Assembly (NCBI GenBank): GCA_026026165.1
Contig: JAPEUD010000018.1
Coordinates: forward strand, 124,001 to 188,000
Origin: Sarea resinae
Taxonomy: Eukaryota
Length of the DNA: 64,000 bases
Reading direction: 5' to 3'
A model generated the notes under the pieces. The model did not search any database and was not told the DNA's origin. It saw only the letters and a list, made by a program, of their open reading frames with translations. The translations under genes were made by a program, and so were the position numbers. This document shows positions 1 to 64,000 of the stretch, one piece after another; position 1 is the stretch's first letter; the number at the start of each line of letters is the position of its first letter.

Positions 1-1307
1 TTGGCCGTCAATCGTTCCTAGCCATTGTTAGATAATCACAGCCAGTATATCACGGGGGAAAATGGCACATACCTGATGATCGTATCTCAAAAGCTTGTCG
101 AGGAAGTCAATGGCATCATTGCTGACTAGTCTTTGGTTCTCCGCGTTCACAAACGAATGCCATGGTTTCTTGGGGAATCTCCCCAGGATATCATCGTACT
201 GTGCATCGAGCTCGATCTCATACTTGTCCAGATAGTCGAAAAGATCTTCCGTTCCGAGAACCTTGGCAATCTTCACCAGCTGGTCTGAATTGCTATTACC
301 GTGGAAAAAGGGCTCCTTTCGGAAGATCATTGATGCGAACATGGCCCCTAAAGACCACATGTCTAGAGAGTAGTCGTACTCTTGAAAGTCTACGAGAAGC
401 TCGGGACCTTTGAAGTATCTCGATGCTACTCGGACATTATACTCGGTGCCTTGGTGGTAGAACTCTGCCAAGCCCCAATCGATCAATCGCAACTACATCC
501 TAGTGAGCCAAGAATCGAGGAGTGATGAAGAGATCGAGATAGTTACCTTGCGCTTCTCGTGGTCTATCATGACGTTGTGTGGCTTGACATCTCGATGCAT
601 AATCCCTTTACTGTGGCAGAAATCAAGGGCCTTGTATAGTTGTTAGTCATCTGAGCGGTGCATCGAATAGCCATATACGCACCTTGAGCAATTCGTAGAT
701 GTAGAATCGCACGTCGAAGTCAACAAACTTCGGGTACAGACTTCGAAAGTCCGTGTTGTTGACAAATTCGAAAATCAAGGATGGGGTCTTGCTCTGCGGC
801 GAAGCCAAACAGTCAGTAAGCGTCTTCTATGGTGGATCATGCCAGGAGCTTTCCGTCCACATGCCGCTCCCTGATCATAGACCCAGTTGCGCCCACAACG
901 TACCGTACTGTCCCTCACGACATCCAGCAGCGCGACGATGTTGGGGCCTCCCGACAGGTTTTGCAGGATCTTGATCTCTCGCTTTATCTTCTTCTTCTTC
1001 ACGGGCTTGAGGACCTTGATGACGCATTTCTGATAGTGAACGACGTTGATGCCCTCGAAGACCTCGGAGTATTTGCCTCGACCTAGACGGTGCAGGTCCG
1101 GTCAGCGCAAAGCGGGGTGGTGAGTGGTCGAGGCACACGATATCAGATAGAAGGTGCCCCGCAGTTAGTGAGATGGGAAGGCCTCGGCGTACCAATCTTT
1201 CGGACGACCTCATAATTCTCCAGCACGCCCCACGAGATATTGACGCTGTCGTAGTCCCAGTAAGACCTCGGCATCTGCTGGTTGACATCGGCGTAGACGC
1301 GCGCCAT
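1..1307 (-). CDS. cka1: Casein kinase II catalytic (alpha) subunit; multi-exon, 3' end runs off the window start
   Basis: ATG at 1307 gives [27 protein letters not shown]. Later exons give [52 protein letters not shown]...[16 protein letters not shown] and ERLTAK at the window edge. GT-AG introns with branch sites. Confidence 0.97.
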
Positions 1308-1685
1308 GGTGCTGGCGGTCTAGGTGACGTGCAGAGTGCCGTTGAGGCTGATGAGATGCGGCGAGGCAGGCCACCCACCCAGTAGGATCGCAACAGGGAC
1401 GGCCTGGGTTGGATCTCGGGCGATGCGGTTCAAGACGCTCGTCCGCGCGATCGAATGGTGCGGATGAGGTCGAGTAGGAGGGCTATAGAGCGGGGACGGT
1501 GGGCGAGCAGGTAATGGCGAAGGCGAAGGCGAATGTAATGATGTTGTGCGCGTGTGCGACGCAAGATGTGTGCATTTCATTCCGCCGTCCATCGTGGCTG
1601 GGTCTCGCTTAGTAAGCCGGCAACCTCCCCTGCCGCTCGCGGGTCTTCAACTTCCTGCAGCAGACAGAGACAGACCTGGAAACTG

Positions 1686-1716
1686 ATATGATATCCTATG
1701 ATATCCTATGATATCC
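1686..1716. repeat. Short tandem repeat (CTATGATATC, ~3 copies) in the CK2/RPP1 divergent promoter
   Basis: atatgatatcctatgatatcctatgatatcc read directly. Confidence 0.7.
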
Positions 1717-1793
1717 AACCTCAAGAAAGGTCGAATCCATCAAGGGCGTAGCAGTGCTTTCAGACGGCTGGATTGCACTGGCCTGGCGAGGCA

Positions 1794-2868
1794 ATGTTCT
1801 ATGATCTCAACGTCCCATGGACGCCCACCTCCCCAGATCTGCAAGCAACAATCACTTTCCTAGCTGAACGCAAGTAGCATCTCCCCTTCACGCTCCCCGA
1901 ACTCACTGACCACTGCCAAACAGTGGGCTACAATGTCGTCGCACTCAATCATACCGTAGCAGGAAAGCTACCACCAGACCTGGTACGGACTGCTTCCCGC
2001 ATCCGCTCTCTGCACAGAAAGACATCCAGCTAACTCCCCCGCCCAGAAATGTCCTATACCCAACCCCGCGCCATTTCCAGTCCCGAGCTCTGTCCGACTC
2101 CTCCGGCGCTGCACGCTCATCCTATCGGACCCGTCGCAGAACTACCGTCTTTCTTCCCTGACCTCCACCTATGACCTCGTCGCGCTACGCCCAACGACGG
2201 AAAAATGCCTCCAGCAGGCCTGCCTGACCCTCGACTGCGACCTGATCTCCCTGGACCTGACCTCACGCCTGCCGTACCACTTCAAATTCAAAACCCTCTC
2301 CTCGGCGCTCCAGCGCGGGGTCCGATTCGAGATCTGCTACGCGCCCGCCATCCTGGCCGCAGATAGCACTGCGCGGCGCAATTTGATCAGTAATGCCACG
2401 CAGCTCGTCCGCGCCACGCGGGGTCGGGGCATAGTGGTCAGCAGCGAAGCAAGCCGATCCGTGGGCTGCCGCGCACCATTCGATGCGGTGAATCTTACCA
2501 CAGTGTGGGGTCTGGGGCAAGAAAGGGGCACGGAGGCTGTGGGGAAAGAAGCCAGAGCCGTGGTCGTGTCGGCGGAAATGAAGAGAAGAAGCTACAGAGG
2601 CGTGGTGGATGTCATATACGGAGGCGAGAAGCCCGAACCAGCGGAGAAGAGCTCGAAAGCGAAGGCCGACGCCTTGCAGCAGAAGCGGAAAGCCGAGGCA
2701 ATGGACAGTCCGGTCGGCGATAATACCAATGCCTCTACGGCGCCCATATCAAAGAGAGAACAAAAGCGCCAAGCAAAGAAAGCCAAACTGGAAGCGGCGA
2801 AGACTTCCAAAGGAGCTCCCAGCGGCGCTGAGCAGCCTTCCAACCCAGCAATCTCCACGAACGGATGA
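1794..2868 (+). CDS. rpp1: RNase P/MRP subunit p30 (Rpp1/Rpp30), 3 exons
   Basis: MFYDLNVPW...FLAELGYNVVALNH (across a GC-AG intron 1870-1923), then LLRRCTLILSD, YDLVALRPTTEK, DLISLDL..RLPYHFK, RGVRFEICYAP, ARRNLISNATQLVRATRGRGIVVSSEA. Stop at 2868. Confidence 0.93.
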
Positions 2869-4784
2869 GAATTCCATTCCAAGGATATTCCTCGTCAACC
2901 TTTCCCACTGGCCGCCCAACCATCACAGTGGCTAATTATACCCGCTCCAAGCCCTCAGCCGGCGAAGCAGAAGAAGAGCCAGAGAAGCAGAGAGCAGACC
3001 CGTTGCCTCAACAGCCGCGGAAAGCCTGGCAGCATACGCCGTGGTTTTGAGCTTTCCATCTACCAACCTATCTACCCACAAAGCCCGTCCGCACAGCACC
3101 ACGCACCCTACCACGTACGTATAAGCGCCATCCAACACCACGAGCGTCAGCTTCATCAAGCAGCCGGTAGTCCCATCTGTCTGCTTCTCTCAAAGCCTTT
3201 CGCTGCGCCACCCCCAAAACGGTCGCCCTCTCCTTTTCACTAGAAAAGCCTAGCAGACGAGAGAAGACACAAGGGATGACGACACTCCTAGACCTCCCAA
3301 CCAACAGGCCAAATGTCGAAATATCTAGCTGTCAGCTAAACCGAGTAGCATTAGCAGCTAGCAATGAACAAATTCCACATCTTCATCACCATCATCATGT
3401 CAGTTCAAACCCGATTGGCATTCCACCACTTACATACACATACACATACACATACACACATACAAGCACAAAAAGGACCCAAACCCCCCTTATCCGTAGT
3501 CATATCAACCGCTTTGAAACCTCCCTATATACCACCAAAAGAACGCCGACCTCACCCACCTCACCCACCTTACCCGCTCCATACCACATAACATAACATA
3601 ATTTAACATAACACGCATGATACACTCCCCTCCACCCCCCTCATCCCTCTCTCCCTCCCCTCAATCCATACGCTTCACTACTTTACATCACTAACGCGCC
3701 ATCCCACATCTACCCATTCTCACTAATCCATGCATACCTCGCATATGCAGCAACACCCTCCCCCCAAAACTCGCACGAGCAAGGATGGCCATCACGTAAA
3801 ACGCCTTGCTCCATGATGTGTTTTCAATGATCTTGCTCCAATCCGTGAGGTGTTTTGAACGAGCTTGAACCGGTACCTGAGGTCATCGATTCGATTTCCA
3901 TGGTGTTGTAGTCTTCATGTTGATGCGTGTAGCAAGAGGGATCGAAATTGGCCACAGTCCATAGGCCACAATGCGAAAAAAAAAATATATACTCTTGTAG
4001 AGGAGAAAAAGAAAAGCATGGTAAAAACAGTAGCATACCAGACCAGACCATACCCCAATATCACTTTCCAATTCCCCTGATACCCCGATACCCCGATTAT
4101 CCGATTGCGCCATTTCCTAACCACAGACACTACCACCAAGGGCATGCATATTCCAGAACTACAATAGCGAGAATGATTGAAAAGGGCGCCCGTCATCGTC
4201 GTCGTCAAGCTGGCTTGTCATGTCATAGGGGATGTGTCTGATCTGATAACGACGATCGACTATTCTTTTCTCCTCTACTTTAGTCTCCTCTGGTTTACTT
4301 TGCTTCACTTTGTTTTTCTTTCTTTTCACGTTGATAGATGGATAGATTGATGGATACAGTAGAGGATACTATACGATTGAGTCGAGTCGCCCAGCACGCA
4401 ACCTTCCAACGACTTCCACGATTTGACTGAGGTGAAGCAGACGTTTGAGACAGACAAGTAGGTAGAAGACTTAAAGACCGCCCCTCTCCACCTCTTCTCC
4501 TCTCTCCCCTCCCCTGGCCCCTAAGAACAGGACGTGAAACAAATCTCAAGCTCGTTCCATCATTTTTGAAGCCCAACAAAATCGCGCACGACTGAAGAAC
4601 TCGCTCGCGCCGAGAAGTTCCAAAAAAAGACAAGGTGGAGGTGGGGGTGATATAGTCAGTACTGGAACAATCGCTCTCAGGCTCTCCGCATTTCTTTTCA
4701 TGCAACCATACTGTGTTTTGATGTTGTGATACAGTGCCTTTTTTATATATTTTATGTATATGGAGAAAGCTTATATTGTGCTGT

Positions 4785-7026
4785 CTAGATGTCCAAGCTT
4801 GGCGTCTGGCCCTTGACGCGACCAATGACGATGCCAGCCGCGTATTTGGGGATGACTTCGTCGTCGTGGAGCATTTCGAATTCTGCATGCAGAAAAGGCA
4901 CGTTAGTAAACTATGGTTTGTTGTGGATATGGGAGGATAGGGTTGAAGACGAAAGGAAGTGTAAGAGAAAAACAAAGGCAAGAGGGGAGAAAACATACCC
5001 TCAGTTGCATCCTCACCCATATGCGTAAACAAGGCCTGCGGCCCGCCGGGATGCTCGTCAACCCAGTTCGTGACGTCCATGACAACTCCCTTGACCACGA
5101 TCCACAGATCCTCTTTCTTGTTATGCTTCTTCACCTCTTCCATCGAGAACTCCTGCTCGGGCACCTTGAATTCTTTCGGAGAGGTCGGCTTCGACACTTT
5201 ACCTGGATCGTTGCTGTCGGCCGCTTGGCCCTTCATGACTGGGCCGGCCGACTGCTGCGACTGTTGGCTCTGTTTGCTCTCGCCGCCAGATGCATCCGAG
5301 GCGGCGCCATTACCCCATTCGACAGAGATCTTGCCTGGCTGCGACGGGTCGATATGCAAGGATATTTGGCCGAGGCGCTGCGTGGCGGATGAGACGCCAC
5401 CATTGAGGACCTCTTGGAAGTGGTATTGAGATGCGGATTCGCCAGCAACGCGACCGTAGACGACACATCCGAGGAGGGACGAGCCACCTAATCTGTTGGC
5501 GCCGTGGACACCGCCAGCGAGCTCACCGCAGGCGTAGAGGGCCTCGAAGGGCTTGCCTTCTGAGTTGAGGACTTGGGCCTTGTCATTGATCTCGATGCCG
5601 CCCATGGTAAAGTGAAGAACGGGCTCCATGACAGCGACGTGGAAGTCATCGTCAATATCGATAGGCCCATTGTGGAAAAATTTCTTGCCATAGGGGTCTT
5701 TCTTCTTCCCATCAGCGATCTGATTGTAGGCTTTGAATGTTGACTGAAGCTTCTCTTCGCTGCAGCCGATATCCTTGGCAAGCTGCTTGCCAGTCATCTT
5801 CTTCATTAGGCCACGGCCTGAGTAGTGTCGGGTGTGGAAGTCGAGGACATTGGAGGCTTTTGAGTTAAGAACTAAGCGGATCGGCCACTTCTTCTGTTCC
5901 TTTTGCTTCCACATCTCTCCCGAAACGTAGTCTCGATGACCCAGCTCGTCAGCGAAACGCTCACCGTCCGAGTTGAGCAATAGGCCGCCTTCACCACGGA
6001 GTGCTACCGAAAAGTCAGCAGTGGCCTGGTTAGAACAGAATCTAACGTACCTTCAGCAGCCAAAAACTTCCACTTCGAGCCCGGGTCTTTGGGGTCCACC
6101 AAGCCGGTAGGATGAACCTGTACCTTGTCCAGATCGATGCCATTGCCACCGATTTCCATCAGCATCTTGAGGCCATCTCCAGTTGCATGTGCTCCATTAG
6201 TGGAAGCGAGTCCATATGTATCTGGTCGATGCTTCTTCAAGAGTGATGTCTCTGAGAAATCGGCAGCATAACCACCGGTAGCCAAGATAACGGGACCCTC
6301 GACAACCGTGGGCTCCCCGTTGAACTCATAGGTAACACCTGTTGCTTTGTTTCCCTCTTTGTTGATGGCCGTGACCTTGGCTTTCTTGATGATCTGGACG
6401 CGCTCTGGTTCCGCTTCGGCAAGCTCCTCAAGACGTTGCATTAAAGCATAGGTAATGGCCATTCCAGGGAACTTAGCATCATGGCCACGATGCGTTCGGG
6501 GTTGGGAGTGGCCACTTTAAGAGATCAGTGATCGTCGTCTGTAGAATGGGGACGGATATAGACAAACCCTAGCCGAGATACCAGCGTCAAATCGAGGTTG
6601 AAAACATCCTGCAGCCACTCTACGGCGGCAGCAGACTTGTACGTCAAGACTTTGATCAAGTCTGGCCGAGCCTTGTCCCGTGCCGACTTGAGAGTGTCAT
6701 CGTAGAATTGCTTCACGCTATCCGCAATGTTCTGATCGACTTGGGTCCGGGTGAGGGCACCGTTGATCCCAGAGGTAGCTTTGGTTGAATTCCCGCCGAA
6801 AAAGTCTGGAAGAATTAGCATCAGACAGTAAACCGCCCGCGTAGAAGGGGATGCCTACTATTCTTGTCAAGGACGACGACGTTCGCACCAGAAAGGTAGA
6901 GAGTATGGGCAGCACTCAGACCAGACACTGTTCGTCCACACCGTCAGCTCCTTTACACTCAAGCTTATTTTCTGCATTTCCGAGATACTCACATCCGCCT
7001 CCCACAACAATGACCCTTGGTGGCAT
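4785..7026 (-). CDS. osm1: Soluble fumarate reductase (Osm1/Frd1, FAD-binding) with a C-terminal cytochrome b5-like domain
   Basis: MPPRVIVVGGGLSGLSAA FAD motif; GGNSTKATSGIN; VQVHPTG; HFTMGG; GVHGANRLGGSSL. C-terminal b5 motifs EEVKKHN...WIVVKGVVMDVTNWVDEHPGG...GEDATEEFEMLH. Last exon ends ...QTPSLDI-TAG at 4785. Confidence 0.93.
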
Positions 7027-9033
7027 AATGATGGCTCGTTGCAACGAGATCCAGATGTCTCAGCACAGGAGAGTGTTCTGACGTAAGAAGCTGTCTCGGT
7101 AAGAAGCTGTCTCTGAGGTGAGATGGTATGGGGCAGAGAAGAGGAGAGGATGAAGAGGATGGATTTCGAGATTGTGAGATGCCTTGACTGAAGTAGAAGG
7201 AGGAGTCAGGCAGGCAAGTGAATAGTCAGGACCTACGAAATTCAATGCCGCCACTGGGGAACTTTGAGCACTGCACTACCTACTCTCTATCATCATCACG
7301 ATACACGACTAGTCGGTACTCATGACTGCTACGACTGTTGGCTATGAGAGCAAGTACCGGTACCACATCTACGAGTCTGGAGCCAATGCCGAGGGCTGCA
7401 AGTAAGCGGGGAGGAAAAGATGCCGAGGGACAACTGCTCCTCGCTTGTCGATCCCCGGAACAGACGGATTATCGCTTGAGAAAGCAATTACGAATGGGTT
7501 CGAGGGGGCCCCTCAGGCAATCATAATGTGGAGAAGCCGTCTATGTAATGACTCTATCAACCCACGATCGAATCGTCTTCCATCTACCGAGGTCTACTCT
7601 CGTTCGTCTGCACTCTAGGTAGTATTGCTCTCTCTCTCTCTTTATTGCGGCTACCACTACGTACTCGGCCCGTTGGAATGGCCGGCTATCTCCGTAATCT
7701 CCCTACAGATGGTGGATGGACAGGTAGCATTGGATTCCAATTGAACATCCATTCATGGACAAGGTAGCACGGGGCGGAATAAACATTGTGCGGAAACTGC
7801 CTCCTGACAGCCCATCGATCACACATCAGATCTCCTCCCGAGTCTGGGGAAATCTGGTGGAGGTACAGGTACGGGCTTCATACTTGCATGTGAACCGACT
7901 CCGGCGCACTTTCTTCGTATTCCATGTCGACGGAAGAGTAGAGATGAATGCAAGTGAAAAGGTCATGCGCGACAGAATATGGAGGTATTGTAACTAGAAG
8001 TAGGCGGGCAGAGGACACACGAGTATGGGAATTTCATTAGTCCTCTCCAGGCATGTGAAGAGGCGCTTGACCCCACACAGCCTTCCCCAGATCATCAACC
8101 CCCCTCGGAGCGGTCAGATGATAGCCGCCTCCGCCACTCAGATTGCTATCATTACCATTTCCGCTCAGCTCGACTCCAGCGAATTCCTGATGAGTGCAAA
8201 GAGTACATCCATCAGGAATCGTTCAATGCACCCATCTATATCGATCGATCAAAAAGATCTACACGAGATGCCTCATGCAGGACACGTGATCAGTGTCTCC
8301 CTGCTGAGCTACTAAGGTATGTAGAGGAATCGATACCCTCCGTCGATGCAGCTCGGTGGGTGGGGCTCTGTACTATGAGTAGCTCCCCGAGAACTTTTAT
8401 CTTCATGTCCTTTTTCTCATCCCATGATAAAGTCACGTGATATGTTATCTAATCTGATCATCAACCCGCTACCCACACGCAAAGACCCTTGGCCCGCTGC
8501 AGTTGGCGAGCGACCGAGTGACTGAGAGACTGAGAGAACGGGCCCCTGCAGATCACGCCCACCATCGGCGGTGGGTATCCGTGTGACCAACGCCCGCGAG
8601 TAAGGTCGTATGAGTAGAGTACGTCGGTTCTTACCTACCTACCTATTATCAGAATTGTTTTATCGTCGATAACAATGGAGGGTGAGGTGCTCTGGATCCA
8701 CGGATCCATGAGGGTTGATCGCTCTCGTGATGCCAGCCATCCATGGTCGTTGGGGTTGATGCGAGTTTACCCAGATTAGACTGAAAGCTAGTAGTCTCCT
8801 TTAGTCCAGGTCCACGGGGATCCTCTATTCGCCTACAGCCATCCGATCGACCAGGAGTGAAGGGGTGTGCGTCGCTGAAAATATCCATACGCGTCCTCCG
8901 ACAACCACCTTACGATGATAATCTGACGACCTTGACGCCTTTATGCTGTCCCTGATTGACGAATCCTCTCCGCGTATTCTATTGCGACTTGACTTCTGAT
9001 GACATCTGAGCATTCGAGATCAGACAAGTGAAG

Positions 9034-10697
9034 ATGGGCAAGAGTAAGAGATCCTCGCCTACACCGCCTACCCCCGCGACGGGCGAACGAGCCACGGCGG
9101 CCCGAAAGAGAAGGACGTTGGGAACTGACGGAGCCCTTGCAGACAAGGCCGCCCATGAGTGCGTGTCGGAAGAGGCCCTCGCGCACCTGAAGACCTACAA
9201 ATACTCGAGTGTCGACAAATCCTTTCTGTCGAACTATGTCTTAAAGCACTATGTACTTGGACCCCTTGCACCAGTTACCTCGCGATGAAAAACCTGACCT
9301 GGTGGGATAGTGGAACGGCTTCGTTGAACTTCTGCCTCTATGGCTGGCCCCAAACATGGTGACCCTCCTGGGGTTCTGCTGTATACTGGCGAATGTAGCA
9401 TGTCTGGCGATATTCATGCCCGATCTGGTCGGACCGGTACGCTCTCCATCTACCTTTGACCTCCCGTGAGCGATTACTGAGAGATCCATCATGATTCGTA
9501 GGGCCCTTCCTGGCTGTATTATAGCTTCGCTCTTGGACTATGGATGTGAGGCTCCCTTATAGGACCAATAGGACTCTACCCGTTGCGTAAGCATTGAGAT
9601 TAATACGCGCCTTTGGAACAGGTATCAGACGATGGACAATGTCGATGGAAAGCAAGCCAGGCGTACCGGCACGTCGAGCGGTCTGGGAGAGCTGTTTGAG
9701 TACGTCAAAACGGAGTCAACTCTATCGCAGACACTAATTATACCAGCCATGGGATTGATTCCCTCAATTGCACCCTCGCAAGCTTGTGTGAAGGTTCCGC
9801 TATGGGGCTTGGCGTGAGTAAGGCTGGTGTCTTCACTGCCTTAGTGCCTTGCATCCCCATGTTTTTCTCAACATGGGAGACCTATCATACTCATACCTTG
9901 TTTTTGGGCTACTTTAATGGACCAACCGGTGCGTTTGGAAATAGCTATGACAGTTGTCCTGACTTCTAACGAATTCAGAGGGTCTCATTCTCGCTAGCGC
10001 CATCATGGCCGCGTCTGGCTTCTGGGGGCCTCAAATGTGGTCGTCTCCCCTCAGCAGTCTTTTTGGTCACCCGGAGATATTTGGTTCTCACTGCTTCAAC
10101 GACTTCTGGGTTCCGTTGTTGGTGGTCTTGATGTGCATCTGCCACCTCCCACCTTGCGTATACAATGTTGTCGAAGCCCGTCGAAAGAATAATCTTCCTA
10201 TCGCACCAGTCTTCCTGGAATGGTTCCCCATGGCTGTCTATACTTTCTCCATCGGACTCTGGCTATATTCGCCGTATACGACGCTCTTGCGTGAGAATAG
10301 GTTGATTCTATTCTGCCTGACGATGTCGCTCGTTTTTGGCCGAATGACGACGAAAATCATCCTCGCTCACTTGACCAGGCAGCCATTTCCATACTGGACC
10401 GTCATGCTTGTACCACTAATCGGAGGTGCCGTCCTTAGCAATCTTCCACGATTCGGTCTGCCTGCAGTCAGTGCATCGGTCGAAGTGTGGTATCTGCGAG
10501 CCTACTTTGTTTTCGCGTTGATAATCTACTTTCGCTGGGCCATTCTGGTCATCGGCAGCATCTGCGACTACCTGGGCATCAACTGCCTGACCATTGGCGA
10601 CAAAACCGCACCTGGCCAATTTCGGGAATCCGACAGGCTTCCCGAGTGGAAACCAAGCGTCGAGAGACTGGGTGCGGATGGCCAGAAAGCGGACTGA
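9034..10697 (+). CDS. CDP-alcohol phosphatidyltransferase (choline/ethanolamine-phosphotransferase, Ept1/Cpt1 family), multi-exon
   Basis: [23 protein letters not shown], signature [48 protein letters not shown]; hydrophobic C-terminal exon 10005-10697. Confidence 0.93.
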
Positions 10698-12107
10698 TTG
10701 ATACGCCGTCTCAAACTTCCGATGCCTTCTTGAACATGCATTCGGATGGCCTTGAATGAGCGAGCACGCTTTGCAGGTCTTTCTGCTCAGAAAAAGGCAT
10801 ACCACATTGGGTAGAGCACGTTGCAGAAGTGCATGCTCAGACATGAAAGCTCCGCAGAACTCATTACTACACGTATAGAACGACAGATAGAGGCAAATAG
10901 ACACACGGCGAGCATTGGAAAAGGCGTTGTTTGGTTTTCTCTTCCCAAATTGGTTCTTCTAGCATTAGGCATTAGTCCTGCACCTACAGATTTTATTTTA
11001 ATCTTGCGCATGGCTCTCGAGCGTGTCACTCCTCTACTCTACAGTACAATACTACCATTCCTGAAGACTCAAAACCGAGATGAATAGAGTCGTACACGTA
11101 CACTTCTTTTTCATCTGTGCCCTTGATTCTTCACCTGCTTCGGTGATGCGCGTCTTTGGTAGCACCTACCGTCTTTTCTGTCCGACCAGTACTCCGAAGA
11201 CTCATCTGAAGAATATACCTTTCCATCTTTGAGATGGTCAAAGCGTCGTGCAGCAGTTGTTGGCCCGTTCTGGACTTTGACTCTCAGCCAAACGGGTGAC
11301 CTTCTTGCTCTCTTTAGCCAACGCGCCGAAAATCATCTCCTCGTTGCGTTAGCGGAAAGGGGTACCGATGCATGCGAGAACGGAAGTCATCCAAGGATAC
11401 TAAACGGCAAGGACTGCTCCTGTACACACAATCAGAGATACATACATAGTAGTAGAAAATTTCCAAACTTATCAGAGAGAACGTGGGCGAGCGAATATCT
11501 TCTACTGATTGAGCGTGGATCGTAAAGACTCGAGAAAGGCGCGAGAGCAAGAGGTCAAATCTCAAATGCGCCAGTCCAGTGATCCATGGACCATGACGGT
11601 CAGCCATGTGCCGTTTTGGCATCTATGGCGTCTCGCTATGATGCATTTGGGGCAACGCCGAAGAGAAGACCGGCTCACTTCGGAAAGTGGGTCTGGCTAT
11701 CCAGCTACTTTCAGTGATGATCGTCTTCGCCTCGACGCTTGAAATGCTTGAGCGCTATGTTAGGGTGATGCTCAGTCCATGTCGATCTATCCAGCGTCAT
11801 AGTCCAGGCAGGCTCATCTCCCACTGGCGACCACAATCTTTAAGAGGAGCCCACCCTCATGGCTCGATCACGACTCCATCAATGCTAATGAGCGCCCTCA
11901 GACGGAAAAGAGGAATGCTGAAATTTGCATTTCTTGTCATCGCAGTGATACGAAAACTAATATACAGATGCTATAGACACGAAGCGGCAACTTTTAAATC
12001 AGAAATAAGCAATCCCTCATTAAACCCAAGCCAAACGACCAGCTACAAACAGTCCAACATCAAAGACGTGCAGTGAGCATGACAGTTACTTATTTCGGCG
12101 CCATGCC

Positions 12108-15100
12108 TCACTTCTTCTTCTTCCCACCGCCGAGGCCGAGAGAATCTCCGATGGCCCCAAGTCCGAGACCACCAAGCAGCTTGTCGATACCCAAACCACC
12201 GAGCAGGCCGTTGACGAGACCACCTAGGCCAAGACCATTGAGGAGCTTGCCAACGAGTCCGAGAACACCGCTCAGCAACAGACCCACGGCAGCGATGATC
12301 TGGAAAAGCGGCTCAGTGAGTAGACCCCATAGCGGGTTGAGCCCCTTCTTGGCATGGGGCATGTCGTTGAGCTTCTTGCGAGCATCATCAATCGTCTTTG
12401 TGACGGTCGTGGTGAGCTAGAGAGGAAGTCGTCAGCAACGAATAACAAGATGGAAGTTGAAAGTAGGCTCACCTCTTTGAGCAAATCAGCCAGGCGATAC
12501 TCCTCAGGAGTAGCCTCTCGTTGGGCAGCCTTGGCTTTCGCGTTGGCAGCGATTCGGCCGTCGGGGTCCAGTCCTCGAAGAGCGCCGTTGCACTCTTGCA
12601 AGATGCGGCCTCCTTCCTCAATGAGGGGCTTCACCGCTTGCACAAGCTCTTCCTCATCGAGCTCATCCTTGGGAGTACGGTCTGCCTTCTCCATGTGCTG
12701 GATGGGGCGTTAGCTTTGATAGGCAAGGTCTCAGGATATTGGCTTACCTCGGTAATCATCTTACAGACGGGCTGGATATTCTCCAGCGTCTGTTGTAGAA
12801 TGTTCGACATCTTGTTGGCCAACTCTTTGTCTTCTTCGAGCTTCTTCTGCTCAGCCAGCTCCTCCTCCGTCGGGCCCTCGTCTTGAAGATTTTCAATCAA
12901 TGTGCATTCTCCGACCTTGTTGCCGTCGTTATCGACGACATACCCATTGTCATCGATCTCTTTGCCAATCAAGGACTGCAGGTTGCCCGCAGTGAGTTTG
13001 CCAATGACGTTGCCATCCTCATCACGCACCTCGCCTTCCCTGTTGACTTTTCGTCCGGCCATCGGATTGATGTCTCTCTTCTTCTCCTCAGGTTCCCACC
13101 GTTCTGCGTGGCCAAGAACATTGCCGTTCTTGTCAAGAACGTCACCATCCTCATCCACGGAACGCCCAACGAGCATTTTCTCATCGCCATTCGTGAGCTT
13201 GCCGACGATTTGCCCGCTAGGATCTTGAACGACGCCGCCCTTGGCAACAACGAGATTCTCCCATCCAGCGAACGGCCCTTCCGACTTCTCGTCGCGCTCG
13301 TCTCCAGGAATGAGTATGGCCTTTCCGATGACCTTGCCAGCATCGTTCCAGATCTGACCCTCTCCATCGACTTTCTTTCCGGCCATTGCCTTCGGATCGC
13401 CTTGAGAGATTCGGCCAATAACGGTACCGTTGCTGTCCACGACATTGCCGACCTTGTTTACGACGCAACCCGCGAGTGATGAAAGGTCCTCTGGCTCTTC
13501 TTCCGGTGCCTCCCAAGGAATTGCATGGCCCTTCACATTACCATACTTGTCGGTAATATCGCCATCCTCATCAACTGAGTGTCCGACAAGTCGCTTGGCA
13601 ACGCCCTCGACGACTTCACCGACAACATTGCCGCTTTCATCTTCGACTTTGCCCTCCTTCGTGACCACGAGGCCTTCCAGGCCGGCGAAAGGTCCTTCAG
13701 GCTTGGCTTCGCGTTGGTCCTCCGGAATGAGCTCGCAACGTCCAATGACTTTGCCCTGGTCATTCCAGAGTTGGCCCTCTCCGTCGCACTTCTTGCCAGC
13801 AAGTTGCTTAGCATCACCCTCAACGAGACGACCAATTGGGACGCCTTCATCACCGATGACGTTGCCCTGTTTGTTGACGACTTTTCCAGCCAGGACAGAC
13901 AGATCCGCGGGGACTTCCTCAGGTTCTTCGATAGGCTCGGCGTGACCGGCGACATTGCCATATTTATCCATAATGTCACCGTCCTCGTCAACAGCCCGTC
14001 CGACCAATTTCTTGGGGTTGCCTTCGACAATCTCGCCAACGACGTTGCTGTTTTCATCCTCCACTTTACCCTCTTTGTTGACGATGAGCCCTTCCAGGCC
14101 TGCGAAGGGGCCTTCTGGCTTACCCTCACGCTCCGCCAAGGGGATCACCTCGCATTTGCCAACGACTTTGCCATGACCATCCCAGATCTGGCCTTGGTCG
14201 TCACATGTCTTACCAGCGAGTTTCTTTGCATCGCCCTGGATCAACCGACCAATTGGAACGCCCTCGTCTCCGATGACATTTCCCATTTTGTTGACGGCCT
14301 TGCCCTCGAGGATGGAAATATCCAGTTCTTCCTCCTCGGGCTCCTCCCATCGTTCGGCATGGCCAGTGACATTACCGTTCTTGTCGATGACATCTCCGTC
14401 TTCGTCAACACGACGACCAATCAATTTCTTTGGATCGCCTTCCACGATCTGGCCAACAACGTTGCCATTCTCGTCTTCGACCTTACCGCCCTTGACGACA
14501 ATCAGACCTTCAAGATGGGCGAAAGGAGCTTCTTCTTCCTTCTCTTCCACGGCGATGGTCTCCGCCTTGCCGAGGACGTGGCCCTTGCTATCCCAAAATT
14601 GACCCTGGTCATCACAGGTGAGACCTAACTTGGAGAGCTTCTTCGGGTCACCTTCAATCAACTGGCCAACAGGGACGCCTTCATCATTGACGATCTTGCC
14701 AGCCTTGTTGCAGGTAAGACCCTCTAAGACAGAGAGTGGGGGCAGTTCAGGACCGGCACCTTCTGCAATGGTTTCGACCTTGCCTATGACGTTTCCTTCA
14801 TCATCCAAGATCTCTCCCTTCTCGTTGATTTCCTTTCCAGTGACGTCAGAAAGCTCGCCTTCGGTAAGCTTCCCAACGGGTTCGCCCTCGTCGTTGAGAA
14901 CCTCACCCTTCTTGTTGACCTTGAGGCCTTTCAGTGTAGAGATATCTGGAAGCTCTGGTGTTTCTGGCGCAGCATCTGCGAGTTGCTCCTTGAGAACAGC
15001 AAGAGCGTTGTCGGCTGCTTCGCCTGGGACAACCTCAACCTTGCCGATGACGTTACCCTTCTTATCCAAGATTTCACCGTTGTCATTGATGGTCTTGCCG

Positions 15101-17193
15101 GCCGTCTCCTTGGGTTCGCCTTCGGTCAGCTTGCCAATCTGCTCTCCTTCCTCGTCCAAGACATTTCCTTTCTTGTTGACTTTGAGCCCCTTAAGAATGG
15201 AGAGGATCGGCAATTCCGCGCCTTCTTTGAGCTTATTGGCTGCGTCGCCGGGGACGACCTCAGCCTTCCCGATGACCTCGCCATCTTCATCCAAGATCTC
15301 TCCCTTCTCGTTGATCAGTTTGCCGGCAAGCTCCTCCGGGTCGCCTTCAGCAACCTTGCCAAGCGGATTGCCATCAGCGTCCAGAATGTCTCCGGATTCT
15401 TTGACTTCTAGCCCTTGAAGGACTTCAAGTCCGGGCAGTTGGTCCTTGACGCCATCGGCCGCTTCGGTGAGTTTGTTTGCAGCGTCTCCGGGCACAACCT
15501 CCGCTTTCCCGATGACCTCACCTTCCTCGTCGAGGATATCACCCTTTTCGTTGACCGTTTTCCCGGCAAGCTGCTCAGGGTCGCCTTCGGCAATCTTACC
15601 GAGCGTGTTGCCATCTTGGTCAAGGATTTCTCCGGCTTCATTAACTTCCAAGCCGTTCAGCACGTCAAGGCCAGGCAATTCAGGCACTTTGTCTTTCAAA
15701 TCGCCGGCCAAGCTGGAATTAAGCGCTTCGGGGATGACCTTTGCTGAGCCGAGCACATTGCCTTCGTCATCGACAATCTCGCCCTTTTCGTTGACAGTCT
15801 TGCCTTCTAGCTCTTCATGATCACCGTCGGCGACTTGACCAACGAAGTTGCCTTCGTCATCGAGGATATCGCCCGTCTTCGTGACTGCCAAGCCTTTCAG
15901 GATTGAAACGTCTGGCAGTTCGGGAGCGGCATCTTCGGCGGTGTCTTTGACGCCGTTTGCAAGCTCCTCGGCCTTCTCGGGGAGCACTTCGACTCTACCG
16001 ACAAGATCGCCGTCTTCGTCAAGGATTTCGCCGTCATCGCCGACGGTCATGCCAGCAAGCTCTTCTGGATCGCCTTCAACAACCTTTCCGAGGGAGCTGC
16101 CGTCTTGGCCAAGGATCTCGCCGCCTTCGCCGACTTCAAGACCCTTGAGAATCGACAAGTCTGGAGTGGGTATTTCCTGACCTGTGGCATCTTCGGCTGA
16201 TTCCTTGACCCCGTTGACAGCATCGCCGGCTGCATCCTTGGTGCCTTCGGCAGCATCGCCTGCGGTATCTTTCGCGCCTTCGGCGGCATCGCCAGCATCG
16301 GGTATGTCACCATTGGTAGCCTCTTGGCCCTTGCCAGCTAGGCCTTTAGCAGCGTCAGCCTTGCCAGCGAGATCCTTTGCTCCACCGAGAATGCCTTGTC
16401 CGCTCTTTTTCACACCTTCGACGGTGTCTTCGGTCTCATCTCCTTCGTCGTCGCCTTCGTCATCTCCAGCATCGTCGGCTGTGTCTTCGATATCTTCCTG
16501 TGCTCCACCAGCAGTATCTTCGACGTCGGACGTCTCGGGTTCAGGAGCTTGCTCTTCGAGCTCCCCAGTATCGCCGACTCCTGAAGTAGAAACTGCAGAG
16601 CTTTCGTCGTTTGTTTCTTCGTTTCCTGTTTCGTTGCCGGCTTGAGAGATCTTGCCTTCCGGAGATTCTTCTTCGGTTTCATTATCTTCCATCTGGACTT
16701 TACTTCCGACGCCCTCAGCTGCCTCTTTAGGGTCTGCATCAGCTGGGTCTGCCTCCTTTGGTCTCGGTGGCAATTTTGGAGAATCTTCTGGCTTTTTGTC
16801 TTCGGCGGTCTTCTTCGCCTTGGAAGCGGCTGGCTTGGCTGCAGACTTAGCTGACTTGGGCGTTGGTTTTGCTGGGACATCTTTGGACGGAGTTCCCTTC
16901 GAGGGAGTTTTCGAAGGTTTCGAAGGGGTTGACGTCTTGGGTGCTTTTGGTGAAGGAGACGGCTTTTGCTCCTGGCCCAACTTTGATGTTGTGTTGGACG
17001 AAGGCTTCTTACCAGCTCTTGTCGGTGTAGAAGGGGCATCACCGGTCTTGCCGGCGGCGGGAGAAGGAGCCATACTTTTGGATTGTCTGGCAGTGTGTGG
17101 TGTTGAGGGAGAGTCGCGGCCTGCGATTGGAGATGATCTGTTGGGGGTGGGGGGGAAGGAGTAGTACGCGTATGAAGAAGAATTGCTTGTCAT
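12108..17193 (-). CDS. Large acidic repeat protein (DUF3659-type repeats; often labelled 'LEA domain protein') with a helical, Gly/Leu-rich C-terminus
   Basis: 1553-aa ORF 12631-17292 with ~15 repeats of type LSxLxGLxVNKxGxxxDxxGxxxGxxxEGD. Two short introns (~12696-12747, ~12418-12472) join it to ...EPLFQIIAAVGLLLSGVLGLV...GGGKKKK-stop at 12108. Start uncertain (ATG at 17073, 17193 or 17292). Confidence 0.85.
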
Positions 17194-19886
17194 GTAAGTT
17201 ACAAGCTTTCTGATGGAATTGGGAGAGGAAGAGAGAGTTGAAGGACCGGGCGAGTACTCTATTAATGAAGTCAGACGGGAACACAGGGGCATACACTACG
17301 TCACTGCATCACATCTCACGCTGCAGATAGGTTGTGCCTCACTGTGGCTGCAAAGCAGGTTTTGGCTCTCTGGGGCCTCTGGGGGTGGTACGCAGAGCTT
17401 CAAGGTAAGTGAGCAATGGAGTGAGCATTCGAGAGCTACTCACCACTGTGGGACCAAAGAGCGAAGGTATTGCGTCAGAAGCTCTCAAGCCGCAGGCCGG
17501 GTTGGGCAAGCTCCTGCACGATGCTACTAAGAGACTTGGATTAAAAGCTACTTGAAATAGGGTCTGTGGCTGGAACCTCTCGCCGCGATTGGGAGGGTGG
17601 TGGTGCCATCTTGGGATTGGTGGAGGATCGAAGGAATGCGACCAGCCATGATTAAGGTGCGAAAGTTGATGGAGACGGGAAACTCTACGAACGGAAGGGG
17701 CTCCGTTTCGCATGGATAATAGGACAATTGGACGAAATCCCATGGGTGGCGGGCTAGGCAAGGTCTCTAGAGGACAGATAGGTTGCAACAAAGGTAGGAA
17801 GAAGGTAAGCGGGGTATGCCAGCTTTCCCATCTGGCGTTGAAGATTTGGTATCCATTTGGTATACTTTCCCCCTTGCATTGGTTGGGCCAATACTCTGAC
17901 TCTACATCTGTCATTGGCGTGAGCAGCATAGGCAGCGGCGGGTGGGCCCCTTGAGCATGCCACAGGTGGCTTGTGTCATGACGCGAAGGACACTCGCAGG
18001 TCCAGCTTTCAGGTTGTCGTTTGTCAACAGACGTCATCGTCGTGCACACAGCTGGAAGACGGATTTGGGTACCTCGGAAGAGTATACATCGTACCTGGAA
18101 GCTTACGATCCTATGCCCGAATTTTCCCAGGAAAGGGAGCGAAATTATCGACTTTGGCGCTTGAGTTTCCCGAAGAAAATCTCGTCTTTCTCGACATAGT
18201 CGGCCTTTTGCTAATGCTGCCATCGCTGGAAGTTGCGCGACGTTGAAGAGGCGATGCGTTGATGATAAGGGAGAAGTACAGAGTCAGCGCGGTACAGACT
18301 GTATCAGAGAGCGTCTCTAGCCGGTAAACGACGGCAAGCCACACCCACCTCGCGACCAGCACTTTCCGCACGGACTTGGGCCGAGAATTAAACTGGTCAC
18401 AGGAGAGAGAGCAGAAAGGAGGCCTAGAGCAAGTCTCGCTCGGGGATCTCTAGCCACGTTCATCCATCGTCGATGATTTCTCTATGGCATCGTCGCTAGC
18501 ATCGGTCTAGCTGTCGTCATCATTGTTGTTCTCATCTGAGCCATCTTACCCTGACTTCTAGGGTACCTGCTTTTCGCAACCCTGTGCCCTACTCTACTCT
18601 ATTCTACTCTTCCCACATCGTGATCGAACATCGGCTCGAACGTGGGATGTGGACAGGACAGAAGATGGGGTGGGATCCACTCCTCACGGGAGAGTGACAT
18701 GCACATTACTGCATTCAACACGCTACCCAGCCGTAGTTGTCGCCACTGCGAAGTGCTGGCCTTGTATTGCTTGCCTAACATGCGATGATGCGACTCAGCA
18801 CTCTAAATACAGCAACGGCAGACGAATGCGAGATCATCAGGGCCGTCCTAGCTTGATGGCGCAGGGATTCGATATGCATGTATCCATGTGCGTGTGCGAA
18901 TGTGCATGCATTGCAATCAAGATGCATGAGGATCATGATCGCCTTTGCGATCAAACGAGGACACCACCGTTCGCCACAGCCACTACATGCGGAGTGCTGG
19001 GATTGAAACCGGATTGCGACGGCCCTGTAATTTGCGGGGTACGTACTTGGGTGTTCTGTGCGACGTGCTAACATACGCAGACTTGACGGGGTGCAGCATA
19101 TGAAGTCGAGTAGCATGAAGTCGGTGCGACTCTCTTTCCACAGCAAACGCAAATCCTTCTCATCCGTCTCTCTTGTACATAGAATAGGAATCCCCCTTTG
19201 AATCCTTCTTGTCACGAACCAAACTGCCATTATCCATTTCCTTCAAGCTGCTGCTGCTGCTGCTGCTGCTGCTCCTTGCAAAGCTCTCACTCCTCACTGA
19301 ATGATACTTCCATTGGCAAACACATCTGTAAATCGGCCACTCTAATCTGCAGATGAACCACAGGGAACAGGGGGCCGGGGCTCCTCCCTCTGTCGCACGA
19401 TCGCCAGAGCTAGGTACATTGGGTAGGTAGCAATGCAATCGTAGCGGCACTAGCCACACCCACCACCCACCACAACCACGGAGTATCCGTACTCTACGCT
19501 ATACCTTTGCTCCTCGAAGTACGAGATCTACTCCGGTACTCGACGACGGGAGACACTCAGTAGGTACTCTACCTTCGTAGACCTGGAGTACAAGAAAACG
19601 GGAGTACTCGGTACATGAAAACGGGAGCTTCCTCGGCACAAATGACGTCAGCCCATCCTCTTCATCCTCTTATTCTCCGGCTCTCAACCCACCATCCCCT
19701 CCTAGGTACCTAGGTCGCTACCTGCCTAATCTTGTGCATCCCATAGATCAATCCCATCCTTCCCATCCTTAGTACTCTTACTACTGAAGTACTCTCGAAG
19801 GTTATCATAACCCTGGCTGTCCAGCTTTATCCATCTCATAGTATCTATCTATGCTTCATCACCTTACAGTAGTACGGCGCAGGAGG

Positions 19887-20150
19887 TACGGTATGATACG
19901 GTATGGTATGATACGGTATGATACGGTACGGTACGAGGTCTTTTCTGTATCTCGTATTTGGTACCTCGTACATCCAGGTAAGGTAGCTTGCAGAGCACGT
20001 ACGACCACGTACGGATACGTACGGTAACTACCTTACTGTGTGGTTGGAAGTAGAAGTCAGAGTGTCTTTTGTTGTTTGTTTATTTTGTTTATTTTGTTTA
20101 AATGGATTTGTAGACGGTCTGTCGGAGGAGATGGTACGAAGAGATGGTAC

Positions 20151-20241
<91 letters not shown>

Positions 20242-20363
20242 TAGTAGGCGGGGGAGGTAGGTAGGTAGGTAGGGGGGGGAGGGAAGGGGAGGGGAGGGGA
20301 GGGGATATGTAGATGGATTTGTGGATTAGGAGGATGTGATAGAGCTGGATAGGTAGGTAAGGT

Positions 20364-20394
<31 letters not shown>

Positions 20395-20540
20395 CAAGGT
20401 AGGACACAAGTTCTGATAATTAAAAAAAAAAAGGACTGCAACACTTGTACGCTGCCGCCGTTGCAGAGAGAACAGATTGATAGGAGTTGTTTTTAGGGGG
20501 GTTAAAGGGAGGGGGGGGGGGGGGGGGGGGGGGGGGAGAG
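19887..20540. repeat. Compound microsatellite island: GGTAYGATAC-like repeats, (TAG)~29 at 20152-20240, G-runs, (GGCA)n, poly-A, poly-G
   Basis: Read directly; it produces the spurious poly-S and poly-Y ORFs in the track. Confidence 0.95.
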
Positions 20541-20947
20541 GATACTGGTGTAGACTGATGTTGACGTTGATGCTGATATTCATACTGGCGCAGGTGCAGG
20601 TGCTCATTCTGATGACGATGCTGATGCGGGTATTGATATTGATAGTGATATTGATATGGATGCTATACTGCTAGAACTAGTGACTGCATGCATGAAGAAA
20701 CTCAGAGAAGAGGTGCGTGATCTGCTCGCTCTTGCTCCAAGGAGGCGGAGACGGCGATGCCGTGTCTGCCCGCTACGCATCTAATTTGCTGCAAGGGCAC
20801 GCCCCGGACCCCTGGTTGGCTGGGCCGATCGTCGTGCTCGTGCGTTTCTATGGTGCTTCTTTGGGACGAGGGAGGAGGGACGTCGCTGTAGCTGTGGCGG
20901 CGGCTGTGGCCATGGCTCTGGACTCTGGCGGGAGACAGCTCCTCCGT

Positions 20948-23339
20948 CTATGCCGTGGTTGTCGACGTAGACGGCAATGCTGCGTCTGTGGCGAAGTCGT
21001 GGTGAGAATGCGAAGGCGGATCCGGATCTGTCGTCTGCTCTGGAACGGTCATCTGCGAAGCCGGCTCCCGCTCTGCCGGACTCGTCATCGTCGTCGATAG
21101 ATCCGTTGCCAGTGGTGGCGACCGAGAAGTTTGATCTCTCGAGGAGTCGTCGGACGCGGCTGCCGTCGTGGTAGATGCCGCAACACCATCCCTGCCGCCC
21201 TCGCTGCGCCCAGACCCAGACAGCGGACGCGAAGCACCACCGCGCAAGAACGACGAGCCGCCCGCCGACCTGCCCAAGCTCATCCTCCTCACACTGCCCA
21301 GCAGTCCGCCCTGGTCCTTGGCATTATCTCTCTCCTGGGCGACGACGTCGCGCTCGCGCCTCGCGCTCTCCGTGCCCTCGTTTTCTTCCTCTTCTTGCTG
21401 CCGGGCCCGGCCCGGGTGCAGCACCTTTTCTTTGGCCCGGTGCATCTTCTTGCGCGTCTTCACGTAGCCTTCTAGCCCCAGCAGCACGGCGTAGGATTTG
21501 CTGATCGAGACCCGCGACGTGTCGACTCCCGAGGCTTTGAGGTGGTGCGTGAAATTGCGGAATGAGGACGTTGGGGGCCGGTAGTGGCCGCTATATCAAT
21601 GGCGCTTTTGCGTTAGCTGCCGGCCTAGTCTATTGAAGCGTGGACATATGTTTGCGCAGGAAGATGGCTGGGCACAGATTTCGGAGGAAATGAAATATGA
21701 AAATGTATGATATATGGGTACGAGGGGAAGAGAAAAAAGGGGCAGCAATGAATTATTTACCTCAGGGGAGAAAGACTCCGCAACTGGCCATCCTTGATCT
21801 TGATCAATCCCGCTGCCGAGATACGGGCGCCATTCAGGAAGCTCGAGTGTTGAAAGGCACCGGATTGTTTGATGCCAACGTAGAGTCTATATGAGGGGTC
21901 TGCGACAAATATCCACGTGTTCTTCTTGACCGACTTCCGAAGCAGATGGTTCAGAATGGCGGCGGCCGAGACGTGGGAGATTTTCTTTGGACCCTTGGCT
22001 TTGTTTAGGGCCGGATTGGCGTAGTGCGTTTGGCCGGCTGATTCGGTGCTCGAAAGAGAGACGCTGCTGTGTGATGAGGATGACGAAGATGAGAATGAGG
22101 ACGATGACGTTGTGCGACTATGGTGACGATGTTGATGAAGAGCGTTCTCAGCCTGTTCCCGAAACGAAGGCGTAGTTGAATCCTCCACGGGCACAATGCC
22201 ATGTATACTATCCCGGAATCTCGTACTAGTATCGATTCTCTCCCCCGTCTTCGCCCAACACAGTCTCCCTTCCCCATCCACCTTGACTAAGTAATCCAAA
22301 CGTTCCTCTCGAGATAAGTACCGAACCTGCTCCCTATCCAATCTCTCTCGCGAGCAAATCTGTAGATCCACTTCTCGGCCTTCGCCGTAGTCGAGCCAGT
22401 AGAAGAAGTTCTCGCGCGTATCAGCCCGTTTCCATGCGTCGTGGTAGGCGCGCAGGTTGCTGCCGTAACGGTGCTTGTGGTCGACCATCTCGAGGAAGTA
22501 TTGTAGATCCATCATTTTGGCCGTTTGCTCGCGCTCCCGTCTGGCAGCGAGGCGGTGCTCGTGGTGCTTTTGCTTTTCCTCCGGCGTCAGGGAGGAGCCA
22601 TTTTCATCTTCAGATGAGCTAGAAGAGAGGGAATTGTGTGAGCCGGCACGACGAGCGATATGGCCTAGACGTTTCCAGTTCTGGCGGGCCATGTTGGGGT
22701 CGAGCTGATTGGGATTCGGGGGATTCTGACTGCCGTTGGATAGACTGAGACGGTTCTGTCGTGACATGGGTCTTGTGCTATTGCGGTATTGGGCTTCTTT
22801 GACGGCCTGGGATGTTATCATGTTAGCATAATTCTAGAATTAGAGCCCCTCGAAGAGAAAAGAATGGATTTGTGTTTACCTCTATCCATCTTGTTGAAGG
22901 ATCCAAAGATAATCCGTTTAATTGCCTACGTTCGCGATAACCCCTATAATTGCGCTTCAATCAAATAAAATTCATTAGCGAATTCAATCTTGATTTACCA
23001 GATGACCGCCTCACCTCGACAATATTGCCATGAAATTCTCACCTGAATCGTTGCAGCCGCCTTTCTCTCATCCTCATTTCTCTGCCCCTCATCCTGCCCC
23101 ACCTCCCCGTCAATAATGCGCCGAAGTTCCTCCTCCTTGCGGTCCTGCTTGGCCGCAATATCCTCCATGACTTCCTTCGCCGGGACCGCCAGTTTGTTTA
23201 GATATTCAATATGCGCCGTCTCGACGGATTGGAGACAGAGTTTCCGCTTACGACGCCGCCGGGTCGAAAATGGTCCCACGGCAGCCGTTGTGGCGGCGCA
23301 TGTCGGCAAATCGCCAATCATTGGTGGTGGGGTGGACAT
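20948..23339 (-). CDS. IQ calmodulin-binding motif protein (fungal/plant IQM family), 4 exons
   Basis: IQ motif split by an intron: AAATIQ|RNYRGYRERRQLNG. Then MDLQYFLEMVDHKHRYGSNLRAYH, FFYWLDYGEG, WIFVAD...YVGIKQSGAFQHSSFL.G.RI.AAGLIKIKDGQLRSLSPL|SGHYRP. Start codon uncertain. Confidence 0.85.
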
Positions 23340-23923
23340 TCCCTGTTTACCTCACCTTGGCGATGACGTTGGGAGTGACGCTATTGCTGATGCTACCTAG
23401 GTGGGTTCACGACAGAGCGTTCATGATAGATTCATCTTGACAACGACTGTAAAAATATATCGATGTGTGGAGGAAAGATAGAGTATCGTGTTGATAAGTT
23501 TGGAGTTGGGTTTCTCCTCTAGCTTCTATTCCTGTGACCGAAAACACTTTCTTGTTTGAAGGATCCAGGGTCGCAAGGCGCAGTTAGGCGCAGTGATGAG
23601 TGAAAGAATTCAGGGTCGAAACTTGGTTGGCGCAGGGTGAAGCACATCTGACCATTTAGGGGACCACCTTAGGGGACCAGTGGGGCGTATGCATTCGTAT
23701 GCGTATTCGTACGTGCACGATTCCACAATGTGTCAACTGTCAGTCTCTATACACCCACGTGGGTTTCGGCCGTTGAAACAGAACATTCACTATCCATGCC
23801 GCCTTCCTGATGCACAGTAGTAAAGCTGGCCCAGTGTACCATACCCAATATGCCCAACCAGACTCCGGAAAATCCCATTCCAAGTAACATAAATGTTATG
23901 GCAAGTAATATGTCCATCTCAAA

Positions 23924-24509
23924 TCAGTTGAACCCTATGACTCCCTCCCCAACCCTCTCTCCTCCACAGAGCAAGCGGATCTTTCGTCCCACAATACCAC
24001 GGCCCCCAACTCCAAGGTCCAGTCGTTCCGGTAGATCGAACCCATAATCTGGATCAGAGTGGCCCTTCAAAGACACCAACTCGAAAGGAAATGAATGAAG
24101 AGGTTGACCTGCTGCCGAAGATAGCGGGTCTGTCAGATCCCCATTTCGACTTGAGTGTCAGAAATGTCAGCACTAATGTCAGACAATGATTACACGGCTA
24201 TCTCAGACCGCATGCGCAGGACCTCTGGGACTGGTGCCTGAGATCCGAGCATTTCAACGAAGCCAAGACTTACTCTATCTGCAGCGAGCACTGCCTCGAT
24301 CCATGAAGCGCATCGCGCGCGATATCATCTGATATCCGGACAGCTGCCCGCGTTGTCGAATCCGAATTGCCCTCATCGTTGTTAAAGACAAAGTTGCAGA
24401 TATTCCTCGATGGGATCTGATCACCAACACTATCAAGGGCGGGGGATGAGGAGAACATCACAGCAATCCGACCGCCGTCGCTCTTTCGCCCGGACTCGCC
24501 GTTGCACAT
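23924..24509 (-). CDS. Small (153 aa) Cu/Zn-SOD/CCS-fold-like protein lacking metal ligands, 2 exons
   Basis: Exon 1 is 24509-24274. Intron 24273-24150 has a GTAAGT donor, three CTGAC branch motifs and an AAG acceptor. Exon 2 is 24149-23924; the total is 462 nt in frame. Translation ends ...SLQIDRNGDLTDPLSSAAGQPLHSF...FDLPERLDLGVGGRGIVGRKIRLLCGGERVGEGVIGFN*. The fold assignment is by eye. Confidence 0.75.
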
Positions 24510-24550
24510 GCTTGCGGGAGATAGAGGTCAAAAATAATGCAAAGACGGTC

Positions 24551-25076
24551 CGAGCAGATGTGTAAGTTCAGACGAATGGAAACGAATGAGCAGAAAAGAG
24601 ACACAGAGACAAGAAAGTAAAGGGACAGGAAGATTCCCAAGGGAAAGGGCTAGATATTGAATGGGAGAAAGGGAGGTCTTGGTTACAATATTCTCGGTGG
24701 ATACTGTTCCTCTGGAAAGAGACGCTGATGAAACGTGCTTGAGCAAATTCGAGCATGATGAGCGCATTTCGGACTTGGCAGGGCATCCTAGATATTGACA
24801 TTGATTACACATTGATTATCGGCAGGTCAGAGGAAACATGATGATGCATCCCATAGAATGAGTAGCAATGCTTGCCGTCCAGTATCCATCCGTACCAGGG
24901 AGATGCAATTGTTGACAAGCGACCCGGAATTGGAAGCGATTTGCATCAAATCGACCGACGAACTCCTAGTCGCGCATCACCAACCGATTGAACACGGCCG
25001 ATTGGCTCCGATGCGCACCTTGGTGGACCCCTCAAAACAGCTCAACAATGGACGCAACACCGCTCAAACTTGCTCA
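24551..25076. promoter_or_regulatory. Cluster of Mac1-type copper-response-like motifs TGCTC(A/G) in the divergent promoter
   Basis: Minus strand: TCTGCTCG 24551-58, TCTGCTCA 24587-94, TTTGCTCA 24740-47 (exact yeast Mac1 CuRE) and ATGCTCG 24750-56. Plus strand: CTTGCTCA 25069-76. Weaker GCTCA cores at ~24759, 25040 and 25062. Confidence 0.5.
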
Positions 25077-25347
25077 CCATCGCAGGTCTTCGCTTCTTCC
25101 CACTCTTGAAAGTTCGGAGAATCAACACTCGACCGACAACCGTGTCGAGTGTGAGCTGCCATACCAACAACACGAGGGCAAGCACCTCAAGCACCTTGGT
25201 GGATTGCTGACTGACTGCGTTTCGTCACAGCTCCAACGTCACGACTTTCAAGCCAGACATTACGAATTGACGAAATTGACGAATTGATCCGAAACTGATG
25301 GTACTAGGAGCTTCCAATCTCGATTGAACATACCTTATCCTTTAAAG

Positions 25348-26225
25348 ATGTTGCCCGCCCTCTGGTCCACAGGCATGGTAATGCTGGCTTCGGTTCAAGG
25401 ATTCAACCTGCCCAGCTTCTCCAACATGGCGGCCCCGACCACTCCCGAAGTATACACGCTGCCCGAGCTACCCTACGCCTACGATGTAAGGAAGTCCAGT
25501 TGCAAAAGCTGTTCCGTCAATTGAGGGGACTGCGTTGGTGGGCATCGGATTGACATCTCGTGATATACAGGCGCTCGAACCCCACATCTCCACTCAGATA
25601 ATGACCCTCCACCACTCAAAGCACCACCAGACATACATAACCAACCTCAACGCCGCCCTCTCCGCCCAAGCTACAGCCATCAGCACGAATGACATCCCTT
25701 CTCTCATCTCCATCCAACAAAAGATCAAGTTCAATGGCGGCGGTCACATCAACCACTCGTTGTTCTGGCAGAACCTCGCCCCGGCTTCATCGCCGGACAC
25801 ATCCCTCTCGACAGCCGCACCCAAGCTGAAGGAAGCGATTGAAAGACGGTGGGGCAGTGAGGAGGAATACAAAAAGAGATTCGGGGAGGCACTGTTGGGA
25901 TTGCAGGGGAGTGGGTGGGGTTGGTTGGTGAAGACCAAGGACGGCGGATTGGAGATCGTGACCACGAAGGATCAGGACCCAATTGTGGCTCCCGATGTCC
26001 CGCTACTTGGCGTTGATATGTGGGAGCATGCGTACTATCTCCAGGTAAGATCCCTCGTGTCGTTCAAGCTTTGACAAACGGTCATTGATTGTTTGCGGGA
26101 TACAGTATTTCAATAACAAGGCGCAATATGTAAGCGGAATCTGGAACATCGTCAATTGGAAAGTTGCGGGGGAGAGATACCAAGGGGGTGCGGATGTGTT
26201 TAGTTCTTTCAAGTCGGAACTTTGA
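25348..26225 (+). CDS. Manganese superoxide dismutase (Fe/Mn-SOD family), 3 exons; alternative start at 25426
   Basis: YTLPELPYAYD|ALEPHISTQIMTLHHSKHHQTY, KFNGGGHINHSLFW, LQGSGWGWL, DMWEHAYYLQ|YFNNK. Introns 25486-25570 and 26045-26105; ends ...FKSEL*. Confidence 0.96.
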
Positions 26226-26505
26226 GCAGCTCTCTTCTTATTCGGATCTTGCCCGAGTGACGGACACGTTTCGAGACTTGAATTGTCATATTATTATGCT
26301 GTAAACCCTATGCAGTACCGCTAAACCAGACTGGCCACGCTATGCAAGTGGATGCGGATCGTTAAGAGACATTAAAGAAACGTTCATGATATCCTCTCCT
26401 GGTTATGCCACCTGATGAATGGAACGGACACTCGTGATGTAGAATTGGTGTTGGGTGGCGGCCGCAGCTAAGGGGGCCGTGGCAACCTGTCAAGGGCTTT
26501 TCGGC

Positions 26506-27206
26506 CTATATCAAGAAGCCAAAGCCGGCAAAAAGACCAGCGGTGAGGGCCACTATTCCATATGCCTGACCAAGGCTGAAATCTATGATGGCAGCACCGC
26601 CAGACTTAGGCCCATGGCTAGCAGATGTGGTGGCCGCCGCACCACCCCAGCCGGTCAGTATCGTGGTCGATGGAGCAGCTGTTTTGGTGGCAGTGATCAA
26701 AGAGGAGGTTGTCGTATTGACCCGCTTAGGGCTCTGCGCGCCACATGGGTGGTTTGATCGGCAGGCACTCTCACAGGCTGAGTTGCCGGAGCAATTTCCC
26801 ACGCATTGATTGTCATATTCGGTGCAGATGAAGTAGGGAAGCGTTTGCGAGTATTGGGTTGCATTTGGAGACTGGCCGTTATTGCAGACGCAGTTGTAGG
26901 TCAGGACAGTCTACAGTGGATGAGTAAGAGATTCATCTCTCCGAATCGGGAAAATGATGTGAAGCTCACAGAATTGCATTGGTTTTCTTGGGTGGTGGAT
27001 GATGGCGTAATCTGGAGGCAGAGGAGAGGGCAAGCAGATGTCTGTGAATTGCACCAGTTTTCTTCTTCAAGTCAGTGCTGTGCGTTGATTGGGAAATGCT
27101 GGCATTGCCTACCTCTTGTAGACAGGGGCACGGAACTTGGGTCAATTGACTGTGCCGAGACCAGGCCAGCAAAGGCGAGAGACAAGAGAATGATTAGAGA
27201 GAGCAT
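26506..27206 (-). CDS. Small secreted Cys-rich, Ser/Thr-rich, probably GPI-anchored cell-surface protein, 3 exons
   Basis: Signal peptide MLSLIILLSLAFAGLVSA; QSIDPSSVPLSTR|ENWCNSQTSACPLLCLQ; YNCVCNNGQSPNATQYSQTLPYFIC; HPCGAQSPKRVN; S/T-rich stalk and hydrophobic tail GQAYGIVALTAGLFAGFGFLI*. Confidence 0.85.
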
Positions 27207-28679
27207 TTGGAGAATGATGCAGGCGTTCCTGTCGTAGAAGAATCAGTCAAAGTGCACGGCGAGAGGCTCAATTACATCGTGGACGGACTTCCGACATTCA
27301 CTTACCTGTTTGTGTCTTTGTCTTCGTTTTCGTCTTCACGTTCAAGAAGTAATGTAGATGTGCCGTTCAATAAGGAATTAATGTATGTGTTATGACAGGC
27401 TAGCTGTAGCGACCGACAAACGAAAGAAAGCTGGAAATCGACTATGATGCCTCGAAGCCAGAGCAAACGCTCAAGGGGACGAAGGAGCGTGAAGGTATTT
27501 GTAGAAGAACGGCTGGAAGAGAGAAGGTGGCGGAAACATGATATTCGCATCCTTTAGCACATGAACTACCTACAATAGGCGTCTTACGATAAGATCAAAG
27601 CTATTGAAGCCATTGAATCCGCACTCTCGGCCTCCGAAGCCTCAGAGACGGTTGGCAGAGAACTTGCATTGGCAGGTATAATTCTTCGCTATCCGTGAGA
27701 GGCAGACATATGCCATCATCCGAGCAGGCAGTGACCATAGTGTCTCACTATCACGGCTCGATTAGAACGGTGTCGCTTCATGCATTCGACTTGACCGAGG
27801 ATGAATGTGAGCAAAGCAAGAGCACGAGATCTAAGTTGAGCACGGAGTAGTTGCAGTACTTAGTGCAGTAGGGGATTAGTTCGCCGTGCTCTATGAGTAT
27901 ATTTAGAAAAGTGAAGGCAGATCTCCAAGTAGAAAATTCACGATCAGCATGGTCCCGGACATGAATTGTTCACTAAGATAACGCAAAGTCGTTGGGAGCA
28001 GCGAATGGCATGGACGTTGTGAGACGACCGCGGAAGCTTAGGGGCCGGGGGCCCTTACGGCGTACTGCGTAGGCGGGGCCCTCGGACCAGGGATCACAAA
28101 GCTTGGTATGCGTTCTCTGTACGGCAGTATCAGTACCCAAGTCGTCGAGCCCAGCTGCTCATATGGACTCAAAAGAGCAACCCCCCCTCTCGTCAATGGA
28201 CGAGCGCTTTCCACAGACGCAGAAGATACAGTACAGGAGCATCACTCAGGGTTGGAAGGAGAAAGCTTGAGAGACGGAAAGGGGGAAAACAAAGGGATTG
28301 GCGTGGCGAACATAGCACTACAGTACCAATACCCAGCGCCAGGTAGAGAGACCCTCGGACCAAGACTCCAGGTTGGCGAGAGGACGAAGTAGCTCGTATT
28401 TAGGTCGCAGCGCCCCAGTCCCAGAAGGACTTGACCAAGACACCGACTCGATCATCCGACTTCAAGGCCGTGCATGGCTCATGTCTTGCCTGCGCAAGCT
28501 TTCAATTTGAGCCGCATAGCGCAAGCTGTCTGACATTTCCGCTCTGACGTTCGACGGATTCGGCTTGACACAGACAGCCTGGAGATATCTATCAATCCCA
28601 CCTGGAGTCAGTCCAGCTGTTATCAGTTCCATATCCCTAGTTCCACTCCCTCTACCGCGCAGTACTTCCGAGTAGATGG

Positions 28680-29486
28680 ATGGAGCCCACGGATTCCGGC
28701 ACATCGCCCAACCCACCCGCCACCGAGTCTGATGGTCTCGCGCGCCATGGGGAGCAAGCAACCGCTGCCGACGCCGTAGTACCTCCGTATTGGCGCAGCC
28801 ATGGAAGGACCGCTTCAAATGCTTCGCTCGATCGGGGAGGGTCCGGCCCCATTACTCTAGAAGACCATACCGAAGAGCCTTGTGAACTCAGCGAGTCCTT
28901 GTGGGCAAAAAGCGTGACTGTGGACGATTACACCATCGTCAGTGGCAATCGAGCTGGCGTTGGCGCATATGCTGTTTGGCATTGTACAGTTCACACCCTC
29001 GATGTACGTTTTCACCTCTGCCGGGACGATGTCATGAAGCCTCTTACCAATGAACCTCTCATAGGGAGGTCCAATGATTATTCGAAAAAGGTCAGACCCA
29101 ATCCACTGCATGTGCATGCTTATTCCCTTTTTTGGTGTCTCAGCGAGCTTATTTTCCTACAGATACTCCGAATTTGATGCACTTCGACAAAGGCTGGTGA
29201 AGACATTCCCAAGGTCTGTAGCAGCCGTACCACCATTGCCTCCTAAAAGCGTAATTTGTACGTTTACTGGGACACAGAGTCTTGAGCCTTGCGGTACTGA
29301 CTTTTTGTGATAGCTAAGTTCCAGCCGAAGTTTTTGGCACAGCGAAAGGAGGGTCTTTCTTATTTTCTGAAGTATGCTCAATTCTTATCACGTGGATATT
29401 GCAACGACTGATCGACCTTTAGCTGTGTACTGCTTAATCCTGAATTCTCAGGATCACCTGTATTAAAGGAATTCCTATTCTCATAA
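28680..29486 (+). CDS. ypt35: PX-domain protein Ypt35-like, multi-exon (includes a 26-nt exon)
   Basis: LWAKSVTVDDYTIVSG...GAYAVWHCTVHTLD|GGPMIIRKR|YSEFDALRQRLVKTFP...PPLPPKS; final exon CVLLNPEFSGSPVLKEFLFS-TAA at 29484-86. Confidence 0.85.
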
Positions 29487-30138
29487 TGATTTTAATGGCT
29501 CACGGCCTATATATTATACCAGTACGATCCTCGAGTCTCGACTTCCATGCAAAGGCTCCGAACTACGCGAGCTTGATATTTTCGACCTGTGCGAACATGG
29601 AGCGCACTTCAGGTACCCATATCGTCAGTGTGTCGCTGCATCTTTCCGTCTCTTCGGTGGAAGTCCTGCGTCTTGTTAGATTGAGGCCAGCGCTACTTGA
29701 AGTTGGAGATGACACATCTCTTGACATGTTTTTGCCCTTCTGAAAGAGTCTAAGTAGAACTGTTAATGTGTCCCTCGGATGGTTGCAACAATAGGCTGTC
29801 AGTGCTGTCAGTGCTGTCAGTGCCAAGGTAGGTACCGCCTTCCTTGCTGGTTGAAATTGCGGTTTGATCTTGCTGGATCGCCGTTGCCCTTTGTTTGATA
29901 TTCACTCGACCGGTGTTGCCGAGCTATTGGTCTGTCGTAAAACATACTTTATTCGCCTACGCGACCGATGGAGGTGTGGAAACCTCATTGTGAGGTATTC
30001 ACCAGGGAAGCGACCTCGTAGCTGCTTAGACAAAAGTTCGTTGCTAGTCTTTCATGAATTTGCAATATCTTGTCATACACTTGAGTCCAAGAGATTTCCC
30101 AAAGAAGATGATCGTCCAACCTCCAGCTCTGAAACACA

Positions 30139-31684
30139 ATGGTTGCTTCTTTGAGACCCTCCCTACGGTCTTCCACTCGTCATGCTGAGCGTTTCGCGAC
30201 CGCGCCTCCCAAAAACATTCCGTCCACGATAAGACGCGCGAAAAAGCGCCCACGAAGCGACTCGATCGATGAAGAGGATCCTCAAGCAGCCAAAAAAGTG
30301 AGGTTGGCAACGCAATTGCAGAATCGACAAAAGACCGTCGCCCGGAGAAAGGACCCAAAGAAGGCGAAACCCCCAGCAAACAAACCTCTGACGCAGGGCA
30401 TCTTGACACAACCGGAGATCGACTGGCGAACCACCAACGGCGTTCAGAAGCAAAGCAATACAACAAAACATAGTCTCAAGCGTGCACGGGTTGCTGCTCC
30501 GCGGGCTCAACAAGAGAAGAATGAACAGCTTCAGCGTGCCAATGTCCCAAAACCCGAGAAGAGGACCCTGCGGTCGCAAGATGGTGGCTCGCGATTCAAA
30601 AGCGATCTTTCTCTATACTTTCCCGGCTATGAGGAGATAATTGCGGGCGAACCGAAAGAATCAGGTGAGTTTCTATCGGATAGAGCTATCGGACATTCTA
30701 ACGTTTGCAGAGTTCTTGACGCTTGACACGCCCATCTTCATTGTTGATGAGCCGACAAAGGAACTTGGCTTAAAGCCTGATGTTTCATCCGGCATTTCCA
30801 ACCCAGTCGCTGTTAAGAAACGTCGGATCACATTCGATGAGTCTGGCAACACTGAGCCTGGTCCCGGCACGCTGGCGTCCGAGAACATATCCTCCACACT
30901 CACCAACGCTCAAAAGATCGACTTCTCGTCTATTGAAAAGCATGCCAGACAGAGCTCGGAAGATCCACTGGGCGATGAGCTGTATTATAAATTGCATAGG
31001 CGTGCTGAGCGGCAGGAAAAGCAGCTTCGCAATATCGAGAAAGACCACGCTCAACATGAAAAGCTGCATTTGGAGAGACTCCTGGATGGCCTCAAAGGCC
31101 CTGATTGGTTAAGAGTTATGGGTATAAATGGTATCACGGAAACAGAAAAGAAAGTGTATGAGCCGAAGAGGGACATGTTCATTGGAGAAGTGCAGGCACT
31201 GGTTGACAAGTTTCGCATTTGGAAGGAAGAAGAGAAACGCCGAAAAGTTCAAAAGGACAAGGCTTTGCTGCAACGAGAGTCTTCGGGGGGCAAAGTTATG
31301 CAATCCACCGAAACAACTGTTCCTCGAAAAGTCTCAACTCCCGATTCCAGCGATCTCGACGCGTGGGCAGCTCGACAGTTACACCAGGAGGCCATCTCAG
31401 CGAAGGGTGCCTCTATTGCCGGGGGAAGCGATAGCGATCATCTCGAGCCGCCTAAGAAGAAATCGAAGCGCACCGAACCGGAGCAGCCATTCACGTCTTT
31501 TTACTCGAAGCCATACTTGCGGGCCGCTGCAATTGGCAAGCACCGGCGAGGGAGAACCAGAACCGCGTTTGGACACCCGATACCAGATGTTTCCCCGCGA
31601 GACTTCTACTTACCAGATGATGTACATCCCCAGGGGAAAGCGGGAGAACAGTTCAGGATGGGCAGTCAGTGTAAGACTATTTAG
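30139..31684 (+). CDS. sas4: SAS complex subunit Sas4-domain protein, at least 2 exons
   Basis: KRTLRSQDGGSRFKSDLSLYFP; DPLGDELYYKLHRRAERQEKQLRNIEK...HEKLHLERLLDGLKGPDWLRVMGI; PFTSFYSKPYLR. Intron ~30665-30710; extreme C-terminus uncertain. Confidence 0.8.
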
Positions 31685-32409
31685 GAGTTCACTACGGAGC
31701 GAGGAGTTTTCAGTGGTTCTCAGTGGCAGTCCACAGGCGTTCTGATCAAGGACAAGCGGATTCATTCTCAGGTTTATCCTTTTCAGCTGTCCTATACAGT
31801 AGTTCAACTCTCCACCACGATGCTCCAATGCCTTGTACATAGATATCAGTTGGATCGATCACTACGTTGTGCCACTTGCATAGGTGACCTAGCAATTGCT
31901 CGTTAATACTGTCGCGCGTTTAATGGTGTATCACACGTGACCCGACGTTACTATCGGTGAATGCCAAGACGTGGAATCTGGAAACTAAGGTACTAGGAAG
32001 GTTAAGGAAATAACATTGAAGTATGGGAATGATGCATGTGCTTTCTTTCTCTTACCAGATATGAGGCCAAGAATCTGAGCGCATCAGTCTTATTGTCGCG
32101 GTGAATACTTTCACTACCCAGCCTTTCCGTTTTCCCGCCCGGAAACTTCTGTCAACAGAAATGGAGGCTATCATCTACAAGTCTGGTTCACCGTGATATA
32201 GCAGCTGCTCAGCAGTATAATCTCACGCATCCACTAAATCGCCTTCCCGTCGCTCATCCTGCCCCTCGCTTTGTCGCCGCCTGTCAACCACAATCAGAAC
32301 GTTCTCGGATCTAGAGCGAGGCAAAGTGGCGCAAGGAAGCTTGGGATGACTTCGTTCGCTGGGCGAACGTGGGATAGAAATTCGTCGGAATCGGCCACGG
32401 TAGGGCAAG

Positions 32410-35400
32410 ATGGTTGGACTAGTTGAAACACCTGGCATCCCGGCATCTCGTCTGGGTTTCTCTGTTTCACATCAGAAGGTTGAGCTCGATATAGACTTTG
32501 CAACGCGCAGTCTGAAGGGGAAGACCGAGATTACCATCAGTCCTCATTTCAAAGAGCTCAAAGTCATCCGACTGAACTGCCGCCAGTGCAACCTCACACG
32601 ACTCAACGTGAATAATCGAGCGCCCAACATCAAATATCAGGAGCCGTATGCTCGATCGAGCAGGACCTCTTACGCCAGTGTCCATCAACACCACCTCTTG
32701 CGCCAGAAGCTCGAGCCGCTTCTGAAGGATCCGCCAGATGAAGAGTTGATCATAACTCTCCCCAAGAGCATCAAGATTGATGAGTTGGATCCTCTCTCGG
32801 CCGATGCGGCTTTGGCGAAGATCAACGGGGCAATAAAGAGAGACTCGATAGACACCTCTGCGCTGAGTGTAACGACGCCCATAATCAAAGCTGGCGAAGA
32901 CCAGACAGCGAGATTCACACCTATTACGGTCAACATAGAATTTTCTATCGAGAAGATAAGAGACGGGCTACATTTCGTCGGCCTGACTGAGGGTGATCTC
33001 CGATACCCCCACGTATACTCTCGAAATTCGCAGTTCTCGGGTGGCTCATGCTGTCTCTTTCCTTGTATTGATGACCCATCATCACGGCATACTTGGGAGC
33101 TCTCAATCAAGTGCCCTCGAACGTTAGGGGACGTGTTTCGCCCTCGGACAGCATCTAGCCATGTGAACGGTAACAACGAGACGTTGACTAATGGTACGAA
33201 TGGCGTTCATCCACACGAGACCCACGGGAATAGTGGCCGATCTCCTATGGACATCGATGATGATGATGACATGAGTCTTGACATCGCCGTGGTCGCTTCA
33301 GGCGACATGACTGACGAGGTAGGCGATCTAGCGTCCTCAATCCTTTCACCGCTGATCATTCCGCTGTAGGTTGTGGATGCCAATGATCCGAGGAAGAAGA
33401 CTGTATCTTTTCTCTGCAGCAATGCCGTGGCAGCGCAGCACATTGGATTTGCTATAGGCCCCTTTGAACATGCCGATCTTTCAGAGTTTCGTGAAGCAGA
33501 TGAAGATGATAAGCTTGGATCAAATGCTATTCGTGTGCATGGTTTCTGTCTTCCAGGGCGAGCCGACGAAGTACGAAACACCTGCTTGCCATTAGCAAAG
33601 GTAAATTAATCTACGCAGGTTGCTGTCGTTGTCTGCTGACATTCAAAAAGGCCATAGATTCTTTCACCGTAACATATGGCTCATACCCATTCTCTAGCTA
33701 CAAACTCTGCTTTGTGGATGATCAGGTTGCCGACACAGTACACACTGCGTCCTTTACGCTCTGTAGCAATCGACTTCTCTTCCCAGAAGATATCTTAGAG
33801 CCTTTGGACAGAGTGACCAGGATACTGGTTCACGCCCTTGTTAGCCAGTGGATAGGAGTCAATATTATTCCAAAAGAGTCAACGGACACATGGGTCATCA
33901 TAGGAATCTCCTACTTCATCACTGATATTTTCTTGAAGAAGCTCTGCGGTAACAACGAGTATCGTTATCGGCAAAAGAAGTCAGCGGATCGCCTCTGCGA
34001 AGTAGATGTGCAGAGACCCTCGATCTACGCCATGGGAGCGCTGCTTGCCCTGGATCCTTCGGAAGCGGAATTCATGGCTCTAAAAGCTCCTCTGGTCCTG
34101 TTTGTCTTAGATCGGAGACTTGCGAAAGCTAGTGGCTCCTCTGGCCTGTCTCGTATAATATCGAGGATATTTTTGAATGCCAAAGTCGGCGACCTGCCAA
34201 ATTCCGCCATTACTACGGCTTATTTCTTGCGAACATGCGAGAAATTAGGTCATGCCAGGCTCGATACCTTCTTCCAGCAGTGGATTTACGGTGCGGGTTG
34301 TCCACGATTTTCTGTCACTCAACGGTTCAATAAAAAGAAGTTAGTGGTGGAAATGCTCATCAAACAGACACAAGCTGAACAATCTACGGACCGGAATCTG
34401 GAACCCGATACTTTCTTGAGAGATGTGAAAGAAGAAATTCACAACGTCTATGCTGGACCAATACAGCCCGTTTTCACCGTCAGTTACATTCGTCAGATAT
34501 GACAGATAGATACTGACTAAAGTTAGGGCCCAATGACAATTCGAATCCACGAAGCGGATGGAACTCCTTATGAGCATATCGTCGAGATTAAGGAAGCGAG
34601 TACGAAGTTTGAGATTCCGTACAATACAAAATACAAACGTCTGAAGCGCAGCCGACGGCAGAAAGAAAGAGCCGCTGCTGCATCTGGCGTCGACGCTGCC
34701 GCAGATGCTCAGGATGATGTCCTCCTTTACTGTCTCGGTGATGTACTCCAATCGGAAGAAGAAGTCGCCGATTGGAGGCTAGTAGACTGGAGCAAAGAAG
34801 ATGAAGAGCGCATGAACCAAGAGTCGTACGAATGGATTCGAATGGATGCTGATTTCGAGTGGATATGTACCATGGCAATAAACATGCCAGCGTATATGTT
34901 CCTCTCACAACTACAACAGGATCGGGACATTGTGGCACAACTGGAGGTAAGTGAACATGTAACTTTCTTCGGCGTCATGGCTAACAAAGTGCAGTCTATC
35001 CAGTATATTGCTACACAACGGGAACATCCATTAGTATCCACAATCCTTGTCCGCACATTGATGGACCGGCGATATTTCCACGGCATCAGAACCTCTGCAG
35101 CTCACGCTCTTGCAAAGAATGCAAAGGACGAACTTGATTGGATTGGTCTTTTTCATCTTGAGAAAGCCTTTCAAGAATTCTTCTGCTTTCCCAACTCTCC
35201 CATGACCAGATCTAATGATTTCTCTAATCGAACCTCATACTACATCCAATGCGCTATCCCGCAGGCAATTTCCAATGTTCGGGACCACTCAGGAAGAGCT
35301 CCTCTTCGGGCGAAGAAATTTCTACTCGATAAGTTGAAGTTCAACGACAACTCAAACAATGAGGTAACCTTCCTTCGAGGTCCGATGAAGTTACTGAGCT

Positions 35401-36584
35401 GATCTCTATAGTTTTCTGATTGTCATTATGTGGCCATCCTCATGTCTGCTCTCACGAATACCTTGCTTGCCTGTCCAGAGGATACTGGATACAGTTTCGC
35501 CTTTGAGGACGACGAGGATGAAGACGAGCGGCTTCAAAAGGCAGCCATTGATGAGATCGAAAGATACCGGAGCATGGATGAATGGATCTCTTCATATCAA
35601 AATATATACTCCGTGACCGCCTTGGACTGCAAACGACAACTGGCCCTTGCCAAGGTCATTGAAATACAAATTTCGGACTTTCTGCAATATACCCAAGAAG
35701 ACACGTTTGATCCTTTGCGCTTGAAGGCTTTTAGCTGCGTGGTCGATCTCGGTTTATTCAAGAACGACGCCGTACTACATTACTTCCTGTACATTCTCGG
35801 CTCAGACCGCTCGCCCTACGTTCGAGAAAGCATGCATCTACTCTTTGGCCGGGCCTTGGGCTTATTGGCTATTGGGGATCCAGTCCCTGAAGATGCTCCA
35901 CAGCAGCTAGATGGCTTGATCATCGAGCAGGAAGCGTCCTCTACCGAAGCACGAAAGTCGGAGTTGGCAAGAACCCAGACAGTACCGGGAGCAGTAGCTG
36001 CCTTGAAGTCTGAGCTTGAGTCGAACGATGTTCTGAAGAAGGCATTATGGGAGTCTGTCCTGTAAGCCATCGTATTGCTAGAGGCGTCGATGTTTATTAC
36101 TAATGGCCAATATAGCTCCGCTGACATCGGCCTCGACGAGATCTTCAACCTCTTGGATATATGCAGCACGCTCTATGATCCTCGTACATCGCTGGTAGTA
36201 ACACTCAAATACCCACGCTACTGGAAGGTCGAAAACAAGGGCAACGTAGGTCCTCATTCATTCTTAAAGTCTTAACGCAATTCGCTCATCTTTCCACAGG
36301 GCAAGCTGCTGTTTTCGCGGAGCAACAAGTCTCGCACCAAGCCCAAGCCAAAGCTCGAGATTGGAAAGCTCCAACGCGTGCCGTCACCTCTCCTCAAGCG
36401 CGCCGACAGTCACCGTGCAAATCCTACACCGAAGATAGTGTTCAAACCCAAGAAACCACCCCTTGCACCTCCAGCCCCGCGCGCGGATGGACCTCCCCCT
36501 TCAGCTTCTCCCCCAGCAGATGGGAAACCGAAGCTCACGCTCAAGTTCAAGATGGGCGGCGGCAGTGCTAAATCTCCTACCTAA
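32410..36584 (+). CDS. taf2: TFIID subunit 2 (aminopeptidase-like Taf2), multi-exon
   Basis: VSHQKVELDIDF, CLFPCIDD, AAQHIGFAIGPF, HALVSQWIGVNIIP, LKAPLVLFVLDRRL, FFQQWIYGAGCP, GPMTIRIHEADGTPYEHIV, YEWIRMDADFEWI, QLQQDRDIVAQ, LKFNDNSNN. Confidence 0.95.
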
Positions 36585-37120
36585 TATCTTCGTTCTTATT
36601 GGGCTCCATATCTTCATCTTCCATCTTGTACCATATGCTTCAGGTGGTTTCAATTTCTTCCGTTGATTTGAGCAAGGCGCTCTGGGAATAAAGGTCCTGG
36701 AGGGGCAGGCTGGCGTTGATGTGTTTCCTGCGCGAGGGAGATGGTGCTGGCATTACGGGATTATCTAAAACGCTCCATCAGAATAAAAGACGGCCTGATC
36801 AAGGCATTACAACCTGAAGATATCATGGTATATTCATGGTGTGTGAGAAGTGCGTTGCGGCATTTCCATGACGATTTGCGTGGCGCTCTCTCCAAGATGC
36901 GCAATCTCCCAAACAGAGACGTTCAACGATTTAAGGTCGGAAACTCGCGATTGGTCGACAGGCGGGGGAGCTACGCGGGTCGGAAAAACAGTTTTGCCGA
37001 GAGTCTCCAGCTCAATAACAGCATCAATGATCGAATTAAATTCACAATCATGCAAGCTCAACTCGTACACAATCACCTAATTGATCCCACCGAGCCACCA
37101 GATTGCCCACGTAACTCACC

Positions 37121-38243
37121 ATGTCCTCTGGCACATCACTCCTCCATCATGGGCTCAACAGAGCTCTTCTTCGACGAGCAATGGCCCAATTGATTCCCTC
37201 CAGGTATTTCTAGGCCGGCCCCCCCCCCCCCCCCCCATCTCGCACTATAAGCTTCTCTTTCTCAAATATCTTTCTCCAAAGACCGCACCTCAAACCATCA
37301 AGTTCATACGCTATCCTGCCACTGCCACTTAGCCAGCGTGCTAATGCATATAAATCATACAGGCCCCAGCCCGCCTCTTCCATCCTCCGCGCCTCCCGCT
37401 CCCCCCTAAACCACATTCCACATCCGCGCAACACCCGTGCCCTAACAATCACTCCTCCTCTCTACAAAAAAGGCGGCAAGGCAGCCTCGAAACACCACCC
37501 GCCGCCACCGCCAGCCAACAGCGAAGCGTCCGATCCGTACGACCTCTCCCACCTCGAAGCCGCAAACACCAAAGCGATCGAGCACCTGAAAGACGAGCTC
37601 TCGAAACTGCGCCAGGGCGGCCGCTTCAACCCGGAAATCCTCGAGGGGCTGAAAGTCCAGCTTGCTAAAGGCGGCGGGGCTGGCAGTGTCGTGAAGCTGG
37701 GCGAGGTGGCGCAGGTCGTGCCGAGAGGCGGGCGACAGATCGCCATTGTTGCCGGCGAGAAGGAGGTTCGTTATTGCCCGCCCCCTTCCGCTCTCAGCCA
37801 CCCCCTTTGAATTACCACCGCTGCACCACTCCAACTGCTTTCCGCATTCCCTCGTTCTCCAGACTAAAATTTGACTTACCAAACCGCAGCATCTCAAACC
37901 CCTCACCACGTCCCTCCTCGCCAGCAACCTGAACCTCAACCCGCAACCCGACGCCCAATCGCCCGGCACCACGCTCCTGATCCCCCTGCCGCCGCCGACC
38001 AAAGAATCCCGGCTCGCGGCCCTGAACACGGCCCAGAAGGCCGCCGAGTCCGCCTACACGGCCATCCGGGCCGCGCGCCAGGCCCAGCAGAAGAAATTCC
38101 GCTCGCTCGAGCTCAACAAGGTCGTGCGGCCCGACGACCTGCGCAAGGCGCACAAGAGCATGGAGGACGTGGTCGAGCGGGGTAATGCCGAGGTCAAGAA
38201 GGTGGTCGAGGGCGCTAAGAAGGTCCTGGAGGGCGGGTCGTGA
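37121..38243 (+). CDS. rrf1: Mitochondrial ribosome recycling factor, 3 exons
   Basis: Presequence-like MSSGTSLLHHGLNRALLRRAMAQLIPSR, intron 37204-37362, then DPYDLSHLE...LKDELSKLRQGGRFNPEILEGLKV...KLGEVAQVVPRGGR; third exon LIPLPPPTKESR...IRAARQ. Stop at 38241-43. Confidence 0.85.
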
Positions 38244-38527
38244 TGGAGGTGCTTGGGTGTCGAGGGGCACCGAGATGTAGGGCGTGAGGGGGACGGGGGT
38301 TTCTTGCTTACTACCTCCTTTGGCCCGCAGGTGCGAAGCCGGGTGGCCGATGTGGGGATTCCTTTGCATCGCAGAGGAACGAAAAGAGGAGGCATCTGAG
38401 AGTGTTTATTTCGGCGCTTCCCTTGGCTGACGTATGGACGACCTTTTGCCCTTCCAGATGCATCAGTGGAAAATGTTTCGTGGTGGAAGAGGCTCGGAAG
38501 GGGGTGGTCATGTACATATTCTTCACC

Positions 38528-38616
38528 GAGAGAGAGAGACTGAGCACAGAGAGACTGAGCACAGAGAGACAGAGCACAGAGCACAGAGCACAGAGCACAG
38601 AGCACAGAGCACAGAG
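38528..38616. repeat. (GA)n plus (CACAGAG)n heptanucleotide microsatellite
   Basis: gcacagagcacagagcacagag... read directly; a short related array occurs at ~48714-48742. Confidence 0.9.
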
Positions 38617-39241
38617 GAAGCAAGCGCCCGAACAAAGAAAATCTAGAAATCTCCTTTCCCTTTGCCACATCTATCTATCTATCTATCTATGTACCTCTCA
38701 AACCATCCATCTACCTTACTTTCCAACCCCATCGCTCGAAAACCCGCCATCTACTGGGGAAGAAAGATGGAATATTCAGAAGAATAACATGTCCTGGATA
38801 TCTACATCTCACCATCTACCTATCTACCCATCTACCCATCTCACCATTCTCACTCACAAAAGAGAGAAATAGATATCTCGCTCCTACTCGCGGGTAACGA
38901 CGGCCGGATGTCTTTTCGGCGGAAGTGGGAAAGCGGGTGATAGATCTATCATCTCATATCATATCATATCATACCCACCAAGGCTATTATGTACTGGTTT
39001 ATTTATTTCTAGGCTCTCAAAACTGCACTGCACAGAGGCTTCATTCATCTATATGTTACAACGAGCATACGAGAAGACGAGAAAAACGAGAAAAACGAGG
39101 TCTTCGAGCCCAAGTCCTAGGCTTGAAGTTGAAGGCCAAGCTCAAATCCACCATCGTGTATACATACATACCTACCTACATACATAGACGTATACGATAA
39201 TACACGCCCCGCTCCCGCCTGCTGAAACTCTCGCACATCAT

Positions 39242-40719
39242 TTATTTCCGGGCGCCAGCCTGCTTGCCCTTGGCCTTGGCGCCGGCCCCAGCAGAAGCAC
39301 CAGCCCCAGCCCCAGCACCCGACTTCATGATCCGCTCCGCCGGCAACAAGCTCCTGACCTTCTCGAGCAAGCGACTGCCATCATGCGGCAGATAACTCTC
39401 GTTGCCCCTGACGGCGCGCTGGACACCAGCCAGCACGCCGGCGGTGGCAGCCGCAGCAGCGTGGGGCTGCTGCTTGGGTTTCGGCGGGGCCTCCTCAGCC
39501 GCGGCGACGGCGGGCAGCTCGGCATAGACGCCGGCGATCAATCGGTCCAGGATGTCTTTCCGCTGCGCCTCGGTCAGCGTCTCCAGAGAGACCGTTTCCC
39601 GCTCTACGACCTCGCCCGTGGCGTCTTCGATCTTGGAGGCGCGGGCGTCGAGGAGCTCTTGGGCCAGTTTGATCGTCGTCGCTTGTTCGCTGGCTGAGGA
39701 GAAGAGCGTCCATTTGTCGTGCGCGAGGCGGGCCGCGAGTTCTTCGACGCGGATGAATTCCTCGGGGCGGCGGCGAGAGAGGAGACGGAGGGGTGTTTCG
39801 ATCATGGAGGCTGCGCTGAGTGATGCGACTGTTGTTGATGTTGTATTTTCGGAGGCGGTGGGTTGTAATGATTGTGATGAGTCTGATGATGATGCTGGTG
39901 TTGTTGTTGCTGATGATGACGAGGAAGATGCAGGAGAGAAAGTGGCGATGGGCGAGGCATAGGAAGACAATAGCTCAGGAGTAGGCACAGCGGGGTCAAT
40001 TGGCACGGGCTTCGGCCTTTCGTTCTCTGCCTTCTGGGCGAGATAGGCGGTCTCAGCATCCGTGAGGATATATTTCGCGCCGTCGCCATCCGCGTCGGAG
40101 GCCGCGCGACGGTTTCCACGGCGGGCGGCCCCACGGCCACGTGCGCCTCCTCGCCCACCTCGCCCACCTCGACCTCGTGCGCCGCCTCGAGCACCACCTC
40201 GTCCGGCACCACGGAAGCTAAAACCACCACGGCCTCGGGGCGCGCTGGAGGGACCGCTGGAGGGGGATCTTGGGAAGCGAGGGGTTGCTGCTAGGGAGCG
40301 GGCGTCGATGCCTTGAGGGGCGGGTCTGTTCTCTCCGGATGAAACGCGGGAGATGCGGAAGGTAGATTTTGGCTGGCTTTTGGGCCCTTTAAGACAGCAG
40401 AGAGCGATGTCAGCATCAATTCGAGTCTATGGACAATGACAGAACAGAAGATGAGGGTAGATCTAGCTCTTATTTCTCCGTCCTACGTCGAGCAGTAGCC
40501 AATTGCCAAGACAAAGAAGCTCGGAGAAGCTTGAGAAAGGGCAATATTCTTACCCGCATCATTTGTATCTGCCGCAGCTGCCCTGGAGGCCGAGACATGA
40601 AAGCTCCGTAATGAAGCCGCGATGCCGTCGGCCACTCTCGCAAAGTCGGCCTGTAGCGGTCGGCTGCTGGACGCACTGCCTCGCCCAATGGCCGACTGAA
40701 CCGCGGACCACTTGTACAT
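39242..40719 (-). CDS. Hypothetical protein with a mitochondrial-type presequence and an RGG box, 2 exons
   Basis: MYKWSAVQSAIGRG...LRSFHVSASR...DA|GPKSQ (intron ~40553-40388, GTAAGA...AAG), then GIDARSLA, an RGG tract RGAGRGGARGGARGRGGRGGRGGARGRG, and in-frame continuation into ORF 39242-40006. Confidence 0.75.
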
Positions 40720-41244
40720 GGTGAGGATGTTGAAAGGTGGACGGAAAGGGGAGGTTGAGGGTTGGGACACACGACCTCGAGTATGTCTGGTCCTGTCACG
40801 ACCAGACCGTTCCCTTGGCTGTGAACTTTTGTTGCTTGGTTGCCTTCGTTCGCCGAGAATGTCGGACCCGGTTCACATCACGTGCATACAGAAGGACTAC
40901 GGTGGCCGAGATCCGATCTTGCAGTTGTGATCCAATGTTTACGATAGACGGGTAGGTAGATTAACGATTACACTCTGCTTCCCTCGTGAGTCCGGGCAGA
41001 CAGAGAGGCAGGAAGCACCTTTAATAATCACAATAGACCTAGTTTCCTTACCTTACCTACTCTTCTTGCGATCCTACATCTCCCTCTTTCAGCCTCAAAG
41101 CTCTCACGATCCCCTCGAAGCCATCGTACACCTTGAAGTCTTTCAGAGGCAACATCATCGCAACAACACAACCTCAAACCAATACTCAATCTACACCTCA
41201 CCGAAGCCTCAATCCAAAACTCGAGAGCAACGAGGAAACCAAAA

Positions 41245-41496
41245 ATGCTCCGTCGCAAACCAACAGCCATAACGTTAACCTCAGAAGACGTGGCGGCATA
41301 TGAAGACTACCGGGCCGCCCACGCCTCCTCGAACCAGCAGACCTCTTCCCCTTCGAACCAAGCCGGCAGGGATGCAGCCAACGGTACCGGAGGGGGGGTG
41401 GTGGATCCGAACGACGAGCTGAGACCGCTACCCGGAGAGAAGGCGAGGATTGTGCGGACGAGGGAGGAGCGGATTGGAGTGGGCCAGCGGGGTTAG
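41245..41496 (+). CDS. cdc26: Anaphase-promoting complex subunit Cdc26
   Basis: N-terminal MLRRKPTAITLTSED is the Cdc26 signature; small single-exon protein ending TREERIG. Confidence 0.85.
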   Translation: MLRRKPTAITLTSEDVAAYEDYRAAHASSNQQTSSPSNQAGRDAANGTGGGVVDPNDELRPLPGEKARIVRTREERIGVGQRG

Positions 41497-41921
41497 CTCG
41501 GGGGCAGAGGCAGAAGCGGCTGAAGGAAGGATACGGGCATGGAGATGGAGATGGATATGCGATGTTTGGAGGGGCGTAGTATGGCGTTTGGGCTTATGTG
41601 GAGGATCCTGATTTGCGCATTCTTTATCCTGGGGTTGGAGACCTCGGAGATTCAAGAATGGCGCTCTGTATTGTGCCAGAAGCTATGTGGGAATTCTAAG
41701 GAGGTCTATCTATCAGGTGGTCACGGCACGACTTATGAAAGGACCACCGGATGAGCGAGGTCGATGAACAGCTTGAGTTTCTCATATGTAAGACTGATAT
41801 GACTGTCCTGACAAATATTCAAAGATCTCTCCATCGAGACTCCAACCGTCGCTGTCCAAATCAGACCAGTGTGAAGAGAACCAAACATTTGGAGAGTTGG
41901 GACTGAATGGGAGAGCGCTGG

Positions 41922-42190
41922 TGAGACGTTCGACGATAAAACATCCGAAACTCGCCCTTCGTTGTCAAGTGAATGCTGAGTTTCCGAGATCTATCGTCGA
42001 ACGTCTCAGTCGGCAATCTCCAGAGACGTTCGACGAAAAAAGGTCCACAACTCGATACGCATCGGCAGTTGCCAGGACTGACACCATGGACCTTAAGCCA
42101 CCAATTGGCGACGGGAGATTGGGACATTTACGTTGAACGTCTCTGGAGACTGCCGACTGAGGCGTCCGACGATAAATCTCCGAGATTCGC
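41922..42190. repeat. Nested inverted-repeat element (possible MITE/foldback relic)
   Basis: Arms 41986-42035 and 42131-42180 are 45/50 complementary. The left arm holds a perfect internal 13-bp inverted repeat, imperfect in the right arm. A third partial copy lies at 41922-41955. Confidence 0.7.
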
Positions 42191-42672
42191 TACTGGCTGC
42201 ATCTACCAGCGTTTTAATAGTGCCATGGAATGCGTCTTTGGGGCATTTATCATCGAATGGCCCGTGGCTCGCTCCATTACGTATTACTTCAAGAACCTAC
42301 CGTATACATAACTGGCGTCCACGACTAGAGATGAACGCTATGAGTGAAGACTGAATTGTAGTTGTTATCATTCTAGTGACATTATCATGACCATTGCACT
42401 CTCCGTGCCTCCGAAGATTCGAGATATCAAGATCCTCTATAACCCTCGACCCGGGTCATCCTCGGCTTCGTCGTCTTACATAAAGCATCCCGCAGATGAG
42501 CAGACTCTGAAGGCCGTAAAATGACTATGCAACAACAAGGCGAAAAGGAACCAGAGACTTTTTGAGAGAGAAATCAGCGGCCCAAGGAAAATCGAACGCG
42601 AGCAGATCTGGTCATCGACTCTTCTCCCCTTCCCTTTGACCGCTCATCTTCCACTATCCGGAGCAGAAGCAT

Positions 42673-44952
<2,280 letters not shown>

Positions 44953-45550
44953 GATGGCGGGGATACTCAATAGATTGCACTAAAGAGGGTGTTTTGGAGA
45001 TTGAGGATGGAGGATGTCGGTGAGTGAAGAGTCTCGCGGCCGAATTTTTTCTCGAAAAGAACGAGTTATCGCTTTCCGGTTCTAGGCCCGAAAGGAGACT
45101 AGCGTGAACAAAGCTGATTTCTTTCGCTTCACCCCGTCCAGCCCCTCCCCAGCACTTTTCTACGAGTACCAGTCCTCTTTGAGGGACAGTCCTCGCTCGG
45201 CCAGTTTCCATGACTATTAAGTAGAAGTGGTTGCACACAAATGCACAGGCCTAGACTTCAAGATTCTACCGTGGGCAGCTGGGTATACGCCTTCATATGC
45301 GATTCAATAACTTGACAGTAATTTTTTATTGTAGTAATGGTAGCGATAGCAGTGAGTATATGAATACCTTGCGCTATGATGCCAGATGCGAAAGCCCAAT
45401 AACAACTGTGTCGCATACTGTATTTGCCCCCAGCAAGTGTCCCCTACGACGCCGATGGAAAGACTTTGCCTCCTACAGAATGCCAGAAGACGCCCCCAAG
45501 ACGCCCCAAAAGTCCCCTAATCACAATAGCCTAGGGACCAAGAGAGAGAC

Positions 45551-45581
<31 letters not shown>

Positions 45582-45603
45582 CTTTGTAGCGTCCTGTCCG
45601 TGG

Positions 45604-48548
45604 TCAAGGTTTCATCAGATTGACGTAGATGGTGACCTTTTCCATCTCCAAATCTGGTCCAGGACCAACTTTGGGGCCTCCCCTGGCTGGACATGCAATG
45701 ACTTCAACCTCAATCCTATTCACAATTCCAGGAGTGAGAGGAAGCTGATACAACTGTCGCTTGTCAGGATGACCAGGAGGCATGATCACTGGATTCATCC
45801 TGGTAGTACCCTGTGTGACGAATATCTTATGCTGACGGTTCTTGAGACCAGGAGCAAGCGTGGGGACCATCTGCAAGCAGTAGTGGCTGACCGGAAGACT
45901 CAGCGTGATTGACTGCTGTGTAAGCGTTTCGGACGGCTTTATATCCAAATGGAAATGGCGAGCCAGCTTCAATTCCGGGTGCGTGAAAACGCTCAGGTTC
46001 GGAAGCAGGGCGTCGGACGCATCTGTTGACATCAGCGATAGATTTAAGCAAGTCATAGTATTTTTCATACCTTTGCCTGGTTGTCTAAAAACAGAAAATC
46101 CACCAGGTGTTATATGCGTCTGAAGTGGCGGATGATGCGGAGCTTGTGCGGCTTGCGGATGCGGGCTGGCACTTGCCAGACGGGGGGTTACACTAGCAGG
46201 TGGTGGCATAGGATTTGCAGTAAGGTGAGGGCTTTGCACTGCTGCGTTGGAACTTTGGCTGTCCCGCCGAGCATCGATTCCAGAACTGGTCGGACGAGCT
46301 GCGACAAAGGCAGGAGATTGAGCGACTGGCGTTTCGTCTTTCACAGCTGCTGCCGTCTGCGAGGGTGATGCTGCGGAACTTTTCCGTTTTGGCTCGTGGG
46401 AGAATTGCTCCGGGGCAGGTATAGACTTGGACGCTGCGCTCGAAGCCGGTCTATCAGACGCTGTCTTACTGTTACGTCGAGGAGGTTGTTCTGCAGCTGC
46501 CGGGGCAGGTGTTTCAGATTCGTTTTCCTTTCCATTAGCTTCTGCTTGCTTCTTTTGACTTTTCGCGCCTCCATTTTCGACGCTGGTGAGAGACGTATTT
46601 GATACGATCGGTGAAGGTGCGCTGGGCGTAGCAGTAGCGGCCGGGGCCGGACTGGCTTTCGCGCCGCCCACACGAAGCTTGATTGAAGGCCGTGAAGGTT
46701 CCGGAGACTTCATCGAGGGCATATTGAGCTTCACCCGCGGGCCTGGTTCTTTGACCAACTTTTTGGCCTGAGAAAGTCGCCTCTTGAAGAGATCCTAACA
46801 GCTATTAGATGATGGACTGGGAACGGGGCCGGAGACTGGTTTACCTCAAGGTCTCCTGCTAACACAAATAGCTCGCTTCCATCCTCATTGTATTGCTGGG
46901 CGTTTTTCCAGATCAATCCGACTGCCTCATCGAACGAGTTCCAGCTTTTGAATTCGGTCACTCCAGCGGAGTCATCTTTGCCATGAGCACCCCGGATTCT
47001 CTTCTGGACATCCCTCAGAGAGGCAGGCTTTTTTATGACGGCGTAGTAGTCTTTCAATTGCCGAGAAGGCCTATTCCAGAAGGGTGAAGAAACTTCTATT
47101 TCACTGGCAATCGCTGCGTCAGCATTTGTTGTTCCTCAAAAGGCTCGTAGCAGGAAATATTTACTCGTCGTCTTTCAGATTGATGAGATCGGCCACAATC
47201 ATCTCTTGAGCTTCTTGGAAAGTCTTGCCATTGAAGTCTTCAGCGGTTCCAACTTCATATCGAGAGACAGGAGCAGCGGCAGTCCTTCGGCCATTAACCG
47301 GTTTTGATGGCGTCTGGCGCTCAGGATTTGCTTTTCTTCTGAGTCGGCTCTCGCTCTCATTTCCATCGGCGTTGTCGGCAGGTGCTGTTTCAACCACACC
47401 ATCCAATCCTTCACCATTAGTAGGCTTTTGCTTTGCCATAAAGTTTGATAACATCTTTCGAATGCGCTCGGCATCATCCCAGATCTCGGACCCTCGTTGA
47501 TTGTATGATTTGGCATTGAGAAACATCCGCTTTACATCGTTCTCGAAATCCGTCAAGGTTTGATATCCCTTACGGTCAAGTCTTGCCTGGATAACAAAAG
47601 GATCAGCAATCAAGCCCAAAGAAAACCAAACTAAAGATGCACGCCGTCGGAAATCGGCATGGAGACGTGCGGCCAGCAAACACATTCGACCTGCATCCAT
47701 GACCAAACGACTCCGACTGCCGTCAAGCAGCATTATACGGCGAAATAATCATGCAGCCGGAGTGGGAAGAAACGACGTGAAGTGAAGACGGAGCTGCATA
47801 CCTCGATAGCATCTATAGCAATGGGATCTGAGATTGCTTTATAATATTCGGGCATCTGTTTCTGATGCGAAGAGTCCCCATCAGTAGAGTCCCCAAATTG
47901 ATAGAGGAGTCAGATGTGAGGCAAGCATACCTTGTCGGGAAGGGAGAGAAAGTTTCTCGAAACAAGACGGTTACTGCATGAACATATAATTAGCATACTT
48001 GTCTCGAGATCATTCTTCCCAGAGCGTATACGATAGACTCTAGGCAGCGAACCGGATTCCAAGGGGACTGACCGCTTGTCGCGAGCTTGCTTGAGCATTT
48101 CCATAAAGGTCAGACCGATATGAGTCGCGGACTCTGCACTCGCATTGGATGCATTGCCATCCTAGGTGTTCAACGTCCATTGTTAGTCGATCATCATCTA
48201 GACCATGCAAACGCCTTTGACGCGTTGGCGGTGACATATTGGCCCCCATGCGATGAGCAGGGCAACCCGAATGCCAGCCAGCCCAAGCTTGGAGGTTCAA
48301 GGTGGTCGCAGCCCGCTCGAGGTAGCGAAAGCCGTCGCGGTTGCAGACGCTACCCTTGGGCTCTGCTTGAACCTCGACTTCACCACAACAACCTCGTCAC
48401 AACAACCTCCAAGCTCGATCCGCCACTCGCACCTCGACGGGCCTCGACGAGGAAGTACACTTACAGGCAACTTTCTTCTCTTCGAAGCTCTATCGTCGCC
48501 CTCGGCTGATGCTGAGGTGGCCGCATTGGCTTTTCGCTTTGAGTCCAT
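45604..48548 (-). CDS. Double-bromodomain chromatin protein (RSC4/polybromo-like), multi-exon
   Basis: MDSKRKA...KRRKLP; bromodomain 1 PEYYKAISDPIAIDAIE|ARL...DVKRMFLNAKSYNQRGSEIWDDAERIRK; bromodomain 2 KDYYAVIKKPASL...IWKNAQQYNEDGSELF; C-terminal exon ends KVTIYVNLMKP*. Confidence 0.85.
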
Positions 48549-49846
48549 GACGGTCGGATTTGGTGTCGCAAACGGCCACTGCAATGCGCGATCCGGCAGT
48601 CGACTCTGCGAGCCAAGATCGTGGCTACCAGACTCGGCTTGTCTTCAGTCAACAGCTGGCGGACGCGCAGATCGCGACGGGGACTAGTATCGGCGGGATG
48701 CGCGCGGTGTTCTGGTGCTCTGTGCTCTGTGCTCTGAGCTCTGTCTCTTTCGCAAGGGCGTGAATAAGGATTGGGCCGGGTACGAAGAGAGTCGAGGTAC
48801 GGTACGGCAGAGTACAGTTGTTTGGCGAGACAGACCTCAACGCCAGCACCGCTCCGGCTACGTCTACGACATGTACTGCGGAGTACATAGCCTCTCTTAC
48901 TGGGCTGGCTTGGACCTAGAGTACTCCAGAGTACATGGTATGAAAGTTCACTGTTTTACTGCATCTCAACCTGATCCAGCCTCCAGCTCTCAGACGCCCA
49001 TCCGTGGATCCAATTCTTGGACTCTCATCCATCCGAGTAAGATAAGATGGTCCGCTGATTGCCTCTGATGGATTCCATTGCACTCTCATCGACCGGGCGC
49101 GTCTATCAGCCGCAAGTGCGAGGCGAGGCAGATGCACACCTCTGCGATGGTTTGGCCTGCGAAGTTTGGCGAGCTCACGTGCTGACGGTCAAACGGTTTG
49201 ACATCCATGATGATCGGAGTTCCTCTCCAGCTGTGACTCTGCCTGGTGGTGATGGAAAATACCTACTCTACCTACTCTACCTCTGTATTCCGTACCGACC
49301 GACCTTAAACAAACTAAAATCAGTGATAAACAACATCCCACCACGCCCCCATCATCACATCAACACCATCAAATAGATCGTCAAGTGCTTCCCTCGAGCC
49401 TCTCGTCTTTCCCCGTATCCTCCACACGTCCATATCAATTCTCACCAGCACACCCTTCCCGTTTTCTACAGCAAGTCATCGCGCCATTCTGGTCCTTGGT
49501 CGACCCACTCTGCGGGCGGGACTTGCAGCAAGCGGTGCACACAAGCTTGCAGAGCGAAACCACCATTAGTACCTACCGAACCGCCTCAGTTCCAAATCTT
49601 CCGCCCGCCGGACCGCCTTTCTCATTCACGCTCAACCTCCTCCCCCCCACTTTGCTATTCACCTCCGCATCCACCTCCACCTTCACCTCCCACCGCCTTC
49701 TCACCCGTGTCGCTCGCCCAGAGCTACCCTGCTCATCATCCTTACCTCGACTGCCGCTTCCACACCTCTCACCTCACCTCAACTGCGGTCACCCCCCACC
49801 AGATCCGCTACGACCAGCTCAGTCATCCCCAAGCACCCTTTGAAGG

Positions 49847-50414
49847 ATGATGGCGGACATGGACTACAATAGGCGGAACAAGAAGCCGCGTTTGCTCAGC
49901 GAGCCGGAGAGGGAACGACTGGAGGAATATGCCGACGCCATCCACTACTCTGCAAGGTAAAGAACTGTCGTCACGGCCTTCAAGGTCGCATCTCCTTCCA
50001 TTTGAACATATCGCTGAAGGTGTCTGCGCGTAGATACTCCGACAGCGAGAATGAGTATAGGCACGTCCAATTACCCAAGGACATGCTCAAGAAGATACCG
50101 AAAGATTACTTCGACCCGTCGAAAGGCACTCTAAAGCTGCTGTGGGAGGAAGAATGGAGGGGCTTGGGCATCACACAGGTTCGTAGTCAAACGTCGTCGA
50201 TTTGAGGGCATCGTTACTGACATGAGGTGCGCGTAGAGCCTAGGATGGGAACATTATGAGGTGCACGAGCCGGAGCCGCATATCCTTCTCTTCAAGTATG
50301 TAGCTTGACCATCATCGAACCAGTGACCAGGTGACTGGATTGCAATCGAGACATGCTAACGGACGATATTGCAGGAGACCGATAAATTACCAGCCTCCTG
50401 TGCTCAGCCAGTAG
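49847..50414 (+). CDS. cks1: Cyclin-dependent kinase regulatory subunit Cks1/Suc1, 4 exons
   Basis: [21 protein letters not shown]...[42 protein letters not shown]; stop at 50412-14. Confidence 0.96.
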
Positions 50415-50618
50415 CGGTTTCCTTTTTCTTCCTCTCGATTATGGCGCACGTCCTGCTCTTATCAAATCATGGCGGTGCAATGAGACGCGTCGACGATGTT
50501 ATGGCTCATGCGGTACAATGAGGCTTCTTCTTGCTGTATCATGTAATTAAGCGGTTATATCCAAACCATTTCGAACCGTTCACCGTGAGCATGTGGTGTT
50601 GTGTACCTGACGCTGTTA

Positions 50619-51813
50619 TCAGAGGCCAATGAGACCCCCACCTTCCTCCGGCTTTGTCGGTAACGGGACAACAGTGACGGCATTGCCTATTTTCGCTTTC
50701 ACGGCGTCAAATCGGATATCGACGCCGCTTGAATCATGGTCTAGCAGTGTGGTAAGGTTGACTGTCCGTGTCCTCTTCTGAAGCTCTGGAGAAGGTGTGT
50801 TTAGACTCCAGCCGAGAGATATGTGAAAATGTGACGAGAAATCGATTTTCTTTTCCGTTGGTTGTAGAGATCGTACAGGCTCCCCACCATTTACTGAGCT
50901 TCTTCCACGGCCACCACGGCCACCACGGCCTCGGAGAGAAGCACGACCACGGCTTGCTCTCTGCTCGCGGATCTGGGAAGCGCTAAAGTCGTTTGGGTCG
51001 GCGTAGAGCGGCGGTTGATGGAAGGAGGCAAGTGCATTGTTTGAGAGGTAGAGTAAGCGGTTGAGAGAGTCATTTGCCGGCTTTTCAAGGCGAAGAACAA
51101 GGAACCACCGAGTACCCTCATAATTGGCGACCCAATCTAAAGATTTTGGTGTGACATTGAAGCTAAAGCATTGAATTTTAGTAAGCTCAGCAGCATAGGC
51201 TCAGCAGCATAGGCAGTGATTCGACTTACGGGCGCACCCCGCATCTTTTGACGGCGGTCTGGAACAGATCGATAAAGGGCTGCCGCTGGTCGCCCAGGAG
51301 GACAACCGGCCGAGAAAGACTGACATGAAGAGGCAATTGGGCGCCAAGGTCGCTGGATAGAAGACTGTTGATTGTTGGCTGTTCAAACGATCGATCTGCT
51401 TCTAGACTAGAGAGAATCTCGTCAATCTTGGCGGACTCTGTTGGAACAGGATACCCTCATTATCAGTTAGCCACTCAAGATCGTGCTCAGGCGGCACCTG
51501 GGCCCCAATTGACGACAGCCGAGAACATACACTCGAGGTATAGATGCGTGGGCCAATTCCCCTCAACATGAGGAGTGATTCGCTTTCTTCCTCCATGCAG
51601 GCTTGGGTCGTCCTGAGTACTGACACGTGTGTTCGATGCGTAGAGATCGTGAAAAGCAGCAGGTAGTGGTGGAAGGTCGGTAGATATGTCGGATGGGGAC
51701 AATCGATCGTGTTTTCGCTTCAGCTGCCTTTGGTTTGCAATTTTGGCTTTTGTAGCTGATGGTAAGCTGGGCGCTTCGGACTCTTCTGAGTCCGAATAGT
51801 CGACCAAAGCCAT
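50619..51813 (-). CDS. usb1: U6 snRNA phosphodiesterase Usb1/Mpn1 (2H phosphodiesterase), 3 exons
   Basis: MALVDYSDSE; DDPSLHGGRKRITPHVEGNWPTHLYLE|WYP; two HxS motifs PLHVSLSRP and FHISLGWS; VKAKIGN; stop at 50619-21. Confidence 0.92.
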
Positions 51814-52012
51814 GTTGAAATGTTCATGCCATCAACGACAAGAGTAACAGATGGCAATCCAATTACGGAGATTGGGACGATATCAGATGAGCGGAGCGGT
51901 AACATACGGAGGACTGGATGAATCTAGACCAAGCAAAAAGGTTTACGGAGTACAGAGTCCTCGGCGAACCCCTAGGGCATTCTGAGGAGTATGGAGTAAG
52001 GTGGTGGGTGCG

Positions 52013-52039
52013 CATCATCATCATCATCATCATCATCAT
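52013..52039. repeat. (CAT)n microsatellite
   Basis: catcatcat... read directly. Confidence 0.9.
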
Positions 52040-53860
52040 TGTGCCGATCATGGCCCCAGGGCCCCCAGCGGACGGCGACGTCAGCAGCCGGGATCCAGGC
52101 GACCAAAGCTCGTGTGCCAGCTTGCCTTCCCGGGCGGCGACATGCTCTTCCGAGCTGGGTTATTCCACTACTCAATCTTGCCTTACCTTTAGAGAATCGC
52201 TGGAGGGCATCAGATAGCGCCTCACCATTGTGTCCTTTACTATTTTTATCTTCTAGCTTCAGGTACCAAAGTTAAGAGCGAAGCTCCCTTAACCTTATGC
52301 GCATGCCGGCAGCATTTTCAATCCATCAATCGTTTGCGAGGCATCCATCCTCAAGGAGATCCCTCAGGTCAGCCAGGACCGAGGGGCCTGAGGTACTTAC
52401 GGAGGAACCTAAACGAGCATGCGCAGTACCTACGGGAGCGGTATCTTACCCACCCGTGGCGACTCTATCGAGAGGCGGACTCGGAGTAAAGTACCTACTC
52501 GATAGGTATCTTCCAGCGTCAATCACCTCATCCGTCTCTACCACCTCACATTCCTCCTCGAACTCCCCTCCCCTCCCTCCAGCTGCCGCTCATCGATCGT
52601 TCAGGCATCTCCCGTCGAACTACCTAGGGAGGTACGGAGCTTGCATGCCTTCTCAGACCTGAGAAGACTCTCCTCCGGAGTACACTTGTGTCCCACCGCG
52701 CCTTTGGCTCAGTAGTTGAAGGCTGATTATAGGTCTGACAGGACGCAGTCGCGTAAGGTAAGTATCTCCCTTTCCAGACAGTCTGATTGAAAATGGTTGT
52801 AAATCCAAATGTACGGAGTACGGACGCGAGTAGAGTACATCGTAAAACAATCTCCATCCCATCGTTCTCCGGCGTCGATTCATCTCGACATCATCGGTAC
52901 GAGCAAGCCGCTTTGCCGGACAGGGTATGAAGGGCCGCGCACCGAGGGCGCGTGGTGCATGGACGACAAGGATAGACGCTGTTGACGGCAGCTTCATGTT
53001 CTGATGATGCTGGTGCGATGATGTTGTTCCTGTCCGTGCATGTCCGTGTATGTCCGTGTCATGTCCGTGCCTGTTCCTGATTCGTTAAGCCATCGACTTT
53101 GCACCATCCCGTCATGGTCATTCGGCCCCAGTCCAGCGCAAATCATCAGCTTCCAGCTCGGGCACCTGCAGTCTCTTCCAGGGCCAATCCGTTCTTTTCG
53201 GCCTTTCTGCCCTCGAAAGGTGTACGCAAGACTATTGAGTACTGTACGGAAGTACGTACAGCGTACAATGCCCAAGAGGCAGTCGGATACTCGAGGATGA
53301 AGTAGAGCCAGCGATGGCATGACGTATGCCGCAACCGGCCACCTAAGGTAGTATCCATTGGATCGATCGTCCCCCGATCGAGCAGCTGCTGGAGCGCGAG
53401 TCAAAGTCCTCCCGGACGAGTAGTCGGTACACCCCATCTCGAACCAAGTATCTCATCGTACCGGATAGCCGCAAAAGTACCAGCACCTCTCGATCGCTCT
53501 ACTCCAGAGCACTGCTGCAGTACTTCGAACCGTCCCATTCCTTCCATTTGATCGCACACTGCCTGCGCCTGCGAGGACGCGCAACTCCCCCAACTCCCCC
53601 AACTCCCCCAGTTCCCGTCAGCAACACGCGGTCGGATAGCCAGGGCACGCACACTACAGTATTTGCTTACCTTGCCTGACTACCTCACTGCTTTCTTCCT
53701 CTTTGTCTCCCTCTCTCCCACCTCTGCCTATCCTTTATATACTTTATCTCCGCTGCACACGATTCATCGCACGATCCAGCCCCTCATAGAGACATATACC
53801 AGTCGCATCATCACTCACAGTATATTGCCCGTGGTGCAACATCGATAAGAGCTCTCCACC

Positions 53861-55105
53861 ATGACAGCCGACGACAAGCAATGGGTACGTTCACATTGCC
53901 ATCTTGTTTGACTCATTGCCGCACGCCCTTGGCACGTGGAGATCTGAATTGCGTCGTTTTCTGACTTGCGCAGGCCTCAAAATATCTACTCGACCCTCTC
54001 AATGAGCCCGAACCGAGTGCAGAGACTGGCCCGGGCAACAGTCATGGCGTTTATCGTCAGCCGCCACCAAGCTATCCCTCTCCAGCTCCGTCTCCATCGA
54101 TCAAGCAAAATGCGACTGTCCATGTTCGACATGCCAGCAGCAATAGTCGACGCAGCGCATATCCATCCCCACCTGCTTCGGCAAGTCCGCGTCATGAGAG
54201 ATTCCCGTCGGTGCACCGTCAAGAAGCCTTCAGTGGCTATCACGACGACGGAAAGCCTCAGCGGCGAAGCATGGAAAACAGCAATTCTGCCTCGGCAACA
54301 CCAAGTGCCGGCCGACGTCGTGGTAGCTCCCTCGGCTCTCGATTTCCTGGCGACGAGACCCACAGACCTCTCGATATGATCAGAAGGGACAGCAAAAGGG
54401 CGAACCGAGCCCCGCACCTCCGAAAGAAGCATTTGCCGGGTCCGGACACGATCGACAGCCTCGACACTGTTGGCGGAGCCTATCATCACGGCGGGCCATT
54501 CGATGCTACACTCCTCGCGCGAAATACGTCATTTACAAGTAGTCCGCTAGAAGCGCTCAAACGGTCCAACGAAGAAGCTTTGAAAGCCACACCAAAGGAG
54601 AACATTCAAGACAGTCTCGAGCGTCACCGTCCTCTAGACGGAACCGCGTCGGTGCCAGCCGGAATGACTGACCAATTCGGGCGCACGTTCAATTACGAAG
54701 AAGGCGCCGACCTCATGATCGAAGGCAACTACAAGAGATGGCCCCATGTGGTATGTTCTGCTTCCTCTGGTATAAAATAGATTATTTCAAGCATTATGTA
54801 CTAATGTTCATCAGACCTACCTCCCCGAGGACCTCAAGGGCAAGGGCGAGCCGTCGTACTCCATTGAAAAAGCCCTCAAAGAGCACAAAGAGCACAGCCG
54901 TCGTCGTGTCATGTCCGACGGCGCCTCTGGCATCGAAATGACATCCCGGCCCAAGCCGACGAACGTCAACAATGACGATGGAATTCCTGGCGCTAAATAC
55001 TTGGACCAGGACGTGGATGTTCACCGGCGCAACTCGACCGGAAGGAGGGTCAGTGATGGCCTCAAGAGGAGACTTGGCAGTTTGAGACGCAAGCACAAAG
55101 AATAG
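53861..55105 (+). CDS. pal1: Pal1-family cell morphology/endocytic protein, 3 exons
   Basis: MTADDKQW|ASKYLLDPLNEPEPSAETGPG; SLGSRFPGDETHRPLD; PGPDTIDSLDTVGGAYHHGGPFDATLLARN; YKRWPHV|TYLPEDLKGKGEPSYSIE. Confidence 0.85.
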
Positions 55106-55789
55106 ATATTCTCTCGGCTTTTTCATTTGTTCAAAATATGGGTGCTACGTCGGGGTTCTTTGCTGGTCAGATGATGTCTCTGAATTACGGCACGATGGCT
55201 CCGGAACGCTTATCCTACAATTACGCTATACGATGCGCTATTTTCCTTGTATCATAGATCGACGCAACACTCCTTCATATGGGACTAAACGGGCGAAACA
55301 TTGGGCGTTCGTTTCTTGGTTGGGATACTTGATCAAACAATTTAATTTGTGACTTGACCTCTGTGATCTTCGGCTCATTCGGCTAGCAGACGTGTGTGAC
55401 TGATAGACATGTATGATGCGCGTGTCATGATCCTTTGGCTTGAAGAACGATGATATTGAAAAGTACGTGTAATGTGTGATATATATAATAGAACCTACTC
55501 AAAAAATCATCTCAAATATTCAACCAATACTAGAATTATACATGAGAATAATATAATCGAGTTGATATCAATAATGCCTTCATTCCTCTTTTCCTCCAGT
55601 CTTTGAAATTGCTCTAGGATCTCCAATGGCCTAATGCCAGTTTCTCTCAATCATTCTGATCCCCATATTCAGTCGAAGCTCAACCGGCACGGCCGGTAGG
55701 TTACCTAATTTCCGGCCTATATATACGTCTTTAAGATACCCCAATGCATGAGCAGCAAACAGGTCTCCAAGCCTCCACTGCTTCAACAA

Positions 55790-55880
55790 GCCGGGGTAGC
55801 TCAATCGGTAGAGCGTGTGGCTCTTAAGAATCATTAGATTTGATACCTCAAGGTCGCGGGTTCGAGCCCCGCCTTCGGCT
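55790..55880 (+). tRNA. tRNA-Lys (anticodon CTT) with an 18-nt intron at 55827-55844
   Basis: Acceptor stem GCCGGGG/CTTCGGC, D-arm GCTC...GAGC, anticodon CTT at 55823-25, intron after position 37, T-arm GCGGG-TTCGAGC-CCCGC, downstream T-runs as Pol III terminator. Confidence 0.93.
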
Positions 55881-57829
55881 TCTCTTTTGCTATTTTTTGC
55901 CCTGAGTAGTGAGTAATAATAGTGGCTATGGGCAGTTAGGAGGAAGGGCGCGAATGGGCGGGGTGGGGAATCAAATTTTTTTTGGGTAGGCGGACGACTC
56001 GCGTGCGTGGGCGCGGGCGCGGGACATGGCGGAGCGGAGGCGATCGGTTTGCGTGGTCGGAACGCTAGGGATACCGTAATGAACGGGCGAAATGTACGGG
56101 AAGTGGGGAGGACGGAAATGCTGTCTTGGCTCCTTTCTACTCGCTACGAGCTGGTGGAGCTTTGTGGGAATTTTTGTCGATGATAAATTGGCACTCATGC
56201 AACCTATCACTCCGTGACAACAATAATTACACCCGACTGAGTCCTGTGCCTTTTGTTCTTCTCTGCCTACTCAGGCACCACTACGAGTATCACACTTGAA
56301 TCAGAAACCGGGACAATATTCTGCTTGTGAAGACTTCATTCTCGTTTCTTGGTGCATGATGGAAACTGCTGTGAAGCAGAGCGACGAATGTGGAATATCG
56401 GAGGAATGAGAACAAGACGGATTCTCTAGCCTCCCGATCATGTCCAGTGCTGCTCCTCAAGCAACAGAGCTTATATTACAGTCATACACGTATCATCAAT
56501 AATTCCAGTACCAGTCTTCACACGCAGCACTCGGCCTACACAGAACACAGTACGTTTCTCCAAGACTCTCCTCTTCTCCACCGCCCCTCTCCTGGCTTTC
56601 TACCCTCGGTCCCCCTTTGAAGAAGATGAAGGAATCACAACGAGAGAACAATTACATGATGAGAATACCACACCCAAAATACTTTAGGAAGAGCCGTATT
56701 AGGCCCAACGGGCATTTATTATCACATCCACACGCGCATACGTGAGCGGCGACGCATATCGACATAATTGCGTCGTTTGCTCTGTGTGTGTTGTCGTGGG
56801 CGTGAGCCGGTTGAGCGGTGCTTACAAATGGGTCTCTGAAGTCAATCTTATGTCTGCTTTTGTCTTGAGGGTGCGGTGGCCTGGATGCTTGGATTCTCTG
56901 GGATTGTAGGGGAGAGGATGTATTCAAGAAGTGAAGTGCTAACCTTTGTTTCTATTTAGGCTTGGGCTATCCCATGACTCTCTTCTCGGGCAATTCGTCG
57001 CTCTCTAGACCCAGCGAATTCGTTTTGGACTGAGAAGATATACACACCAGACTTTAGAGCACGAAAGGGCTATCACGGCAACCCGTCCGAGTGAACTGGT
57101 CGCGCTACTCATTCAGACGTGGAGGTATCTCCGGCTTACCAGGTAGGCTTTCAGCATCTAGGAGAATCCCAACAAAGAATGCGATATGAACGCCAGAACG
57201 TGGACTATGCCCCAAGCTTTAGAGTGGTAGGTCAATCAGCGAGCAAAGGATTGATTTTTCAGACACAAAGCCAATTTCATATCGACGTCCGCACGGACAA
57301 ATAAACGATGGTCCTTTTTCTCTACGGCCTCTGGACTTTCTATTACCCCTTCTTCCCTCAATCCATAGATTAATGACTTCACTTTACAACTCATTTCAAT
57401 CTCAAAGCTATCAAAAATGCCTCCATCTCCAACAGTACCTCAGTGTCACCCCGTCCCCCACCTCCACTCCTGTAGCTCATCTCTCCGAAACTCGAAAATG
57501 GAAACAGCCCGTCACCGCCTTTCCTCCCCCCTCCCCTTGTCCCTCCCTTTCGGCCTGACATCACCCCCCCCCACCAAGCCCACCCACCCATCCATCCATC
57601 CACTTCTCGATCCATAGTCTCAAAGACCAGACCACATCCCCCAAACCGAACCAAGCCAAACAGCCCTTTCCTTTTCCTTCTCTCACTTCAGAAGTCGACG
57701 CCGACGGAACGGTCTTTCTCGAAAACTGCCCCCTACTCTACTCTAACCTACGTCAATCCCATCCTACATCTTGCATCTTGCATGTCTCGCTTCTGCGGGC
57801 ACATACATGGTCCAGCTGTTCGTGTCGTA

Positions 57830-58645
57830 CTACACTGTTATCATTTTATTGTTTACTGTTTCTTGTTTCTTGTTTACTGTTTCTTGTTTACTGTTGATTG
57901 TTCAGTCGGATGTGGGGTATACGATACATTACATTACAGTAGGTTGGATTGGATTGGATTGGATTGATACGGTAGATAGGTGGGTAGGTAGGCAGGTAGT
58001 TAAAGATAGGTTGGTAAAGTTAGCTAGTTAGGTAAAGGTAGGTAAAGAGCTTGTCAGCGGAAAGCTGGAGGAGGGAGAGAGAGAGGGGAAAGAGAGAGGG
58101 GAAAAAGAGAGAGTTGGGTACCTAGTAGGTAGGTAGGATGCGTTATCTAGCTACTGGGATGATAACCTATTGGGATAACAAATGACCTATTGAGCTTAGG
58201 AAACGGCCTATCTATCTCACCTCACTATATCTTACCTTACTACAATATATTCTACCGGTCTGAAAACAAGTGGCACGACCAATATGATGTATTGTATGGA
58301 TTGTATTGTATGGATGTAGACAGACAGACGGACAGACTCACTTGACTCACTTGACTCACTTGACACGAGTGATCGAGACCAATGTTGAGGTTTCGGGGAC
58401 GGGGGAAAAGGGGCAAAGGGGGCATGGATGGATAAGTCAGACACAGACAGACAAGAGACAGACAGATAGACAACAGACAGACAACGCCGTAGGTGCTTGG
58501 TTGGTATCATGTGTTTCCTTTCCGTTCCTGTCCTTCCCGTGTGATAGATACGCCGAAAAAAAAAGAAAAGAATTGATTGGACAAGAGAAAGAAAAAGAGG
58601 AAAAGAGAAAGTGTTTTGGTCTGGTCTGGTCTGGTCTGGTCTAGT
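57830..58645. repeat. Low-complexity island: (GGATT)n, (GGTA)n, purine tracts, (GACA)n, (CACTTGACT)n, (TGGTC)n
   Basis: Read directly; ORFs here are repeat-derived. Confidence 0.85.
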
Positions 58646-58944
58646 TTCGAGATGGCGGATGTCGTCCTAGATGGCACGCGTGATTTGGTTTGCAATTATC
58701 CTAGTAGCCCAGTATCCTGGATCCTAGATCCCAGAGCCCAGGTCTCAGATCTCAGATTTTATCATCTACATGTATATATCCAGGAAAGAGAAACCAGATC
58801 GATGCAGAGGCAGTCGAGCCAGACGTGAAGGCCCAGACGTGAAGGCCCACGCCTCATATCCCAAAGCCCGCGAGGATTCGGGTCTCTGCCCAGGGGACGG
58901 TGGTGGACTCGCGCGGCTGGGCTGGGCTGGCTAGCGGCCAGCGG

Positions 58945-60803
58945 CTAGCGGCTCTTCAGCTTCGTCCAGCCGCTCGTGCCTCTCGTTCGCGTGCCGTCTC
59001 GTTCTCGATCTGTTGCTTCGCCGTCTTCGGTCGTGGCTACGGCGGCAGCGGTGGAGATGGTGGTGGCGTTGGTGTTGATGGAGGCGGGACTCTTGACCCG
59101 AGGCACGTCGGCCCCTTTTGTCGGCTCCCTGACATCCCCATCTCCACCGCTACCAGTACCGGTACCATTACCACCACCGGCCGCGCCCTTTCTCCTTCTC
59201 CCCCCAACAAGCACGGCCTCGTCGTCCTCGCCACCGATGCCGTCGCCACCGAACCCCACACCACCGCCACCGCCACCAGCGGCGTCTTCCCACTCCCTCT
59301 CGTCCAGGACCTCCCATTCTGCGCCCGCCAGCTCGCCCAGTAGCGCGCCCTTGACTCGGTCCACGATGCGCATTGGTGATTGCAGTTTCCAGCTGCGCAT
59401 GTAGTCTGTGCCCTGGTGTGCCGAGAGAAACGTGTGTGCCGTGCCGTGCGAGTACATGCCCAGCGTTGGTGTCGGCCGCGGGTTCGGCTGTGGCGTAGGG
59501 CCCTTCGGTGTCGAGATAGCTGCTGTGTTTGGAGCGAGAGGGCTCGGAGATCGTGCTGGATTTGCTGCGGTGGCGTTTCTGCTAGATGTGGGTTGAGGCG
59601 CCGAGAGGTTGCGCTGGGGTTGGGGCTGCGATTGAGGTGTAGGTGTAGGTGCAGGAGGAGGCGGCGGCGGCGGCGGCGCGACTAGTAGTTGCCACAGGTT
59701 GCGCCCAAGTGGGCATACGTCTTCCCATGTGTTGAGGCTGGTGTTCAGACCCTGCGTTTTGCACAGCCAGGCAATGTCCCAGGCTAGAAGTGTCACGCCT
59801 TCTATGAAGAGCGAGTACGCAAGTGGATCTTCCTTTGCGAGCACAGGGAGCGGCTTTTCGATGTATAGGGGCCGTGGTCGGGGCATTGGCCGTAGATCCG
59901 TGCGCGGTTCGGATGGGTTCGTGGTTGCTTGCATAGCGGTTGTGGAGCCCGGGAAGGGAACGTCGCGGTTGAGATAGGAGGATGAGGGTGGGAAGATGGT
60001 GGGAAGGGGATAGCCTCTGTGTGGGAGGGTGATTTCTGCTGGGAGGCGGAGAAGAAGGTAGTGCGAGGCTAGAATGAGGAGGTGCGATAGATTTGTTATT
60101 GACGTAGTTATTTGAGTGGGTGATGCGCCTGGTGATGACGGTTAGCAATCCCACCGAGTATCATGATCTGTACGGACTCACTGTTCAGCTCTCGCAAATC
60201 CACTATGCCGACACCACCAATAACGTAGTCTTCCTTGATTGTCCCACTCTTCTTCCGCCTTCGTTGCCGGAAGCCATATAGATTGGCCGCCTCCCGGCAG
60301 AGGAAAGCTCGAGACTCAACCGTCTTGCTGTGTAGGGCGTCCCATCGAGCTTCGGTGCGGCTGATGGACTTCTTGACTGTCCCTAGCGTGGTCGCGCGCC
60401 GAGAAGGAAGCTCACGACCCGCCTCAGTGAGCTCCGACCGTCTTTGTGCCAGGAGTGCTTTTCGCCGACTTATATCTGCCTTCCCAGTTTCGATCTCACT
60501 CTGAAGAAGCTCCGACTGCGCCTTCATCTCCCGGATCCGGTCAAGAGAGTCTTGCTTCTGATAGACAGCCTGTTCAATAGCCCAACGACGAGGACCAGCT
60601 CTCTCTGTTTCTGCTTCCTTGGTTGTGTCGTTCGATGTGGTTGGCGCAGACACGAGGCTTTCCACTTGTCGCCCAAGCTCTTCCTTCTCGAGCAGGGTGC
60701 GGGCATTTTCGACACGAAGCTCGTACAAGGCGTTGCGGGCGCACGTCGTACAGTGGAAGGCCAGCCTCGAGCTCTGAGATCGCAGACAGATGTCGCACTG
60801 CAT
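58945..60803 (-). CDS. atg14: Autophagy-related protein 14 / UVRAG-like PI3K complex subunit, 2 exons
   Basis: N-terminal CxxC...CxxC (MQCDICLR...FHCTTCARN), coiled coil, SRAFLCREAANLYG, IGGVGIVDLRELN; second exon FIEGVTLLAWDIAWLCKTQG, GMYSHGTAH, AEWEVL, SGWTKLKSR*. Confidence 0.85.
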
Positions 60804-61438
60804 GGTCTTGGTGCTCACGGTCGAAGATATAACGTCATGGGATGGTGACGGGGGAGTCGAATTAACTCCGAGATGTCATTACGGTGCGGGCGTAGGTCTT
60901 GCAGTCCGCATAGAAGAAACGATCATCGCATATTCGAGGGGAAGCGGTGCTCTTCAGGGTCAAAGCCTCTGAGTATGTGCAGGAGATGATTTCTAGTCAG
61001 TGTTAAAGTGGAAAATGCTGGTGTAGGATGTGGTTGGAGGCGGAACTGGAAGCAGAGGCATCTGTGCTCGTACCTGGGCAGGGCAGGCAGATAAGTTGTC
61101 GGATGGATAAGATATGATGTGACCAACGAACGTAATCGGTCCATGGATACCTGAAGCTACTTGGTTGTCCACGCTTACGTGTAGCCCAAAAACAGGTACT
61201 CAGAAGTACTGCAGTGGTCTCGGACGTGTGGTGTCGCGTCTCGTGTCAAGTAGCAATAACGGACCGCAAATGGACTTGGTGTACGCCGAGTCCGGATATC
61301 GTTTGTCTAAATAGTAGACGGCCATGCTATGGAATGAGGAAACTTACAGAGTTAATCATTTAGAGAGTAAAGTGACAGTCGACCATCTACAGAATCCCTC
61401 CGGTACTGCTCTTCTGGTATGATGCTCGATCCCCCCTT

Positions 61439-62229
61439 ATGAGTACCACACCTCCCATGTCCCCGCCCATCTCCGTGAGGCTTCCCATCCGCAACGCGGA
61501 CGCAGACGCGCCAGCTACGACGGCCACGAGTGGGAAGCGCACAGATGAGGAGATGGCCCTGCCTCCACGCGAATCCGAGAAGAACCCCACTGCTTCCGAG
61601 CTTCTAGGGATCGCGAATACCGCACCAGAGAATCAAGCCCAACCAAAAATCGAGATTTCGAGCTCTGAGAGGCCACCACCGCCGTCTGAGGCTGCTGTAG
61701 CAGAACATCAACAAAGAAACCCCAAAAGCTCGCAGGAAGACCAGAATGATAACGATGAGCGGTCCGAAATATTGGCCAACCCAAGAGAGCCCTTGAAGCC
61801 GTTCGACTGGGCAGACCTGGAAGAGAGATACCACCAAGCAATGGGAGAGAGAAAGCACGCCGAGGAACAGATATACGAGGAATTCAACAGCCTGTTCAGC
61901 GTGAGCGAGCCAATTAACCTGCACTTGTCAAATGCTGACAGGCCAAAGGTCTTCTCCGAGTGGTCTCAGACAGTGACCATCTACGAACAAGATCGGTCTC
62001 TGAAACGGTATTAACACCTGCTACCTGAATGATCATGGACTAATACTTTTCATGACAAGTCTGAGAACGCGAATGGGCTATGTAGAGCAAGCCGAACAAA
62101 GCTTGGAGGAGAAAAGGGAACATTGTACGTTGTTCGGCCATGATAAGCCCGCATGGTAGCTGACCGGCCTAAGATATCAAGGTCGTGAAAGCATTCGAAA
62201 GTGCGCTAGCTCTCCTCAGCAGTTCGTGA
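61439..62229 (+). CDS. Conserved fungal hypothetical protein with a C-terminal coiled coil, 4 exons
   Basis: PFDWADLEERYHQAM...EFNSLFS|VFSEWSQT...DRSLKR|LRTRMGYVEQAEQSLEEKREH|YIKVVKAFESALALLSSS*; three GT-AAG introns splice in frame. Confidence 0.75.
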
Positions 62230-63597
62230 TGATTTGGGCGTCCTGATGACCTTTCTCATCGCGTTTACTACTCAGGAGACTTCGAACTGTTTGGGTCGCA
62301 ATGGTCTCCGACATCACCAGTGAGAGACTCTGGAGACGAAGCCGCCGGGACGCCGGCGCCCCGACTTGCGACTTTGTCTGTTCAGAACGTCGCTTCTACG
62401 GTCCGACAGAGAGTGGCCCTTCTGCACCCGGAATGGTGTAGTATTTTGTGATCGTTAGAATGCCTTATGGACAGGTACGATTATGTTATGCCTGGGAATG
62501 TTCGCGCCGGCCGTCCCTTAACATACGCGCGGATGGAGCTTGGAGATGTGCTATTCATCAATTTTCGAGAGGATATGGCGAGGCTGCATTTTCTTGCTTG
62601 GTGACGATGTGTCAAAGCGAAGGAAGACTGTTGCCAGAAAGAGTAGCGGCACCTGATTTCAATGACTTGCCACGAATATCGCGAGGCTTCAGCTCGAGTG
62701 CAATCAATTCCCAAAGATTCTGCTACACTACAATAGACTCGGTGCTGCAAGTAGATGCAGAGTCGGCCAGCGAGCAGGATCTCGTTAGGTATGGCTCAGG
62801 TATTGATTCACACCATCCTCGCGACCTCGCAATGCTCCTGTGCCGGTGCCAATGAATGCTTATGATCCCTAGACTCCCTCCTCCTCCCTCCTCCCTCCTC
62901 CCTCCCCACTTCTACCTTTCAACAGTGCAGTACAGGCTTGGCCCACCTTCCAGAGCGGAGATTACTCTAGTGTTCTTATCCGTCCCAATGGCTTCGCGAG
63001 CTGAGATCATCTCTTTATATCCGTCTCTCCGTAGCCGTCGGCGGGTCGTACAATCTCCACAATATATATCCTGTACCCCCTCGCCCCTCAGCCATGACAG
63101 GTAAGATTCGGCAGGAATTGTCATGCATGCGGTCTGGCGTAGGCACTAGACCATTCATATTACTTGTCAGATATCCGACAGATTGTCCGCCAGATACCCG
63201 ACCGGGCGCTAACTTCTAGGCCTACGCACTCCCTATCATACCCGCTATCCGCTATCTTAGCCGCGCGTTATTCCATCGTTCATTCGTCGAGAGGCTGCGC
63301 TGAGCCGATAAGACAAGGTGGCATTCATGGCAAAGCCGCTGCTCATGCTTTGGGAAAAGAACAATTCTGGCACGCCTTGGACAGCGTCCAATTCTCCAAC
63401 ATTATTGTTCGGACTTGACGGTCGCGACACTCTCAAAACATACTACGCCCAGCCATAACAACAAACTTCACCACCGCCAAATCAAAACATCACGCAACGA
63501 GCATTTGCCAGAAGTAGATCACTGATCCATTTTCTAGACATCCGAGGCCCCCAGAATCTCTCTTGAACCAGCATCTTCTCAATCCCGCACGCTCAAC

Positions 63598-64000
63598 ATG
63601 TCCACCCACACCGTCTATCTCGTAACCTGCCGCAACGACGCAAAACAGCGCGCCCACTTCTCCATCTTCATCCCGCAGGAAGCGGACCCCGAGCGCGGGA
63701 GCCTGATCGAAGTCATCGGCGCCCCGATGGTCGGCTACCGCCTCGAATTCCGACGCGCATATCGACTAGCCGACACCCCACAGCGCTACACCCTCGTGCC
63801 CCTCGGCCTCGTCCAGGCACAGCATATGCAATACCCCCCGGCCCTCGAGGAAGGCTCCGACGAGACAGTCCCTAAGAACGACATGGAGCGCGCCGCCAGC
63901 GCGGTGCCCCCGCCTCGAATCAGCCAGAACTTCATGGCGCCCGTCAACGATGTCAGTGTGTTGAAACCACCTACCTACCAACCTATTGATTTTTGCCCGC
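63598..64000 (+). CDS. Conserved fungal hypothetical protein (DUF6540-like), 5' part; continues beyond the window
   Basis: MSTHTVYLV...QRAHFSIFIP...GSLIEVIGAPMVGYRLEFRRAY...VPPPRISQNFMAPVND, followed by a GTCAGT donor at ~63952. Absent from the ORF track. Confidence 0.7.
   Translation, partial: MSTHTVYLVTCRNDAKQRAHFSIFIPQEADPERGSLIEVIGAPMVGYRLEFRRAYRLADTPQRYTLVPLGLVQAQHMQYPPALEEGSDETVPKNDMERAASAVPPPRISQNFMAPVNDVSVLKPPTYQPIDFCP

Follow-up and report, generated by a model that had tools for sequence, protein, structure and literature searches.

A small protein with a predicted, metal-ligand-less Cu/Zn-SOD fold is encoded beside an Mn-SOD gene across filamentous ascomycetes: a candidate copper-starvation module

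The window analysed here is a stretch of 64,000 nucleotides from a contig of a Sarea resinae MAG (JAPEUD010000018.1, positions 124,001 to 188,000). Within it, a small gene on the minus strand and an Fe/Mn-SOD gene on the plus strand diverge from an 838-bp spacer (24510..25347), which bears out the first-pass annotation of a spliced 153-aa gene and an Mn-SOD gene on either side of a divergent intergenic region of about 840 bp. The small gene (24509..23924, minus strand) has two exons encoding 153 aa, and its product is identical to P0001, which carries the name 'MAG: hypothetical protein M1819_001893 [Sarea resinae]'. The Mn-SOD gene (25348..26225, plus strand) has three exons encoding 243 aa, and its product is P0186 (M1819_001894). 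The parts of both genes are as follows:

24274..24509, minus strand: small gene exon 1, with the ATG at 24509-24507, encoding the Met-Cys N-terminus
24150..24273, minus strand: small gene intron of 124 nt, GTAAGT...AG
23924..24149, minus strand: small gene exon 2, with the stop codon at 23924-23926, corresponding to HMM positions 75-150
25348..25485, plus strand: Mn-SOD exon 1, 46 codons, encoding a hydrophobic N-terminal extension, in which another in-frame Met follows at codon 27
25571..26044, plus strand: Mn-SOD exon 2, 158 codons, encoding the Sod_Fe_N and Sod_Fe_C domains, with RNA contigs
26106..26225, plus strand: Mn-SOD exon 3, 39 codons plus the stop

Exon 2 of the small gene encodes the product from residue 79 (last codon base) to residue 153, including its GIVGR and GVIGFN motifs. 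RNA-library contigs lie over 23951-24101, within this exon, and over 24488-24662, which comprises part of exon 1 and the leader, so that the small gene transcript has at least 153 nt ahead of its ATG. These contigs cover a minor part of the stretch, and the intron junction of the small gene falls outside the covered part. A spliced RNA contig confirms intron 2 of the Mn-SOD gene: it runs directly from 26044 to 26106 and leaves out 61 nt bounded by GT..AG. Among the 48 ORFs of the window that were scanned (47 of the 72 with at least 150 aa, plus one of 134 aa), none is a copper gene, Sod1 or Ccs1.

The Mn-SOD matches the Pfam domains Sod_Fe_N (1.1e-26) and Sod_Fe_C (1.6e-24), and the columns of H61, H108, D195 and H199, which we take to be its His/His/Asp/His metal site, are invariant in 41 orthologues. 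It belongs to the Sod3-type group, being 66-72% identical to proteins of Aspergillus, Penicillium and Fusarium, and many of the orthologous Mn-SODs carry a signal-peptide-like extension. Prediction of a complex between the Mn-SOD (residues 27-243) and the small protein, run without controls, returned ipSAE values of 0.03 and 0.05.

The small gene at one point appeared to be an orphan, when a word-index search with exon 2 alone matched only itself; this was overturned by an exhaustive phmmer search, which found 81 representatives at E<=1e-3. Profile matches number 114 and are spread over Dothideo-, Sordario-, Orbilio- and Eurotiomycetes in addition to Sarea. The small protein is thus a member of a real, undescribed family of the Pezizomycotina, and none of six locus tags of this family is mentioned in the literature searched. 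Invariant positions are M1, C2, G12, G82, G130, G133 and R134, and the best-conserved part is the N-terminal arm (M1, C2, R8, G12), with 176 of the 181 members of at least 120 aa starting with MC. The position of the intron is kept in all nine related loci in which both exons are present (L001-L007, L009 and L010), the exon break falling at HMM position 74/75 in these relatives as well as in the gene of the window. Three unsaturated pairs, out of seven tried, gave dN/dS values of 0.08, 0.06 and 0.19, showing that the family is under purifying selection. P0001 has no signal peptide.

What kind of protein is this? No sequence method ties the family to SOD: Pfam returned nothing for P0001 at E<=10, none of 41 family members matched PF00080 or any other Pfam entry at E<=1, sequence searches of the PDB (phmmer, and hmmsearch with the family profile) found no SOD, and hhalign of the family against E. 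coli SodC gave a probability of 0.3. It is thus a predicted model (AF2), with a pLDDT of 84.1 and a pTM of 0.78, that carries the assignment of the fold. All 50 of the Foldseek matches listed for this model are Cu/Zn-SODs. Structural comparison (VIA) with Cu/Zn-SODs gave Z-scores of 10.2-11.1 over 113-115 residues (rmsd 3.2-3.8), and comparison with domain 2 of CCS gave 9.7-10.0 (1ej8, 1jk9_B, 1qup). Furthermore, in an unbiased structure search all 13 chains at Z>=8 were SOD or CCS, the next fold following at Z 6.4. At the level of the fold, the modelled small protein is confirmed as an eight-stranded Greek-key beta-barrel of the Cu/Zn-SOD type.

Where a SOD has six His and one Asp to hold copper and zinc, the family has no conserved His column: the best is occupied in 28 of 41 members and the next in 20 of 41, an invariant His is absent, and some members have a single His. 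From this it follows that the small protein lacks the copper and zinc ligands, and the earlier description of the gene as ligand-less and Cu/Zn-SOD-like holds, for a likeness that sequence methods cannot see. Apart from Cys2, no Cys column reaches 40% of members, so the intrasubunit disulfide pair of SOD is not conserved either; the position of the C-terminal Cys of SOD1 is presumably Glu in the family, going by SOD1 numbering. The loops of the model are shortened. The glycine/arginine motifs that are kept would correspond, on an assignment assumed from the same numbering, to the dimer interface of SOD1.

SOD-like barrels that are not ordinary dismutases are known from several systems. Ccs1 consists of an Atx1-like domain (MxCxxC), a SOD-like domain and a C-terminal CxC domain, and its domain 2 binds Sod1 by way of the SOD dimer interface. 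Like the small protein, domain 2 of yeast Ccs1/Lys7 has a SOD-like barrel and is not a dismutase; P0001, however, is a single domain of 153 aa with neither MxCxxC nor CxC. Barrels of this type with fewer ligands occur in the SOD-like protein of Bacillus subtilis (1s4i, Z 7.5) and in Candida Sod5 (4n3t, Z 8.8). Such forms are secreted from the cell or are lipoproteins, and Sod5 retains copper ligands as well as activity, whereas the small-protein family shows neither a signal peptide nor a conserved His. A further likeness is with the pseudo-dismutases of poxviruses, the leporipoxvirus homologues of Cu,Zn-SOD, which share with the small protein a SOD barrel without catalytic capacity; the best viral structure match of the model (BFVD) is the 'inactive Cu-Zn SOD-like virion protein' of Murmansk poxvirus (E 9.7e-4, TM 0.45/0.59). 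According to the accessible part of the work on them, these viral proteins act as decoys: they bind CCS, the copper chaperone, and reduce the Cu/Zn-SOD activity of the host cell. They differ from the small-protein family in being viral and acting on a host, where the family is cellular, fungal and linked to an Mn-SOD gene. The family moreover is set apart by its lack of conserved His ligands, the shortened loops of its model and its invariant N-terminal Met-Cys arm.

The first-pass annotation had made its case depend on whether the link to Mn-SOD recurs in other genomes, and it does. An Mn-SOD gene adjoins the small gene in eight of ten metagenome loci, found in a scan with a 10-sequence family alignment, which used a single search pattern biased towards one part of the family; the remaining two loci end short of the place where the Mn-SOD gene is expected, which makes eight of eight informative ones. 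Adjacency is also seen in both named genomes, Lomentospora prolificans and Fusarium austroafricanum, as consecutive protein accessions. The metagenome loci fall into groups that look Pleosporales-like and Penicillium-like, and between groups only the small gene and the Mn-SOD gene are common, all other flanking genes being different. As for orientation, divergent, tandem and convergent pairs all occur, and the related metagenome loci are tandem or convergent. Linkage to the Mn-SOD gene is thus kept in at least four ascomycete classes despite rearrangement, and the head-to-head layout is specific to the Sarea genome, so that the idea of a shared head-to-head promoter as a conserved arrangement falls away. 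We consider it very probable that the pair is a real, conserved module including a protein of predicted SOD fold.

The spacer between the two genes holds the Mac1-type motifs that had been attributed to it:

24740-24747, minus strand: perfect Mac1-type element TTTGCTCA, in sense orientation for the small gene and 236 nt ahead of the ATG
25070-25076, plus strand: TTGCTCA in the context ACTTGCTCACCA, sense to the Mn-SOD gene, about 277 nt before its ATG
24587-24592, minus strand: TGCTCA core, 83 nt before the ATG of the small gene

The core at 24587-24592 lies within the transcribed leader and is therefore probably no working site. The TTGCTCA at 25070-25076 fits the Mac1 consensus DHNTGCTCANNN given in the accessible part of the published F. 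oxysporum work. In the window as a whole the 8-mer TTTGCKCR occurs at chance (9 seen, 8.84 expected), which means that any significance of the motifs comes only through their conservation in related loci. There, every pair has TGCTCA upstream of at least one of its two genes, and these Mac1-type sites stand out as conserved islands amid otherwise diverged spacers. Six of eight loci counted as independent have TGCTCA in sense orientation between -170 and -320 of the small gene, against a background of 6.8%; the resulting binomial value of 2.5e-6 overstates this independence, since four of the loci are Pleosporales-like and related. In the Pleosporales-like loci it is the small gene, and not the Mn-SOD gene, that has the conserved island directly upstream. 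A comparable conserved site upstream of the Mn-SOD gene is found in L001, L002 and L005, and in L001 and L005 there is no TGCTCA upstream of the small gene. Upstream of the Mn-SOD gene, TGCTCA is absent within about 1 kb in L003 and L004 and from the 981 bp that L010 offers; in L006 the sole copy is a distant one (-664), and in L007 the sole copy is antisense.

During copper starvation, fungi swap Cu/Zn-Sod1 for a cytosolic Mn-SOD, an exchange that matters for virulence in pathogens of animals and plants. The swap driven by Mac1 from Sod1 to Mn-Sod3 in Candida albicans, with sod3 in F. oxysporum and Cuf1/SOD2 in Cryptococcus, resembles the Sarea locus in that the neighbour of the small gene is a Sod3-type enzyme flanked by Mac1-type elements. 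The accessible part of a study on P. destructans reports the same direction of change under copper withholding, with Cu/Zn-SOD down 2.1-fold and Mn-SOD3 up 2.3-fold. The closest published data come from F. oxysporum, where the accessible part of the Mac1 paper reports ChIP-seq binding of Mac1 between sod3 and its neighbour FOXG_18820, RNA-seq in which both genes are up in low copper, and a sod3/FOXG_18820 cluster given as a direct Mac1 target. FOXG_18820, whose product that part of the paper does not characterise, is likely a member of the small-protein family, which F. oxysporum does have (P0155, P0314). Beyond that paper no further mention of FOXG_18820 was found in the literature searched. 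Of the co-induction by low copper that had been proposed for the Sarea pair, binding and induction thus have a counterpart in Fusarium, by way of this likely membership. Equally, the impression that no system of this kind had been described stands for the SOD-fold partner, of which the accessible swap literature gives no description and which makes the conserved second gene the new element here, but not for the cluster, already published as a Mac1 target; a literature search joining SOD-like protein, Mac1 and copper found nothing relevant.

Podospora was considered as further support and rejected as such. Its PaSod2 falls in the same Mn-SOD orthogroup, a published antibody peptide matching the C-terminus of P0290. 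In the accessible part of the published work, levels of PaSod2 are reduced in the grisea mutant, which is depleted of copper, and recover with copper, from which its authors conclude that PaSod2 is not a GRISEA target. These data are opposite or unclear, and count against copper control. Weighing them with the motifs and the Fusarium data, we regard control of the module by copper and Mac1 as likely.

How might two such genes work together? Our best explanation is that filamentous ascomycetes conserve a two-gene module for copper starvation whose small protein acts on Sod1 or Ccs1; taken whole, we see this as evenly balanced between right and wrong. In low copper, Mac1 would turn on both genes, and the Sod3-type Mn-SOD would take over dismutation from Cu/Zn-Sod1. 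The catalytically dead SOD-fold protein might then dock onto apo-Sod1 or Ccs1 through its retained SOD1-type interface, with the N-terminal cysteine arm reaching the partner, so that copper would not be spent on Sod1 or would be recovered from it. That the small protein acts on Sod1 or Ccs1 at all is a tentative suggestion, less likely than not. More doubtful still is the specific form of a fungal SOD decoy, in which a ligand-less look-alike of SOD1, induced by Mac1, would form heterodimers with apo-Sod1 or Ccs1 and use its Cys arm to keep copper from being loaded onto Sod1, or to remove copper from it for reuse.

Alternatively, the small protein could handle copper itself, its N-terminal Cys binding Cu(I) after removal of the Met, perhaps across a homodimer, and serve in low copper as a scavenger, a buffer or a chaperone that directs copper to priority enzymes. 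Sod1 and Ccs1 would play no part in this. The N-terminal arm being the most conserved part of the family speaks for this, as do the relation of the barrel to the scaffold of CCS domain 2 and a presumed place in a Mac1-type regulon, which in Table 1 of the F. oxysporum paper, as far as accessible, consists mostly of copper-acquisition genes. Direct copper handling leaves the lasting adjacency to the Mn-SOD gene unexplained, however, and the arm is modelled at low confidence (pLDDT 56 over residues 1-10). A Cu(I) site usually takes two or three soft ligands, and the family offers a single invariant Cys with no conserved His or Met partner. We hold this alternative to be unlikely.

The adjacency would be accounted for if the small protein served the Mn-SOD as an accessory subunit, a helper in manganese insertion or folding, or a localisation adaptor, since a link kept through three orientations while the other flanks differ is typical of functionally coupled pairs. 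We know of no Mn-SOD that requires an accessory partner of this kind, however, and a SOD1-shaped protein would more naturally have Sod1 or Ccs1 for a partner. Moreover, the two proteins may reside in different compartments, as the Mn-SODs often carry a signal-like extension, PaSOD2 is described as probably secreted in the accessible part of the literature, and the small protein has no signal. Such a helper role appears quite improbable.

Least probable of all is that linkage and motifs are leftovers, with the Mn-SOD alone being copper-regulated and the small protein a degenerate SOD fold that does something unrelated, such as regulation under redox or degradation control via its N-terminal Cys: single short motifs are weak evidence, the 8-mer count of the window is at chance, the Podospora data are contradictory and FOXG_18820 was, in the accessible part of the Fusarium study, kept off the main target list for variable expression, but adjacency amid unrelated flanks in every informative locus and both named genomes, and a conserved island that in the Pleosporales-like loci belongs to the small gene, argue against it.

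The module that had been proposed from the Sarea locus is thus partly supported. With the two-gene copper-starvation module as the preferred reading, the swap, so far described as a purely transcriptional exchange of one enzyme for another, may include an extra step at the level of the protein, as the conserved SOD1-shaped gene suggests; candidates for this step are control of Sod1 metallation, salvage of copper from Sod1, or direct handling of copper. Being invisible to Pfam and without functional annotation, the family has been missed in copper transcriptome studies, and its members are present in the tractable genera Fusarium and Pyrenophora, as well as in the Penicillium-like fungi represented among the metagenome loci. 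If the decoy reading were true, the small protein would constitute a post-translational copper-sparing switch that is co-inherited with the Mn-SOD, and the first cellular, non-viral regulator of the pseudo-dismutase type.

Two divergent genes lie at window 23924-26225, separated by a spacer of 838 bp. Re-reading of the sequence bore out the coordinates, small-protein length, gene orientation and spacer length of the first-pass annotation.

Gene models of the divergent pair (window coordinates)
ATG at 24509, 236 nt, minus strand: small gene exon 1, read from the sequence
24273-24150, 124 nt, minus strand: small gene intron (GTAAGT...AG), read from the sequence
226 nt, end at 23924, minus strand: small gene exon 2, read from the sequence
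25348-25485, 25571-26044 and 26106-26225, plus strand: three exons of the Mn-SOD, encoding the 243-residue P0186 (M1819_001894)

The 153-residue product of the small gene is identical throughout to the database protein P0001, 'MAG: hypothetical protein M1819_001893 [Sarea resinae]', and P0186 carries both Fe/Mn-SOD domains (Pfam). Just downstream of the Mn-SOD, and tail-to-tail with it, lies a DUF7707 gene (26506-26910, minus strand; Pfam 9.6e-18) for a Cys-rich protein with a Ser/Thr/Ala-rich tail, absent from related loci. Elsewhere in the window, a 1554-aa open frame (12631-17295, minus strand) holds 15 DUF3659 repeats (Pfam E-value 0, 1060 bits) along with weak Bflower_2 and DUF6987 matches. 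An ORF at 42930-43508 (plus strand) matches Pfam NAD-GH (6.9e-32) and overlaps a long ORF, 42640-43449, in another frame of the same strand; NAD-GH matches frequently fall antisense to Hsp70-type genes, so the opposite strand may carry the true gene at this site.

A word-index search with one exon returned a self-match only, which made the small protein appear an orphan, a view overturned by exhaustive phmmer against 1.84 billion representatives, where it matched 81 proteins at E<=1e-3. A profile built from 41 members matched 114 proteins, for which no Pfam domain was precomputed. Their sources are Dothideomycetes, Sordariomycetes (with many from Xylariales and Fusarium), Orbiliomycetes, a single Aspergillus, and Sarea. 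Residues M1, C2, G12, G82, G130, G133 and R134 are invariant in the alignment, and R8, A16, T53, I78, D83, L84, the LDLGV block, and G148 and G151 within a C-terminal GIIGWN-type motif are nearly so. The Met-Cys start is found in 176 of the 181 family proteins of at least 120 aa, the five exceptions looking truncated or wrongly extended. Among ten metagenome loci, obtained by scanning contigs with a pattern from a 10-sequence family alignment, the intron falls at profile position 74/75 in all nine that have both exons. dN/dS was attempted on seven pairs: synonymous sites were saturated in four, and the three usable pairs gave 0.08, 0.06 and 0.19. The small gene is thus real and belongs to this family. 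Two members, P0089 and P0090 (Pyrenophora tritici-repentis and Diplodia corticola), come from records that label them 'oxoglutarate iron-dependent oxygenase', probably an annotation error because neither fold nor sequence supports it; two UniRef names of members read 'Superoxide dismutase copper/zinc binding domain-containing protein'.

At the sequence level, Pfam matched neither the exons nor the protein as a whole, and none of the 41 members at E<=1; no SOD appeared among PDB matches by phmmer or by profile search, and hhalign against E. coli SodC gave a probability of 0.3. The ESM Atlas model of the small protein resembles Cu/Zn-SODs and Ccs1 (TM 0.56-0.60), and an AlphaFold2 model from the family alignment is all-beta (pLDDT 84.1, pTM 0.78). 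All 50 PDB matches listed by Foldseek are Cu/Zn-SODs (best E 2.8e-4), and VIA-align to Cu/Zn-SODs gave Z 10.2-11.1 over 113-115 residues at 3.2-3.8 A rmsd and 15-22% identity, with SOD1 1-152 aligned to model residues 11-153. In a Foldseek-independent search of 48,161 representative chains, every one of the 13 chains with Z>=8 is a Cu/Zn-SOD or CCS; an SOD-like protein of B. subtilis comes next, at rank 14 with Z 7.5, and the top non-SOD fold reaches Z 6.4. We therefore accept the small protein as a SOD barrel, on the strength of a predicted model, as the first-pass annotation had proposed.

An active Cu/Zn-SOD requires six His and one Asp. The family alignment has no conserved His column (best 28/41, next 20/41) and some members have a single His only, which agrees with the earlier description of the protein as ligand-less. 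Cys2 is the sole conserved Cys, and the AlphaFold2 secondary-structure string has short stretches where SOD1 has its two long functional loops. As leads, we take the conserved GD, GxxGR and GxxG motifs to sit at SOD1 dimer-interface positions, and presumably a Glu replaces the SOD1 disulfide Cys near the C-terminus.

Linkage to Mn-SOD in other genomes, set beforehand as a refutation test, held. By tblastn with the window Mn-SOD, an Mn-SOD directly adjoins the small gene in 8/10 metagenome loci; L008 and L009, which make up the remainder, extend just 75 and 18 bp upstream of it and are hence uninformative, L009 being collinear with L004 beyond. The near-identical L003 and L004 were taken as one. 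The two genes diverge in the window. They are in tandem, the Mn-SOD first, in L003/L004, L006, L007 and L010, which are Pleosporales-like by best hits, and convergent in L001, L002 and L005, Penicillium-like on the same basis. The gene pair alone, without its flanks, is common to the window and these groups (tblastx at 1e-8). Just two named organisms occur in the hit lists of both proteins, and in each the two accessions are consecutive: Lomentospora prolificans (jhhlp_000630/000631) and Fusarium austroafricanum (KAF4451137/KAF4451136). Because orientation varies across loci, proximity is the conserved feature, and not the head-to-head layout seen in the window.

Many Mn-SOD orthologues carry a hydrophobic, signal-peptide-like N-terminal extension (P0186, window 25348-25428; P0250, P0287, P0301, P0303, P0305 and others). 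Next comes a conserved in-frame Met, the starting point of the short Aspergillus forms, 7-12 residues ahead of the LPxLPYAY catalytic-domain start. Together these features suggest two isoforms from alternative starts, a secretory or ER form and a cytosolic form, which recalls the Cuf1-driven alternative SOD2 start of Cryptococcus.

As for the Mac1-type motifs reported by the pair, the 8-mer is at chance in the window by itself, without enrichment, but sites are conserved across related loci. A sense TGCTCA stands 170-320 nt upstream of the small-gene ATG in the window, L002, L003/L004, L006, L007 and L010, that is, in 6/8 independent loci with enough upstream sequence; since 6.8% of positions in that DNA overall carry a site of this kind, the binomial is 2.5e-6, which is overstated as four of the loci are related. 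In Pleosporales-like spacers the site AACNTGCTCAAAGA lies in a short conserved island beside a CCAAT box, the rest of the spacer being unalignable.

Conserved TGCTCA block upstream of the small gene
L004:5650-5770
L006:2690-2800
L007:2150-2260
L010:1960-2080

This block holds a GGAGTACCGTGGTGG element, the CCAAT box and a second CTCA-type half-site ~5 nt downstream. Upstream of the Mn-SOD, the Penicillium-like loci keep a conserved 12-mer, ATGTGCTCAATC, with AA before it in the alignment and amid differing surroundings. The conserved sites of all these loci fit the F. oxysporum Mac1 consensus DHNTGCTCANNN (PMC11563359). Sites are unevenly distributed: the Mn-SOD lacks an upstream one in several Pleosporales-like loci, as does the small gene in L001 and L005.

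In F. oxysporum, sod3 (FOXG_04389) is reported to be induced by low copper in a Mac1-dependent manner, ChIP-seq places Mac1 binding between it and its neighbour FOXG_18820, and the latter is likewise raised, yet variable (PMC11563359); the accessible text of that paper makes no mention of a SOD-like nature of FOXG_18820, and our literature search found no other paper naming it. Since F. oxysporum has family members (strain 4287 included) and Mn-SOD adjacency is seen in another Fusarium, FOXG_18820 is very probably one of them. Copper withholding in P. destructans is described as changing Cu/Zn-SOD and Mn-SOD3 transcripts reciprocally (PMC12113139). Speaking against generality, PaSod2 of Podospora, which falls in the window Mn-SOD orthogroup, was reported to be restored by copper and not to be a target of GRISEA (PMC3495915).

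Contigs of the wood-decay metatranscriptome X2 are 95-99% identical to both genes (window 23800-26300), so a close relative is transcriptionally active in that material. In these contigs the second intron of the Mn-SOD is spliced out, and this relative therefore transcribes the Mn-SOD. Exons of the small gene appear too, exon 2 in part and the 5' end together with a 153-nt leader, in a library that may include some DNA and with the small-gene splice junction outside contig coverage.

The observation is confirmed and its initial interpretation gains partial support, the computationally checkable part having held well. As alternatives to an action on Sod1 or Ccs1, the small protein might handle Cu(I) directly with its Cys arm, or it might be a partner of the Mn-SOD; one complex prediction of these two gave no verdict and is not counted as evidence. 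Lastly, the two genes could lack functional coupling.

The analysis shows a ligand-less SOD barrel under constraint, with a conserved Met-Cys arm, whose gene is co-inherited with that of a Sod3-type Mn-SOD and has Mac1-type sites on its flanks. No description of the family or of its linkage appears to exist in the searchable literature, the regulatory cluster having been glimpsed once before, in Fusarium. The nearest precedent is found in poxvirus pseudo-dismutases, described as binding CCS and lowering host SOD activity (PMC7605207), and one of these is the top viral structural match of the model. In the reading we favor, low copper would induce both genes together, and the small protein would act non-catalytically, through a SOD1-type interface, on apo-Sod1 or Ccs1, its N-terminal Cys, ~10 residues ahead of the first barrel strand, reaching into the partner.
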